Below are positions 1 through 64,000 of a stretch of 64,000 bases of DNA, piece after piece. Positions within the stretch are counted from its first letter, which is position 1. Each line of letters starts with the position of its first letter. The notes under the pieces were generated by a model. The model saw nothing but the letters and a program-made list of their open reading frames with translations, searched no databases and had not been told where the DNA came from. Source of the DNA: Bdellovibrionales bacterium (GTDB taxonomy: Bacteria > Bdellovibrionota > Bdellovibrionia > Bdellovibrionales > UBA1609). The stretch spans positions 96,001 through 160,000 of the forward strand of contig JAWLHR010000003.1 of assembly GCA_041690295.1 (NCBI GenBank). Direction: 5' to 3'. The position numbers were made by a program, and so were the translations under genes.

Positions 1-1
1 T

Positions 2-97
2 CGTTCTCGAATGGCCGACAAAAACGGCCGTAAGGTTCTTTCACGTCGCCGCGCCAAGGGACGCAAACGTTTAACCGTGGATATTGGTGGCAAGTAG
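2..97 (+). CDS. rpmH: 50S ribosomal protein L34, 3' part (5' end outside window)
   Basis: Own translation [32 protein letters not shown]34 C-terminal signature; directly upstream of rnpA. Confidence 0.95.
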
Positions 98-452
98 TTC
101 TCGCTTTCGATCCCTCACGCGCCGGAGGGATTTTCTTGAATTAAGAGAAAAAGGCAAAGTCATGCATGTGAATGCGTGGATGCGAGTGGATTGGCGGCGC
201 AGCCCTAACACTTATGTGCGGTGCGGGTGGACCGTGCCTGGTTACGTGGGATCAGCGGTTCTGCGAAATCGATTTAAGCGTTGGGGACGTGAATATATGA
301 GGAAGTGGGCTCGTTCCCACTCCGTGGGATTGGATATGAACGTGGTATTAAAGCGCAAAGATCCCGAGTTTTATCGGTCTTTACGCCATAAGGAGTTCGT
401 TCGTGCACTGGAGACAATGGTGGGAAAGCTGCAACGATCGATGGGCTCGTAG
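84..452 (+). CDS. rnpA: Ribonuclease P protein component
   Basis: [11 protein letters not shown] (RNR motif); position in rpmH-rnpA-yidD-yidC. Confidence 0.92.
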
Positions 453-678
453 CGTGCGCGCAGCCGCTTTGTTCCTCATTCAAGTCTACCGCGTGAATTT
501 TTCTGGTTTGCTGGGCGGCATTTGCCGGTTTCAGCCGACTTGCTCCACTTACGCTAAGGAATGTTTTGAAACCCACCCGCCTTTAAGGGCCTTTTGGCTT
601 ACTCTGCGTCGTCTCGCGAAATGTCATCCGCTTGGACCATTTGGTTTTGATCCCGTGCCGGAAAGGAAATCGAAGTGA
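403..678 (+). CDS. yidD: Membrane protein insertion efficiency factor (start uncertain)
   Basis: CRFQPTCSTYA...RLAKCHP...GFDPVP signature. Confidence 0.93.
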   Translation: MHWRQWWESCNDRWARSVRAAALFLIQVYRVNFSGLLGGICRFQPTCSTYAKECFETHPPLRAFWLTLRRLAKCHPLGPFGFDPVPERKSK

Positions 679-2285
679 ACAACCAAGAGCAGCAGAATTT
701 CTTTGATTTGCGCACCATCCTGGCGGTGTTGCTCGTGGCCGTTACATTTGTTGGTTGGCAGTATTACATGCAAATGAAGTATCCCAACCTGGGTAAGAAA
801 ACGGCCCCGGTCACGACCGAATCAAAAACGGAAACCCCGGCGCCCTCTGTGGAGACCCAAGCCACCACGGAATCCATCTCCGAAGCCAAACCCGAATCCG
901 CTCGGCCGGTCGATGTTCCGGAAACCACGTTGACCTATGAGAATCCGAATTTCAGCTTTGAAATTTTGTCCCAGGGAATGGGGGTTCGGAACTTCAAAAT
1001 TCCGCAATACAAAGATCGCAAGGGCGAGGTGATTGAACTCGCTCATCCCACGTCGATGCTCGCGTTGGAAACACGCTTGTTGGGCACCGCTGAACCGCTC
1101 CCGTTTAAAATCGAAAAAATCAGCGACAATCACTTTGTCGGTAAAGCGCAGGTCGGCGGATTACAGATCACAAAAACCATGGAAGTGATCCCCGAGCGGT
1201 ATTTGTTGAACTTCAAAGTCGCCGTCTCCGGAACGGAAAATAAATTCATCGGCCTGACGACCGCGATGACCGACAGGGTTGAAAAGATCGAAGGTGGAAG
1301 TTTTCTTCTTCCTCAGTTTGAACGCCACGAATTTTTTGTTGAAACGGCCGAGACCGATGACCGTGTGATCTTCAGTAAAGAAGATCTTCAAGAATCATGG
1401 AATCGCACCCGAATCGCCTCGATTGGGACGCAATACTTCACTCAGGCGGTGATCGATAATTCGTCCGTCATGCCGGAAGCCAAAGCGCGTGTGGACCACA
1501 AAGCTCAGGAAGCGGACATTTTACTGAATTATTCGGCCTTGAACTCATCCGGTGAATTCAAACTGGAATATTCGGCGTTCATCGGACCCAAATCTTACAC
1601 GATCCTCAGTGAAGTGGATCAAGGGCTCGCTCGCGTGGTGGACTTCGGCTTTTTCGAGTCCATCGCCCGGCAGATTCTTTTGATGCTGAAATGGTTTTAC
1701 GGTTTGGTCGGAAACTGGGGCGTGGCGATCATTCTGCTGACGATCCTCGTTCGATTCCTGGTGCTTCCGTTCAATATATATTCTTACAAATCCATGAAGG
1801 CCATGCAGGTCATTCAACCCCAAATGCAAGCCATCCGCGAGAAATACAAGAATGACCAGGCTAAACAGCAGCAGGAAATCATGGCTTTAATGCGGGAACA
1901 TAAGGTCAATCCACTTGGTGGATGTTTACCGGTACTACTCCAATTCCCTATATTTATTGCATTATACCAGGTCCTCGGAAACAGTATTGAGCTGTATCAA
2001 GCCCCTTTTGGCCTCTGGATTCACGATCTTTCCTTGAAAGATCCCTATTACATCTTGCCCGTGTTAATGGGGCTCACTATCTTCATCCAGCAAAAGATCA
2101 CGCCGAATACGATGGATCCGGCGCAGGCTAAAATTATGATGATGATGCCGATACTTTTTACATTTTTCATGCTTTCGCTCCCCAGCGGTTTAACTCTCTA
2201 TATGTTCGTTGGGGCGGTGTTTAGCGTACTTCAACAACTGTATTTCATGCGGGATTCGAAACCGCTTTTGAAACCAAGGGGATAA
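675..2285 (+). CDS. yidC: Membrane protein insertase YidC
   Basis: N-terminal TM, periplasmic domain, GNWGVAII, NPLGGCLP, WIHDLS.DPYYILP. Confidence 0.97.
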   Translation: MNNQEQQNFFDLRTILAVLLVAVTFVGWQYYMQMKYPNLGKKTAPVTTESKTETPAPSVETQATTESISEAKPESARPVDVPETTLTYENPNFSFEILSQGMGVRNFKIPQYKDRKGEVIELAHPTSMLALETRLLGTAEPLPFKIEKISDNHFVGKAQVGGLQITKTMEVIPERYLLNFKVAVSGTENKFIGLTTAMTDRVEKIEGGSFLLPQFERHEFFVETAETDDRVIFSKEDLQESWNRTRIASIGTQYFTQAVIDNSSVMPEAKARVDHKAQEADILLNYSALNSSGEFKLEYSAFIGPKSYTILSEVDQGLARVVDFGFFESIARQILLMLKWFYGLVGNWGVAIILLTILVRFLVLPFNIYSYKSMKAMQVIQPQMQAIREKYKNDQAKQQQEIMALMREHKVNPLGGCLPVLLQFPIFIALYQVLGNSIELYQAPFGLWIHDLSLKDPYYILPVLMGLTIFIQQKITPNTMDPAQAKIMMMMPILFTFFMLSLPSGLTLYMFVGAVFSVLQQLYFMRDSKPLLKPRG

Positions 2286-2300
2286 ATAGGAGAATTGTCT

Positions 2301-2843
2301 ATGACGGGACTGTTAGGGAAGCTCTTCGGAAAGAAGACGAAAAAGGGTGAGGGACCTGAGGGATTGGTGGAAGAAATTCTCGGCCGCGTGATTGAATTGG
2401 GCCGTTTTGATCTTGGCTTTGAGGTAAAGACTCTCGCTGATGGCACGATTCACGCGGATATTTTCGGAAAAGACGAAGAGCTTTTAACTTCCAAAGAAGG
2501 TCAGCTGTTGGATGCTTTCCAACTTTATGTCCGGCGCGCGGTTCAACACCAGCTGCCCGATGACCCGATCACCGTGAATTTGGATTGCTCCAATTTCCGT
2601 GAAGAAGCCAATGAGGCGCTGATCGCTTTGGCCGAGAAATTGAAAGGCATTGCGCTTGAGAAAGGAAAGTCGGTTTACTTCCGGGCGTTGCCTCCCAAGG
2701 ATCGTAAGGTCATTCACCAATACCTTGCGGAAGATGGCCGAGTAAAAAGCCGCTCGATAGGCGAAGGCCATTTCAAGAAGATAAAAATATATCCGGCGAA
2801 GGAATCCGCTGAGCAACAAGATGAGGTCTTTGAACAGAGATAA
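2301..2843 (+). CDS. jag: Jag/KhpB-like KH-R3H RNA-binding protein (short, no obvious Jag-N domain)
   Basis: GQLLDAFQ KH-like segment and RKVIH R3H motif; downstream of yidC; AGGAG before ATG 2301 (TTG 2295 alternative). Confidence 0.85.
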   Translation: MTGLLGKLFGKKTKKGEGPEGLVEEILGRVIELGRFDLGFEVKTLADGTIHADIFGKDEELLTSKEGQLLDAFQLYVRRAVQHQLPDDPITVNLDCSNFREEANEALIALAEKLKGIALEKGKSVYFRALPPKDRKVIHQYLAEDGRVKSRSIGEGHFKKIKIYPAKESAEQQDEVFEQR

Positions 2844-4188
2844 AGACACAATTTGCGCCACGGCCACGGCGCACGGGATAGGGGCCATCTCAGTTATACG
2901 TATTAGCGGTACCGAGGCGGCGAAGATCACGCGCAAAATCGCCGCCTTCCTCCCCGAAAACTTGGAGTCTCATAAAATTTATTATGGTGTTTTACGGGAT
3001 AAATCAGGATCTCCAATCGATGAGGTCCTGTTGTCTTATTTCGCCAAAGGCCGAAGTTTTACCGGTGAAGAAACCATTGAAATTTCCTGTCACGGCAGCG
3101 AACTCGTCACCAGTGAAATCTTGCGTGAGCTTATCAGCAACGGCGCGAGGCTCGCTGAACGGGGTGAATTCACTTACCGTGCGTTCATGAACGGCCGGCT
3201 GGATTTGGTTCAAGCCGAAAGTGTATTGGCGTTGATTGAAAGCCGATCCAAGCGGGCCAGTTCGCTGGCGCTGCGGCAACTTCAAGGGGAACTATCCCGT
3301 CATTTAAAAGGTTTTGTTGATTCACTGACTTGGATTCTCGCTCAGCTGGAAGCCAATATTGATTTCGCCAGCGAAGACATCGTGATCGCTTCGAATGACC
3401 AATTGCGGTCGCGGGCGAGTCAGCTTTTGAGCGAGGTGGACAGATTGTTGCGAACTCACCGCACCGGTCGTGTGATTCGGAACGGTTACCAGGTGCTTTT
3501 GGTCGGCCGTCCGAATGCGGGAAAGTCGAGTTTGTTGAATTCACTGGTTGAAGAAGAGCGCGCGATTGTAACGCCCATCGCGGGAACGACGCGCGACTTT
3601 GTCGAAGCCGAATTGCAAGTGGAAGGCGCGCGGGTTTTATTAATTGATAGCGCCGGCTTGCGTGTGACCGATGATCCGGTTGAGAAGATCGGCGTTGAGC
3701 GTACATTGGCCAAAGTCAAAGAAGTGGATCTGGTCTTCTATGTGACTGATTCCTCGGAAGGGATCGGCGCGGAAGATCGCGAATTTTTCAGTCAGTGGGA
3801 TTGGGATCGTTGTGTCGTGGTGGCCAACAAGTCGGATCTTAATCCAGATTGGCAGTGGCGCGAGAACCTGAAACCGGTTTCGATTTTGAAAACCAGTGTG
3901 GTGAACCGCGAAGGGTTGCGGGAGTTGCGAGGAATTTTGGCGGAACGTATTCGAAATGAATTGGCCGAAGATTCGACTCTATTAATTCATGCCCGTCACC
4001 AGCAGAATCTAGAAATCCTTAAGCGAAGTCTTGAGGATGTCATTCCGATGCTTGAACGTGGTGAGAGCCCGGACTTGATCGCCCTGGAATTGCAGACCGG
4101 CCTTCAGGCTCTCTATGAAATCCTGGGTTTGACTTACGATGACCAAGTCATGGACCGGGTGTTTTCCGAGTTTTGTTTGGGGAAATAA
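2821..4188 (+). CDS. mnmE: tRNA modification GTPase MnmE
   Basis: [18 protein letters not shown], terminal FCLGK. Confidence 0.97.
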
Positions 4189-4189
4189 G

Positions 4190-6070
4190 ATGGCTCGCGA
4201 TTTTGACGTCATTGTTGTCGGAGCCGGACACGCGGGCATTGAGGCGGCCCTGGCCTGCGCTCGTTTGAATATGTCCACACTGGTGATCACGACCAACTTG
4301 GACCGCATTGGTTACATGAGCTGCAATCCTTCAATCGGCGGATTGGGCAAAGGTCACATGGTTCGTGAGATCGATGTCTTGGGTGGCGCGATGGGTGAGG
4401 CCGCGGATGCAACCTGCATTCAATTCAAGCGTCTGAACGCCCGCAAAGGTCCAGCCGTTCGTGGCTCACGGGCCCAATGCGATAAAGATCTTTACTGCGA
4501 ATTCATGGGTCGACGCCTGCAAAGCACTCCAAACATCCAGGTCATGCAGAACGAAGCCACCTCGTTAATCATTGAAAACGGAGTTTGCCGGGGTGTCGTC
4601 ACTCAAGACGGAGTTCGCATTCAATCGAAGGCTGTGGTGATCACCACCGGAACCTTCATGAATGGTGTGATGCACATTGGATTAAAGCGACTTCCCGGTG
4701 GACGAATTGGTGATCGAGCCACCAAGGGTATTTCGGATCAGTTGCGTGAGATGGGTTTCAAAGTCACTCGACTTAAGACCGGAACTCCGGCGCGGCTGGA
4801 GCGCGATTCGATTGATTGGTCGAAAACCATACCCCAATGGGGTGATGAGAAGTTTGTTCCCTTCTCAATGCTAAGCCCGAAGTCGCCCGCACTGCCCCAG
4901 GTGGCCTGCTATTTGAGTTACACCAATGAACAAACCCACGAGATCATCCGGCGTAACCTTGATAAATCACCTATGTTTCTTGGAATTATCGAGGGCATTG
5001 GGCCGCGTTATTGCCCAAGCATCGAGGACAAGGTCACCCGATTTGCGGATAAGGACAAGCATCAGACCTTTCTTGAGCCTGAGGGTTTGAATACGACATC
5101 TATATATTTGCAGGGAATTTCGACCAGTCTGCCGGAAGATGTTCAGTACGAATTTCTTCGGACCATTCCCGGGTTGGAAAATGTGAAGATGATTCGTCCC
5201 GGTTACGCGGTTGAATATGACTTCATCGAGCCGGAGCAGATTAAACACACGCTTGAAACCAAAGAGATTTCCGGTCTTTACCTTGCTGGTCAAATTAACG
5301 GAACAAGTGGATATGAGGAGGCCGCGGCTCAGGGTTTGGTGGCGGGCGCCAATGCCGCTCTTAAAATTTTGGATCGCGAGGAAATGATCTTGCGACGAGA
5401 TCAGGCCTATATCGGTGTTTTGATCGATGATTTGGTGACCAAAGGCACCAAAGAACCGTACCGAATGATGACCTCAAGGGCGGAGTTCCGGTTAGTTTTA
5501 AGAGAGGACAATACAATTGAGCGCTTAGCTGATGTCGGACGCCGTTTTGGTCTGACCGATTCGATCCGACTTGAGCGCGCGGGGGTGATTTTGACGCAGC
5601 GGGAACGCCTTTTGCGCCAGTTGGATGAAAGTGTTCTTGTGCCGAATGAGGAGACGCAAAATCAGCTCCGTGAAATGGGCACACCCGTATTGCAAAAACC
5701 CATAAAGGCCGCTGACTTACTTCGACGCGAAGAGATTGATTGTTTGGCTTTGAGACGTTTCGGATTGAATGTCCCAGAGGATGAGGACGTGTATGGACCG
5801 GTTGAGATTCATGTGAAGTACTCGGGTTACATCAAGCGTCAAAGTGAGATGATAGAACAGGCACGTAAACTGGAGAAAATGGGTCTACCATCCGATTTAG
5901 TGTATGAGGAGGTTCGCGGACTGTCTCGAGAAGAGATAGAGAAGCTAAATCGCGTTCGTCCACGTTCATTAGGGCAAGCGCAAAGAATCAGTGGGGTTAA
6001 CCCGTCCGCGATTCAGGCATTGTTGGTTTACCTCAAGGGTCGGAATCTTATAGAGGGGAGTTGCCCGTAA
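4190..6070 (+). CDS. mnmG: tRNA uridine 5-carboxymethylaminomethyl modification enzyme MnmG (GidA)
   Basis: [41 protein letters not shown] 4190 follows mnmE stop. Confidence 0.98.
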
Positions 6071-6738
6071 TGAATGGGTCGCCACGACAGCCGAATGATG
6101 CTGATAACGCTATGTGGCGACTTGGTCAGTGGTTCCCTGACTTGCCTGAGAACATCCACACTTCATTGAAGACCTATCATTCAGAGCTTCTTAAGTTTAA
6201 TGGCAAGCTCAACCTGATTTCCCGGGCTACGGAGCGCGAAGCGGATGAAATTCACTTTGCTGACAGTCTTTCCGCTGTCCAGATGATTTTGGCCACTGGA
6301 ATTAAGAGTGACGTTTATGATGTGGGCTCAGGAAATGGACTTCCCGGAGTTGTTTTGGGTGTAGTTAGCCCAAGCACGAAGGTTTTCCTGGTTGAGAGTG
6401 ATATGAGGAAGGGTGAATTCCTAAAGCATATCATTCACACGCTCCACCTCTCGAATGTGAGTGTATTGAGTGCTCGGCTGGAATCCTTGAAGGATACCGA
6501 TATTCAGGTCGGAGTTGCGCGAGGTTTTGCTTCGATTGCGAAGACTTTGTTGGTTTGCAATCGGCTTTTTGCCAAGGGTGGCCGATTTTTCCATCTAAAA
6601 GGGGCCACTTGGTCTCGGGAGATCGCTGATATTCCGTCGCAACTCATTTCAGTATGGGCGCCGGAGTTGATTGGCGAATACTCATTGCCGGTGAGCCAAG
6701 CTCGTCGCGCTGTCGTCTGCACGACCAAAACAGCTTAG
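6070..6738 (+). CDS. rsmG: 16S rRNA m7G527 methyltransferase RsmG (GidB)
   Basis: HFADS, DVGSGNGLPG SAM motif; TAATG coupling to mnmG. Confidence 0.93.
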   Translation: MNGSPRQPNDADNAMWRLGQWFPDLPENIHTSLKTYHSELLKFNGKLNLISRATEREADEIHFADSLSAVQMILATGIKSDVYDVGSGNGLPGVVLGVVSPSTKVFLVESDMRKGEFLKHIIHTLHLSNVSVLSARLESLKDTDIQVGVARGFASIAKTLLVCNRLFAKGGRFFHLKGATWSREIADIPSQLISVWAPELIGEYSLPVSQARRAVVCTTKTA

Positions 6739-6742
6739 GGAA

Positions 6743-6758
6743 TGTTCCACGTGGAACA
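6743..6758. other. parS centromere site 1 (TGTTCCACGTGGAACA)
   Basis: Perfect 16-bp parS-type palindrome, extended to 20 bp (6741-6760); parAB nearby. Confidence 0.97.
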
Positions 6759-6780
6759 TTTTGAGGTCACCTATCCCCGA

Positions 6781-6796
6781 TGTTCCACGTGGAACA
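6781..6796. other. parS centromere site 2 (TGTTCCACGTGGAACA)
   Basis: Identical 16-mer, extended to a 22-bp palindrome (6778-6799). Confidence 0.97.
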
Positions 6797-6803
6797 TCGA
6801 AAA

Positions 6804-7328
6804 TTAGTGTCCCGAACTTGATTGAGTCTCAGATTTTTCTGAATTTTCGGCTTCAGAGGCCTTGGATAGTCGATCTTGGAGCTTGGGTACTCGTGAATTC
6901 CAATTTAAATTCACTTCGCGCATGCGAATATTCACTGAATAGTCAGAATACTCACGTGGGTCAGGCCACTCTTTACCTGCGGCTTTAGCCTCTCGCGCGG
7001 AAATCTTATCCATGACTTTCCGCCGATCCGCTCGAATTCGGAAATATTTGGCCATCTGCTCATTGTGAACGATCGCCTTTTCTGTCTTTGCAATCTCTCT
7101 TCGGATGTCCTTCATGTCCATGGAGTTCGGCTCAATTTTTTCCAGCTTCTCGCGAAGCTCCTTCAACTTCACCTTGGACTCCTCATAGCCCTTCTGATGA
7201 TCAGTGGCTCGCTTATCAAGGTCCTTCCAAATGGGATCGCGCAAATGAGGATTGGGATCCTCACCACTACAGCCCGTGGCAACAAGCACCGTGCAAAAAA
7301 TTAAGAACGCCGTGAAAAAACCACTCAT
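6804..7328 (-). CDS. Hypothetical coiled-coil lipoprotein
   Basis: Signal peptide with lipobox VATG-C; K/E-rich heptad region; 174 aa. Confidence 0.8.
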   Translation of the reverse strand: MSGFFTAFLIFCTVLVATGCSGEDPNPHLRDPIWKDLDKRATDHQKGYEESKVKLKELREKLEKIEPNSMDMKDIRREIAKTEKAIVHNEQMAKYFRIRADRRKVMDKISAREAKAAGKEWPDPREYSDYSVNIRMREVNLNWNSRVPKLQDRLSKASEAENSEKSETQSSSGH

Positions 7329-7359
7329 TTTAACTGGACTGCTCCCTCGCTACATGGAA

Positions 7360-7386
7360 GAATCGGCAGAGATTGATTGATAATTA
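7360..7386 (-). promoter_or_regulatory. Putative sigma28 (FliA)-type promoter of the lipoprotein gene
   Basis: Minus strand TAAT-N15-GCCGATTC versus consensus TAAA-N15-GCCGATAA. Confidence 0.55.
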
Positions 7387-7408
7387 AGTCAACATCATCG
7401 AGGAATTC

Positions 7409-8257
7409 ATGGCGAGAATCATCTGTGTGGCTAATCAAAAGGGTGGAGTAGGCAAAACCACGACTTCAGTCAATCTTGCCGCGGCGCTTACTGAGTTAGG
7501 CAAGCGAGTACTCATAGTAGACATGGACCCTCAGGGCAACGCGTCAAGTGGGCTTGGTGTCAAGAGATATGAAAATCAAGAGAAGAATATCTACCAAGTC
7601 CTCATCGGCGAGAAGACTATCCACGTGGCTATTCAGAATACTCAAGTGAATAACCTGGACATTGTTCCAGCGAATCCCGATTTGGTGGGCGCGGAAATCG
7701 AATTGGTCGATATGCCTCATCGTGAATATCGACTTAAGTCCGCCCTCAATGAGGTTCGTGATCGTTACTCCTATATATTAATAGACTGTCCGCCAAGCCT
7801 GGGTCTACTGACAGTGAACTCATTGTCGGCGGCGGAAACATTTTTGGTTCCGCTGCAATGTGAGTACTACGCTCTCGAAGGACTGTCGCAGCTGTTGAAT
7901 ACAGCCGGCCTGATTAAAAAGAGTCTGAATCCAGACCTTCGCATAGAGGGAATCGTACTTACGATGTTCGATGCCCGAAATAATCTTTCCCACCAGGTGG
8001 TGTCTGAAATTCAGTCCCATTTCCAAGACAAAGTTTTCAATGCAATCATCCCGCGGAATGTTCGCTTGAGCGAGGCACCAAGCCACGGCCAGACGATTTT
8101 CCAGTACGATCCCAAATCACTCGGAGCACGTAAATATAAGGAGTTGGCGGAAGAACTGGACCGACGTGTGTATGGTGTGATGAATGTCACTCCACAAGCT
8201 CAGCCCGAGGAGATGGATCCAACACCCACAGTTCATGATGGAGAAGTTCATGTCTGA
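7409..8257 (+). CDS. parA: Chromosome partitioning ATPase ParA/Soj
   Basis: KGGVGKTT deviant Walker A, DPQGNAS, DCPPSLG, IPRNVRLSEAPSHG. Confidence 0.97.
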   Translation: MARIICVANQKGGVGKTTTSVNLAAALTELGKRVLIVDMDPQGNASSGLGVKRYENQEKNIYQVLIGEKTIHVAIQNTQVNNLDIVPANPDLVGAEIELVDMPHREYRLKSALNEVRDRYSYILIDCPPSLGLLTVNSLSAAETFLVPLQCEYYALEGLSQLLNTAGLIKKSLNPDLRIEGIVLTMFDARNNLSHQVVSEIQSHFQDKVFNAIIPRNVRLSEAPSHGQTIFQYDPKSLGARKYKELAEELDRRVYGVMNVTPQAQPEEMDPTPTVHDGEVHV

Positions 8258-9251
8258 GAACGTGCAGGCGACGAGAACAAATCAAAAAAGTAAGGGACTT
8301 GGCCGAGGTCTTGGAAGTTTGCTCGGCCCGACCAATGAGGGCGCGTTTTCCAAAACATCGGTGGTCAATCAGGTGGTCGAAGAAGTCACAGCGAAAATCG
8401 AAGCGAATCAACAGTCGGAACCGGCCATAAGTCAGGGAATCATGGAGTCCATTCCCGAGGGCTCACGGATCTGGCACATCGCCATTGAAAATGTTGAGCC
8501 CAATCCGGATCAGCCACGCCAAGTGTTTAATAAAGAAGCCCTGGCCGAGCTCGCCAATTCCATTAGAGAAAAGGGAATCATCCAGCCCTTGCTCGTGCGC
8601 AAAAAAGAAGATGGCAAATTCGAAATCATCGCCGGCGAGCGGAGATGGCGAGCGGCCCAATTAGCGGGATTAAAAGAGGTCCCTGCCCTTATAAAAACCA
8701 GTGAGGACCAAGAAGTTCTTGAGCTGGCGCTGATTGAGAACATTCAGCGGGAAAACTTAAATCCCATTGAAGAAGCCGAAGCCTATGATTTTCTGATTAA
8801 AAAATATAACCTGACCCAAAATGACCTTGCGCAAAAGGTGGGTAAAGAGCGGGCTACGATCACGAACGTTCTGCGTTTGCTGCAATTGCAACCGGGGGTT
8901 CGCGAAATGGTCTCCCGAGGTGAAATTTCCCTGGGTCAGGCTAAAGTGCTTCTCTCGTTGACCGACGCCCAGCTCCAAGTTGATTGGGCGAAAAAGGCCA
9001 AAGAAGAAAGCTTGAGTGTGCGGGAGCTGGAAAAGCGAGTCGCCAAGGCCAAATCCGGTGAAGTGGAAAAAGTTGAAGATAGCGTGAGAACCCGGGCGGC
9101 CGCTGACCTCGCCGAGGAGTTACAAAAATTGATCGGCTCAAAGGTCGCGATCGATTATAATGCGGGTAAAGGTCGAATTGTGATTCACTTTTACTCGGAT
9201 GAAGAGCTGAATCAGATCGCCGATACTTTGAGGGATTCATGGCGCAACTAG
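8250..9251 (+). CDS. parB: Chromosome partitioning protein ParB
   Basis: KGLGRGL N-terminal peptide, QPR, GERRWRA CTPase motif, ENIQRENL; GGAG before ATG 8250. Confidence 0.97.
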   Translation: MSENVQATRTNQKSKGLGRGLGSLLGPTNEGAFSKTSVVNQVVEEVTAKIEANQQSEPAISQGIMESIPEGSRIWHIAIENVEPNPDQPRQVFNKEALAELANSIREKGIIQPLLVRKKEDGKFEIIAGERRWRAAQLAGLKEVPALIKTSEDQEVLELALIENIQRENLNPIEEAEAYDFLIKKYNLTQNDLAQKVGKERATITNVLRLLQLQPGVREMVSRGEISLGQAKVLLSLTDAQLQVDWAKKAKEESLSVRELEKRVAKAKSGEVEKVEDSVRTRAAADLAEELQKLIGSKVAIDYNAGKGRIVIHFYSDEELNQIADTLRDSWRN

Positions 9252-9580
9252 AGGCCGTGAACGCGGTCACTGCACTTTTGGAGAAAGGCGCGTCGTTTGA
9301 CGGGCGGTTGACGTTCGAGGGCACCGTTCGCATCGGCGGTCATTTTCGTGGTGAGATCTTTACCAACGATACCCTTGTAATAAATCCAGGCGCTCAGGTT
9401 GAGGCCCAGATCGAGGCCGAAACCGTCATCATTTCCGGTGCTGTGAAGGGAAATATCTTCGCCCGCCGACGGGTGATCATGCATCCCCCGGCGATTTTCC
9501 AGGGGACGGTGACGACCCCTTCGCTCAGGATTGATGAAGGAGTCCTCTTCGAAGGGGCCTCATATATGCCGAAGAATTAA
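9239..9580 (+). CDS. Bactofilin (polymer-forming cytoskeletal protein)
   Basis: Beta-helix repeats (FDGRLTF.G.VRIGG.F.GEI...IISGAVKGNI...LRIDEG..FEG); overlaps parB end. Confidence 0.9.
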   Translation: MAQLEAVNAVTALLEKGASFDGRLTFEGTVRIGGHFRGEIFTNDTLVINPGAQVEAQIEAETVIISGAVKGNIFARRRVIMHPPAIFQGTVTTPSLRIDEGVLFEGASYMPKN

Positions 9581-9686
9581 TTTACACTTCCCTTCCTGTC
9601 TTATATACAGTCTCGAGCTGCGGCAAATACCGCCCCGATGGCGGACCTGCAGCTGAATTCAAACTATTTAAGGATTTGGAAACCCA

Positions 9687-10133
9687 ATGGGACTGTTGAC
9701 GGCTCTGGGGGTCAATGAGACCCTGATCTATCAATTTGCCATATTCTCAGTGGTCTTTTTTTGCCTCAATTACATCCTCTTTAAGCCTTATTTTAAGGCC
9801 TTCCTTGAGCGCACTGAAGCCACCGTCGGCCAAACTGAATTGGCGGAACGTTACGTGGCGGAAACTCAACAACTGGAAGCTCAATTCGCGGCACGCGCAC
9901 GCGAAGTCAGCGAAAAATTCCGCGAAGTTTACGAAAAGAATCGCAGCGAGGCTTTGAAGGAATACGACCGAATGGTCAATGAGTCGCGTTTGAACGCGAA
10001 AGAGCTCGTGGAAAACGCACGCGCGAAAATTCAAAAAGATATGGAATTGGCTCGTCAACAGCTCGCCAAAGAAGTTCCCGGCGTGGCCAAGCTTATTATT
10101 CACAAAATGATCGGTAAGGATCTCAGCGCATGA
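9687..10133 (+). CDS. atpF: ATP synthase F0 subunit b'
   Basis: Single N-terminal TM then LFKP and coiled coil; first of two b paralogs. Confidence 0.85.
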   Translation: MGLLTALGVNETLIYQFAIFSVVFFCLNYILFKPYFKAFLERTEATVGQTELAERYVAETQQLEAQFAARAREVSEKFREVYEKNRSEALKEYDRMVNESRLNAKELVENARAKIQKDMELARQQLAKEVPGVAKLIIHKMIGKDLSA

Positions 10134-10684
10134 TTTGGTTTATCGTTTCAAATTTCGCTCAGGCTTGGGCTGCGGGCGGCGCGCATGGTGACGCTCACGC
10201 CATTCCGTGGACCACGATAATCGCTCAATCTTTTAATTTTCTCTTCCTTATCGGCGTTCTGGTTTATTTGCTTCGCAAAACGGTTAAGGCTCATTTCGCA
10301 AACCGCGCGAAAGAGTATCACGAGTTGGTGAACCGGGCCGAAACCGCGCGCAAACAGGCCGAAGATGGAAAGCGGGTCATACAAGACCGTTTGGCCGCCT
10401 TGGAAGCTTCCTCGCAAGATGGGTTGGCTCAAGCCCGACGTGAGGCCGAAGAGCTTCGCGCGCGGATGATTGAAGACGCCAAGAATCTGGCGGATCGTCT
10501 GCAATCCGAAGCGGAACGCACGGCTCAAATTGAACTCGAAAAGGCGAAGGCCGAACTTCGGGCGGAACTTCTGCGCCAGGCGCTCAATGTTTCCCGCGAT
10601 AGCTTGCAGACGAAGTTGGAATCGAGTGATCAGAAGCAATTGCAAAAAGAATTCGCCGACAAAATTCAGGTGGTGGGTTCATGA
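10130..10684 (+). CDS. atpF: ATP synthase F0 subunit b
   Basis: QSFNFLFL TM plus coiled coil; precedes delta. Confidence 0.85.
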   Translation: MIWFIVSNFAQAWAAGGAHGDAHAIPWTTIIAQSFNFLFLIGVLVYLLRKTVKAHFANRAKEYHELVNRAETARKQAEDGKRVIQDRLAALEASSQDGLAQARREAEELRARMIEDAKNLADRLQSEAERTAQIELEKAKAELRAELLRQALNVSRDSLQTKLESSDQKQLQKEFADKIQVVGS

Positions 10685-11229
10685 GAAACGCCATTTTAGC
10701 TGAACGCTACGCCCGCGCGCTTTACGGATTGGCCAAAGAAAACGGCGAACATGAAGCCGTTTTTCAACAGATGAGAATTTTCGAAGATGCTTTGAGCCTG
10801 GATCAGGAGATCAATGAGTTCATCACTTCTCCCCTGATTCGTCCGGCGGAAAAAGTGAAAGCCCTGGAGCAGGTTTTGGCCAAATTCCAAATGCTCGACA
10901 CTTTAAAGCGCTTCCTGCTGGTCTTGGTTAAAAAGAACCGTTTGGGAATTTATTCCGAAATCGTGAACGCTTATCAGATGATTTCGGACGAGGAACATGG
11001 GGTGACTCGCGGAGTGGTTCGATCGGCCACGGTTCTGGCGCCCAGCGAGCGCAAGCAAATCGAGGAATTGGTCAGCCGCGCGACCAAAAAACAAGTCATA
11101 TTAACTTATAAAGAAGATCCGACTCTCTTGGGCGGCTTGGTCGCGCAAGTCGGAAGTTTTACATTCGACGATTCCCTCAATTCTCACTTACAACGCATTA
11201 ACGAGCAATTAACTAGGAGTGTCCATTAA
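10681..11229 (+). CDS. atpH: ATP synthase delta subunit
   Basis: [20 protein letters not shown]. Confidence 0.95.
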
Positions 11230-11230
11230 A

Positions 11231-12757
11231 ATGGAAACCACAATTCGCGCCGACGAGATTAGTCGGGTCCTTAAAGAACAGATTAAAAACTACAATAAAG
11301 CCATTGAGGTCAGTGAGACCGGAAGCGTGCTTGCTGTCGGCGATGGTGTGGCCCGTGTGTATGGCATGGAAAAAGCCATGGCCGGCGAGTTGGTTGAGTT
11401 CCCCAACCAAGTGTTTGGAATGGTGCTCAACCTGGAAGCCGACTCGGTGGGTGTGGTTATTTTCGGTGACGACCGCGACATCCGTGAAGGTGATACGGTT
11501 AAACGGACGAAAAAAATCGTGCAGGTTCCGGTTGGTGAAGCGCTTCTCGGCCGCGTGGTCGACGTTTTAGGCCGCCCGATCGATGGCCGGGGCCCCATTG
11601 AATCGAAACATCACCGTATCGTGGAGCTCAAAGCTCCTGGAATTCTTGCTCGTAAATCCGTGCATGAGCCGATGCAGACTGGAATCAAAGCCATCGACTC
11701 CATGATTCCGATTGGCCGTGGACAGCGGGAATTGATCATCGGTGACCGCCAAACCGGAAAAACCGCGATCGCGCTCGACACGATCATTAATCAAAAAGGA
11801 CAGAACGTTCACTGCTTCTACGTGGCCATCGGACAGAAGAAATCCACGGTCGCGCAAGTGGTGGAAAAACTTCGTACGGCCGGCGCGATGGAATACACAA
11901 CCGTTGTCGCCGCGACTTCGTCGGATCCGGCGCCGCTTCAGTATCTTGCGCCCTACTCCGGTTGCGCGATGGCGGAATACTTCCGCGATACCGGGCGCCA
12001 CGCTTTGATCATCTATGACGACTTGACCAAACAAGCTCAGGCTTATCGTCAATTGTCACTTTTGCTCCGCCGCCCGCCCGGCCGCGAAGCTTATCCTGGT
12101 GACGTGTTCTATCTCCACTCCCGTCTGCTCGAGCGCGCCGCGAAGATGAGCGACAAAATGGGTGGTGGTTCATTGACCGCTTTGCCGATCATCGAAACTC
12201 AGGCCGGAGACATTTCCGCTTACATTCCCACCAACGTGATTTCGATCACCGACGGTCAGATCTTCCTCGAAAGCGGATTGTTCCACAAAGGTATCCGCCC
12301 CGCGGTCGATGTGGGTAAGTCGGTGTCCCGGGTGGGTGGTAACGCTCAGATCAAGGCGATGAAACAGGTCGCGGGAACTCTGAAGCTTGAACTCGCCCAG
12401 TTCCGTGAGTTGGAAGCTTTCTCGGCGTTCGCCTCGGATTTGGATAAAGCCACGCAGGCTCAGTTGGCTCGTGGTCGCCGGCTCGTTGAGCTTCTCAAAC
12501 AGCCGCAATACGCGCCCTACCCGGTTGAAGTTCAGGTGGCGGTGATTTGGGCGGCGACGAACGGCTATACCGATTGGATTCCGGAAACCGACGTCCGCCG
12601 TTTCGAAAAAGAATTGGTGGAATTCCTGCAATCGAAACACAATCGCGTGATTTCCACGATTCGGGAAAAGAAGCAGTTGGATGATGAAACCAAACGGGAT
12701 TTGAAACAGGCCCTTGAGGAGTTCAAGGCCATCTTCAGACCCACGGAGAAGAAGTAA
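11231..12757 (+). CDS. atpA: ATP synthase alpha subunit
   Basis: [32 protein letters not shown] (GTG 11219 alternative start). Confidence 0.99.
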
Positions 12758-12763
12758 TCGTCC

Positions 12764-13645
12764 ATGGCTAATTTAAAGGACATCCGCAGCCGCATCGCTA
12801 GCGTGAAGAACACCCAGCAGATCACGCGCGCCATGAAAATGGTGTCTGCAGCGAAACTGCGTCGGGCGCAGATCAACATTCAAAATCTGCGTCCGTTCGC
12901 GAACCACATCCTGAGCGTCATCGCCGACGTGGCGTCCACGCAAAGGGTGGAGCATCCGCTGTTGAGCACCAACAGGGAGCCGCGCAAAGTCTTGCTGGTG
13001 GTCTTGACCTCGGACCGGGGATTGGCGGGCGGATTCAACAACAACATCAACCGGTTCGCCTACAAGTTCTATCAGGACAACAAGGATAAATACGAGAAGC
13101 TGGACTTCTTGTTCATCGGACGAAAAGCCGCTGATTTCTTCCGCAGCCGCAGAATTCAAGGCGTCGACACGATTCTCAATCTCGCGCGGGAAGTTTCCTA
13201 TCCGCTGGCCAGTCAGGTGGCCAAGCGCCTGATGGATTCCTTCGTGACGGGCGGCTACGACTCGATTCTGCTTGTTTACAACGAATTCAAGTCGGCCATT
13301 TCGCAGAATGTGGTGAGTGAAACGCTTTTACCCGTGGACCTCAGCAAAGCGCACTCCGAGGGTGAAAGTAAAATGCCGTTCGCGAAGGACCTTATTTTCG
13401 AACCCGAGCCGGCCTTGATCGTTGATGAATTGTTGCAGAGACATTTCTCCGTTCAAGTGTATCGGGCGATGTGCGAAAGCGTCGCGGCCGAACACGGCGC
13501 GCGTATGGCGGCGATGGAAAACGCCACCAAGAATGCCGGAGAAATGATCCGGACGATGACTTTGACTTACAATAAATTGCGACAAGCTTCGATTACCACT
13601 GAGTTGATTGAGATCACCAGCGGTGCGGAAGCCTTGAAAGGTTAA
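12764..13645 (+). CDS. atpG: ATP synthase gamma subunit
   Basis: QITRAMKMV, ARMAAM.NAT.NA, RQASITTEL. Confidence 0.99.
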   Translation: MANLKDIRSRIASVKNTQQITRAMKMVSAAKLRRAQINIQNLRPFANHILSVIADVASTQRVEHPLLSTNREPRKVLLVVLTSDRGLAGGFNNNINRFAYKFYQDNKDKYEKLDFLFIGRKAADFFRSRRIQGVDTILNLAREVSYPLASQVAKRLMDSFVTGGYDSILLVYNEFKSAISQNVVSETLLPVDLSKAHSEGESKMPFAKDLIFEPEPALIVDELLQRHFSVQVYRAMCESVAAEHGARMAAMENATKNAGEMIRTMTLTYNKLRQASITTELIEITSGAEALKG

Positions 13646-13649
13646 TTGA

Positions 13650-15065
<1,416 letters not shown>

Positions 15066-15075
15066 GGGGTAGAGC

Positions 15076-15492
15076 GTGTTTGTTTTAAACCTGGTCACAC
15101 CCGAAAAGCGCTTGGTCACGGATGTGGAAGTGGAAGAAGTCATCGTGCCGGGATTTCGTGGTGAGCTGGATATTTTGCCCGGTCACGCACCGCTGATGAC
15201 CACGCTCTCCACCGGGATTTTGCGCTATCGTTTAAAAGGGGCCACGCAGTTTGAACCGGTCGTTGTGAGTTGGGGCTACTGCGAGGTTCACGCCGGTGGC
15301 GTGGTGATTCTGGCGGAGACCGCGGAATCCGTCGCCGAGATCGATCGGCAGCGCGCGGAAGAGGCGCTCAAAAAAGCCCAGGCGAAATTGATGGATCCTT
15401 TCCTTGAGCCCAACCAGATCGAAGGTTTGCAACGCAAAGTTCAGCGGGCGCAAACTCGATTGGCGGCGCTTGGAATCAATCAAACGCACTAA
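15076..15492 (+). CDS. atpC: ATP synthase epsilon subunit
   Basis: LVTPE, ILPGHAP. Confidence 0.96.
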   Translation: MFVLNLVTPEKRLVTDVEVEEVIVPGFRGELDILPGHAPLMTTLSTGILRYRLKGATQFEPVVVSWGYCEVHAGGVVILAETAESVAEIDRQRAEEALKKAQAKLMDPFLEPNQIEGLQRKVQRAQTRLAALGINQTH

Positions 15493-17159
15493 TCGCTGTT
15501 TTCAATTTCACTGAAATCATTTTCACCGACATCCGGGGATGAAGAGTCCCCGGCTTCGGCTGGAGTTCGCGTTTCGACGGGTTCAAGCCGTGACGGATTC
15601 ATCAGTTCTTCGGCGATCCAACCGCCGCTTTCAGGACTGTGGCCACCGAAATTAAGTACGGTCATAAAAGTTTCTTGATCCTCGACTTCGCCGGAGTGAT
15701 TGCAATTCACGACAATCAGTTTTTCCCGCAACTGGGGCGTGAGTTGCCGAAGCTTTCGTGCGGTGACGGAGCCGGACGCATAGTAAATCGCCAGTTTGAC
15801 CTCGGGGCGGGCGAGTCGATCGCTCAAAAGGTTCAATGAATGCGAGTTCAAATGATAAAAGCGCGCGCGCCCCTGGTAGTTTTCGCGAAAATGACGGTAA
15901 AAACCGCGGCTGGCGCTGAATACGGGAATCATAAGCTTAGGATCGTATTCCGGCCAATCTCTGAGGCGGTTTTCGATCGCCACTTTAAAGGCTTTCCGCA
16001 TCACCTGGCGTGACATGTCCTCCAGCTTGCGAACCGCGGTCATGGCTTTTTTCATATCGGTTTGCGCCGCCGGTTGTGGCAAAGCTTCCTTGGCCTTGAG
16101 AATTCTTAGAACGCTTTCGTTCAAACGTTCCATGGAAATCCGCCCTTGGTTGACGGCGTTCACCATCGCGTGAAAGGCCCGTCTTTGATGGGCGGGAGTT
16201 CCGGCGAGCATCAACAAGTCGTTCCCGGCGAGGAAAGCGCGAATCGTGCGTTCGCCGATATCGGGATGAATCGCCGCGCCTTTCATTTCCAAATCGTCGG
16301 TCAACACCAGACCTTTAAAGCCCATTTTCTCCCGCAGATGCTCTTGGATGAGAAAAGGCGAATAGGTGGTGGGCAGCCCGCTCTTATCGACATTGGGAAG
16401 AGCCAAGTGCGCGGTCATGAAAAGACTATTGATTCCCTGATCAATGAACTCTTGAAAAGGAACCAAGTCCCTACTCTCCAACTCTTCGAGCGTGGACATT
16501 TTCTTGGGCGTGACCCGGTGACTGTCCTGCACGGTCCCGCCGTGACCTGGAAAATGTTTGGCGGTGGGAATGACTCCGGCGTCGTTCATCCCTCGCGCAT
16601 AGGCGATGGTGAGATTGGACACGTTTTCCGGATCAGCGCCGAACGTGCGATTTCCGATGAAGGAGTCTTTTTTGGGATTGGAAATATCCAGAACCGGAGC
16701 GAGATTCACATTTACTCCCAATGCCATTAGCAAATCACCTTTGGTTTTGGCGAAATCTTTTATGAACTCGGGATCGTCGACTCGACTGAGCGCGAGGGCG
16801 CTGGGTATGGGTGTGTTGATTCGAACACGGGTCACAACCCCGCCTTCCTGGTCGATCATGATGAACAGCGGGGCTTTCATTTTTTTGGCCGCCAAAGATT
16901 GCAGATTGGAGGTCAAACGGGCGAGCTGGCGGGTGTTACGGATGTTTCGCCTGAAAATGATGATCGATCCGGGTTTGTAACGGCTCACCAGGTTATGGAT
17001 ACGCGAGTCTAACTGGGTGCCGATGAGACTCCACACCATGACTTGCCCGACTTTTTCCTCGGTGGACATGCTTTCCAGGATTTCATTTGCGGTTTGGGAA
17101 TGAATGTTTGGACTAAAGACGAGGAGAATCACCGCCGCGACAAAGGAGGAGATTTTCAC
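15489..17159 (-). CDS. nagZ: Exported GH3 beta-N-acetylhexosaminidase (NagZ-like)
   Basis: DQEGG, KHFPGHG, DSH, TDDLEM; signal peptide from GTG 17159 (ORF open to 17213). Confidence 0.88.
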   Translation of the reverse strand: MKISSFVAAVILLVFSPNIHSQTANEILESMSTEEKVGQVMVWSLIGTQLDSRIHNLVSRYKPGSIIIFRRNIRNTRQLARLTSNLQSLAAKKMKAPLFIMIDQEGGVVTRVRINTPIPSALALSRVDDPEFIKDFAKTKGDLLMALGVNVNLAPVLDISNPKKDSFIGNRTFGADPENVSNLTIAYARGMNDAGVIPTAKHFPGHGGTVQDSHRVTPKKMSTLEELESRDLVPFQEFIDQGINSLFMTAHLALPNVDKSGLPTTYSPFLIQEHLREKMGFKGLVLTDDLEMKGAAIHPDIGERTIRAFLAGNDLLMLAGTPAHQRRAFHAMVNAVNQGRISMERLNESVLRILKAKEALPQPAAQTDMKKAMTAVRKLEDMSRQVMRKAFKVAIENRLRDWPEYDPKLMIPVFSASRGFYRHFRENYQGRARFYHLNSHSLNLLSDRLARPEVKLAIYYASGSVTARKLRQLTPQLREKLIVVNCNHSGEVEDQETFMTVLNFGGHSPESGGWIAEELMNPSRLEPVETRTPAEAGDSSSPDVGENDFSEIENSD

Positions 17160-17201
17160 GCAGATCTCTCCCAGTCGACGGCAATTGGTTATACTTGAGC
17201 C

Positions 17202-17975
17202 ATGCCCATGCATTGGCTATATCTCCTCATCTTCGTTTTCGGCATAATATGGAGTGGACTCACCTATGCGGAGGGCGAGGACGTTGAAGAATCCGCGCAA
17301 AAACGGGGTATGGTTTTGGTCGAGCCACTTGGCGTGGCCACATCAACGACCGATGGCCAATACCGTCTGCTTCCCTATCGTGAGCGAAGGAACAAATGGG
17401 GTTACAACTTCAGTCTGGGCTACAGCACGTACGAACCGTTGAATTACGAGCCGGACGTCGCCGCTGAAGATTTCTCAACCATCTACGGATATTCCGATCT
17501 GCCGCTGATCGAACTGCAGTTCGTGGTCAAACGTAACTTTCCTTTCGGAAGCGTGGGCCTTTCCGTCGGCGTGGGTATTTACGAAAATCAATCCGGAAAC
17601 GTGGACTTCGGTGAATCGACTCTACAGTTGATTCCCGTCAAAGTGGGAGCGGTCCTTTCCCTCGAAACCTTGATGAAGAACCCCTACGTCGTACCATATG
17701 TCGGCGGCGGCGTTTACACGATGATCTTCGATGAATCACTGGGTGGAAATTCACACAATGGTAACACCGAAGCGGCGCCTTATTATCATGGCGGGCTGGC
17801 GTTTCTGCTGGAGTGGATCGATCCGGCCGGAGCGATGATCGCCTATCGGGATTCGGGAATCATCGCGTCCTACGCCTTTGTTGAAATGCAGAAGTACATG
17901 CCGGCGCAGGCGAAAGCCGACGGCGATTTCAGTAACGACATCAGTTACGCCGGCGGCCTCCGAGTCGAATTTTAA
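17202..17975 (+). CDS. Hypothetical outer-membrane beta-barrel protein
   Basis: Signal peptide, amphipathic strands (PYVGGG), C-terminal GLRVEF beta-signal. Confidence 0.7.
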   Translation: MPMHWLYLLIFVFGIIWSGLTYAEGEDVEESAQKRGMVLVEPLGVATSTTDGQYRLLPYRERRNKWGYNFSLGYSTYEPLNYEPDVAAEDFSTIYGYSDLPLIELQFVVKRNFPFGSVGLSVGVGIYENQSGNVDFGESTLQLIPVKVGAVLSLETLMKNPYVVPYVGGGVYTMIFDESLGGNSHNGNTEAAPYYHGGLAFLLEWIDPAGAMIAYRDSGIIASYAFVEMQKYMPAQAKADGDFSNDISYAGGLRVEF

Positions 17976-19075
17976 ATGGAACTCAGCAGCCGTCGCACCT
18001 GTTCGGATGTATTAAAGAGATGAAGTGAAATCCGCAAAGCGCCTTCTCGCACGGAAACGTCAATATTGTTCTTCGTGAGCCGCGACCTCAGTTCCAGCGC
18101 ATTGAGGTGTCGTATGCAGACGATTTGTGAGTGAAACTCGTCGGTGGACACGGGCGGGTAATCTTTGGGAAGTTCGCGCCGGAGTTGATCCGCCAATTTC
18201 AAATTGTGATCTTCAATCTTATCCAGTCCGACTTCGCCTAGTAAGTCGAGCGCTCCCGCCCATGCCGCAGCGATCAAAAAACTTGCCGTTTGGCCACGGT
18301 CGAATTTTCTAGCGCCGGGAAGCGATTCGGTCGTGTACTTTAAAAGATTCTCGCTCGTCTGCCCGTTGGGACTTTGTAGCCATGAGGCATGGGTCCGGCG
18401 GATTTTCTCCAGCGCGCGTTTTGAAAAATAACCGAAGGCGCAGCCATAAGGACCAAGCAACCATTTGTAACCGACGCCGGTGATGACGTCGCAGTTCCTG
18501 ATGTGCTCGGCCTTTATCGCCAATCCGCCGAAGGATTGTGAAACGTCGGTTAGAAATAAAACCGCGTCGAATTTTTCTTTTAATAGCCGGCCGATGTTTT
18601 CGACGGGAAGTTTAATACCGGTGTTGAACATGACATGCGAGCAGCCAACGAGGCGCGTTCGCCCGGTGATATGCTTTTTCAGGCCGTTAACGGAAAGAAA
18701 GTCAGAAAGGGGAGCGAAGCGGATTTGAAAACCATTTCGTTCCGCGCGGACCATCCACGGCAGAACCATCGAGGGATAGTCACCTTCGAGAAGCAAAACC
18801 TCATCGCCCTCCCGTAATTCCAAACCATCAGCCACGTGACTAACGACTTCGGAAACGGAAGTGTTAATGGAAATGGAATCCATGGTCGTGCCAAGCAGCC
18901 GGGCCAATCGCTCGCGAAGCTGGTCGGGAATCGGGCGCCATTCGTCATAAAGATAAAACGCCGGATCCAGGCCGCGCGCGAGCACCGCTTCCACGTTCTT
19001 TTTCGCCCTTAACGGCATTGGACCCAGATAGGCTGAATTCAGGTAAATGGATTTTAAATCGAATTCTTTCGTCAT
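17972..19075 (-). CDS. Class V PLP-dependent aminotransferase
   Basis: YLNSAYLGP, DVSQS, GYKWLLGP.G, LRIS.HLFN; GGGAG before ATG 19075. Confidence 0.9.
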   Translation of the reverse strand: MTKEFDLKSIYLNSAYLGPMPLRAKKNVEAVLARGLDPAFYLYDEWRPIPDQLRERLARLLGTTMDSISINTSVSEVVSHVADGLELREGDEVLLLEGDYPSMVLPWMVRAERNGFQIRFAPLSDFLSVNGLKKHITGRTRLVGCSHVMFNTGIKLPVENIGRLLKEKFDAVLFLTDVSQSFGGLAIKAEHIRNCDVITGVGYKWLLGPYGCAFGYFSKRALEKIRRTHASWLQSPNGQTSENLLKYTTESLPGARKFDRGQTASFLIAAAWAGALDLLGEVGLDKIEDHNLKLADQLRRELPKDYPPVSTDEFHSQIVCIRHLNALELRSRLTKNNIDVSVREGALRISLHLFNTSEQVRRLLSSI

Positions 19076-19089
19076 ATGGAACTCCCCCG

Positions 19090-22000
19090 TCAAATTAGAC
19101 TGGCTAAATAACTGAGTTCATCGTGAATGCGTGGCCAATTGATTTCATTGATCCGGATCCGCAGGCGGTTATCCGGCGTGATGGAATACTTTTTATTCGA
19201 GCGTGAGGCGAGTTCGATCACCCGCTCGGGTGATAGACGTGTCTTTTCGGTAAACGCCAACGTGATGGTCGACTCGCCGCTGGACAAGTCCCTGACACTT
19301 AAGTCCTTGCAGATCTTGCGAATTAGCATCAAGCCCATGAGATTGATGACCGGTTCGGGCGGTTTGCCGAACTGATCGCGCAGTTCATCTTCGATGCGAT
19401 CAATATCCTCGGGGCTTTCGATTTCAGATAGAGATTTGTAATAGGCCAAGCGGATACGGAGATCGCCGATGTAGGAATCGGGAATGAGGGCCGGGATGCG
19501 CACGTTGATTTCCGGTTCCACGTCCGAGTCCACCGGCGCTTCACCTTTAGCGTTGCGTACAGCTTCTTCAAGAAGTTCGAGATAGAGTTCGTAGCCGACG
19601 GCGTTGACGTGTCCGGCTTGCTCCTCGCCCAAGATGTCGCCCGCGCCGCGAAGTTCCAGGTCGTACTGGGCGATGCGGATTCCCGAACCCAGTGCGGTGT
19701 TCTCTTGAATGATGCGCAAACGTTCTTGAGCGTCCTTATCCAGTTTACGATGATTGGGCACGAGCAGATAACAATAAGCGCGCTCTTTACTGCGACCCAC
19801 CCGACCCCGGAGTTGATAAAGCTGCGACAGTCCGAGTTGTTGGGCGTTGTCGATGAACATGGTGTTGGCCGCGGGCACATCCATTCCCGATTCCACGATC
19901 GTGGTGCAGACAAGCATGTCGATTTCGTGATGAAAGAATTCGACCATGGCTTTTTCCAATTCGCCTTCTTCCATTTGCCCATGGGCCACGCGAAAGCGCA
20001 CTTCAGGAACGATTTCCCGCAATTGATCCGCCAGGTGATAAATGCTTTGCACCCGGTTATGTATGAAATATACCTGCCCGCCCCGGGCCACTTCGCTCAT
20101 GATGGCCTTGCGGATGGTTTCTCCGTCGAATTTGATCACGAAAGTTCGTGTGGCCAATCGATCCACCGGCGCGGTGTTGATCAAGCTCAAATCACGAACG
20201 CCGACGAGGCTCATGTTCAACGTGCGTGGGATCGGTGTCGCGGACATCGCCAAAGTGTCGAGACCGGCGCGCATTTTTCTTAGTTTTTCCTTATGTTTGA
20301 CCCCGAAGCGCTGTTCTTCATCGATGATCAATAGGCCGAGGTCTTTGAATTGAACATCCTGACTGAGCAACCGGTGGGTGCCGATCACGATGTTCACCTT
20401 TCCTTCGCGTAAATCGCGCAAGGTCGCGCGCACTTCATTGGGCGGCACGAAGCGATTGAGTGAGCGAATGTCGAATCCCCAGGGGGCGAAACGTTTTTTA
20501 AAAGTTTCCAAATGTTGAAAAGTTAAAACCGTGGTCGGAGCGATAATAGCTACCTGGCGGCCGTTGCTGGCCATATGAAAAGCCGCGCGCATGGCCACTT
20601 CGGTTTTTCCAAAACCGACATCTCCGCAGATCAAGCGGTCCATCGGATGCGGCTTGGAGAGGTCCGCGATCACGTCATTGATCGCGCGCGACTGATCGAC
20701 CGTTTCCGTATAGGGAAATTGCGCTTCAAAACTGGCGAAATCCGCGTTGGGCTCCGGTAGTGGCGGCCGTTCGGCCACGCTTCGTTGCGCGTAAAGCTGC
20801 AGGAGTTCCGCGGCGATGTCGCGGAGATGCGATCGCACCTTTGTTTTGGTTTTTTCCCATCCAGGACCGCCCAGCTTGTCGATCAAGGCGCTTGACGACG
20901 GACCGGAATATTTTTGAATCTGGTGAACCCGGTAAACCGGAAGGTAAAGGCGGTCATTCCCTTTGTACTTCAGCTGGATGAATTCGCCATCAACACCCTG
21001 AATGGGCATGACCTTGAGACCTTCAAAGACGCCGATGCCGTGAAGTTTGTGGACAATCAAGTCGCCGGTTTTCAGATCGCCGAAATTAAAGGCGTGCGCT
21101 CTTTGCTCCAGAGTGCCGGTGGATTTGTATTCGGGTCGCGGCCGCTTATGGCCGAAAAGATCCTCTTCGCGCAGAAGAATGAAGTGTTCGTCGCCGTAGC
21201 GAAGACTCTCACCCAAGGGTCTTGTCACGATGTGAACCAGCCGACGGTCTTCGCGTTGAGCCTGGATCCACTCGTCCCACTGATAGCCGTCGGTCACGAC
21301 CGCGTTCAGTTCTGATTTTTCCAGCAGAAGTTTGATCCGTTGGGCCTGGGCTTGCGTGCTTACGGCGATAAAAACAGATTGCCCGATGTTTCTCCACTCG
21401 TTGAACTTCTTGTTTAAAAAATTCGTGAGCTGAGTGGCTCGGCCGATCAGAGATTTGGCTTGGCTGGCGAACTCGCGTAAGTCCGATGTGGAAAGCGGCA
21501 GAAGGGCCACGCCCTCGTCATGGGTTTTATGGTCTTCGCCGATCCGAACTTTGCTTAAAGAGATCGTCTGGGAGTCGGGCGGAAATTCGAGATTCTCGGG
21601 CGCCGAATAAATTTCGCCAAAGAGGGGGCGCACGATTTGCGCGACGGAAACTTCAAATTCCCTCTTGGTTTCCGCGACGAATTCATCATAAGCACGGGTG
21701 AGTTCGAACGGATCCAGTTTCCACACATTCAGTGGAGTGTTGAAGTGATCCGTCGGAAGCGCCGGAAGATCGTAGAAGTAGCTGCCGAGAAATTCGATCC
21801 CATGAAAGTGCTGGCCCTGCGCCAACTGGTGGAGGACGGCCTGGGCTTCTTCGCGATCCACCGCGCGGCCTTCGAAAGATTCTTTTAAACGAATCGCCGC
21901 TTTTTGCCTGGATTCGTCATCAAACAGCACCTCTTGGGCCGGAATAATGGTGAATTCCTCAATCTGATCCAGCCGGCGCTGACTGTCCTCATCGAACGTG

Positions 22001-22638
22001 TGCAAGGATTCAATCACGTCGGCGAAGAGTTCGATGCGGACGGGATGTGATAATGCGGGTGAAAACACATCCACGATTCCCCCGCGAAAGGAAAAAGTTC
22101 CAACGTCTTCCACGATGGGGGCATTGATATAACCGTTGGCTTCGAGACGCGCCGGCAGATCGGACGGCAGAACGTCGCCGCGTTTGAGCCGAATCACCCG
22201 CTTGGCCAGTTCTTGATAGGGCAAGCTTCTTTGTAAAAGAGCCTGTTGGGTGGCTATGAAAATGTCCCCGGGTTTCGCCGTTTGGGCCGCCCACATCCAC
22301 CGGAGGCGATCGGCGATCACGCGCCGGTTGGGATAAAGACCCGAGTAAACTCCGACATCGAACTCAGGTAAGAGGTGAAATTTCGGCTCAGGTGAAAAAA
22401 AGCGTAAGGATGTCACCAAATTCGCCGCCGCCTTGGCGGTCGCGCAAAGGATCAGATGGGGTTTTTCATTGAGTGCGATCTTGGGTTGCGAAAGCAATCC
22501 GGCCAGCAAGGTGGTCGAATCCGTTCCCACGACATCAAGCCGGGGCTCCCGATTGCGAAAATACCGGTCGAATGAATCTTCGACTTTCCAGGACCATGAC
22601 TCAAACATAACCCGCCGCGCCAAGTGCGCTGAATCCAC
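19090..22638 (-). CDS. mfd: Transcription-repair coupling factor Mfd
   Basis: CarD-like domain, GDVGFGKT, DEEQRFGV, QLRGRVGR, TRCF C-terminus. Confidence 0.98.
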   Translation of the reverse strand: MDSAHLARRVMFESWSWKVEDSFDRYFRNREPRLDVVGTDSTTLLAGLLSQPKIALNEKPHLILCATAKAAANLVTSLRFFSPEPKFHLLPEFDVGVYSGLYPNRRVIADRLRWMWAAQTAKPGDIFIATQQALLQRSLPYQELAKRVIRLKRGDVLPSDLPARLEANGYINAPIVEDVGTFSFRGGIVDVFSPALSHPVRIELFADVIESLHTFDEDSQRRLDQIEEFTIIPAQEVLFDDESRQKAAIRLKESFEGRAVDREEAQAVLHQLAQGQHFHGIEFLGSYFYDLPALPTDHFNTPLNVWKLDPFELTRAYDEFVAETKREFEVSVAQIVRPLFGEIYSAPENLEFPPDSQTISLSKVRIGEDHKTHDEGVALLPLSTSDLREFASQAKSLIGRATQLTNFLNKKFNEWRNIGQSVFIAVSTQAQAQRIKLLLEKSELNAVVTDGYQWDEWIQAQREDRRLVHIVTRPLGESLRYGDEHFILLREEDLFGHKRPRPEYKSTGTLEQRAHAFNFGDLKTGDLIVHKLHGIGVFEGLKVMPIQGVDGEFIQLKYKGNDRLYLPVYRVHQIQKYSGPSSSALIDKLGGPGWEKTKTKVRSHLRDIAAELLQLYAQRSVAERPPLPEPNADFASFEAQFPYTETVDQSRAINDVIADLSKPHPMDRLICGDVGFGKTEVAMRAAFHMASNGRQVAIIAPTTVLTFQHLETFKKRFAPWGFDIRSLNRFVPPNEVRATLRDLREGKVNIVIGTHRLLSQDVQFKDLGLLIIDEEQRFGVKHKEKLRKMRAGLDTLAMSATPIPRTLNMSLVGVRDLSLINTAPVDRLATRTFVIKFDGETIRKAIMSEVARGGQVYFIHNRVQSIYHLADQLREIVPEVRFRVAHGQMEEGELEKAMVEFFHHEIDMLVCTTIVESGMDVPAANTMFIDNAQQLGLSQLYQLRGRVGRSKERAYCYLLVPNHRKLDKDAQERLRIIQENTALGSGIRIAQYDLELRGAGDILGEEQAGHVNAVGYELYLELLEEAVRNAKGEAPVDSDVEPEINVRIPALIPDSYIGDLRIRLAYYKSLSEIESPEDIDRIEDELRDQFGKPPEPVINLMGLMLIRKICKDLSVRDLSSGESTITLAFTEKTRLSPERVIELASRSNKKYSITPDNRLRIRINEINWPRIHDELSYLASLI

Positions 22639-22712
22639 CTTCCTTCTTGGATTTGAAACAAGTGGCCATTATAAACATATGAAACGTTTCGCATCCTATC
22701 CGTGGAGTCGCC

Positions 22713-23084
22713 ATGTCGCAACTATTGCCAGTACTGGCTCTGGCGCTTTTTGTGATTATTTTTGGAACTGCATTGTTGGGCTTAGCCAACTTGATCAGCG
22801 CCAAAGCCAAGCCCAACAAAGTGAAAGACGAAACCTATGAGTGCGGTATCGCCGCGGACACCACGGGCCCCACGAAAATACCGATCAAGTTCTATCTCAC
22901 GGCCATTCTTTTTATTCTTTTCGATATTGAAATTATCTTCATGTATCCGTGGGCGCTGACTTACGGTGATTTCATCTCGCAAGGTCATGGTCTTTATATC
23001 TTACTCGCCATGGGATTCTTCCTGGCGGTGTTCGTCTTTGGTTTGTTCTGGGAAGTTCGATCCAAAGCCTTAGAGTGGGAATAA
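22713..23084 (+). CDS. nuoA: NADH-quinone oxidoreductase subunit A
   Basis: YECG, FILFDIE..FMYPWA, ALEWE. Confidence 0.96.
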   Translation: MSQLLPVLALALFVIIFGTALLGLANLISAKAKPNKVKDETYECGIAADTTGPTKIPIKFYLTAILFILFDIEIIFMYPWALTYGDFISQGHGLYILLAMGFFLAVFVFGLFWEVRSKALEWE

Positions 23085-23093
23085 TCAAACATC

Positions 23094-24254
23094 ATGGGCA
23101 CAGACATTTTTGAGATCACAGTTAATTTCGTGAAAATGGTCGTCATCTTTTTGATGATGGTCCAAATCGTGCCGTTACTGGTTTGGGTTGAACGGCGCGG
23201 CTCGGCTTTCATTCAAAACCGGTTCGGCCCCAATCGGGTGGGCCCCTTGGGTCTGACCCAGCTTCTCGCTGACGCGGTGAAATTTCTCACTAAAGAGGAA
23301 TTCATCCCGGAGCGCGGCTATCCTTTCCTTTTTTACGCCGCACCCGTGGTGGCCATGATCCCCGCGACACTGGCGCTCAATGCTTTGCCTCTTTCCGTAC
23401 CGATTCAGGTCGAAGCTTTTGAAATGTTCGGACAAACCTGGGGACCGTACACCTTTTTATTCCAAGGCTACGAATTCGGCATCGGGATCGTCTTTGTTTT
23501 GGGTGTGTCCTCTCTCGCCGCCTACGCTTTGCTGTTGGCCGGTTACGGCAGCAATAATAAATACTCGCTTTTCGGAGCGCTTCGCGCCAGCGCGCAGACG
23601 ATCAGCTACGAACTGGCGATGGGACTTTCCATCGTCGGCGTGATCATGCTCTTCAACACTTTCAACTTCACCGAAATGATCAACGCGCAATCCGGCCCGC
23701 TCAGCTTCTCTTTCTTGGGGAAAGCCGTGGAAATTCCAGCGCTTCCCAATTGGGGAATTTTTTATCAGCCGCTGGGGGCGTTGATTTTATTCGCCGCTAT
23801 GTTCGCCGAGGCCAACCGTTTGCCATTTGACTTGCCAGAAGCTGAAGGTGAGTTGGTGGCCGGTTATCACACTGAGTATTCGGGATTTAAATTCAACATG
23901 TTCTTCATCGGTGAATATGGCCATATGTTCGTGGCCTCGGCGCTCATGGTGATTTTTTATTTCGGTGGTTACACGCTTTATCCGTGGCTAACTCCCGAAA
24001 GTGTCGGTGCCTGGTTCGCGGGTTTTTCGCCGACCAAAGCCAGCGTGCTCACCGCACTTGTTCTGCACGTGGTGTTCATGGCCAAAGTGGTTCTCTTTTT
24101 GTGGATTTTCATTTGGGTGCGTTGGACTTTGCCGCGATTCCGCTATGACCAATTGATGGATCTGGGCTGGCGAACCATGTTGCCTTGGGCTTTGGCCAAT
24201 ACCATCATCACCGCCGTGGTCATTCTGATCATGCGAACTTCGTGGGGTAGTTGA
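23094..24254 (+). CDS. nuoH: NADH-quinone oxidoreductase subunit H
   Basis: GPNRVGP, RLPFDLPEAE.EL, PRFRYDQLM. Confidence 0.97.
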   Translation: MGTDIFEITVNFVKMVVIFLMMVQIVPLLVWVERRGSAFIQNRFGPNRVGPLGLTQLLADAVKFLTKEEFIPERGYPFLFYAAPVVAMIPATLALNALPLSVPIQVEAFEMFGQTWGPYTFLFQGYEFGIGIVFVLGVSSLAAYALLLAGYGSNNKYSLFGALRASAQTISYELAMGLSIVGVIMLFNTFNFTEMINAQSGPLSFSFLGKAVEIPALPNWGIFYQPLGALILFAAMFAEANRLPFDLPEAEGELVAGYHTEYSGFKFNMFFIGEYGHMFVASALMVIFYFGGYTLYPWLTPESVGAWFAGFSPTKASVLTALVLHVVFMAKVVLFLWIFIWVRWTLPRFRYDQLMDLGWRTMLPWALANTIITAVVILIMRTSWGS

Positions 24255-24256
24255 CG

Positions 24257-24778
24257 ATGTTGTGGGAAGCAATCGGCTTTTATTCTTTGGCTCTATTTCT
24301 TTTGTTCTTCGGATATAAGACCATCACCGTTCCGAATCCGATCCATGCCGCGCTCTATCTGGTGCTGACCATGATTGGTTTGGCCGGCACGTTCTACAAT
24401 TTAGGCGCGCACTTCATCGCCGGCGTTCAGCTGATCGTTTACGCCGGCGCGGTCATGGTTCTCTTCGTGATCGTCCTCATGTTGTTTGATTTGCGGGCTG
24501 AAATCCGCTCGTTCACCAGGGGATTGTTTTCCGGATCGCTGAAAGTAATTTCGGCGGCGATGCTGGCCGGCCTCGCGCTTGGCGCGGCCAACAGTTCGGT
24601 GGCGATTGTTGAACCGCAATCATTGCCGGCCGCGGTGGATACAACCCGACAGTTAGGTCATCTGCTTTACACAAAGTATCTCTACGCTTTTGAAGCTTTA
24701 GGCGTGCTTCTGCTGGTGGTCGCTGTGGGCGTGGTGGCGGTCTCGCGGAGCAAGGGAGGAACACATGCCCAGCATTGA
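24257..24778 (+). CDS. nuoJ: NADH-quinone oxidoreductase subunit J
   Basis: NPIHAAL, QLIVYAGAVMVLF (TTG 24251 alternative start). Confidence 0.95.
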   Translation: MLWEAIGFYSLALFLLFFGYKTITVPNPIHAALYLVLTMIGLAGTFYNLGAHFIAGVQLIVYAGAVMVLFVIVLMLFDLRAEIRSFTRGLFSGSLKVISAAMLAGLALGAANSSVAIVEPQSLPAAVDTTRQLGHLLYTKYLYAFEALGVLLLVVAVGVVAVSRSKGGTHAQH

Positions 24779-25091
24779 AACATTGATGCACATCGGATTG
24801 CCCCATTACATGTTTTTGTCGGCCATCCTTTTTTCGTTCGGAATGATCGCCGTTTTGATGCGGCGGAATGTGATCGTGATGCTGATGGGGATCGAATTGA
24901 TGTTGAACGCGGTGAATTTGTCGTTTGTGGCGTTCGCGCGTGAGAGCGGATCACTGAACGGTCACATTATGGTGTTCTTTGTCATGACGATCGCCGCGGC
25001 GGAAGCCGGTGTGGGTCTGGCCCTGGCGGTTGCGATTTACAAAAAGTTTCACGAAGTGAACATTCGCTTTTTTGAGCATTTGCGAGGCTGA
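24765..25091 (+). CDS. nuoK: NADH-quinone oxidoreductase subunit K
   Basis: RRN, ELMLNAVN, AAAEAGVGLA. Confidence 0.96.
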   Translation: MPSIETLMHIGLPHYMFLSAILFSFGMIAVLMRRNVIVMLMGIELMLNAVNLSFVAFARESGSLNGHIMVFFVMTIAAAEAGVGLALAVAIYKKFHEVNIRFFEHLRG

Positions 25092-25093
25092 TC

Positions 25094-27031
25094 ATGAATC
25101 ACGCGCTGGTCCTTTTAACTCTACTTCTCGCCCCGTTGATCGGCTTTTTGTTCAATGGAATCCGCTTCCGTGCTCAAAATGCGGTGCTCGCGGGAACAGT
25201 GGCCACGGTGGCCGCGGGAATTTCGTTCATCTGTTCAATCATTCTTTTCGCTCAACTTTTAGCTCTGCCGGCGGAACAGCGGGTGCTGGCGACCCAGTTT
25301 TATGACTGGATTTCGGTGGGGAATCTGAGAATTCCGTTCGGTTTCGTCGTGGATCAAATCAGCGGCATCATGATTCTCATCGTCGCCGGTGTCGGCAGCC
25401 TGATTCACCTTTTCAGTATCGGCTATATGGCCCACGATGAGCGGCCGTCCAAATACTTCGCCTATCTGAACCTGTTTCTCTTTAACATGTTGCTTTTGGT
25501 TCTGGGTGATAACCTGGTGGTGACCTTCGTCGGATGGGAAGGTGTTGGTTATTGCTCGTACCTGCTTATCGGATTCTGGTTCTCCGATGAGGCCAAAGCG
25601 GCCGCGGGGATGAAAGCTTTTATTACCAATCGGATCGGCGACGCCGGCTTTTTGATTGGGATGTTCATTCTCTTTGTGACTTTTGGATCTTTGAACTACG
25701 CGGACTTGATTCAGTTGATTCCTCCCGTCATTGAAACCGGATGGTTGGGCCCGATCACGTTGGCCTGTTTGCTCTTGTTCGTGGGCGCCACCGGTAAATC
25801 GGCGCAGATTCCGCTTTATGTTTGGTTGCCGGACGCGATGGCCGGCCCCACCCCGGTTTCGGCCTTGATTCACGCGGCCACCATGGTGACCGCCGGTGTT
25901 TATCTTTTTGTCCGCATGAGTCCCATTCTGGTCTTGGCGCCGCACGCGATGGAAGTGATCGCGTGGACGGGAGCCGCCACGGCGCTGGTGGCCGCCACCA
26001 TCGGCACCACCCAATGGGATATCAAAAAGATCCTCGCTTATTCGACGGTTTCTCAGCTGGGATACATGTTCCTCGCGGTGGGAGTGGGCGCCTTCTCGGC
26101 GGCGCAATTCCATTTGATGACCCACGCCTTCTTTAAAGCGCTGATGTTCTTGGGTTCGGGTTCGGTGATCCATGCCATGCACGAAGAACAGGATGTGCGC
26201 AAAATGGGCGGGCTGAGTAAGTATATGCCCATTACCTATTTCACATTCCTGATGGGTTGGCTGGCGATTATCGGAATTCCGCCGTTCGCGGGATTTTTCA
26301 GTAAAGATGAAATTCTCTGGTATGCGTTCTCAAGCCCTCACGGCAGCAAGGCCTTGTGGTTCATTGGCGCGGTGACCGCGGCGTGCACCGCATTTTACAT
26401 GACTCGTTTGATGGCGTTGACGTTTTGGGGCAAGCCCCGTTTCGGCAGCGACGTGCATCCCCACGAGTCGCCGCCCACGATGGCGATTCCTTTGATCGCC
26501 TTGGCGGTCTTGTCGGTGATCGGCGGCTGGGTGGGAATTCCCCACGTGATCGGAGAAATTCTTCCCGGTCACCCAGCCAATTATTTTCATAACTGGCTAG
26601 AGCCGGTGATCGGCAAAGTTGGCTCTGGGCACGGCAGCGCCATGGTTGAGTGGGCTCTCATAGGAATCTCGGTGAGTTTGGCGGTGATCGGCGCGTTGAT
26701 CGCCTATAATTCGTACGTCGTCCATCCCGAGCAATCGGCCAAGTTCGCGAAATTGCTCGGGCCCGTTCATACGCTGGTGGCCAACAAATACTATGTCGAT
26801 GAATTTTATTTTTCGCGCATTATCAATCCTCTTGTTCGCGGTTCGCGGGCGTTATGGCTCTACATTGACGTGAATTTCATTGATAAGGCGACTTATGTCG
26901 CGGGTGATTTGGTGGCGGGAGCGGCCTCTTTTGTCCGCACCGTGCAGAGTGGAAAAACCCAAAGCTATGCGTTGTACATGGCGCTGGGATTGGTTCTCGT
27001 GATCGCGCTGACATTAGGAAGATTCGTTTGA
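25094..27031 (+). CDS. nuoL: NADH-quinone oxidoreductase subunit L
   Basis: GKSAQ.PL.VWLPDAMAGPTPVSALIHAATMV. Confidence 0.97.
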   Translation: MNHALVLLTLLLAPLIGFLFNGIRFRAQNAVLAGTVATVAAGISFICSIILFAQLLALPAEQRVLATQFYDWISVGNLRIPFGFVVDQISGIMILIVAGVGSLIHLFSIGYMAHDERPSKYFAYLNLFLFNMLLLVLGDNLVVTFVGWEGVGYCSYLLIGFWFSDEAKAAAGMKAFITNRIGDAGFLIGMFILFVTFGSLNYADLIQLIPPVIETGWLGPITLACLLLFVGATGKSAQIPLYVWLPDAMAGPTPVSALIHAATMVTAGVYLFVRMSPILVLAPHAMEVIAWTGAATALVAATIGTTQWDIKKILAYSTVSQLGYMFLAVGVGAFSAAQFHLMTHAFFKALMFLGSGSVIHAMHEEQDVRKMGGLSKYMPITYFTFLMGWLAIIGIPPFAGFFSKDEILWYAFSSPHGSKALWFIGAVTAACTAFYMTRLMALTFWGKPRFGSDVHPHESPPTMAIPLIALAVLSVIGGWVGIPHVIGEILPGHPANYFHNWLEPVIGKVGSGHGSAMVEWALIGISVSLAVIGALIAYNSYVVHPEQSAKFAKLLGPVHTLVANKYYVDEFYFSRIINPLVRGSRALWLYIDVNFIDKATYVAGDLVAGAASFVRTVQSGKTQSYALYMALGLVLVIALTLGRFV

Positions 27032-27038
27032 GGTCGAG

Positions 27039-28553
27039 ATGACACTTTCAATTTTGGTTTTTTTGCCTTTGTGGTTTGCATTGATCGTGGCGCTTTTGCC
27101 AGATCAGCGGTGGATTCGGCCGGTCTCTCTTGGCCTTTCCCTGCTTCACTTCATTCTTTGTCTGGTGCTGTTTTACCAGTTCGATCCCTCGAAAGCGTCG
27201 GTTCAATTGGTTGAACGATATGAGTGGCTTCCGACCTTCGGAATCAGTTATTTCCTGGGAATCGACGGGATTTCATTTTGGCTGGTCATGCTTTCGGCGT
27301 TCCTTACGCCTCTGGTGATTCTCGGCAGTTGGACCGCGATTAAAGACAATGTTCGTTCGTTCCATGTGTGTTTGTTCCTCTTGCTGACCAGCATGATGGG
27401 AACCTTTCTCGCCTTGGACAGCGTGCTCTTTTATGTGTTTTTCGAAGCCTCACTGATTCCGATGTATTTCTTGGTGGGGGTGTGGGGCGGACCGCGCCGT
27501 CTTTACGCGACGATGAAATTTTTCATCTACACCATGGCGGGATCTCTTTTCATGTTGATCGCGATCATCGCCTTGATTTTCATGACCCAGCAACAATTCG
27601 GTCAGATGAGCGCCAGCGTGCTCGATTTTTACAAATTGAACATTCCTTTCGTGGGTAACGATCTATTAAACACGCAAACGCTGTTGTTCTTCGCCTTCGC
27701 CCTGGCGTTCGCCATCAAAGTTCCGATGTTCCCGGTGCACACTTGGTTGCCGGACGCCCACGTTGAGGCGCCCACCGCCGGTTCGGTGATCCTTGCGGCG
27801 GTGATGTTGAAAATGGGAACTTATGGCTTCATGCGCTTCGTTTTGCCGATTTTTCCCGAAGCCGCGGAACATTGGGCTTGGTTGTTCATGCTCCTGGGCG
27901 TGATCGGAATCATCTACGGCGCTTTGGTGGCCATGATCCAACCGGACATGAAAAAGCTGGTTGCCTATTCATCCGTTTCCCATATGGGTTATGTGATTTT
28001 AGGATTGTTCGCTCTTAACGTTTACGGCGTGACCGGCGGGCTTTATCAAATGTTGAATCACGGGATTTCGACCGGTGCGCTCTTCCTTTTGGTCGGTATG
28101 ATTTACGAGCGGACTCATTCGCGGCAAATCGCCGAGTACGGTGGGCTCGCGAAAGTCGCGCCGATTTTCGCCATCTTCTTTGTAATCGTCACATTCTCTA
28201 GTATCGCGGTTCCCTTGACGAACGGGTTCGTGGGGGAATTCCTTATTCTCCTCGGCGGGTTCGCGGCCAATAAGATCTATGGATCGCTGGCGGTCTTGGG
28301 CGTGATTCTCGGCGCCGTTTATCTGCTTTGGATGGTGAAGCGGATTTTCTTCGGCGACACTGGAAAAGTCGTGAAAGAAGCCCATGGCACGCCTCTCGAC
28401 GTGGGAGCGCGTGAGATCATGGTCATGACTCCGCTGGTGATTTTAATTTTCTGGATGGGAATTTTCCCGGGTGATTTCTTGCGTTGGTCCCAAGCCAGTT
28501 TGGACCATTTCGTTAATCATCGCACACAATATGAATTGAGCGTGGAAGAGTAA
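27039..28553 (+). CDS. nuoM: NADH-quinone oxidoreductase subunit M
   Basis: HTWLPDAHVEAPTAGSV, LKMGTYG. Confidence 0.97.
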   Translation: MTLSILVFLPLWFALIVALLPDQRWIRPVSLGLSLLHFILCLVLFYQFDPSKASVQLVERYEWLPTFGISYFLGIDGISFWLVMLSAFLTPLVILGSWTAIKDNVRSFHVCLFLLLTSMMGTFLALDSVLFYVFFEASLIPMYFLVGVWGGPRRLYATMKFFIYTMAGSLFMLIAIIALIFMTQQQFGQMSASVLDFYKLNIPFVGNDLLNTQTLLFFAFALAFAIKVPMFPVHTWLPDAHVEAPTAGSVILAAVMLKMGTYGFMRFVLPIFPEAAEHWAWLFMLLGVIGIIYGALVAMIQPDMKKLVAYSSVSHMGYVILGLFALNVYGVTGGLYQMLNHGISTGALFLLVGMIYERTHSRQIAEYGGLAKVAPIFAIFFVIVTFSSIAVPLTNGFVGEFLILLGGFAANKIYGSLAVLGVILGAVYLLWMVKRIFFGDTGKVVKEAHGTPLDVGAREIMVMTPLVILIFWMGIFPGDFLRWSQASLDHFVNHRTQYELSVEE

Positions 28554-28554
28554 T

Positions 28555-30024
28555 ATGGAAATTCAGTTCGGACTTATTGATTTCATTTTGGTATCTCCCG
28601 CGGTGGCACTCTTCCTCTTCAGCTGTGTGCCCTTGCTGATCAAAGTTCTGCGTGGCAACCGCGAGCAAAATCAGTTCGCCACATTGATTTACGGAATCAT
28701 CGGCGTGGTGACGGCCGTGGGCCTTCTCGTTCCCACGATGGGTGTGGAGCGGACGGCCTTTGATGGAGCGTTGATTTTCGACGGGATCTCTTCATTCACT
28801 TCGTTGATTTTACTTTTGGTGACGGCGGTGGGTTTAACGTTCGCCCGTGACAGCCGATCCACAAATCCCAATCAGTTCACGGAAAATGTCTTTTTGATGA
28901 TGAATTGCACGGTGGGGATGCTCACCATGGCTTGGGCCAACGATCTCATCATTTTGTTCGTCGGCCTGGAGCTCTTTTCGCTCTGTCTTTACATGATGAT
29001 CGCCTTGAGCTTGGAAGAAAAACTCTCCAAAGAGGCGGCGTTTAAGTACTTCATCCTTGGAAGCTTCGCTTCGGCGGTCATGCTCTACGGTATTTCGTTC
29101 ATCTACGGAACCGTTGGCTCCACTTATTTGCCTGAATTTTTGGACGCGTCCCAAAGTCTGCTCGGAACCAATCGGCTGTTCTTGATCGGATTCATTCTTT
29201 TGATTTTCGGGCTTTGCTTTAAGGTTTCAGTGTTTCCGTTTCACGCCTGGGCGCCGGATGTGTACCAGGGATCTCCGACGCCACTGACCGCTTATATGGC
29301 GACGGGAGTGAAAGCGGTTTCTTTCGCGTTCTTACTTCGCCTGGTGGCCGCGCAAGGTTTCACCGTCGAGAGATTTTGGCCGTTTGTCGATACTCTCCAG
29401 TGGCTCGCCGCTTTAACGATTTTGATCGGCAATGTGGGCGCGTTCCGGCAGAAGAGTTTGAAACGCATGTTGGCTTATTCCAGCATCGCCCATAGCGGCT
29501 ATGTCATGATCGGTGTGATCGCCGCCGGCATCGGCGGCTCCAGCATGCTGGGCGCTTCGAGCGTTCTTTATTACATCTTTGCCTACACTTTGATGACCGC
29601 GGGAGCGTTCGGCGTTCTTCATCTGCTTGAGCCTCAACCTGAATCCGACCTGACTTATGAAGATCTGCGTGGACTGGGTTCGGAGCGACCGTGGTTGGCG
29701 TTGAGCATGACGATTTTACTGATCAGCCTTGCGGGTATTCCGCCCACGCTCGGATTTTTCGGTAAATTCTTTTTGTTCTCCGCGGCGATTAAGCAGGGGC
29801 TGGTTTGGCTGGCGATTTGGGGTGTGATTGGAAGTATCATCAGCCTTTACTATTATCTGCGGCCGGTGTTGGCGATGTATATGGAAGAGCCGCTATTCAA
29901 CCGCGGCCAATCCGAACTGCGCCCGCTCAGCTACTTTACGGTGACGACACTGGCATTTGTAATTCTCATCATCGGCCTCGGATCGGAGCCGTTTTATCAG
30001 CTGATTCTCGCCGCACTAACGTAG
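28555..30024 (+). CDS. nuoN: NADH-quinone oxidoreductase subunit N
   Basis: EAAFKYF, PFHAWAPDVYQG, KRMLAYSSIAH. Confidence 0.97.
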   Translation: MEIQFGLIDFILVSPAVALFLFSCVPLLIKVLRGNREQNQFATLIYGIIGVVTAVGLLVPTMGVERTAFDGALIFDGISSFTSLILLLVTAVGLTFARDSRSTNPNQFTENVFLMMNCTVGMLTMAWANDLIILFVGLELFSLCLYMMIALSLEEKLSKEAAFKYFILGSFASAVMLYGISFIYGTVGSTYLPEFLDASQSLLGTNRLFLIGFILLIFGLCFKVSVFPFHAWAPDVYQGSPTPLTAYMATGVKAVSFAFLLRLVAAQGFTVERFWPFVDTLQWLAALTILIGNVGAFRQKSLKRMLAYSSIAHSGYVMIGVIAAGIGGSSMLGASSVLYYIFAYTLMTAGAFGVLHLLEPQPESDLTYEDLRGLGSERPWLALSMTILLISLAGIPPTLGFFGKFFLFSAAIKQGLVWLAIWGVIGSIISLYYYLRPVLAMYMEEPLFNRGQSELRPLSYFTVTTLAFVILIIGLGSEPFYQLILAALT

Positions 30025-30044
30025 GCCGTTCCTTTTCAGGATGC
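30021..30044 (+). repeat. GTAG-type REP-like repeat, single copy (GTAGGCCGTTCCTTTTCAGGATGC)
   Basis: 24-nt exact match to both arms of the doublet at 45088-45142. Confidence 0.8.
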
Positions 30045-30081
30045 ATTACGTTAGTGATCGCTCAACTCGAGGAATCACCTG

Positions 30082-30963
30082 ATGGATTTAGTGGCCCTTG
30101 CCCCTCGTGAACTTGGCCATGTCTTGATCGATGAGCTCGGCGATCGAATTATTGAACAGCGAGATCGGCTTTTTTTAATCAAGGGCAAAGCGCGGCCACT
30201 TTTTTGCCAGAATCTTTGGCTGGAGCCGCGGATTTTTAAATTCAAATCCATATCAGAGGCCGCTAAGCACTTGAGATCCATTCAGCGCAATTGGTGGCTT
30301 CATTCCACGTCCCATCACCGGCGGGCCAAATTGATCGCCGAACAGCTGCCCGTGCTCAAACCAAAGCGACTGGATTTTCTCGCTCCCATTCCAAAATCGC
30401 CGCTGGGTTCCTGGACCTTGCTTGATAGCGAGACAATGTTGTACTCGACGGATTGTTCCAGCCCCTTCCCCGACGGCGAGATCGAGTTTAACGAGGATAA
30501 AGAGAATCCGCCGTCGCGAGCTTATTTGAAGTTATGGGAACTCTTCACAATAACAGGTGTTTATCCGAGGTCGGGGAGCCGGGTTGTTGACCTTGGGTCG
30601 TCGCCCGGTGGCTGGACTTGGGTCTTGGATGCGCTGGAGTGCCAGGTGATCAGCGTGGACAAAGCGCCACTTTCGCCACAGCTTAAGTTATCCAATCGGG
30701 TGGAGTATCGCGCGGAAAGCGCGTTTGCCATGGAACCTTTCGCGGTCGATTGGTTATTTTCCGACGTGATTTGTTATCCCGATCGTTTGTTGAAGCTGGT
30801 CCAAAGTTGGGAATCCGTGGCCGCAAATATGGTTTGTACGATCAAATTTCAAGGCCAAACTGATTTCAAGATCGTGAGTGAGTTTCTGAAAGTGCCGGGG
30901 TCCGGTGTCATTCATCTTTATAACAACAAACACGAACTGACCTGGTTCCGATTCAAAACCTAA
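30082..30963 (+). CDS. RlmM/FtsJ-like SAM-dependent RNA 2'-O-methyltransferase
   Basis: PPSRAYLKLWE, DLGSSPGGWT, SDV, K, NKHE. Confidence 0.85.
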   Translation: MDLVALAPRELGHVLIDELGDRIIEQRDRLFLIKGKARPLFCQNLWLEPRIFKFKSISEAAKHLRSIQRNWWLHSTSHHRRAKLIAEQLPVLKPKRLDFLAPIPKSPLGSWTLLDSETMLYSTDCSSPFPDGEIEFNEDKENPPSRAYLKLWELFTITGVYPRSGSRVVDLGSSPGGWTWVLDALECQVISVDKAPLSPQLKLSNRVEYRAESAFAMEPFAVDWLFSDVICYPDRLLKLVQSWESVAANMVCTIKFQGQTDFKIVSEFLKVPGSGVIHLYNNKHELTWFRFKT

Positions 30964-32195
30964 ATGTTGTAGGCCCGAAGCGTGTTCATCGCGGACTTGA
31001 ATCCGGTACGAGTGATCGCCGTCAAGACTTTGGTATTGAGTGAAAAGTGATCGTAGAAAAAGAACTCGTAATCCTGGGGGCTGGGGTGGATGTAAATGTA
31101 ATCCACGTCGGGATTGAAGTTCGTGCGTTGAACTAAGATATCGACCAGTTTGGCGATATGTTCTTCGGCGATTTGTTTTTCTCGCATGTAACCCTGGACC
31201 GCTTTGATCATGGCCCGCACGTCGTGTTGATGTTTGATATGGGTTTCGATCTTCTTTTGCACCACCTGGTACAAAGCCTGGTTGAAGATGAGCGGCATTC
31301 CGTATTCGTGCAGAGAACCCATTTCTTCGGTGAAGTGATAGGGCTGGATTGAATAAGAGGCGATCACTAAATCCGCACCTTGGTCCGCGGCGATATGGGT
31401 GGAAAGCGTGTCGCGAATTTCTCCGTCAAAGTAGAATATCTCGCGGCCTTTTTGATTACGGATCCCATAAGGCGCGAAAAAGGGTGGAAGCGCGGCCGAG
31501 GCCGCCACCGCTTCGCTGATCTTGGCGTAATCAACGAATTTAACTTCGCGGGTTTTAATCGTTTCTTCAAACGGCCCGAAAATCGCTTTACGGGAATGAT
31601 TGAGTTGCGTCGCGACGATATAAAGTTCAGCCCCTAATTTCTTAAAATCATTCTCCGGCACGACGTAGGTCCGGATATATTTTTCGATATTCTTGGTGCT
31701 GAAGATACCATTGATCTTGAAGGCTTCTTTCAATGAAGCTTCAATGCCGCCGCTCACCGCCAGCCGGCGGCGAAACATCTTGGGCAAAAGTCGAGCTGGG
31801 TGTCCCGCGCCCAAATTCAACGCGAAGATATCACGATAGGAAAGTGGTTTCAGATAAGGATTATCGCTTTTGACACGAGTGAGTGCGCCGATTCCCGCGC
31901 CGCGCGTGAACGCTTCGATAATCGCATCGAGCGAGTGTCCGCTCGCTAGAAACGTCGCCACCACCGAGCCCGCACTGGACCCGACGTAAAGCCGGATGGT
32001 GAGCTCCTTGTTTTCAAATTTCAAACGGTCCTGGGGATCAGTGCCGCCGGCGAAGGTAAAACCTTTTTCGCGAAGCGCAAGGCAGACCCCAATGTGAAAA
32101 GCGGCCGCCTTGACGCCTCCGCCGCTCAGAACCAATGCGATCCGTTTACGGTCAGATAACTTCACTTGGTCAACTCTACGTGGATGAGTATTCAA
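30960..32195 (-). CDS. Patatin-like phospholipase (start uncertain)
   Basis: GGGVKA oxyanion loop, GSSAG nucleophile, DGE. Confidence 0.9.
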   Translation of the reverse strand: MNTHPRRVDQVKLSDRKRIALVLSGGGVKAAAFHIGVCLALREKGFTFAGGTDPQDRLKFENKELTIRLYVGSSAGSVVATFLASGHSLDAIIEAFTRGAGIGALTRVKSDNPYLKPLSYRDIFALNLGAGHPARLLPKMFRRRLAVSGGIEASLKEAFKINGIFSTKNIEKYIRTYVVPENDFKKLGAELYIVATQLNHSRKAIFGPFEETIKTREVKFVDYAKISEAVAASAALPPFFAPYGIRNQKGREIFYFDGEIRDTLSTHIAADQGADLVIASYSIQPYHFTEEMGSLHEYGMPLIFNQALYQVVQKKIETHIKHQHDVRAMIKAVQGYMREKQIAEEHIAKLVDILVQRTNFNPDVDYIYIHPSPQDYEFFFYDHFSLNTKVLTAITRTGFKSAMNTLRAYNI

Positions 32196-32348
32196 AATCC
32201 AGAAAAAGGCGACTACTCAGAATGACCAATCCTCTGAACTGGCCTTTGGGCCTTGTTTTCAGGGCATAGGCCCAGTTTTGGACCGTGACTACTCACATTG
32301 CTTTACATGCCTAAATGCTATGCTAAGTTTTGAATATCCATAGGAGGA

Positions 32349-32789
32349 GTGTTGAGCACTCAGGCTTGGTTAACCTTAATTGAGTATTCAAACAAGTATC
32401 GGGTGAGCTTGTCCACTCTGCGCCGGCGGATCAAAGGCGGCGAAATCGAGTACAAGTTTTCCGATGGGAAATATTTGATCAAGGATGGCCCGTTGCAAGT
32501 CAGTTCGGAAGCGGAGGCAGTCGCCCCCCCACCCTCGGTGAAGCCTCAGCCGCGAAATGACGAATCGGCGGACAAAGACCAATTTTGGCGAACCACTCAA
32601 GGCCTTTTGAATGAAATCAAAAAGGCCTACTCCCTCATCCTTCAGGAGAAGGAGGAGCAAATATTACAACTCAAGGAGGAGGTCGCGGACCTAAAGACAT
32701 TGGTCCGCGTCCTTGAAGAAGACAACACGCGGATGAAATCCGCGGTTGCCCCACCTGACTTGGATCTCGACTTCGGATTGGAAGCTTAA
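32349..32789 (+). CDS. Hypothetical DNA-binding protein: MerR/excisionase-like wHTH, Pro-rich linker, coiled coil
   Basis: WLTL.EYS.KY.VS.STLRRRIK.G wHTH; QEKEEQILQLKEEVADLK heptads; AGGAGG RBS (TTG 32352 likely start). Confidence 0.8.
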   Translation: MLSTQAWLTLIEYSNKYRVSLSTLRRRIKGGEIEYKFSDGKYLIKDGPLQVSSEAEAVAPPPSVKPQPRNDESADKDQFWRTTQGLLNEIKKAYSLILQEKEEQILQLKEEVADLKTLVRVLEEDNTRMKSAVAPPDLDLDFGLEA

Positions 32790-35200
32790 GCCGCCGCCGC
32801 CGGAGATTTGGGCTTCTTCGGCGCCTTGTCCTTGGTTTTTTGCTTGGCCGCTTTTTTATCGAAAGCCATCGCGAAAACCTCATCGAGATTTTCCACGAAC
32901 ACGAAGCTCAGTTTCTTTTTGAACTCCTCGGGAATGTCGGCGAGGTCTTTCTGATTGGCGAGCGGCAGAATTATATTGGTGATGCCATGAGTGAGGGCCG
33001 CGAGTGATTTTTCGCGAATTCCTCCCACGGGCAGGACGCGGCCGGAAAGCGTAATTTCACCGGTCATCGCGATGTCCGTTCGAACCGGCACTCCGGTCAT
33101 CAAGCTGGTCAACGCGGTGGCCATCGTCACGCCCGCCGATGGACCATCTTTGGGAATGGCGCCCGCGGGCAAGTGAATGTGAACTTCGTTCGTTTCGAAA
33201 AATTCAGGGTCAATACCAAGTTCTTCACAATGGGCATGGGCGTAGGACCAAGCGGCACGAGCGGACTCTTTCATCACGTCGCCCAGCTGTCCCGTAAGTA
33301 CCAGGCCGCCTTTGCCTTTCATTTTCAAAGCTTCAACGTAGAGCACTTCACCGCCAGCCTGGGTCCAGGCGAGACCCGTGCTGATTCCCACTTGATTCTC
33401 TTTGAGGCGCTCCTCACGTAAAAAGCGGGGCGGACCCAAAAGCTCGGGAATGTTTTGCGGCGTGATCACCACTTTCTCGTTATGGCCGAAGACGAATTTC
33501 TTGGCCACTTTACGGCAAAGCGAGCCGATTTCGCGCTCGAGGTTCCGTAATCCAGCTTCACGGGTGTAATGGGAAATCAGATAAGACAAACCGTCATCGG
33601 TGAATTCAATTTGATCCTTGGTAATTCCGTTCGCCTCGATCTGGCGGGAAATCAGGTGTTCCTTCGCGATCAGAAGCTTGTCTGAATCCGTATAGCCGCT
33701 GATATTGATGGTTTCCATACGATCGCGAAGCGCCGGCGGGATGTTCTCGTAGACGTTCGCGGTGGCGATGAACAAAACATTGCTCAGATCGAAATCCACG
33801 TTGAGGTAGTTGTCGCGGAATGAATGGTTTTGTTCAGGATCGAGCACTTCGAGCATGGCGGCGCTCGGATCGCCACGGAAATCCGAACCAAGCTTGTCGA
33901 TTTCGTCGAGAACCATCACTGGATTATTGGTTTTCACTTGTTTCAAAGCTTGAATGATTTTGCCCGGCATGGCGCCCACATAGGTGCGGCGGTGACCGCG
34001 GATTTCCGCTTCGTCTTTGACACCGCCAAGGGCGATACGGAAATATTCGCGGCCCATCGATCGCGCGATGCTCTTACCGAGAGAGGTCTTTCCAACTCCC
34101 GGAGGGCCGACGAAGCAAAGGATTGGGCCCTTCATGTTTTTCTCTTTTAATTTACGGACAGCGAGAAATTCGAGAATGCGGTCTTTGGCTTTATGGAGGT
34201 CGTAGTGGTCTTCATCCAATATACGTTGCGCCCGGTGAAGGTCGAGATTGTCCACGGTGGATTTACTCCAGGGGAGATCCACCATCCAATCCAGATAAGT
34301 CCTCACCATACTGGCTTCGGAAGCATCCGGGTGCATGCGTTCCAAACGGCCGAGCTGTTTCAAAGCCTCGGCTTGAACATTTTCAGGCATTCCGGCCTTG
34401 ATAATGCGCTCCCGCAGCTCTTCCATTTCCTCGGTTTTCGAATCATTTTCACCGAGCTCGTTCTTTATGGCGCGCATTTGTTCGCGCAGGAAGTACTCAC
34501 GTTGGCTCTTGGACATTTCGTCCTTGGCCTGTGAGCGGATTCGGGCCTGCATTTGCAGGACTTCGAGTTCGTTGGCGAGAATCTCGTTCACCAGCAACAA
34601 ACGCTCTTTGGGATGGAAAGTTTCGAGAACGCGTTGGGCGTCGGCCACTTTCAATCCAAGATTGCTGGCGATCAAATCAGCCAGGCGGCCCGGATCGGAA
34701 ACATCATCAAGAACCAAAAGAATGTCCGGCGAGAGCATGCGTCCAAGAGCGATGATCTTTTCCAGATGCTCTTTGGCGTTTCGGATCATGGCTTCGAACT
34801 CAACGTTCGAGCCGGCCGCCACTGGAGTTTCTTCGATTTTTTCAACGGACACTTCGAAACAGGGATCGGATTTTACAAAACGCTTGATGCGACCTTTGGA
34901 AACACCTTGGATCAGAATTTTCACGCGGCCGTCGGAGAGTTTGCGCATGCGCATGATCATGGCGATCGTGCCCACGCGGTAAATGGTATTCTCGGAGGGA
35001 TTTTCTTCGGTGATTTCTTTTTGCGAGGCGAGGAAGATCAGACGATTCTTGCTCAGTGATTCCTCAACCGCCCGAATCGATGATTCGCGACCCACATACA
35101 GCGGAAGAATCATGTACGGAAACACGACAATGTCGCGAACCGGAAGCATGGGCAGGGTTTCGGGAATTTCTAAGGATCGTTCATCAAAGCTCATTTGCAT
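32786..35200 (-). CDS. lon: ATP-dependent Lon protease
   Basis: [16 protein letters not shown] catalytic Ser. Confidence 0.99.
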
Positions 35201-35238
35201 CCTCCGCGTCTCGCGGCAAAGGTGTTCATGTAAAAACC

Positions 35239-35266
35239 TTGTCGGCGGAGGTTTAAAATGGCTTTA
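35239..35266 (-). promoter_or_regulatory. Putative sigma28-type promoter of lon
   Basis: Minus strand TAAA-N16-GCCGACAA. Confidence 0.55.
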
Positions 35267-35369
35267 AGCGCTAAAGCCCTGCAGATAGTCTGGAAATTGG
35301 AATTTCCCGTGGTCTGTAAGACTTTATTTAGCCATCAGTCCGGAGTATGAAATTTTCCTATTTCTCCCA

Positions 35370-35729
35370 TTAGGCGCGCTTGGAGCCCCCCGATTCGCGG
35401 ATTTCAGCGCCTTCGATACTGAGTCTTGTCCAGGGGATAGCTAACAGACGTTCAAGTGAGATGGGCTCACCGGTTTCCTCACAAATGCCGTAGGTGCCCC
35501 TCTCAATCCGGGAAAGCGCGGCTTCGATCTCGAAAATTTGCTTTCTTAACCTTTGTTGAGCCGCGAAAAGCTGATTCTCCGTCAAAATGGATACAGTTTG
35601 ATCAACTTCGTCGCCACGATGATCCCTCTCGCGGAAATCCGCGACGTAGTTGCTGAAGCGGTTCAGAAGCTCCTCTTTCGCACGTATGAGTTTCTGCTTG
35701 CATTGGGCGATTGTTTCTTTGTCGATCAT
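35370..35729 (-). CDS. DksA/TraR family regulator, one-cysteine type
   Basis: DEVDQT coiled-coil tip, GTYGICEETGEPI..ERLLAIPWTRLS; GGAGG before ATG 35729. Confidence 0.88.
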   Translation of the reverse strand: MIDKETIAQCKQKLIRAKEELLNRFSNYVADFRERDHRGDEVDQTVSILTENQLFAAQQRLRKQIFEIEAALSRIERGTYGICEETGEPISLERLLAIPWTRLSIEGAEIRESGGSKRA

Positions 35730-35774
35730 GTCCCCTCCCGTCCAGGTCGACTTAAACCTAAAGACAAAAGGGGG

Positions 35775-35802
35775 AGCCTGGCCGGTTATCGCCGGACAGG
35801 CT
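35775..35802. terminator. Hairpin over the LpoA-like gene stop codon
   Basis: AGCCTG(G)CCGG-TTATCG-CCGG(A)CAGGCT with T-rich tracts on both strands. Confidence 0.45.
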
Positions 35803-37789
35803 TTTTCTGAGAGGGCTCGGCGGAATCGTTCTCGAGCTCGGGTGACCAAGCCGTGATGCTGTTTTGCTTCACGACGAAAGGCGTAAGCGGCCGCACAAGT
35901 TCACGGTTCGCGTTCATGGTCATTGGTCCAGTGATACCTTTGAATTCACGAATATTGTTGAGAGCCGAAGCCAAACCCACGCGGGAACGCTCGCCATTTT
36001 CAATCAGGCGTCTGAGGAGCAATCCGGTTTCATATCCTTGGGATTCGAAGATGCCCGGCTCTTCCCCGTAGGCTTCTTTGAAATCTTTAAAAAATTTCGA
36101 GCTGCGGAAAGCCGGGTCATTGATCAGATTACTGTCGACGAAGACCGCGTTTTCCACGTTTTGTTGTCCCCGGCGGATCAGTTCCGAAGAATTCCAGACA
36201 TTCGTGCCCAGCATTCGAATGTTGGTGACACCCTGATACGCCAGCATGGGCGCGATTTGCCCCACCGCACGGGGAGTGTCGGGAATGAAGATCGCATCGA
36301 AATCAACGATGGGAGGCAAGAGATCATCGGGAGGACTTCGCCGTGCCGAAACCCGTTTTTGTTTTTTAAACCACTCGGTCACGCGACTTCTATATTCCGT
36401 ACGACGATCTTCAACATAAAAAGTTCCGACCAAACGCTTAACCGGTCCGCGAAAGTCCGTTTCTTTGGGATTGTACACCTGGGCTCCGGCGATCACGCCG
36501 CCACGGGCGAGAACTTCGTCCCAGAATAAATTAGCGTACTCCACGCCGTAGGGATCATTGGGATAGAGAATGGCGAACCTTTTCAGCTTCAGATCTTCCA
36601 TCGCCAGGCGAACCAATTCTTTGACCTGCATTTCACTGGTGACGGCGTTACGAAATATGTACGGCCCGATCTCGGTCAGTCCGGCTTTTTGCGAAAGGGC
36701 GATTGAAGGCACTCCGAGTTCATCGGCTTTGGCGGCGACCGTGGCCGCGGTCCGGCTTAAAAGACTGCCGACAATGGCAATCGCGCTATCTTCAAGAACC
36801 AACCGTTCCACCGACTGGCGCGCCTGATCCGGTGAGCCTTCACTATCGACAACCGCGAGACGGAAGGAACTTCGATCCGGTCCGGTGATGCCAAGCCCTA
36901 GGCGCAAACCATTCAATGTCTTATACGCGACGGTCGAGTACCGGCCGGTGAGAGGTAAGACCGCCCCGATCGTGTCGGCGTCCACGCGCCGGCGTGAATC
37001 GATCTGTTGAACATAACTTTCGGCCCGGCTTTGGTAAGGTGTTCCCTGTCCCCATTCCGCCGCTCGCGCGAAAAAACTTCGGGCATCGTCGTATTTTTTC
37101 TTCTGCAAGCGGAACATTCCCAAGCGGAACGCGGCTTGCGCGCGGACGAAACCGAACTCCTCATCACCCACGATTTTTTCCAGATCCGATTCCGTCAGAT
37201 ATTGCGTGACGACTTCCGAAGCGCGGGCCTGCGCCGAAGACTTGGCTTCGGGGTTTGGATCCTTCGCGTAGATAAAGGCCAAAGCTCTTAAAGCGTCCAA
37301 ACGATCGCCGGTGGTGACGAGCACGGCGTAACGATGGCGGTACAATTCGAGCTTAAACGCATCGGACAGCCCCGGGATTTTTAATCCGCGGGCGCTCAGG
37401 GCGAGCGATTCATCCAAGCGACCCATTTTATGAAGACAGCGGGATGCACCAAGCAGGGCTTCGGCTTCATTGGCGGTGAAAACATCGGATTCCACCAGAC
37501 TCATATAGGTGGTGTAAGCCAAATCGAATTTTTGATGTTTGAAATAGATTCGCGCCAATTGAATGGTCGCATCATCGGCCGCATCGGAATTGGGGAATTT
37601 ATTAATCACCCATTTAAAACGGCGAACGGCTTTCGCCTCCGCTCCGGCTGCAAGTTCAACCTGGGCTTTGGCCACTTGCTGTTTAGCATCGGAGGGCGCT
37701 TCCGCCCGGGGTTTTTTCTTCGGCGCCAAAGAACAAGATGCAATCAATAATGTCAAAGCGGTAACTGCCAGCCAGCGTAGCCAATTCAT
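35786..37789 (-). CDS. LpoA/LppC-like lipoprotein (TPR plus periplasmic-binding-protein domain)
   Basis: Lipobox IAS-C, TPR-like N-half, IGAVLPLTG, DFDAIFIPD, F.GITG. Confidence 0.8.
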   Translation of the reverse strand: MNWLRWLAVTALTLLIASCSLAPKKKPRAEAPSDAKQQVAKAQVELAAGAEAKAVRRFKWVINKFPNSDAADDATIQLARIYFKHQKFDLAYTTYMSLVESDVFTANEAEALLGASRCLHKMGRLDESLALSARGLKIPGLSDAFKLELYRHRYAVLVTTGDRLDALRALAFIYAKDPNPEAKSSAQARASEVVTQYLTESDLEKIVGDEEFGFVRAQAAFRLGMFRLQKKKYDDARSFFARAAEWGQGTPYQSRAESYVQQIDSRRRVDADTIGAVLPLTGRYSTVAYKTLNGLRLGLGITGPDRSSFRLAVVDSEGSPDQARQSVERLVLEDSAIAIVGSLLSRTAATVAAKADELGVPSIALSQKAGLTEIGPYIFRNAVTSEMQVKELVRLAMEDLKLKRFAILYPNDPYGVEYANLFWDEVLARGGVIAGAQVYNPKETDFRGPVKRLVGTFYVEDRRTEYRSRVTEWFKKQKRVSARRSPPDDLLPPIVDFDAIFIPDTPRAVGQIAPMLAYQGVTNIRMLGTNVWNSSELIRRGQQNVENAVFVDSNLINDPAFRSSKFFKDFKEAYGEEPGIFESQGYETGLLLRRLIENGERSRVGLASALNNIREFKGITGPMTMNANRELVRPLTPFVVKQNSITAWSPELENDSAEPSQKKPVRR

Positions 37790-38784
37790 TATGAAGACCT
37801 CTGTTGCATTAAACGTCTCATCTTATCCCGAAACTCATTAACTAAGGGAGAATTGCCCGCGGTTTTTCGCAGCTTTTCAAGCGATTCCCGGTCTTCCGGC
37901 GAAATGGTACTCGGAACATCTACAATGACTTTCACCAGCATATCGCCCGGTGCATAGCCACCGATATCGGGAAACCCTTTCCCCTTCAATCGGAAGATCT
38001 GGCCGGGATGAGTGCCCGGGGGGATATTCAGAATCGCCTTCCCCGTGAGTGTGGGGACTTCAATCTGCGTTCCCAACAACGCATCCACGAACGAGATGGG
38101 AAGCTCCATGAGGACATCGTTATCTTTGCGTTTGAACAGGGGATGGTCCTGGAAATTGATGATCACATACAAATCGCCCGGTTTACCGGCTCCGGGCGGA
38201 CTGTCACCTTCACCGCGCAATTTCAAGCGCTGCCCGGTTTTAACGCCGGCCGGGACTGTGATTGAAAGTTTGGCGTGGTCTTCGCGACCGCCACGATGGC
38301 GTACGAAATGGATTCGTTTCTCCGTGCCCGTGGCCGCTTCTTCGAGCGTGATGTTCAGTGTGTAACGGAGATCGGCGCCCCGCTCTTCCCGGCGAAATCC
38401 GCGCCGTCCCGCCTCGCCCGTGAAAATCTCGCCAAAAAAATCGCTGAACAAATCTTGAAAATCCGCGCTCTGCCGGGGATCGAATCCTTGGAAGCCGCCG
38501 AATCCCTCGAATCCGCGGAAGGGGCCCGCGCCCGGACCGCCGGCTCCCGGCCCACCCGCTTGAAAGGCGGCATGGCCGAACTGATCATACATTTTTTTCT
38601 TTTTCGGATCGCTGAGGACGTCGTACGCCTCATTCACTTCTTTGAATCGCTCTTCCGCCACCTTGTCGCCGGGATTTTTGTCGGGGTGATATTTGAGCGC
38701 GAGTTTTCGGAAAGCTTTTTTAAGCTCATCGGCAGAGGCTTGGCGGGAAACACCCAAAATGCTGTAGTAATCTTTTTTGGCCAA
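37789..38784 (-). CDS. dnaJ: DnaJ-family co-chaperone without zinc finger (type II/CbpA-like)
   Basis: J-domain HPD, G/F region, no CxxCxGxG repeats. Confidence 0.9.
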
Positions 38785-38793
38785 TAAACCCTC

Positions 38794-39312
38794 TTACTCT
38801 TTCGCTTCTATCGCCACGATGACCTGGGCGGGCCTTAAAAGTTTATCATGCATTTTGTAGGCTTTTTTGAGTACCCGAATGATTTGTCCCGCGGGCACGT
38901 CGGCGCGTGGTTCACTTCCCAGGGCATCATGAACGTTGGGATCGAAGGGCACGCCCTCCGCTTTCACCTCTTCCACTCCGAATTTTTGCAAAAGCTGGCG
39001 CAATGATTTGGCGATCATTTCGACACCTTGGCGGAACGAACCCGGGTCAGCATCGGCCGGAGCTTCCAAGGCGCGCTCAAAATCATCGATGATTCCCAAC
39101 ATTTCGCGGATGAATTTTTCGGAACCGTATTTGACCAACTCGGAACGCTCTTTAATGGCGTTTTTGCGGTAATTGTCGAATTCCGCGAGAAGGTACAGGT
39201 AATCGTTTTTGGCTTTATCCAATTCCGCTTGGATTTTTTTGAGATCGGGAGCGGAGGTCTCTTCCGCTCCTTCCGCCGGCTTTTCGGGAGTGTTATCAGG
39301 CTTTTCAGTCAT
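38794..39312 (-). CDS. grpE: Nucleotide exchange factor GrpE
   Basis: AEFDNYRK, FDPNVHDA, LLRPAQV. Confidence 0.96.
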   Translation of the reverse strand: MTEKPDNTPEKPAEGAEETSAPDLKKIQAELDKAKNDYLYLLAEFDNYRKNAIKERSELVKYGSEKFIREMLGIIDDFERALEAPADADPGSFRQGVEMIAKSLRQLLQKFGVEEVKAEGVPFDPNVHDALGSEPRADVPAGQIIRVLKKAYKMHDKLLRPAQVIVAIEAKE

Positions 39313-39319
39313 AGACCTA

Positions 39320-39347
39320 AGTATGGGTCCGGCATTTCACCTGTCAA
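39320..39347 (-). promoter_or_regulatory. Putative grpE promoter (sigma70/sigma32-like)
   Basis: TTGACA-N14-CCCATACT ending 8 nt before the ATG. Confidence 0.55.
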
Positions 39348-39350
39348 TGC

Positions 39351-40520
39351 TCACAGAGCTACATCTTCCGGCAGAAAACAGAGTTCTTCGAAGACCTTAT
39401 TGCTCACCATTTGACCCTGTGATGTGAGCCGCCAACCACGATCATTTTTGGTGACAAGACCCTGTGATTCGAGCCGGTCCAATCGTGGTTGCAATCGCCT
39501 TATGATGGTTTCCGGAAACTTTTCATGCAGCGCGTCTTTTGGCATTCCAAACCCGGTTCGCAAATGGGTGTGTGTGAAGTCTGTCAGAGCTTCGTGGACG
39601 TTGAGTGATTCCCGTTGATTCTCGACAATCACGTCAGCGAATTTCTCACCTGACCGAAAGACCTGTTTTTCATATTCGGCCAATGATTTTGGATTCCAGA
39701 AACGCGTTCCGAAATTTCCCCAGGAACGCTGATAAGAATGGCTGCTCAGACCGATGCCCCAATAATCTTTATCCGTCCAGTACGCGATATTGTGACGCGA
39801 TTCAAAGCCCGGTTTGGCGAAGTTGGAGATTTCGTATTTAACCAGACCAAGGCGGCGCAAATGGGATTCGATTTCATCAAACATCGCCACTTGCTCCGCT
39901 TCCGGAGCCCGGCCGCGATTCATGGGATGGCCCTCCGGCACCGTCAAACAGTAAGCGCTCAAGTGGGGCGGCGAGTACTCGGAAACTATTTCAAGGTCTT
40001 TTCGTAAATCTTCGAGAGACTGACCGGGCAAAGCAAAAAGGAGATCGAAGGAATAATTTAAATTATGTTTGTGTAATAATCTGAGCGTTTCGTGGGTGTC
40101 TTGCGAATTGTGCTTGCGCCCACATTTCTTAAGCAAAGAATCATTAAATGTCTGCGCGCCCACGCTGAACCGGTTGATTCCCGCGGCCAGATAAGCTTGC
40201 AGTTTGTTTTCATCCATTGTGGCGGGATTGATTTCAATGGTGGCTTCCGCGTCGTCGGCCAGCGGCAATCCATTGTTTGCAAGTTCGCGCACAATCATTA
40301 CAATAAGATCTGACGAAATCAGGCTCGGAGTTCCACCGCCGAAATACAGGGATCCAATCTTGGATTGTGACCAAAACTTCCGGCGTTGCCGGATTTCCTG
40401 TAGGACCCATTGGACGTATCGCTCAGGCGGAAGAATTTCGGTCCACTCGAACGTGGTGAAGTCGCAGTAGCGGCACCGTTGCAGGCAATAGGGAATGTGG
40501 ACATAGACGGCGAGCGCCAT
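39351..40520 (-). CDS. hemW: Radical SAM heme chaperone HemW
   Basis: YVHIPYC..RC.YCDF, GGGTPS, YEISNF, HN..YW. Confidence 0.93.
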   Translation of the reverse strand: MALAVYVHIPYCLQRCRYCDFTTFEWTEILPPERYVQWVLQEIRQRRKFWSQSKIGSLYFGGGTPSLISSDLIVMIVRELANNGLPLADDAEATIEINPATMDENKLQAYLAAGINRFSVGAQTFNDSLLKKCGRKHNSQDTHETLRLLHKHNLNYSFDLLFALPGQSLEDLRKDLEIVSEYSPPHLSAYCLTVPEGHPMNRGRAPEAEQVAMFDEIESHLRRLGLVKYEISNFAKPGFESRHNIAYWTDKDYWGIGLSSHSYQRSWGNFGTRFWNPKSLAEYEKQVFRSGEKFADVIVENQRESLNVHEALTDFTHTHLRTGFGMPKDALHEKFPETIIRRLQPRLDRLESQGLVTKNDRGWRLTSQGQMVSNKVFEELCFLPEDVAL

Positions 40521-40537
40521 GGATAGGGTCTAAGTTT

Positions 40538-43135
40538 ATGTACAAGAAATATCAACTCAAAAACGGCATGAAAGTGATTCTGGTGGAAAGCCACAAGAGC
40601 CCGGTGCTCTCCATCCAAATGTGGGTCAAGACCGGAAGTGCCGACGAAAAGAAGGGCGAAGAAGGCATCAGCCATTTTATTGAACACCTGGTGTTTAAAG
40701 GCTCCCGCCGCTTCAAGGTGGGTGAAATCGCCGCCACCGTCGAGGCCGCCGGCGGCGAATTGAACGCCTATACCTCCTTTGATCAGACGGTGTTCCACGT
40801 GACCATTTCCCGGGAATATCAGCATGTGGGACTGGAAGTGATTTCTGAAATGATGGGCCACCCGCTCTTTGACGAAAATGAAATCAACAATGAACGTGAA
40901 GTCGTCATTGAGGAGATCAAACGATCGGCGGATAGTCCCCACCGGCAGGCGAGCCGGCTTTTGTTTTCCACGGTTTATAAGAAACATCCTTATGGCACGC
41001 CGGTGATCGGTTACAGTGAGAACATCAAGACCGTCACCAGGGAAAAACTCACGAAATACTACCGGTCACGATACACGCCCAAGAACATGACATTGGTCGT
41101 GGCGGGTGATTTCAACGCCAAGGAACTGCGAAAAGATATCGATCGGCTGTTCGGGGGTTTTCCGAAAACCGATCTTCGCGTCGTGAAACGAGTCACCGTC
41201 CGTCCCGCCAAAACCGGATCGGTCGTGGTGGAAAAAGCCCCGTTCGCTGAGACCATCGTACACCTCGCGTTTCCCATCCCACCCGCCGTTCACAAAGACA
41301 TCGCGGCCATCGAGGTCTTCGCGCTGATTTTGGGTCAGGGAGACAGCTCCCGCCTGAACGTCAAACTGCGCTTGCAAGAGCACCTCGTGAATTATGTCGG
41401 CGCCAGCGTGTTCACCGCCCGCGACCCGGGTTTTTTGGCGATTTCAATGTCCTTGAGCGAGGAGAACATCAAGCCCGCGCTCGAGGCATTGGGTAAAGAA
41501 CTCGTGCGGGCCGTCACTGAACCATCCACTCAGGACGAAGTCAAAAAGGCGCTGACCAATCTAGCCTCTGAACAATTTTATCATCAGGAAACTGTCGACG
41601 GATTGGCGCGAACGTACGGCCACTTCCAGGATCTCTTCAATAACCCCGGACATTTTACGAAGTTCATCAATCAGGCGTCGAAGTTGACGGGGCGGGATAT
41701 TCTGCGGATCGGCCGCAAGTATCTGGACACTTCGGGATTTTCCATCGTCATGATGACACCCGCCGACCGGGATAAAATCGAACCCTTGGTTCAGAAGTGG
41801 AGCAAAGAGTTCCGCGCCGAAATTAAAAAAAGCAAACCAATGAGGTCCGCCAAATCGGGCCGCTCACGCAAACCGGTGTCTTTCTTAATCAAACGCCCAT
41901 CTCGCGAGGCACCGCAGGTGGAAAAATGGGATTTGCCCAATGGGATCACATTGATCACGCGGCCGAATTTCGACACGCCGGTGATCAGTCTTCGTTGCGC
42001 TTCGCTGGGAGGATCGCGCCTGGAAACTCGCGAAACCCAGGGAGCGACGGAACTTCTCTCGCGAGTATGGATCGCCGGCTGCGGCGATTTGAGCGAACGG
42101 GAAGTGAATCAGCGAATTGATGAATACGCCGCGAGTTTGAACGCTTTCGGCGGCCGCAATTCACTTGGGCTTTCGATGACATGCCTGAAGCCGTTCTTCG
42201 ATGACATGGCTCAGTTGTACTTTTTGGCGCTGACAGATCCGCAGTTCGAAATCAGCGCGGTCAATCGCGAGATTAAGGCCATGCAGGAGCACGTCAAACT
42301 AAGGCAGGACAATCCCGCCCAGCTTTGCATTCTGGAATTCATGAAGGGAATGTTTCCCGGCCATCCCTACGGACGCGACCCTTATGGCGACATGAAATCC
42401 ATCGGCCGGTTGAATCAAACCAGTGTGCGCCACATGTTCCGCAACAAGAGCGGATTATGTTTGGTGGCCTCGGGCGCCTTTGACCCCAAGAAACTGGTTA
42501 AAACCGTTGAAGAGCGGTTGGGTGATTTAAACCCGGGCCCGTTGGAGTTGCGTAAGATTCCGTTTCAATATCCCCACGAGGAGACACGGCTTTTTCAGCA
42601 GTCTGAAAAACAGCAAAGCCATATCGTGATCGGCCACCCGGGTTTAAGTATCACCGATCCGGACCGGTACACCTTGACGGTGATGCAGGCGATTTTGGCC
42701 GGGCAGGGCGGCCGACTGTTCATTGAGCTGCGGGATAAGGCCTCATTGGCGTATACGGTCGCGCCGCTCAGAATGGAGGGCCTGGAGGGCGGCTACTTTG
42801 GCGCCTATATCGGGTGCTCACCGGAAAAAAGTGAAACCGCCTTTCGCATGTTAAGAGAGGAATTCGATAAACTTCGGCAAACGCCCGTGCGCGATGAGGA
42901 AGTCACGCGGGCGCAACGGTACTTGATTGGAAAGCACGACATCGAACTTCAGCGCAATTCCAATCTGACATCGGGAATTTTGTTCGACTTCATCTACGGC
43001 TTGGACCATACCGAAACCTTCCGCTTCGCCGAGAAAGTTCGCGCGGTCACTCCCGAGTCCATTCGGGACCTCGCTTCGCGGATTTTCGCGACACCGCCGG
43101 TGATCTCACTGGTGGGCCCGAGCGCGCCCTGGTGA
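40538..43135 (+). CDS. M16 family zinc protease
   Basis: HFIEH (HxxEH), NAYTS; duplicated halves. Confidence 0.95.
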   Translation: MYKKYQLKNGMKVILVESHKSPVLSIQMWVKTGSADEKKGEEGISHFIEHLVFKGSRRFKVGEIAATVEAAGGELNAYTSFDQTVFHVTISREYQHVGLEVISEMMGHPLFDENEINNEREVVIEEIKRSADSPHRQASRLLFSTVYKKHPYGTPVIGYSENIKTVTREKLTKYYRSRYTPKNMTLVVAGDFNAKELRKDIDRLFGGFPKTDLRVVKRVTVRPAKTGSVVVEKAPFAETIVHLAFPIPPAVHKDIAAIEVFALILGQGDSSRLNVKLRLQEHLVNYVGASVFTARDPGFLAISMSLSEENIKPALEALGKELVRAVTEPSTQDEVKKALTNLASEQFYHQETVDGLARTYGHFQDLFNNPGHFTKFINQASKLTGRDILRIGRKYLDTSGFSIVMMTPADRDKIEPLVQKWSKEFRAEIKKSKPMRSAKSGRSRKPVSFLIKRPSREAPQVEKWDLPNGITLITRPNFDTPVISLRCASLGGSRLETRETQGATELLSRVWIAGCGDLSEREVNQRIDEYAASLNAFGGRNSLGLSMTCLKPFFDDMAQLYFLALTDPQFEISAVNREIKAMQEHVKLRQDNPAQLCILEFMKGMFPGHPYGRDPYGDMKSIGRLNQTSVRHMFRNKSGLCLVASGAFDPKKLVKTVEERLGDLNPGPLELRKIPFQYPHEETRLFQQSEKQQSHIVIGHPGLSITDPDRYTLTVMQAILAGQGGRLFIELRDKASLAYTVAPLRMEGLEGGYFGAYIGCSPEKSETAFRMLREEFDKLRQTPVRDEEVTRAQRYLIGKHDIELQRNSNLTSGILFDFIYGLDHTETFRFAEKVRAVTPESIRDLASRIFATPPVISLVGPSAPW

Positions 43136-43336
43136 AACAACTTTTATAAGCCTTGCTTATTTTTTGCATAATTTAAGGCCGTAAATTTTGAGACAGTCGG
43201 GTGTTAAATGCTCGTAGTTTATGGACCTTGGATGAAAAAAAAGCCTTCCCGGCGGGGAAATCCGTATTCTGCGCTAAAATGAAGGAAACAACCTCCGAAG
43301 TTTATAGAAGGAGTTTAATAGGAGGAGCGACTCAAA

Positions 43337-43960
43337 ATGAGTCAGGGTCTGAAGGATCAACAACCTATTTTATTCGCTTCACCCAGGGACTTCTTCCAGG
43401 ACCGCGTTGAGACAGCCATCAAACGCGTTAAATTTCGACCCATGCCGCTGTCGCGGGCTTATCTCGTCGATCTGCTCGAGCACTTCATGTTCGCGAAGAA
43501 TCTTTTTGTCGAGGACGCCGACGGAAAACTCCGCCGTGAAACATTGGCTGAAATCTATCTTCGGGCGCAAAATTCACCGTTGGGTGTACGCTTGGACCTT
43601 TTGAAGCGATTGGGAGACAGCAGTCTTTATATCTGCGGTTTCTTCGGTGACTCTCTGAGCCGATCGTTGGTGGACATGGATTATTACGTTGGTATGGGTG
43701 GAACCGCTTATGGGGCCTTATCATCCACCGCGGCGGATGAAGACACCTCTCAAATGTACAAGGAATTCTCCAGCCACTTCGCCGAATTCGTGGACGTCTT
43801 GACCTACATCAGCCAGGACGCCCAGGTGCAAACCAATTCCGACCTTCTTAAACTCTATGACCGTTACATCGCCACGGGCTCACGACTGGCTGAGGAGCAG
43901 TTGGCCGAACGCGGTCTTTTGAACCCGGATCTGCAAAAAACCAAGAACCGCAAGATGTGA
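43337..43960 (+). CDS. Conserved-looking hypothetical protein
   Basis: 207 aa ORF with AGGAGG RBS; LKRLGD..L...GFF, YYVGMGGTAY. Confidence 0.8.
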   Translation: MSQGLKDQQPILFASPRDFFQDRVETAIKRVKFRPMPLSRAYLVDLLEHFMFAKNLFVEDADGKLRRETLAEIYLRAQNSPLGVRLDLLKRLGDSSLYICGFFGDSLSRSLVDMDYYVGMGGTAYGALSSTAADEDTSQMYKEFSSHFAEFVDVLTYISQDAQVQTNSDLLKLYDRYIATGSRLAEEQLAERGLLNPDLQKTKNRKM

Positions 43961-44003
43961 GACCTGGATGGACAGACTCTGAGTCCGGGTGTACTTTTGA
44001 GTC

Positions 44004-44354
44004 ATGTTCAATCTTGGCTTTACCGAGCTCCTCGTATTGGGTGCGATCGCGTTGATATTCATCGGGCCTAAACAATTGCCTGAATTGGCGCGAACCGTGG
44101 GTCGCCTCTTAAATGAATTCAAACGCGCGACCGCCGACTTCCAATCGTCGATCACGGGTGAGTTCACCGATGATTTGAGGAATAGGATCGAAACTTCCCG
44201 CCGGCCCCCTGAACCCGTCGAGCTGGCGGCGGTGGAGGAGGAGGAAGAGCCGGTCACACCTCATCATGAATTTGGACCGGAAGCGATCACCACACCAATG
44301 GATCAACCCAAAGACGAAGCGAAAGATGACGGAGAAGGAACGAATGAATCCTGA
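44004..44354 (+). CDS. tatB: Twin-arginine translocase TatA/TatB subunit
   Basis: MFNLGFTELL...IGPKQLPELARTVG. Confidence 0.85.
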   Translation: MFNLGFTELLVLGAIALIFIGPKQLPELARTVGRLLNEFKRATADFQSSITGEFTDDLRNRIETSRRPPEPVELAAVEEEEEPVTPHHEFGPEAITTPMDQPKDEAKDDGEGTNES

Positions 44355-45093
44355 AGATTCGAACATGTCCTTGATCGATCATCTCACGGAGCTTCGCTAT
44401 CGTTTGGTCAAAGCGTTGCAAGGGATCGTCTTGGGAATGGCGGTCTGCATCTATTATTCAACGGAACTGTTCGCCATCATCCGTAAACCCATTCTTCCTT
44501 ACCTCGGTGAAACCGGAGGTTTGGTCTTCACCGGAGTCATGGATAAATTCATGGCTCACTTGAAGGTGGGAGCTTTGGGCGGGCTCATTTTGACTTGTCC
44601 CTATTGGCTTTATCACCTGTGGCAATTCATCTCACCCGGACTCTATAAAAACGAGCGCCGCTATGCCGCCGCCTTTATCGTGTGCGGCACGATTTTATTT
44701 TTAAGCGGCGTGGCCTTTGTCTATTACTTCGTCTACCCGACCGCGTTTGAATACTTGCTGAATTTCGGCGGAGATGTCGATAAACCGATGATCACAATCG
44801 GTGATTACTTGGGCTTTTTCGCCATGACCACGATCTTATTCGGAGTTTCTTTTGAACTTCCGCTGGTCTTGATCGTATTGGCGTTGATGGGAATTATCGA
44901 TGCCGGTTTTTTGAAGAAAAACCGTCGCTACGCCGTGGTTTTTCTCGCCTTTGTGTCAGCTTTACTCACACCGCCGGACGTAATCAGCATGGTGATGATG
45001 TTGGGGCCGATGATGCTATTGTACGAAGGCTCGATCTGGATCATTCAATTCCTTGTGCGTAAACGGCAGCAGAATTTGCCGACCATCAGGTAG
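44344..45093 (+). CDS. tatC: Twin-arginine translocase TatC
   Basis: HLTELR.RL, FISPGLY..E, FELP, TPPD. Confidence 0.96.
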   Translation: MNPEDSNMSLIDHLTELRYRLVKALQGIVLGMAVCIYYSTELFAIIRKPILPYLGETGGLVFTGVMDKFMAHLKVGALGGLILTCPYWLYHLWQFISPGLYKNERRYAAAFIVCGTILFLSGVAFVYYFVYPTAFEYLLNFGGDVDKPMITIGDYLGFFAMTTILFGVSFELPLVLIVLALMGIIDAGFLKKNRRYAVVFLAFVSALLTPPDVISMVMMLGPMMLLYEGSIWIIQFLVRKRQQNLPTIR

Positions 45094-45142
45094 GCCGTTC
45101 CTTTTCAGGATGCCGTGCATCCTGAAAAGGAACGGCCTACCT
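45088..45142. repeat. REP-like inverted doublet (26-bp perfect arms, 3-nt loop), probable terminator between convergent genes
   Basis: AGGTAGGCCGTTCCTTTTCAGGATGC-CGT-GCATCCTGAAAAGGAACGGCCTACCT. Confidence 0.9.
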
Positions 45143-45143
45143 T

Positions 45144-46724
45144 TTACAGGGTGATGGATTCTTTGTGGAGTCCGAACACTTTGCGGAGTTCTTCGGCGAT
45201 TTCGCCCAAGGTGACATGATTCTCAACGGCTTCGATGAACACCGGCATCAGGTTTTCGGTACCTGAGGCGGCATTGCGGATTTTTTCTAATTGCGCGGCG
45301 ATTTTAGCCGGATCCCTTTTGGCTTTGAATTTCTTTAATCGCTCGATTTGTTCGAGCGCAATGTCCTCGGAAATTTTTAAGCCGCCGCCGTTTTGCGCTT
45401 CATCTTCATTGATGAACTCATTCACGCCGACCACGATTTCCCGTTTGCTTTCGAGGTCTTTTTGAAACTGATAAGCGGCGTTTTGAATTTCGTTCTGGAT
45501 CCAACCCGACTCGATGCAGGCGATAACACCGCCGAGGCCTTCGATGCGCTCGATGTATTCGAGCGCCCGTTTTTCGATTTCATCGGTGAGTTCTTCAAGC
45601 AGGAAAGATCCCCCGACCGGATCCACGACATCGGCGACACCGGTCTCATGAGCGATGATCTGTTGCGTGCGAAGAGCGATCGTCGCCGACTTCTCGGTGG
45701 GCAAGCCCAGAGCTTCATCCATGGAATTAGTGTGCAAACTTTGTGTTCCCCCGAGAACCGCGGCAAGTGCCTGAAGCGCCACCCGCACGATATTGTTCTC
45801 GGGCTGTTGCGCGGTCAGCGTCGAACCCGCTGTTTGCGAGTGAAAGCGAAGTTTCATCGCGCTGGGATCAGTGGCGCCGAAGCGCTCTTTCATAAAGCGC
45901 GCCCACATGCGGCGGGCGGCGCGGAACTTGGCGATCTCTTCAAAGAAGTTGTTGTGCACGTTGAAAAAGAAACTAAGCCGTCGACCGAATTCGTCCACAT
46001 TCAATCCGCGATCCACGGCCGCTTGCACATAGGTCAAGCCGTTCGCCAGCGTAAACGCCACTTCCTGAACCGCCGTCGATCCGGCTTCGCGGATGTGGTA
46101 ACCGGAAATGGAAATCGTGTTCCAGCCGGGAACGTTCTCCGTACAGAACTTGAAAATGTCGGTAATGATGCGAAGACTGGGCTTGGGCGGATAAATGTAA
46201 GTGCCGCGCGCGATGTACTCTTTCAGCAAATCGTTTTGCACGGTTCCCTTGAGGCTCGCAATGGGTACGCCGCGCTTTTTTGCCACCGCAATATAAAGAG
46301 CGAGCAAAATGCCGGCGGTGGAATTGATGGTCATCGAAGTTGAGATGGTTTCCAAAGGAAGGCCATCGAGCAGAATTTCCATGTCTTCCAATGATGAAAT
46401 GGCCACGCCGACTTTACCCACTTCGCCGGTGGCCATGATGTGATCGGAGTCGTAGCCCATTTGGGTGGGCAAATCGAACGCCACGCTGAGGCCGGTCGTC
46501 CCGCGCTCCAACAGCATCTTGTAGCGCGCGTTGCTCTCACGGGCGGAGCCGAAGCCGGCATATTGCCGCATGGTCCACAAGCGGCCGCGATACATTGTTT
46601 CCTGAACGCCGCGCAGGAACGGATAAACGCCGGGCTCACCGAGCTTTTCCGCCCCGTAAACCCGTTTCAGTTCGATGTTCGATGAAGTTTTAAATTGCGG
46701 TTTTCGTTCTTTTAACGGCTTCAT
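45144..46724 (-). CDS. Methylmalonyl-CoA mutase, substrate-binding subunit (no B12-binding domain)
   Basis: WTMRQYAGF (Tyr), KEYIARGTY (Arg), [10 protein letters not shown]; no DxHxxG. Confidence 0.93.
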
Positions 46725-47251
46725 TACGATTGCGCGAAGGTCACCAGTGTCGCGCCGGACTCCACGTTTTCACCTTCCTTAACTAGAACCTCTTTGATTT
46801 TCACATCCGAAGCGGCGCGCATTTCATTTTCCATCTTCATGGCTTCCATAATCAAAATGGGATCGCCGGCCTTCAATTCATCTCCCGGTTTAACAAGAAT
46901 CTTAACGATTTTGCCAGGCATTCCGGATGTGAGGTTCGAGCCTCCGCCCATTCCACCGCCGGATTTGAGGCTTTCGTGTAATAACGCTTCCTCGTTGTAA
47001 ATTTTGAACACCCGATGGGCGCCGCGTGTATAAACCGTGTATTCGGTGCCCCGGTTCAACACGTCCACGAGGTAGGAGCTGTCTTTGTACAAAAAGCTGA
47101 TGGTTTCATCGAGGTAACGGTAATCCTCTTTTCGGATGTCGTGGTAAACCCAGTCCTTGTCGCCCTCACGCGTGCCAACACGCCAATGGGTTTTGGATTC
47201 CGTCACAGAGACCTGATAATGAACGCCTTCGGATTCAGCTTCGAAAAACAT
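46724..47251 (-). CDS. Biotin carboxyl carrier protein
   Basis: EAMKM biotinylation motif; TAATG coupling at both ends. Confidence 0.92.
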
Positions 47252-48756
47252 TACAAGTTCCTCATTGCTTTCTGCCGGCCGTAATTTTTCCACTTACTGG
47301 CCAGATTGTAATCGCTGACATCCCGCGATTTCGCCTGGTTGTACGCTTCAATCGCGGCGGAAATTAAGAAAACATCGTCATCCACGAACATGAAAAGCTC
47401 GCGATGTTTTTTGCCCGCGATCTGCTGGTCAATAAATTGTGTGGTGTAAGAGCCGTCCAGGAACGAAGGATGAACAAGGATGTTTTTATGGAGCACGATA
47501 TTGCTTTTGATACCGGTCAACATGTATTCGGCCAGCGCCCGTTGGGCCCGCTGAATACATTCTTCCCGGTTGGATCCCCAAACGATCAGCTTGGCGATCA
47601 TGGGGTCGTAATAAATCGGCACTTCGTAACCCGGATAAGCGCAATTATCGAGCCGTACGAACGGTCCTTGCGGTGTTCGGTGCTTAAGAATTTTTCCCGG
47701 ACTGGGCGTGAACGACACCGGATCCTCGGCGCAGATACGGAGCTCAATGGAGTGTCCGCGCAGTTTGATGTCCGACTGTTTGAACGAAAGCGGATGGCCC
47801 GCGGCCACCATAATCTGTTCTTTGACCAAATCCAGGCCGGTCACCTGCTCGGTCACCGGATGTTCCACCTGCAACCGAGTGTTCATTTCCATAAAGAAAA
47901 ATTCTTTGGTCTTGTTGTCGAAAATGAACTCGATGGTTCCCGCGCCGACATACTGGATCGACTTGGCGGCGCGAACCGCGACTTCGCCCAGTTTTTCCCG
48001 AACTTCCGGCGGCACCGAAATCGATGGTGATTCTTCAATCAGTTTTTGATGCCGGCGCTGCATGGAGCATTCGCGCTCGTACAAGTGAACCACGTTGCCA
48101 TGAGTGTCGCCGAACACTTGAACCTCAATGTGTTTCGGGTTCTGCACGAAGCGTTCAATGAACACGCGATCGTCTTTGAAGTAGTTTTTGCCTTCGGACT
48201 GACAAGCGCGGAACGCGCTGGGCAAATCGGCGGGATCATGCACCACCCGGATCCCTTTGCCTCCGCCGCCGGCCGAAGCTTTTAAGATCACCGGATAGCC
48301 GATGCGCTGCGCTTCTTTAACCGCTTGATCCGCGTCGGCCACCGCGCCGTCGCTTCCCGGAACCGTGGGGACTCCGGCTTTCTTCATCAATTCCCGCGAG
48401 GCGAGCTTATCACCCATCGCGAGGATGTTTTCGACCGTAGGTCCGATGAAAGTTAAACCAGCCTCTTTGACCGCTTTAGCGAAGGCCGGCGATTCACTCA
48501 AAAACCCGTATCCAGGGTGAATGGCATCCGCGCCGGATTTTTTGGCGATCTCAAGAATCTTTTCGATGTTCAAATAGGACTGAGCACTGGGTGAAGGACC
48601 GATATGGTAGGCTTCGTCGGCCAACATAACATGCATTCCGTTTCGGTCCGCATCGGAATAGACCGCGACCGAAGTGATCCCAAGTTCACGCAATGTGCGT
48701 GTCACCCGGATCGCGATTTCGCCACGATTGGCGATGAGAATTTTTTTAAACATCAT
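47251..48756 (-). CDS. Biotin carboxylase (acyl-CoA carboxylase alpha)
   Basis: ANRGEIA, HPGYGFLSE, EMNTRLQVEH, YDPMIAK. Confidence 0.96.
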   Translation of the reverse strand: MMFKKILIANRGEIAIRVTRTLRELGITSVAVYSDADRNGMHVMLADEAYHIGPSPSAQSYLNIEKILEIAKKSGADAIHPGYGFLSESPAFAKAVKEAGLTFIGPTVENILAMGDKLASRELMKKAGVPTVPGSDGAVADADQAVKEAQRIGYPVILKASAGGGGKGIRVVHDPADLPSAFRACQSEGKNYFKDDRVFIERFVQNPKHIEVQVFGDTHGNVVHLYERECSMQRRHQKLIEESPSISVPPEVREKLGEVAVRAAKSIQYVGAGTIEFIFDNKTKEFFFMEMNTRLQVEHPVTEQVTGLDLVKEQIMVAAGHPLSFKQSDIKLRGHSIELRICAEDPVSFTPSPGKILKHRTPQGPFVRLDNCAYPGYEVPIYYDPMIAKLIVWGSNREECIQRAQRALAEYMLTGIKSNIVLHKNILVHPSFLDGSYTTQFIDQQIAGKKHRELFMFVDDDVFLISAAIEAYNQAKSRDVSDYNLASKWKNYGRQKAMRNL

Positions 48757-48763
48757 CCGTCCT

Positions 48764-50332
48764 TTATAGCGGGATGTTCCCGTGTTTCTTGGGTGGGTTC
48801 GTGTCCCGTTTGTTCTTCAACATTTCCAACGAATCAATCAGGCGCTTGCGCGTGGTCGCGGGCTCGATGATTTCATCGATGTAACCGACCTCCGCCGCGA
48901 CGTACGGATTGGCGAACTTGGCTTCGTAATCACGAGTCAGCCGCGCCCGTTCGGCCGCGGGATCCTTCGCGTTGGCGATGGCTGAGCGGAATATAATGTT
49001 CACCGCTCCCTCCGCGCCCATGACCGCGATTTCCGCCGTGGGGTAAGCCAAGTTGATGTCACCGCGCAGGTGTTTTGACGACATCACGTCATAAGCGCCG
49101 CCATAGGCCTTACGGGTAATGATGGTGATCTTCGGTACGGTGGCCTCGGCATAGGCATACATTAATTTGGCGCCGTGAGTGATGATGCCGTTCCATTCCT
49201 GATCCGTTCCCGGCAAGAATCCCGGAACGTCCACGAAAGTCACGATCGGAATATTGAACGCATCACAGAATCGGATGAACCGGGCCGCTTTAATGCTGGC
49301 CTCGATATTCAAGCAACCGGCCAAAACTTGCGGCTGATTGGCCACGATGCCGACCGGCCGGCCGTTCAAGCGGGCAAAGCCCACGACGATATTTTGCGCG
49401 TACGCCTTGTGAACTTCGAGAAAATAACCCTCATCGACGACTTTCGTGATGAGTTGGACCATGTCGTAAGGCTTTTTCGAACTGTCAGGAATAAATGTAT
49501 TCAGTGATTCCTCGATGCGGTCCGGGCGGTCCTTGGTGGGAAGAATCGGCGGATCGTCGAGATTGTTGGACGGCAGAAAATTCAACAGTTCGCGAATCAT
49601 CAACAGACAGTGGCGATCATCTTCGGTGGCGAAATGAGCCACACCGGATTTGGTGGCGTGAGTGACGGCGCCGCCCAGTTCTTCCTTCGTCACTTCTTCG
49701 TGAGTCACGGCCTTGATCACGTCGGGTCCGGTGACGAACATGTAGGACGTGTTTTTCACCATGAATATGAAGTCGGTGAGCGATGGGCTGTAAACCGCGC
49801 CGCCCGCGCACGGACCCATGATGGCCGAAATTTGCGGGACCACCCCGGAACTCGTGACGTTCCGAAGGAAGATATCAGCATAACCGCCAAGCGCTTCCAC
49901 GCCTTCTTGAATGCGGGCGCCACCCGAGTCATTCAATCCGATGATCGGCGCGCCGTTTTTCACGGCCAGATCCATGATTTTGATGATTTTGTTGGCCTGC
50001 GTGCGCGACATGGAGCCGCCGAAAACGGTGAAATCCTGCGAGTAGACGTAAACAATTTTACCGTTCACCCGGCCGTAGCCCGTGATCACGCCGTCGCCGG
50101 CGATCTTCTGTTCACCCATTCCGAAATTACTGCAGCGGTGGGTGACGAAACGGTCGATTTCAACAAAGCTTCCGGGATCAAGAAGCACGTCCAACCTTTC
50201 CCGCGCGGTCAAACGGCCGCCTTGTTTGTGTTTTGCGATCCGGTCCGGACCGCCGCCGACAAACGCGGCTTCGTTGCGACGCTCGAAATCTTGCAATTTC
50301 TCTTCGGTCGTATGTGGAATTTCAACGTCCAT
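48764..50332 (-). CDS. pccB: Propionyl-CoA carboxylase beta chain
   Basis: [32 protein letters not shown] before ATG 50332. Confidence 0.93.
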
Positions 50333-50353
50333 CGTGTCTCCTCGCATACCCGC

Positions 50354-51643
50354 TCACGGATAATTGCGGCCATAGAGCCGCGGAAATGGAATGGTCTCAC
50401 GGACATGCTGAATGCCGCAGATCCACGCTACGGTTCTTTCCACGCCAAGCCCGAAGCCCGCGTGTTTAAAAGTGCCGTACTTACGCAGATCCAAATACCA
50501 TTCAAAGTCTTTCAGATTGAGATTGTGCTCCTTAATCTTGCGCACCAAAGTGTCGTAGTCGTCTTCACGTTGTCCGCCGCCGATGATCTCACCGTATCCT
50601 TCGGTGGCCAAAAGATCGCAGCTCATGCTTGAGCCGGGCTCGTCGGGGTCTTCTTTCATGTAGAACGCTTTGACCGCCGCCGGATAGTGATGAACGAACA
50701 CCGGTTTATCGAATTTGGAGCTGACGATGGTTTCATCCGTACCGCCGAAGTCGTCACCGACTTTGAACGACGGATTTTCCTTAAGAATCAATTCAACGGC
50801 TTCCTTATAGTGCAAGCGGGGGAACGGCGCTTTGATTTTCTGAAGCGGTTCAACGTTGCGCTCAAGCGCTTTCAGCTCTTCCGCGCGGTTGGTGATCGTT
50901 CGCTGGACAATGTACTCAACGAACTGCTCGGCCAATTCCATATTGTCGTAAAGGTCATTGAACGCCACTTCGGGCTCAACCATCCAAAACTCGATCAAAT
51001 GCCGCCGTGTCTTGGATTTTTCCGCCCGGAACGTGGGGCCGAAACAATAAACTTTGCCGAAGGCGGCCGCCGTGGCTTCCATGTAAAGTTGGCCGCTTTG
51101 AGAGAGGTACGCCTTCTCATCAAAATACTGGGTTTGAAAGAGGGTTGAAGTTCCCTCACAGGCGTTCGGCGTAAAAATCGGAGCGTCGGTTAAAGTGAAT
51201 CCACGGCCGTCAAAGAAGTCACGGATGGCCTTAACCACTTCCGAACGAATACGGATGATCGCGTGTTGGCGCTTTGATCGCAGCCAGAGATGACGGTGGT
51301 TCAACAGGAAGTCCGGGCCATGTTCCTTGGGCGTGATGGGGTAATCCACGCTTCCCGACAAAATCGCCAGTTCGCGCGCGCTGATTTCAAACCCGCCGGG
51401 ACTTCGCGGCTCCGCTTTAACCACGCCGGTGACTTGAACACAGGACTCTTGAGTGAGTTTCTCAAACTCTTCAAAGGCTTTGTCTTCGCATTCACCACGA
51501 AAATAAACGCATTGGGTTATTCCGGTTCCATCTCTTAGAAGTAGGAATTTGATTTTTCCTGAAGAGCGGTGGTTATAAACCCAACCGTTCAATTGAACAG
51601 TTTGGCCAACGTGATCTTTCAGATCGGCAATGGTTACCCGCAT
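50354..51643 (-). CDS. asnS: Asparagine-tRNA ligase
   Basis: [40 protein letters not shown]. Confidence 0.95.
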
Positions 51644-51734
51644 AAAGCTCCGCAAATCGCCATTCAATATATGGAGAGAAATGGTCTAGCATGTCCCGGC
51701 GGGCCTTGGGAACTGGTGCAGGTAGCGCGCCGTG

Positions 51735-52976
51735 TTACTTGCCCATGATTTGCCGCAGGCGATCCAGTGCCGTGCGCAGGTCTAAACGCCCCGAGGAGGC
51801 ACTGATGAGAGCGGGCGTGCGATAGGCGGACTGATAAAGGGCCGTCCGAAGTTGGGGAATAGTCGCTTCGGGTTCCGCGCTCAACAGAAGCGCGAGGGCT
51901 CCGGAGACGAACGGGGCCGACATACTGGTGCCGGTGGCGACCGCGAACCCGTTCGGAACGGTGGAGACAATGGAGCTTCCGGGAGCGAAGATGTGCACAT
52001 TTATGGCGCCGAAATTGGACATTTCATGCATGTAATCGTTCGTGCCCGTATTTCCAACCGTGAACTGGGCGGCAAGATTGAGCGAGGCGGGATATTGTTT
52101 TCTCTTATCGATATCCACGCCTTCATTACCGGCGGCGGCCACGAACACGACCCCTTGAGCCTCAAGGGACATAATGGTTTCGCGAAGTGTGCGCGAACAG
52201 TGAGGCCCACCCCAGCTGGCATTGATGACCTTAGCTCCCTGGGCGACCGCGTACTTGATCGCGGTCACGCCATCGGAGACGTTGCCATCACCATATTTAT
52301 TTAAAAACGCCAGCGGTAGAAGCCGGGCTTCGGGCGCCACTCCTTGAACATAGGGACGTGCTCCCGCGGTGGTGTCGCCATGATCGGCCACGATAATTCC
52401 ACTCACATGCGTACCGTGCATCTGGTGATCGCCAAGCAGAGTTCGATCCTCGACGAAGTCATAGCCCGAAACATCATCGACGTAGCCATTGCCGTCATCA
52501 TCCACGTTGTTATTTGGGATTTCGCCGGCATTGATGGCCAGTCGATCACGCAGTTGGGGATGGGTGATGTCGGCGCCTGAATCCACGACGGCCACGATCA
52601 CACCTTGCCCGCGAATTCCCGCGCTCCACAGGGTGTCGGCCCCCACACGCACCACGCCCCAATTATCAATGGCGGGAGCGTCCTGCCGCACGAAGGCGCC
52701 CTGGCGCGCGTGAACTCTGTAATCCGGTTCGGCGTACTCGATCCGGTGAGCGTTCTCCGCCAAATACCCGTTGAGAAATTTGTCCTCGTTTTCCTCTTCA
52801 CGGACCGCGACGGTTCCATCGGAATAGCGGACAATGAACCTTCCGGGCACGACCCGGCCCAGACATGTATCATCATCAGATTTGGTGTATAGACCTGAGC
52901 TGGTTTTTTGTTCTCCGCAGGCGACAAGTGTGAATGCGGTGAATATGGCAATGACCTTGATCAAACGAGGTTCCAT
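51735..52976 (-). CDS. S8 subtilisin-like serine protease lipoprotein
   Basis: Lipobox LVA-C; VDSG, HGTHV, GTSMS catalytic triad. Confidence 0.95.
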   Translation of the reverse strand: MEPRLIKVIAIFTAFTLVACGEQKTSSGLYTKSDDDTCLGRVVPGRFIVRYSDGTVAVREEENEDKFLNGYLAENAHRIEYAEPDYRVHARQGAFVRQDAPAIDNWGVVRVGADTLWSAGIRGQGVIVAVVDSGADITHPQLRDRLAINAGEIPNNNVDDDGNGYVDDVSGYDFVEDRTLLGDHQMHGTHVSGIIVADHGDTTAGARPYVQGVAPEARLLPLAFLNKYGDGNVSDGVTAIKYAVAQGAKVINASWGGPHCSRTLRETIMSLEAQGVVFVAAAGNEGVDIDKRKQYPASLNLAAQFTVGNTGTNDYMHEMSNFGAINVHIFAPGSSIVSTVPNGFAVATGTSMSAPFVSGALALLLSAEPEATIPQLRTALYQSAYRTPALISASSGRLDLRTALDRLRQIMGK

Positions 52977-53124
52977 CCTGGAGCTCCCCCTAAGAGATCA
53001 TTGTCGCTCGCGTGGGTTGAGTGGGAGAGTCCAATAATCGGCCATGTGGCTTAAGGCTTACTCAACTGGTCGAAATCTGGACCGGCAACTGGACCTTCCG
53101 CGAAGGGGCCATTAATCTCCCGTA

Positions 53125-55233
53125 ATGGCCCGGAAAACAGTTTTTAAGATCAGCGTTCTGTTGGCTGTTGTCGCTGCATGCTATTGGATACTTTTGCCCG
53201 AGATGTCCCATTGGAATGTGGACCGCTTCAGGGAGATCGCCGGTGAGTCTCCGTTCAAGGCCGCGATTGTCTATTTCATAATATATTTGGTTGCGGCGTC
53301 GTTTGCCGTGCCTGGCTTGGCCGTGCTGACAATGGTTGGCGGCGCGATATTAGGTTTTTGGAAAGCCGTGCTTTTAGTCTCTTTTGCCAGCACCATCGGG
53401 GCGACGTTTTCATTTTTACTTTCCCGCTGGCTTTTTCGTGACTGGGTTTCACGCCGATTCGATTCGATTTATGAAAAAGTGAGAGGTGTCGAAACCGATG
53501 GTTCATCATTCCTGTTTTCACTTCGTTTGATTCCCCTCATCCCTTTCTCCGCGGTGAACCTTGTCTTCGGGATTACGCCCATGAAGACGCTTTCGTTTTA
53601 TTGGATTTCCCAATTGGGAATGCTCCCCGCGACGTTGGTTTATGTGAACGCGGGGGTTCAAGTCGGGCAGGCGCGAAGTTTCGAAGATGTGATGTCACCT
53701 TCGGTTCTCATTTCGCTGTCTTTGTTGGCCGCCGTTCCTTGGCTGGGACGACTTCTCCTTCATCAAATCAACTTACATAGGATTTACCGAAATTATCGCC
53801 GCCCGCCGCGGTTCGATTACGATTTGCTCATCATCGGCGCCGGGGCCGCCGGATTGGTTTCGGCTTATTTGGGATCGGCATTAAAGGCGAAAGTGGGATT
53901 GATCGAAAGAGATCGGATGGGCGGTGAATGCCTGCATACGGGATGCGTACCGAGCAAGTCTTTGATTCAAAGCGCGCGGCTGGCTCATCTTATTCACCGC
54001 GCCGGCGAATTTGGCTTGAAGGTGCGGGAATCTTCCGTGGACTTTCCTTCCGTCTTCGAACGGATTCAGTCGATCATTAGTAAGATCACGCCGAAGGACT
54101 CCGCTGATCGCTATCGAAGTTTGGGAGTCGATTGCCTGCGCGGTGAAGCGCGAATCGAAGATCCGTTCCGTGTCCGTATCGAGGATCGTGTGCTGACCAC
54201 AAGGAACATTATAATCGCCACGGGAAGCGCGCCATTCATACCCAACATCGAGGGTTTGGATTCCATTCCGTATTTGACCACGGATAATTTGTGGGATTTG
54301 CGAAAATCTCCCGGACGGCTTTTGGTTTTGGGCGGAGGTCCGGTCGGATGTGAGATGGCGCAAGCCTTCGCGCGATTGGGCGTCAAAGTCACTCTCGTCG
54401 AAAAAGAAAACAGATTGTTAAACCGGGAAGATGAAGAGGTTTCTCGATTGATCTCCGAAGTTTTCGTGCGCGAAGGAATCGAGCTCCTTCTTGGGAGCCG
54501 AGTGGCCCGGTTTTCACGGGCCGGGAATGATTTTTCGGCTCACCTGGACGGCGGGCGTTCCATCCCGTTTGACACTTTGCTATTGGCCTTAGGCCGGCGG
54601 GCACGGGTGAAAGGATTTGACGAATTGAATCTTGAGTTGAGTGACGATGGAACTTTGCGGGTCGATGAATGTCTGCGCACACGTTTTCCCAACATTTACG
54701 CCTGTGGTGATGTGACGGGTCCCTTTCAATACACGCACGCGGCTTCACATCAGGCGTCCACGGCCGTGTTGAACGCGCTTTTCTCACCTTTCAAAAAATT
54801 CAAAATCGATTATTCCTCCATGCCTCGGTGCACGTACACCGACCCGGAAATCGCAAGCTTGGGGCTGAGCGAGTTCGAGGCGCGTGGGCTCGCGGTCGAT
54901 TACGATGTTTATAAGCACGACTTTGCTGATGTGGATCGGGCGGTGACTGAGGGAAACACGGCCGGTTTCATTAAAGTGCTGACACGTAAAAACAGCGGAA
55001 AGATCCTTGGCGTGACCATCGCCGGCCCGCGTGCGGGGGACCTCATGGCGGAATTCACTTTGGCGAAACGTAAAAATCTCTCTCTGAATGAAATTCTAAA
55101 GACGATCCATGCCTATCCGACTTATGGGGAGATTAATCGCCTCGTGGCCGGCGATTGGAAGCGATCAACCGCGGGGGCGACCGCCCTTCGGTTTTTATCA
55201 GGTTTTCACGCCTGGCGCCGAGGGTCCGTCTGA
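53125..55233 (+). CDS. DedA/TVP38 membrane domain fused to pyridine nucleotide-disulfide oxidoreductase
   Basis: RLIPLIPF DedA motif; GAGAAG, GGECLHTGCVPSK, HAYPT. Confidence 0.92.
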   Translation: MARKTVFKISVLLAVVAACYWILLPEMSHWNVDRFREIAGESPFKAAIVYFIIYLVAASFAVPGLAVLTMVGGAILGFWKAVLLVSFASTIGATFSFLLSRWLFRDWVSRRFDSIYEKVRGVETDGSSFLFSLRLIPLIPFSAVNLVFGITPMKTLSFYWISQLGMLPATLVYVNAGVQVGQARSFEDVMSPSVLISLSLLAAVPWLGRLLLHQINLHRIYRNYRRPPRFDYDLLIIGAGAAGLVSAYLGSALKAKVGLIERDRMGGECLHTGCVPSKSLIQSARLAHLIHRAGEFGLKVRESSVDFPSVFERIQSIISKITPKDSADRYRSLGVDCLRGEARIEDPFRVRIEDRVLTTRNIIIATGSAPFIPNIEGLDSIPYLTTDNLWDLRKSPGRLLVLGGGPVGCEMAQAFARLGVKVTLVEKENRLLNREDEEVSRLISEVFVREGIELLLGSRVARFSRAGNDFSAHLDGGRSIPFDTLLLALGRRARVKGFDELNLELSDDGTLRVDECLRTRFPNIYACGDVTGPFQYTHAASHQASTAVLNALFSPFKKFKIDYSSMPRCTYTDPEIASLGLSEFEARGLAVDYDVYKHDFADVDRAVTEGNTAGFIKVLTRKNSGKILGVTIAGPRAGDLMAEFTLAKRKNLSLNEILKTIHAYPTYGEINRLVAGDWKRSTAGATALRFLSGFHAWRRGSV

Positions 55234-55275
55234 TCGGGCTGGACAAGAACGATTTGAAATGCCACAAACAATCCA

Positions 55276-56238
55276 ATGCGCAAGGTTCTCGTGACCGGAA
55301 TGGCCGGTTTCATCGCTGCGGAGACGGCACGCCAATTGTTACAGCAAGGCGTGGAAGTTGTCGGTTGCGACAACATGAATGATTTTTATGATCCGAGGTT
55401 GAAAGAACATCGGCTCGAATCATTGCGCGATTGTGAATTTCATCTCCTGGACATCGAAGATCGCGCCGCGCTTGAACGTCTGTTCAAACAACATAAATTT
55501 GATGCGGTTTACAATTTGGCGGGCCGGGCGGGAGTACGTCACAGCTTGGTCGATCCCCATGTTTATTTCGCGACCAACGCGGTGGGCACTTTGAATTTGC
55601 TCGATTTGATGCGGCGATATGACTGCGGAAAAATCATATTATCTTCCACCTCGTCTCTTTATGCCGGTGAAAAGATGCCGTTCGTTGAAACGGCGGAAGT
55701 CAACAGACCCATTTCGCCTTACGCCGCCTCAAAAAAGGCGGCGGAAACGCTTTGCTATACCTTCCACTATCAATTTGGCATTGATTGCTCGATCTTGCGC
55801 TATTTCACGGTTTATGGACCCGCGGGCCGGCCTGACATGAGCGTGCTGAAGTTCATTTGGTCCATCGATCAGGAACGTGAGTTTGAACTTTATGGCGATG
55901 GGGAGCAGACACGGGATTTCAGTTTCGTCGACGATATCGCCAGCGGCACGATTCGCTCGGAGCGGAAGCTTGGTTACGAGGTGATCAACCTCGGTGGCGG
56001 CAAGACGCCGGTCACGATCAATCAAATGATCTCATGGATGGAAGAAGGATTGGGCAAGAAAGCCAAAATCAAACGCATGCCCGCGCAAAAGGCGGATATG
56101 CAGGACACGCAAGCGGATATCCGCAAAGCGCAAAAATTATTGGAGTGGACGCCACAAACCGCCTTCCCCGACGGCCTGGCGCGCACGATCGAGTGGTATC
56201 TCGCCAACCGCGAGTTTTTGTCGAAGTTGAAAATTTAA
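55276..56238 (+). CDS. NAD-dependent epimerase (UDP-glucuronate 4-epimerase-like)
   Basis: GMAGFIA, YAASK, RYFTVYGP.GRPDM. Confidence 0.92.
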   Translation: MRKVLVTGMAGFIAAETARQLLQQGVEVVGCDNMNDFYDPRLKEHRLESLRDCEFHLLDIEDRAALERLFKQHKFDAVYNLAGRAGVRHSLVDPHVYFATNAVGTLNLLDLMRRYDCGKIILSSTSSLYAGEKMPFVETAEVNRPISPYAASKKAAETLCYTFHYQFGIDCSILRYFTVYGPAGRPDMSVLKFIWSIDQEREFELYGDGEQTRDFSFVDDIASGTIRSERKLGYEVINLGGGKTPVTINQMISWMEEGLGKKAKIKRMPAQKADMQDTQADIRKAQKLLEWTPQTAFPDGLARTIEWYLANREFLSKLKI

Positions 56239-56239
56239 G

Positions 56240-57204
56240 AACTGCCCCACTAGCCTGCAGAAAATCCTGGCGAGAATTTTGCCCTTAACCACAGGGCATG
56301 CGACCAAGCTGCCCCTATTGTCATTCATCCTCAGAGATGTCCGATCGCCGGATGCGTATTCTAAAAGCCGGATTTTTTCGCCGAACCTCCGACGGAAAAA
56401 GAGTGCGAAGATTTTATTGCGTTAGCTGCTCTAGATACTTTTCTTATGCCACCTTTCACCCCTGCTTTAGGCAAAAAAAGCGCCACCTCAATCACCGCAT
56501 CAACAAACTTTTAGCTTCAAGCGTTTCCCAGCGCCGAATCGCAAAATTACTCCATATCTCCCGAACCACAGTTGAACGAAAGTTTCTCTTCCTTGGCCAA
56601 AAAGCAGTGCATGAGCTTGAACATCAAAACAAATCCAGTCCCCTGGCCACTGTTGTTGAATTTGATGAGCTTGAAACCTTCGAGCACACAAAATGTAAGC
56701 CGCTTTCCGTTCCACTAGCCGTTGAATCAAAGACCAGAAGGATTTTAAGTTTTCAAGTGGCCCAGATGCCGGCCAAAGGAAAGCTCGCCCGTATCTCACG
56801 AAAAAAATATGGAAGGAGACCGGATTTCAGGCCGAAAGCATTGAGTGAACTTTGTGAACGTTTAAAGCCACTCACCGCACCTGATGTACAATTCAAATCC
56901 GATCAAAATCCAATGTATCCGGAAATCTTAAGGCGTCACTTTCCTTTAAATTCGCATGAGCGGTTTAAGGGGCAAAGGGGTTCGATTGTCGGACAGGGAG
57001 AATTGAAGAAGATCCGATTTGATCCGCTTTTTAGCTTGAATCACACCTGTGCGATGCTTCGAGCCAATATCAATAGGCTAGTGAGAAAGACCTGGTGCAC
57101 AACGAAAATTCCTAATAGATTGCGCCTTCATCTCGCCATCTATGCGGTTTATCACAACAATATGATTCGCGCGGGACCATTGGCTGCAGGCTAGTGGGGC
57201 AGTT
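56240..57204 (+). mobile_element. IS1-like insertion element with 21-bp perfect terminal inverted repeats
   Basis: AACTGCCCCACTAGCCTGCAG (56240-56260) and CTGCAGGCTAGTGGGGCAGTT (57184-57204) bracket a transposase-like ORF. Confidence 0.8.
56298..57194 (+). CDS. IS1-like transposase (Zn ribbon, HTH, RNase H-type core)
   Basis: CPYC...CVSC, SQRRIAKLLHISRTTV, FDELET, KSD, LRANINRLVRKTWCTTK. Confidence 0.8.
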   Translation: MRPSCPYCHSSSEMSDRRMRILKAGFFRRTSDGKRVRRFYCVSCSRYFSYATFHPCFRQKKRHLNHRINKLLASSVSQRRIAKLLHISRTTVERKFLFLGQKAVHELEHQNKSSPLATVVEFDELETFEHTKCKPLSVPLAVESKTRRILSFQVAQMPAKGKLARISRKKYGRRPDFRPKALSELCERLKPLTAPDVQFKSDQNPMYPEILRRHFPLNSHERFKGQRGSIVGQGELKKIRFDPLFSLNHTCAMLRANINRLVRKTWCTTKIPNRLRLHLAIYAVYHNNMIRAGPLAAG

Positions 57205-57209
57205 TTAAA

Positions 57210-57238
57210 AATCCCAACATGGGGAGCATGTTGGGATT
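57210..57238 (-). terminator. Intrinsic terminator of the lipoprotein gene
   Basis: AATCCCAACATG-5nt-CATGTTGGGATT, ending in a T run on the minus strand. Confidence 0.75.
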
Positions 57239-57268
57239 CAATGTCAGGATACGTACCGTAAGTCGAAT

Positions 57269-58864
57269 TTACTTAACTCGTTTGAAATAGTACGTGCGCT
57301 TGCCCGTGTCCTCATCGTATTTGAGAACGTTTTGGACGTAGTCGATTTCATCCGCGTCGACGGTGTCGGTAAGAACCGCGTGTAAATAAGTGTTCTTATC
57401 CTTGGCCCAGCAATAGTTGTACTCATCGGAGCAGCGGGGGCCGTCTCGGACGGTGAAACTGCCGGTATCGCCGACGTTCGCCTTGGGAACGAAACCTTCG
57501 GCAATGTAACCCGCCATCGTTTTGTCGTTGTTGTAATAGAGACCACCATCGTTCACGCCACTGGCGTTATGCACGCCGTAATCCATGTAGAAGGTGTATT
57601 CACCGTTGTTTTCTTCGAAGAGCCGCGCCGCCGAACCCAGGATCGGACTCGTACCGCCCTCATAAACGGGAGGGTTGAGCTTGATACCGTTATCTTCGAA
57701 CTTCCAGGAGGCCACGTGTTGGCTGGTGATCATCCCCAATTGAGGAACGTTGTTTTGCATCACCAATGTCATCGTCGCCGTGGAATAGTGATTGAACACG
57801 GGATCGCCATTGCCATCCAGTTGGGTGGTGATCAGGTAGGTGTGCAATTCCAGTCCTTCGGTGTCCAAGAAAGCGAAGGCGGGCAGGTAACCTACTCGAA
57901 AAGCCGGCGTGTCTTGCGGGAAGAAATCGCAGTCGTTGAGACCCCAATTATTCTCACCGTCCGAGCAATCGCCGGAAAGTGGAAAACCGACCGGACCCAG
58001 CTTGGTGGAGTTATCTCCGATGAGAAAGGTATCGAACGGGCTTTTGATCGTATAGCCATAATCGTTCGGAGGATCAAGCGGACGAGTGCCATCTCCCGTC
58101 CATGCGAAAACATTCTTAAAGCCGGAAATGAGAATGTTAATCGTGGGCGAGGATTTTTCGGCGATCGTCACCGGCGCCGGAAGAACGGAGTGGGTTCCGC
58201 AAGTCATGGCGGAGGCGGTGCTGTTCGTCGTGCTGTTGGAGCAGTATGTGTACAAGAAGCCGTACTCATACTCATCATAGCCATTGGCTTCGAGATCGTT
58301 CGGCGCGATCACATTGTTTTCGACTTGGACGCCGTTGGCCGTCGTGAAAACGGTTGTATCAATGTCGTCGTCGTTGTCCCTGTCGAAATAGGCGTAGGCT
58401 TTAATTTTGAATTTGGGTGAGAAAGTCAAACCCACGGTCAGGTACGTCCCCGCTTCGATTTCTCCGCTGCCTGTGACGGACATGTTCACACCGTCGGCCA
58501 CGTCCAATTCTTGGTTAACAGGCACGGAAGTCATTGATCCGCCGCCACCCGGGCCGGACATGAAGGCCACGGACAGCAAATGAACTTTCAAAGAATCAAC
58601 GACGGCGTCGGAAGTGACGACACCCATTCCTTCATATTCGCCCGCGGCCGTGTTCGGGTCGGAAACCAATTTGATTCCAACTTTGCCCTTCGAGGCGAGA
58701 AAATTCGCGGCAATGGCGTTGGCGTCGAGAGCGCTGGCGCCTTTGGCGACGACGCGAACATTGGCTTTCTTCTTCTTCTTTTTCTCACATCCGGCGATTG
58801 TTCCCGCCGAAATCGCCGCCATCATGGCGACCATTGTGATGGATGATATCCATCTCAATTTCAT
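57269..58864 (-). CDS. Hypothetical acidic lipoprotein
   Basis: GGAGGAG before ATG 58864; lipobox IAG-C followed by EKKKKKK; beta-rich, Asp/Asn/Gly-rich. Confidence 0.82.
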   Translation of the reverse strand: MKLRWISSITMVAMMAAISAGTIAGCEKKKKKKANVRVVAKGASALDANAIAANFLASKGKVGIKLVSDPNTAAGEYEGMGVVTSDAVVDSLKVHLLSVAFMSGPGGGGSMTSVPVNQELDVADGVNMSVTGSGEIEAGTYLTVGLTFSPKFKIKAYAYFDRDNDDDIDTTVFTTANGVQVENNVIAPNDLEANGYDEYEYGFLYTYCSNSTTNSTASAMTCGTHSVLPAPVTIAEKSSPTINILISGFKNVFAWTGDGTRPLDPPNDYGYTIKSPFDTFLIGDNSTKLGPVGFPLSGDCSDGENNWGLNDCDFFPQDTPAFRVGYLPAFAFLDTEGLELHTYLITTQLDGNGDPVFNHYSTATMTLVMQNNVPQLGMITSQHVASWKFEDNGIKLNPPVYEGGTSPILGSAARLFEENNGEYTFYMDYGVHNASGVNDGGLYYNNDKTMAGYIAEGFVPKANVGDTGSFTVRDGPRCSDEYNYCWAKDKNTYLHAVLTDTVDADEIDYVQNVLKYDEDTGKRTYYFKRVK

Positions 58865-59073
58865 GACTCCTCCTTGTTGCAACGAACGTGGTTGGTTGTG
58901 GACGCTGGATTCCAATTCGAACGGTCGGTTCAATTAGAGTTTACGTCCATGAATGATATAAAAATGTTAGGGAGGGAATCCGGTTTTCACAAATCGGCCA
59001 AATCCGCTCACAGAGTGAGCGCATGTTGCATGTTGCCGACCTTCGTCTCTAGGTTCTATCATTCGATAGAACA

Positions 59074-60585
59074 ATGGCAAAAGCGGAACCTGGTGCTCGC
59101 CTGCAGCGGCTGCGACAATTACTCGGACTTTCCCAAAGGCAAATGGCGACCGAACTGGGCGTTACGCCCGGTGCGCTGGCCATGTGGGAGCGAAAGACCA
59201 GGCCTGTTCCGGCACCGATTCTGAAAATCATCGAGATCTACGAAGAGGCGTTGGACGAAGAACTTGCCCGGCGCAAGCATCAGGCCATGATCCGAAAGCT
59301 GAGCACGACTTGGGCCAACCGACTTTTGGTCATGTTCGGTAAGGGCGCATACGGCGTAAAAAGGGCGGAAATCAAAAGCCGGCTGCAACGTGCGCTCAAT
59401 GTAATCTTCACCCATGAGCTCTCCATTGACCGGATCAAACGAAGCATCCAGCTGGCGATTTTCAATCGCATTGTGAATGCCGCGTCCCAGACCAAAGGCT
59501 TGCCGATGAAGGTGGTCCAGATCCTGACCTACTTGAATCCCGGCATGTCCCGTGAAGCGCGGGAGGCCGTGGAGGAGATCCATTGCCTGCAATATCCTTT
59601 GGCACCGACAGTGGTTTCGCGGATCATCACGGAAAGCCTTGGTGCTTCCCCGAATCGAATATTCGCCGAGTGGTCTCCGCACCCGTTCGCCGCCGCCAGC
59701 ATCGGCCAGGTTCACCTGGCCAAATTGAAAACCGGCGAGCGCGTGGCGGTCAAAGTTCAATATCCCGACATTCAGAAATCTTTAAGTCGCGATTTAAAAG
59801 CCTTGCAATTCGTCATGGACATTTCACGCCTCTTCAGTACGGATGTCAGAGGCGTCATAGAAGACGTCAAAAGAACCGTATTGGACGAGACGGACTATTA
59901 CAAGGAAATGGAAAGTCTCGAATCCTTCGCGCGACTTTTCAAAGACGATCCCCAAATAATAACTCCCAAGGTCTATCGTGAATATTCTCATGCCAATATC
60001 ATCACGATGGATTTCATCGACGGGAAATCCATCAAGGAATTCAAATCGGCTGACTACGAGGAGCGGCGGATGGCGGCGGAGACCCTGGCTCGGTTCACCA
60101 CGCTTTCGTCATTTAAAAGCGGTCTGGTCAATACCGATGCGCACGCGGGAAACTTCATTTTTTGCGGTGGCGGAAAAGTGGGATTCATCGATTTCGGCCG
60201 GTCGGCGCCGGGCGACTTGAACGGCTCTTATGCTTTCAAGGAGTTAATGAAGGCCGTAATTCTTAAGAATCCCGACCTGGCCAAAAAGGTGATCGATCAT
60301 TTCCCCTTTATCCGCGATCCTAAAACTTTTCCATTCGAGCAGTTTTGGGAATTTTTCGTGCGACAGCAAGCACACTTGAATTCGGGAAAATTCCGTTTCA
60401 CCCACGATTACATCGCGCGAACCTTCGCCGAGATGAAAGCTTGTCCTTTTCGCGATGAGTTGAAGGTCACCATCGAGACCGTGTGGTCGACGGCGGTTAT
60501 GGCCGGTATCTGGCGGATCCTTGCGGATTTGGACGTTGAAGTGGATTACGGACGAGTCAGTCTAGAGGCGCTGGGGGAACAATAG
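59074..60585 (+). CDS. XRE-type HTH fused to ABC1/UbiB atypical kinase
   Basis: LGLSQRQMATELGVT...WER HTH; AAASIGQVH, VAVKVQYP, ETDY, DAHAGN, IDFG. Confidence 0.9.
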   Translation: MAKAEPGARLQRLRQLLGLSQRQMATELGVTPGALAMWERKTRPVPAPILKIIEIYEEALDEELARRKHQAMIRKLSTTWANRLLVMFGKGAYGVKRAEIKSRLQRALNVIFTHELSIDRIKRSIQLAIFNRIVNAASQTKGLPMKVVQILTYLNPGMSREAREAVEEIHCLQYPLAPTVVSRIITESLGASPNRIFAEWSPHPFAAASIGQVHLAKLKTGERVAVKVQYPDIQKSLSRDLKALQFVMDISRLFSTDVRGVIEDVKRTVLDETDYYKEMESLESFARLFKDDPQIITPKVYREYSHANIITMDFIDGKSIKEFKSADYEERRMAAETLARFTTLSSFKSGLVNTDAHAGNFIFCGGGKVGFIDFGRSAPGDLNGSYAFKELMKAVILKNPDLAKKVIDHFPFIRDPKTFPFEQFWEFFVRQQAHLNSGKFRFTHDYIARTFAEMKACPFRDELKVTIETVWSTAVMAGIWRILADLDVEVDYGRVSLEALGEQ

Positions 60586-60588
60586 CAC

Positions 60589-61170
60589 TTACCAAGGTGA
60601 CGGGTGACGATCTTCGCTGGCGGGAGCGGGCCAAATCGCCAGCGTGATCACCATGGCGCCAAGAAGAAGTCCGAAGGCCAAAGGTGATCCTAATTTCAGG
60701 ATCAACATGTGCGCGCGGGTCACGGCCACCAAAGCGCCGGCAATAACCGAGCAAATGATCAATGCGATGGACCGGGAATGAGTTTTCGCCACGACTTGAA
60801 AGAACCAACCGAATGCCAGCCCAGCTGTCACGGCCGGTGGTGTGAGTAAAAGAGCGCCCAACCAGGTACCGGTCAATGAAGTGAACGCGCGACTCTCAAT
60901 CCATCGCAAAAGAAAGTAAGCCAAACCATGGGCGACCAGAACGCCCAATCCCGCGGCCCGTAACCAATGTTCAGCGCTGGTCGCCGGACGCGAGTCTATG
61001 ATGTAAACCGCGATCAGAATCGTAATCAAAAGCAAATAAAGATGAACAAAAAGCGCGGTTTGCGGGTGAGCGCAAATCAATACCATTTTACCGAGGAAAA
61101 GCGTTTGCATCCCCAGATATCCAAGTCCCACCAGAAAGGCGCCGCACATTGGACGAAGTGTCATAAACAC
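60589..61170 (-). CDS. Hypothetical multi-pass membrane protein
   Basis: About six hydrophobic segments; fills the gap between flanking genes. Confidence 0.65.
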   Translation of the reverse strand: MFMTLRPMCGAFLVGLGYLGMQTLFLGKMVLICAHPQTALFVHLYLLLITILIAVYIIDSRPATSAEHWLRAAGLGVLVAHGLAYFLLRWIESRAFTSLTGTWLGALLLTPPAVTAGLAFGWFFQVVAKTHSRSIALIICSVIAGALVAVTRAHMLILKLGSPLAFGLLLGAMVITLAIWPAPASEDRHPSPW

Positions 61171-61209
61171 ATCTCATAGACTTCAGCGAACACTGTCAAT
61201 TGGACCGGA

Positions 61210-62535
61210 CTAAGGTCGGAGTTTGGCGCGCCGACGGACGCGATCCAATTGAAGGCGAGCTTCTTCCATTACGGCGGCATGATCATAAATTAAATGGCGG
61301 CCATCGGCGACGATCGGACGACCGTTTATCCAGACGTGGCTCACATCCCGTCCGGTGCTCGAATAAACCAGAGCGGAATAGGGATTCTCCACCGGGCAGT
61401 GCGCGGGATGTTTTCGACTCACGATGACCACATCCGCCCGTTTGCCGGGTTCAAGTGAACCAATTCGGTCTTCCGCGCCAAGCGCTTTGGCGCCAGCCAA
61501 AGTGGCCATTTCAAAAGCGTCCCTTGCGGGCAGGGCTTTCCCGCCGAACAAAGGTTTTTGCAGAAGAGCGGCCAAGCGCATTTCCATGAAGGGATCCATC
61601 ATATTGTTGCAAGGGGCGCCGTCCGCTCCGAGAGCCACGGTGATTTTTTTTCGCCGGTACTCGGCCACTTTCGCGATCCCGCTCGCGAGCTTTAAGTTGG
61701 AGCTGGGACAGTGAACGATCGCCGTGCGCGCCCGCGCGATGTCGGAAATCTCCCGCGATGTCAGATGGATCCCATGGGCGAGAACGGTGTGCCTTCCCAA
61801 GGCGCCGATCTTTCTTAAATAACGAACGTTATCAAGGCCGGTGCGCTTTTTGACCAGCGCCACTTCATCTTTATTTTCCGAGGCGTGGGTGTGGAACAAG
61901 AGTTGGTGTTCCCGCTGGAGCCGCAATGATTCCAAAAGAAGCTTTTCCGTGCACGAAATCACAAAGCGGGGACTGACCGCATAGTGAATTAAGGGGTTGC
62001 GGCCATGCCATTCGTCGATCAACTTTCGCGAGTAAGCCAGTGTGTCTTCCGTGGAGCGAAAGAGAGGGCCCGAGGAGCCCTTTCGGTCCATCAGGCAATT
62101 TCCGCCCCAGTAGCGCATGCCGGATTTTTCCGCCTCTTCGAAAACCGCTTCATGTAAATCGACCGTGCCCATGTCGAGGATTGAAGTTGTTCCCGCAAGT
62201 TGCATTTCCAGCAAACCCAGCCTGGCGGACGCGCGCAGACTGGCTTCATCATGGGCCTTTTCCAACGGCCAAATGCGAAGACGCAGCCATTGTAGAAGTT
62301 CAAGATCGTCCGCCCAACCACGGAATAATGTTTGGCAGAGATGAGTGTGGGCCTGAATCAAACCGGGTATGACAAAACCGTTTTGAGCATCGACGATCGT
62401 TTCGCCGGCCCGCGGTTGCAGATGCGGCGCGATCTCCGCGATCGTCCCGTCCTTCAGGCGGATATCGCCGTGAACGATTTCCCGCTTTTTGTTCATGGTG
62501 ACGATCACGCCACCTTGGATCAAAACCGAACTCAT
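61210..62535 (-). CDS. Amidohydrolase, MtaD/deoxyadenosine deaminase-like
   Basis: HTH metal motif, HASE, CPSSNLKLASG, GADG. Confidence 0.9.
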   Translation of the reverse strand: MSSVLIQGGVIVTMNKKREIVHGDIRLKDGTIAEIAPHLQPRAGETIVDAQNGFVIPGLIQAHTHLCQTLFRGWADDLELLQWLRLRIWPLEKAHDEASLRASARLGLLEMQLAGTTSILDMGTVDLHEAVFEEAEKSGMRYWGGNCLMDRKGSSGPLFRSTEDTLAYSRKLIDEWHGRNPLIHYAVSPRFVISCTEKLLLESLRLQREHQLLFHTHASENKDEVALVKKRTGLDNVRYLRKIGALGRHTVLAHGIHLTSREISDIARARTAIVHCPSSNLKLASGIAKVAEYRRKKITVALGADGAPCNNMMDPFMEMRLAALLQKPLFGGKALPARDAFEMATLAGAKALGAEDRIGSLEPGKRADVVIVSRKHPAHCPVENPYSALVYSSTGRDVSHVWINGRPIVADGRHLIYDHAAVMEEARLQLDRVRRRAKLRP

Positions 62536-63356
62536 AAAACGGACTTCAACTTTTTAACAAAATTCACAAGTGCGCGCGCGAAAACTTTTTCAACCTTTTG
62601 CGCGACCTCTTTCACTTCCTCGTGATTTAACTTGTGGCGGGTCAATCCGGTGCCCAGATTGGTGATGCAGCTCAGACCCGCCACGCGAAGACCCGCGTGT
62701 CGCGCGGCGATCACTTCCGCTACCGTGGACATGCCCACGGCCCCACCGCCGATTTTACTGTAGAATTGAATTTCGGCGGCGGTTTCATAGGTCGGACCCA
62801 TCACGCCCACATAAACTCCTTCGAAGACCCGGGCTTTCTCGGAACGAAAAGAATCCTTCAGCATTTTCCGCAAATTTTTGTCATAAGGATCGGTCATGTC
62901 CACGAACCGAGGACCCCGCTCCCAATTGGGCCCGCGCAACGGGTTGCATCCGGTGAGGTTGATATGGTCTTTGATCACCATGAAATCGCCCGGTTTCATC
63001 ACCCGCTTCAAACCGCCGGCGGCGTTGGTGACGACCAGGTTTTCGATCCCCAGCTTGGCCAAAGCTCGCACGGGATAAATCACATCACTGTAATCATGTC
63101 CTTCATAGGCATGTAAGCGGCCTTGCATGACCGCCACTTCAATTCCAGCAAGGCGACCAAGAACCAATCGCCCGGGATGACCAGACACGGACGTTTTGGC
63201 GAAATGCGGGAGGTCGTTGAATGGAATGGAAACTGGATTTTCAATTTGGTCGGCGAAGTTGGCGAGCCCCGAACCCAATATAAATCCCAGGCGCGGTGAA
63301 TGGTCGGACTTCTGGCGAATGTGACGAACGGTTTCTTCGAGCTTTTGGTCGATCAT
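62532..63356 (-). CDS. punA: Purine nucleoside phosphorylase (trimeric type)
   Basis: LGSGL, GR.H.YEG, GPTYET.AE, VGMST. Confidence 0.94.
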   Translation of the reverse strand: MIDQKLEETVRHIRQKSDHSPRLGFILGSGLANFADQIENPVSIPFNDLPHFAKTSVSGHPGRLVLGRLAGIEVAVMQGRLHAYEGHDYSDVIYPVRALAKLGIENLVVTNAAGGLKRVMKPGDFMVIKDHINLTGCNPLRGPNWERGPRFVDMTDPYDKNLRKMLKDSFRSEKARVFEGVYVGVMGPTYETAAEIQFYSKIGGGAVGMSTVAEVIAARHAGLRVAGLSCITNLGTGLTRHKLNHEEVKEVAQKVEKVFARALVNFVKKLKSVL

Positions 63357-64000
63357 GTGATTACCTTCGCGATGAGCGGTGCGGCGGCGCTCGGTTGATG
63401 CTCGATCACATAACTATTTTCAATTTCGTTAAGCGCGAGATTCAATCCGTGATCCAGATTGTAATGAATATCCATGAGCCGATCACCCGTCTTCACCGGA
63501 GCTCCATTCTGGCAGTACACTTCAATTCCCGCCGCGTGATCGATGGGATCTCCCTTTAAGCGGCGACCGGCGCCCAGATGAATACAGGCGTTCCCAACTC
63601 GTTCAAGATCGGTAAAGCGGAAATAACCATCGCGCTTCGCGGTGATCGTGTGGACTTTTTTGGCCACGGGAAATGATTCTGGAAGGCGTCCGTTTTGGGC
63701 CTGACAAAGCTCTTCGAATTTGCGCAACGCCGATCCGTTATTCACCAGATCGCGCGCCAGTAAGCGGGCTTCTTCCAAATTCTGGGATTTTCCGCCGAGG
63801 TGGATCATGTGAGCGGACAATTCCAAACTCAGTTCCAGCGTGTCGGAGTAATCCTTGCCGGGCGCGGAACTTTTATGGCCCTTTAAGATGTCCAGACATT
63901 CGCGCACTTCCAATACGTTGCCGACAAAGCGGCCGAGCGGTTCATCCATGCGGGTCAGGAACACGGCGATTTTTTTGCCAAAGCCTTCGCCGACCTCTTT
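63353..64000 (-). CDS. pdp: Pyrimidine-nucleoside/thymidine phosphorylase, 3' part (5' end outside window)
   Basis: TRMDEPLG..VGN.LEV.E, LGAGR....D.ID; frame open to the window edge. Confidence 0.92.
   Translation of the reverse strand, partial: KEVGEGFGKKIAVFLTRMDEPLGRFVGNVLEVRECLDILKGHKSSAPGKDYSDTLELSLELSAHMIHLGGKSQNLEEARLLARDLVNNGSALRKFEELCQAQNGRLPESFPVAKKVHTITAKRDGYFRFTDLERVGNACIHLGAGRRLKGDPIDHAAGIEVYCQNGAPVKTGDRLMDIHYNLDHGLNLALNEIENSYVIEHQPSAAAPLIAKVIT

Follow-up and report, generated by a model that had tools for sequence, protein, structure and literature searches.

The wHTH–coiled-coil gene and its neighbourhood

The window, a 64,000-nucleotide stretch of the Bdellovibrionales genome G000, carries a gene for a 145-residue protein predicted to combine a winged helix-turn-helix (wHTH) domain with a coiled coil, and this gene shares its intergenic region with a divergent patatin-family gene (Table 1). 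The open reading frame that encloses it spans 32349..32789, and translation most likely starts at the TTG at 32352, four bases downstream of an AGGAGG at 32342-32347. In the loci that we read across the phylum the patatin gene is the usual divergent upstream neighbour, family f17 being the exception. The convergent lon gene does not adjoin the ortholog in genome G095. Upstream of lon are two further minus-strand genes, which we take to encode a DksA/TraR-like protein (35370-35849) and an LppC-like lipoprotein (35786-37789).

In G000 the dnaA and dnaN genes are found immediately to the left of the window, and we assume that oriC is placed between them as in Bdellovibrio bacteriovorus. On this assumption the distance from the wHTH gene to oriC is ~34 kb; to the pair of parS sites it is ~25 kb. 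Wherever one contig carries both, the gene and parA are ~20-40 kb apart. The interval between rsmG and parA also holds a gene for a 174-residue probable lipoprotein (6804-7328, minus strand) with no Pfam match, which in many relatives is bracketed by two parS sites.

Table 1. Features discussed in the text. Positions are those of the window unless a genome and contig are given; motif sites are named by their distance from the TTG start at 32352.
Feature	Position	Strand	Remarks
parS-flanking array	6675..6954		sites 6675, 6863, 6925, 6936, 6945; in the 3' ends of rsmG and the lipoprotein gene
parS site 1	6743..6758		
parS site 2	6781..6796		
parA, parB and bactofilin genes	7409..9580	+	bactofilin: PF04519, E 9.7e-27
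parA-internal array	7428..7644		sites 7428, 7505, 7626, 7635; kept at synonymous positions
Patatin-family gene	30960..32165	-	PF01734, E 1.5e-20; probable GTG start 32165; divergent from the wHTH gene
Motif site -167	32185..32194		13.6 bits; 20-29 nt before the patatin start (GTG)
Motif site -142	32210..32219		10.6 bits; degenerate, less conserved
Imperfect inverted repeat AACTGGCC...GGCCCAGTT	32237..32277		between the -142 and -66 sites; by eye
Motif site -66	32286..32295		12.9 bits; 6 bp upstream of the putative -35
Putative sigma-70 promoter	32302..32329	+	TTTACA-N16-TAAGTT; TG directly before the -10; below scanner threshold
Motif site -21	32331..32340		13.7 bits; just after the putative -10
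wHTH–coiled-coil gene	32352..32789	+	145 aa
Motif-like site +1	32353..32362		8.3 bits; over the start codon; coding (M-S-T-Q)
Motif site +29	32381..32390		coding (I-E-Y-S)
lon	32786..35200	-	convergent with the wHTH gene; neighbour only
tal (transaldolase) array	G000:C3:57920-57968		outside the window; other side of oriC
26-bp palindrome ACCTAT.NGTTAATTAAC..ATAGGT	G064:C1:3780687, G201:C1:3842749, G180:C1:3684436, G136:C1:3619765, G188:C1:3470394, G155:C1:2733729, G157:C1:3255938		

A clustered palindrome in the promoter of the wHTH gene

The original prediction placed six related 10-mers around the start of the gene, and all six are present. Four of them (-167, -142, -66 and -21) are intergenic and two (+1 and +29) fall in coding DNA; the +29 site is partly protein-driven, since it sits inside conserved E/D-Y-S codons, and the encoded protein explains both coding sites in part. 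Among the 16 same-genus loci with upstream DNA, sites near -167 and -66 recur in 15 and 14, respectively. Given a matrix background of 0.23 sites/kb, four sites in 190 bp have a Poisson p of ~1e-7, so the cluster is not a matter of chance. The inverted repeat that lies among the intergenic sites is visible by eye in most members of the genus, and may represent an RNA hairpin, a pair of weak motif sites or the site of a second regulator.

A promoter had also been proposed between the sites. Its elements stand in the sequence, TTTACA at 32302-32307 and TAAGTT at 32324-32329 with a 16-nt spacer, but a consensus promoter scanner reported no promoter-like site in 32100-32900, and for this reason we treat the promoter as no more than plausible. 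Relative to it, the -21 site is placed as it might be for autorepression.

The motif shared by these sites is a 10-bp palindrome with a central TA, TG(A/G/C)nTAn(T/C/G)CA (10.3 bits), derived from 77 non-redundant regions out of 88 upstream of orthologs, with coding copies excluded and G000 left out. Unseeded enumeration over the 77 regions returned top gapped words that all came from this motif, and TGACTA/TAGTCA was found in 58 of them against 7.6 expected. Expectation-maximization seeded with the consensus gave ~4.1 sites per promoter, spaced with no one dominant value apart from a 9-bp overlap. At least two sites occur in 80 of the 88 regions versus 0.6 in shuffled sequence, a comparison that is partly circular, the matrix having been trained on the same regions. 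The original prediction turned on orthologs sharing the upstream motif, and within the order it is conserved.

Promoter sites of this kind raise the alternative that the wHTH protein binds the motif as an ordinary transcription regulator, whose tiny regulon would take in its own gene and the patatin gene together with parAB and the genes behind tal; we consider this unlikely. Sites -66 and -21 do bracket the putative promoter, and in 12 of 21 more distant loci a single AGAGTACTTG-like variant site lies over the -35 (by eye). Yet the motif shows no intergenic enrichment genome-wide: by rough gene calls, 4 of the 28 exact copies of TGAnTAnTCA in G000 are intergenic and the word falls outside the 12 most enriched spaced palindromes of this genome, and we accordingly rejected a genome-wide regulon.

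Fold and conservation of the encoded protein

The AlphaFold model comprises a beta-alpha-alpha-beta-beta wHTH (residues 6-44), a low-confidence linker (52-70) and a single helix of 61 residues (72-132). The domain layout originally proposed is borne out in this model as to the wHTH, the linker and the coiled coil, while the acidic-hydrophobic tail that completed it is present here but is not general: of 89 orthologs, 27 have such a tail and 40 end no more than 14 residues past the coil motif. Across 44 orthologs hardly any variation is seen in the recognition helix (SxSTLRR) or the coiled coil, in contrast to the linker and tail; within the family, conservation is highest in the coiled coil. 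Its heptad hydrophobicity is 0.69-0.75, in two phases.

A fold search with the wHTH domain returned Xis as the best match (Z 6.7, rmsd 1.7, 46 aligned), MerR-type domains and BldC at Z 5.2-5.4, TnrA at 5.0, the centromere-binding domain of pSK1 Par (8csh) at Z 4.6 (rmsd 2.1, 44 aligned) and RacA at rank 29 (Z 3.9, rmsd 2.3, 45 aligned). BldC (Z 5.2) was also the top Foldseek match. Middling Z values such as these indicate a fold class, Xis/BldC/MerR-type, and not a function. The domain has the small wHTH fold of the BldC/Xis-like (HTH_17) group (Z 5.2-6.7), the corresponding profile PF12728 scoring below its cut-off with 7 of 44 members at E<=0.01. Cooperative DNA binders (Xis, BldC, pSK1 Par and RacA) are among these fold neighbours, and a fold closest to the BldC and MerR regulators speaks for a conventional regulator. 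The full-length structure search gave generic helices only, and profile searches found no sequence relative of the protein in the PDB.

Each of the known groups nevertheless differs from the wHTH protein. MerR-family regulators have a dimerisation helix joined directly to the wHTH and an effector domain, whereas here a variable, low-confidence linker of at least ~25 residues parts the wHTH from the helix, after which no effector domain follows. BldC and Xis proteins are without its long conserved coiled coil, and they bind direct repeats, head to tail, as opposed to the palindrome described here. A further likeness is to pSK1 Par and TubR/TubY of plasmids and phages, in which a wHTH binds centromere DNA, as is predicted here; pSK1 Par and TubY share the wHTH-plus-coiled-coil layout, and the recognition helix has a weak match to TubR (6tey, E 0.14). 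Unlike pSK1 Par and TubR, however, the protein is encoded on the chromosome, is near-universal in its order and stands beside an intact ParABS system, and our search of plasmid sequences found no homolog.

The nearest named family is DUF3972 (PF13118) of the Campylobacterota, the name that UniRef gives to the protein of B. bacteriovorus HD100. The match is sub-threshold (residues 12-124, 21.5 bits against a cut-off of 26.2), with 3 of 44 members at E<=0.01 and an Atlas score of 0.93. In Campylobacterota the DUF3972 gene is located near cheZ, and the literature that we found records no function for it.

Arrays at parS, parA and tal

Only four clusters in G000 contain at least 4 sites per 300 bp: tal (4), the parS flank (5), parA (4) and the promoter of the wHTH gene (6). 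All are less than 40 kb from oriC, at about -36, +8.5, +9 and +34 kb, and the densest is the promoter of the wHTH gene itself. The cluster previously suggested at 6.7-7.6 kb is real and consists of the five sites around parS and the four in parA. Of the 25 column-permuted matrices run as controls, those with a total below 1,200 hits produced no cluster of this size. Clusters of three were found at C3:57167-57284, before a gene for a 695-residue protein, and on C15, the latter a weak repeat. The tal array is ~36 kb from oriC and 4 kb from a histone gene, and in several other families it is displaced downstream of tal. The histone gene (G000:C3:53339-53533; L192:9340-9534) encodes a 64-residue histone-fold protein with a weak match to PF00808, presumably a bacterial histone of the Bd0055 type.

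When parA and tal were resampled with synonymous codons in the 16 genomes of the genus, 71 sites were observed against 9.3 expected in parA and 51 against 13.9 in tal, 15 of the 16 genomes reaching p<0.05, at a four-fold-site identity of 0.39 for tal. In 14 more distant genomes the counts were 19 versus 4.7 (parA) and 18 versus 5.1 (tal). Genome-wide the same procedure over-predicts (557 observed, 789 expected). Since the sites at parA and tal exceed the counts expected from resampling, selection acts on the DNA there.

The location of the array at the centromere differs by lineage, among gidA, rsmG, the lipoprotein gene, parA and the parA-parB junction. Sites around parS are mostly within coding DNA, and in two genomes (G081 and G041) they come to 3-9 bp from a parS, on both sides. 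In favour of a transcription regulator is the arrangement in genus g37, whose array is directly upstream of parA and operator-like, with 2-5 sites within ~280 bp of the start; control of parAB transcription by the cell cycle, as the accessible text of PMC10547168 has it, points the same way. In the genus of G000, by contrast, the majority of sites on the parS side are either inside parA or 350-770 bp upstream of it, past a divergent gene, and the shifting of arrays among gidA, rsmG, the 3' end of parA and the 5' end of parB also argues against a regulator.

Co-occurrence of the gene and the arrays

The wHTH gene is present in 40 of 41 relatives, in 193 of the 201 genomes of the order Bdellovibrionales and in 133 of 151 genomes of the phylum, almost always as a single match or as two pieces of one gene. 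In all eight genomes where a single query had found no copy, a profile search found none either. Genome G020 has a second, broken copy at C8:11159-11590 with three in-frame stops. Two losses are clean: in G183 (L337) the patatin gene stands directly against the 3' end of lon, and in G023 (L336) two tRNA-like sequences occupy, by eye, the place where the gene would be. A patatin match was absent from three of the five genomes without the wHTH gene that were tested.

Within 250 bp of parS, the 16 genomes with the gene have 41 sites in 17,065 bp (2.40/kb), compared with 0.53/kb in the rest of the 20-kb stretches, and the four genomes without it have 1 site in 5,596 bp (0.18/kb) versus 0.46/kb elsewhere. 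Within 1.5 kb either side of parA the median is 7 sites in genomes with the gene (n=51; permuted-matrix control mean 1.9) and 1 site in those without (n=7; control mean 1.7), kin among them not being independent, so that the p value of the test overstates the case, and the seven gene-less genomes being 90-94% complete and from few lineages; L044 (truncated) and L058 (a duplicate of G027) were dropped from this count. The proposal that one motif marks both the promoter and the parS/parAB cluster is upheld by these comparisons: the sites are under selection, and those at the cluster are mostly gone when the gene is. Exceptions exist in both directions, namely three genomes (G177, G174 and G042) with the gene and 1 site each, and G172 and G062 without it and with 6 and 5 sites. 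On these sequence comparisons, the conserved pair of cis-element and gene tied to the centromere region is real.

The two gene-less genomes that keep their arrays are what would be expected if another protein bound the motif, the wHTH gene being a mere target that is co-regulated with parAB. A precedent for the core is the Escherichia coli SlmA site GTGAGTACTCAC, which contains it (PMC3020112, accessible text). SlmA, however, is a TetR protein with sites chromosome-wide except in Ter, in contrast to the wHTH fold here, and we rejected it as the binder in G000, where the best match to the SlmA family reaches 25 bits against a cut-off of 120. Also at odds with another binder are the 0-2 sites at parA in five of the seven gene-less genomes, the state of the patatin promoter where that gene is kept without the wHTH gene (no upstream site in G023; one in G183, inside lon) and the fact that the promoter of the wHTH gene is the densest cluster of G000. 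On balance we think this explanation rather unlikely.

G056, in which the gene is absent, has six parS sites at C1:1549588-1555613, spread through a rearranged parAB-bactofilin region, and G031 has four at C1:1427311-1430961. The gene-less G023 repeats the elements TGCTTACGCA / TGCGTAAGCA at C1:313663, 602170, 613209, 854403, 996628 and 1176447, which are probably a small repeat family and not the motif.

Extent of the origin domain and families without arrays

Support for a wide, RacA-like origin domain of sites is weak. The site density within 270 kb of oriC relative to distal DNA is 1.45 in G095, a ratio reached by 0 of 100 controls, and 1.25 in G098, reached by 7 of 100, and at the strictest cut-off it is ~1. 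Strict single sites show no clear bias to the origin in four one-contig genomes. Site pairs of family f10 were found, by hand, within 300 kb of the origin at 29 of 44 loci. A bias also showed in the reversed control (13 of 28), so we set this result aside; of 20 such pair loci, most are unrelated coding regions.

Arrays accompany parS or parA in families f22, f23 and f28, and are absent jointly from the promoter and parS in f17 and f20. In f17 none of 10 promoters has two sites and the parS flanks contain 1 site in 10,144 bp; in f20 a proximal site occurs in 4 of 10 promoters, with 0 sites in 3,096 bp of parS flank. A search of these small samples found no replacement motif at either place. 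Both families retain the gene with a very similar recognition helix, and since they do so without parS arrays, an origin role would not be phylum-wide.

The B. bacteriovorus ortholog and its expression

From its length and gene order we identify the probable B. bacteriovorus ortholog as Bd3881 (Q6MGP3). The HD100 member of the cluster, CAE81236.1, has 161 residues; Bd3881 is 486 nt long with the 1,200-nt Bd3882 starting 294 nt later, and the 161-residue ortholog in G095 has the gene layout seen at Bd3881. In the literature searched, with subscription papers mostly outside its scope, the motif and the protein are undescribed and Bd3881 figures for this organism as a table entry only. It is a named, abundant, uncharacterised protein, with a predicted site and predicted places of binding, in a genetically tractable organism, and if the transcription-factor reading holds it becomes a candidate regulator of parAB.

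According to the part of PMC3627812 available, Bd3881 RNA rises from 42 RPKM in attack phase to 6,291 in growth phase, where it exceeds parA (1,434), parB (736) and the histone gene Bd0055 (5,041). A second RNA set, from the accessible portion of PMC10627809, has it at 3,437 compared with 198 for parB. In its abundance the transcript resembles that of a nucleoid protein, which counts against a conventional regulator. As regards protein, the data accessible from PMC12546842 assign Bd3881 to cluster 9, whose 20 members include ParA and ParB, and over 11 time points its level correlates with ParB at r 0.987 and with ParA at r 0.971. Timing of this sort is common to many replication genes and would be expected of co-regulated targets, so that it also favours another binder, and cluster 9 in the same data further holds Bd0687 (HTH Cro/C1) and NrdR. 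The Tn-seq supplements searched (PMC6561027) have no Bd3881 row.

Comparison with RacA

The original prediction went further and likened the protein to RacA of Bacillus subtilis, with a tether to DivIVA or bactofilin. Both proteins combine a MerR-type wHTH, a flexible linker and a coiled coil, and in the portion of PMC4914108 available the RacA site, ram, resembles our motif in being a palindrome with TG..CA ends that is clustered near oriC, although ram is a GC-rich 14-mer, TGACGCCGGCGTCA, as against a 10-mer with a central TA. Moreover, RacA acts in sporulation and Bd3881 in growth phase, and the arrays here, unlike those of RacA, hug parS and a few other loci. Profiles A1 and A4 found no RacA chain among PDB sequences up to E 10, and Pfam and NCBIfam scans of the wHTH proteins returned no RacA family; since site and sequence differ, membership of the RacA family fails.

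A true functional analogue, in which the coiled coil binds DivIVA or bactofilin and ties oriC to the invasive pole, would be a subset of our preferred reading, and several points favour it. The coiled-coil C-domain of RacA binds DivIVA directly, as the accessible text of PMC4914108 has it; G000 encodes DivIVA; the coiled coil is what the family conserves most; and the oriC anchor is stated to be unknown in the available text of PMC11318664. We hold the analogue to be very unlikely all the same. Genomes without the wHTH gene still encode DivIVA (5 of 5), and the DivIVA two-hybrid library screen, in the text available of PMC7186360, returned Bd0548, Bd2106, Bd2107 and Bd3538 only. The paper on proximity labelling with DivIVA (PMC11025332) does not contain the string 'Bd38' in its main text. 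In the accessible proteome data (PMC12546842) the level of Bd3881 correlates with DivIVA at r 0.48 and with bactofilin at r -0.09, and the accessible record shows Bd3881 at its lowest outside growth phase though oriC is still polar. With a tail that varies between orthologs, a site unlike ram and RacA well down the fold ranking, the tether as first proposed is not supported, and the acidic tail was rejected as its means.

Proposed role at the origin

From the motif, its clustering, selection, gene co-occurrence, fold class and timing, we infer that the wHTH protein itself binds DNA. The reading that we prefer, and to which we would give about an even chance, is that it is the likely binder of the clustered palindromes, an autoregulated organiser of the origin region that works alongside ParABS. 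Dimerisation through the long helix would bring two wHTH domains together to read the palindrome. By occupying -66 and -21 the protein would set its own transcription and limit its own promoter. The arrays at parS and ~35 kb either side of oriC would be occupied during replication, and binding there could serve to compact the origin region, to bridge it, or to flank the ParB complex. A partner would dock onto the conserved coiled coil, a pole tether being one possibility, which makes the protein a candidate origin-anchoring factor; by analogy it may work like RacA or like a plasmid centromere-binding protein.

A bolder form of this preferred reading, possible but in our judgement doubtful, has the sites at parS/parAB and ~35 kb either side of oriC constitute a second centromere code that is read by the autoregulated Bd3881, which would then be the missing oriC anchor of the invasive pole or a gate for ParB loading in multi-copy, non-binary segregation. 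ParB loading is controlled by the chromosomal context of parS, and its on-off mechanism is called unknown in the available part of PMC10547168.

Apart from the motif, the control search recovered a conserved 26-bp palindrome, presumably a binding site, in 7 of 23 genomes (Table 1).
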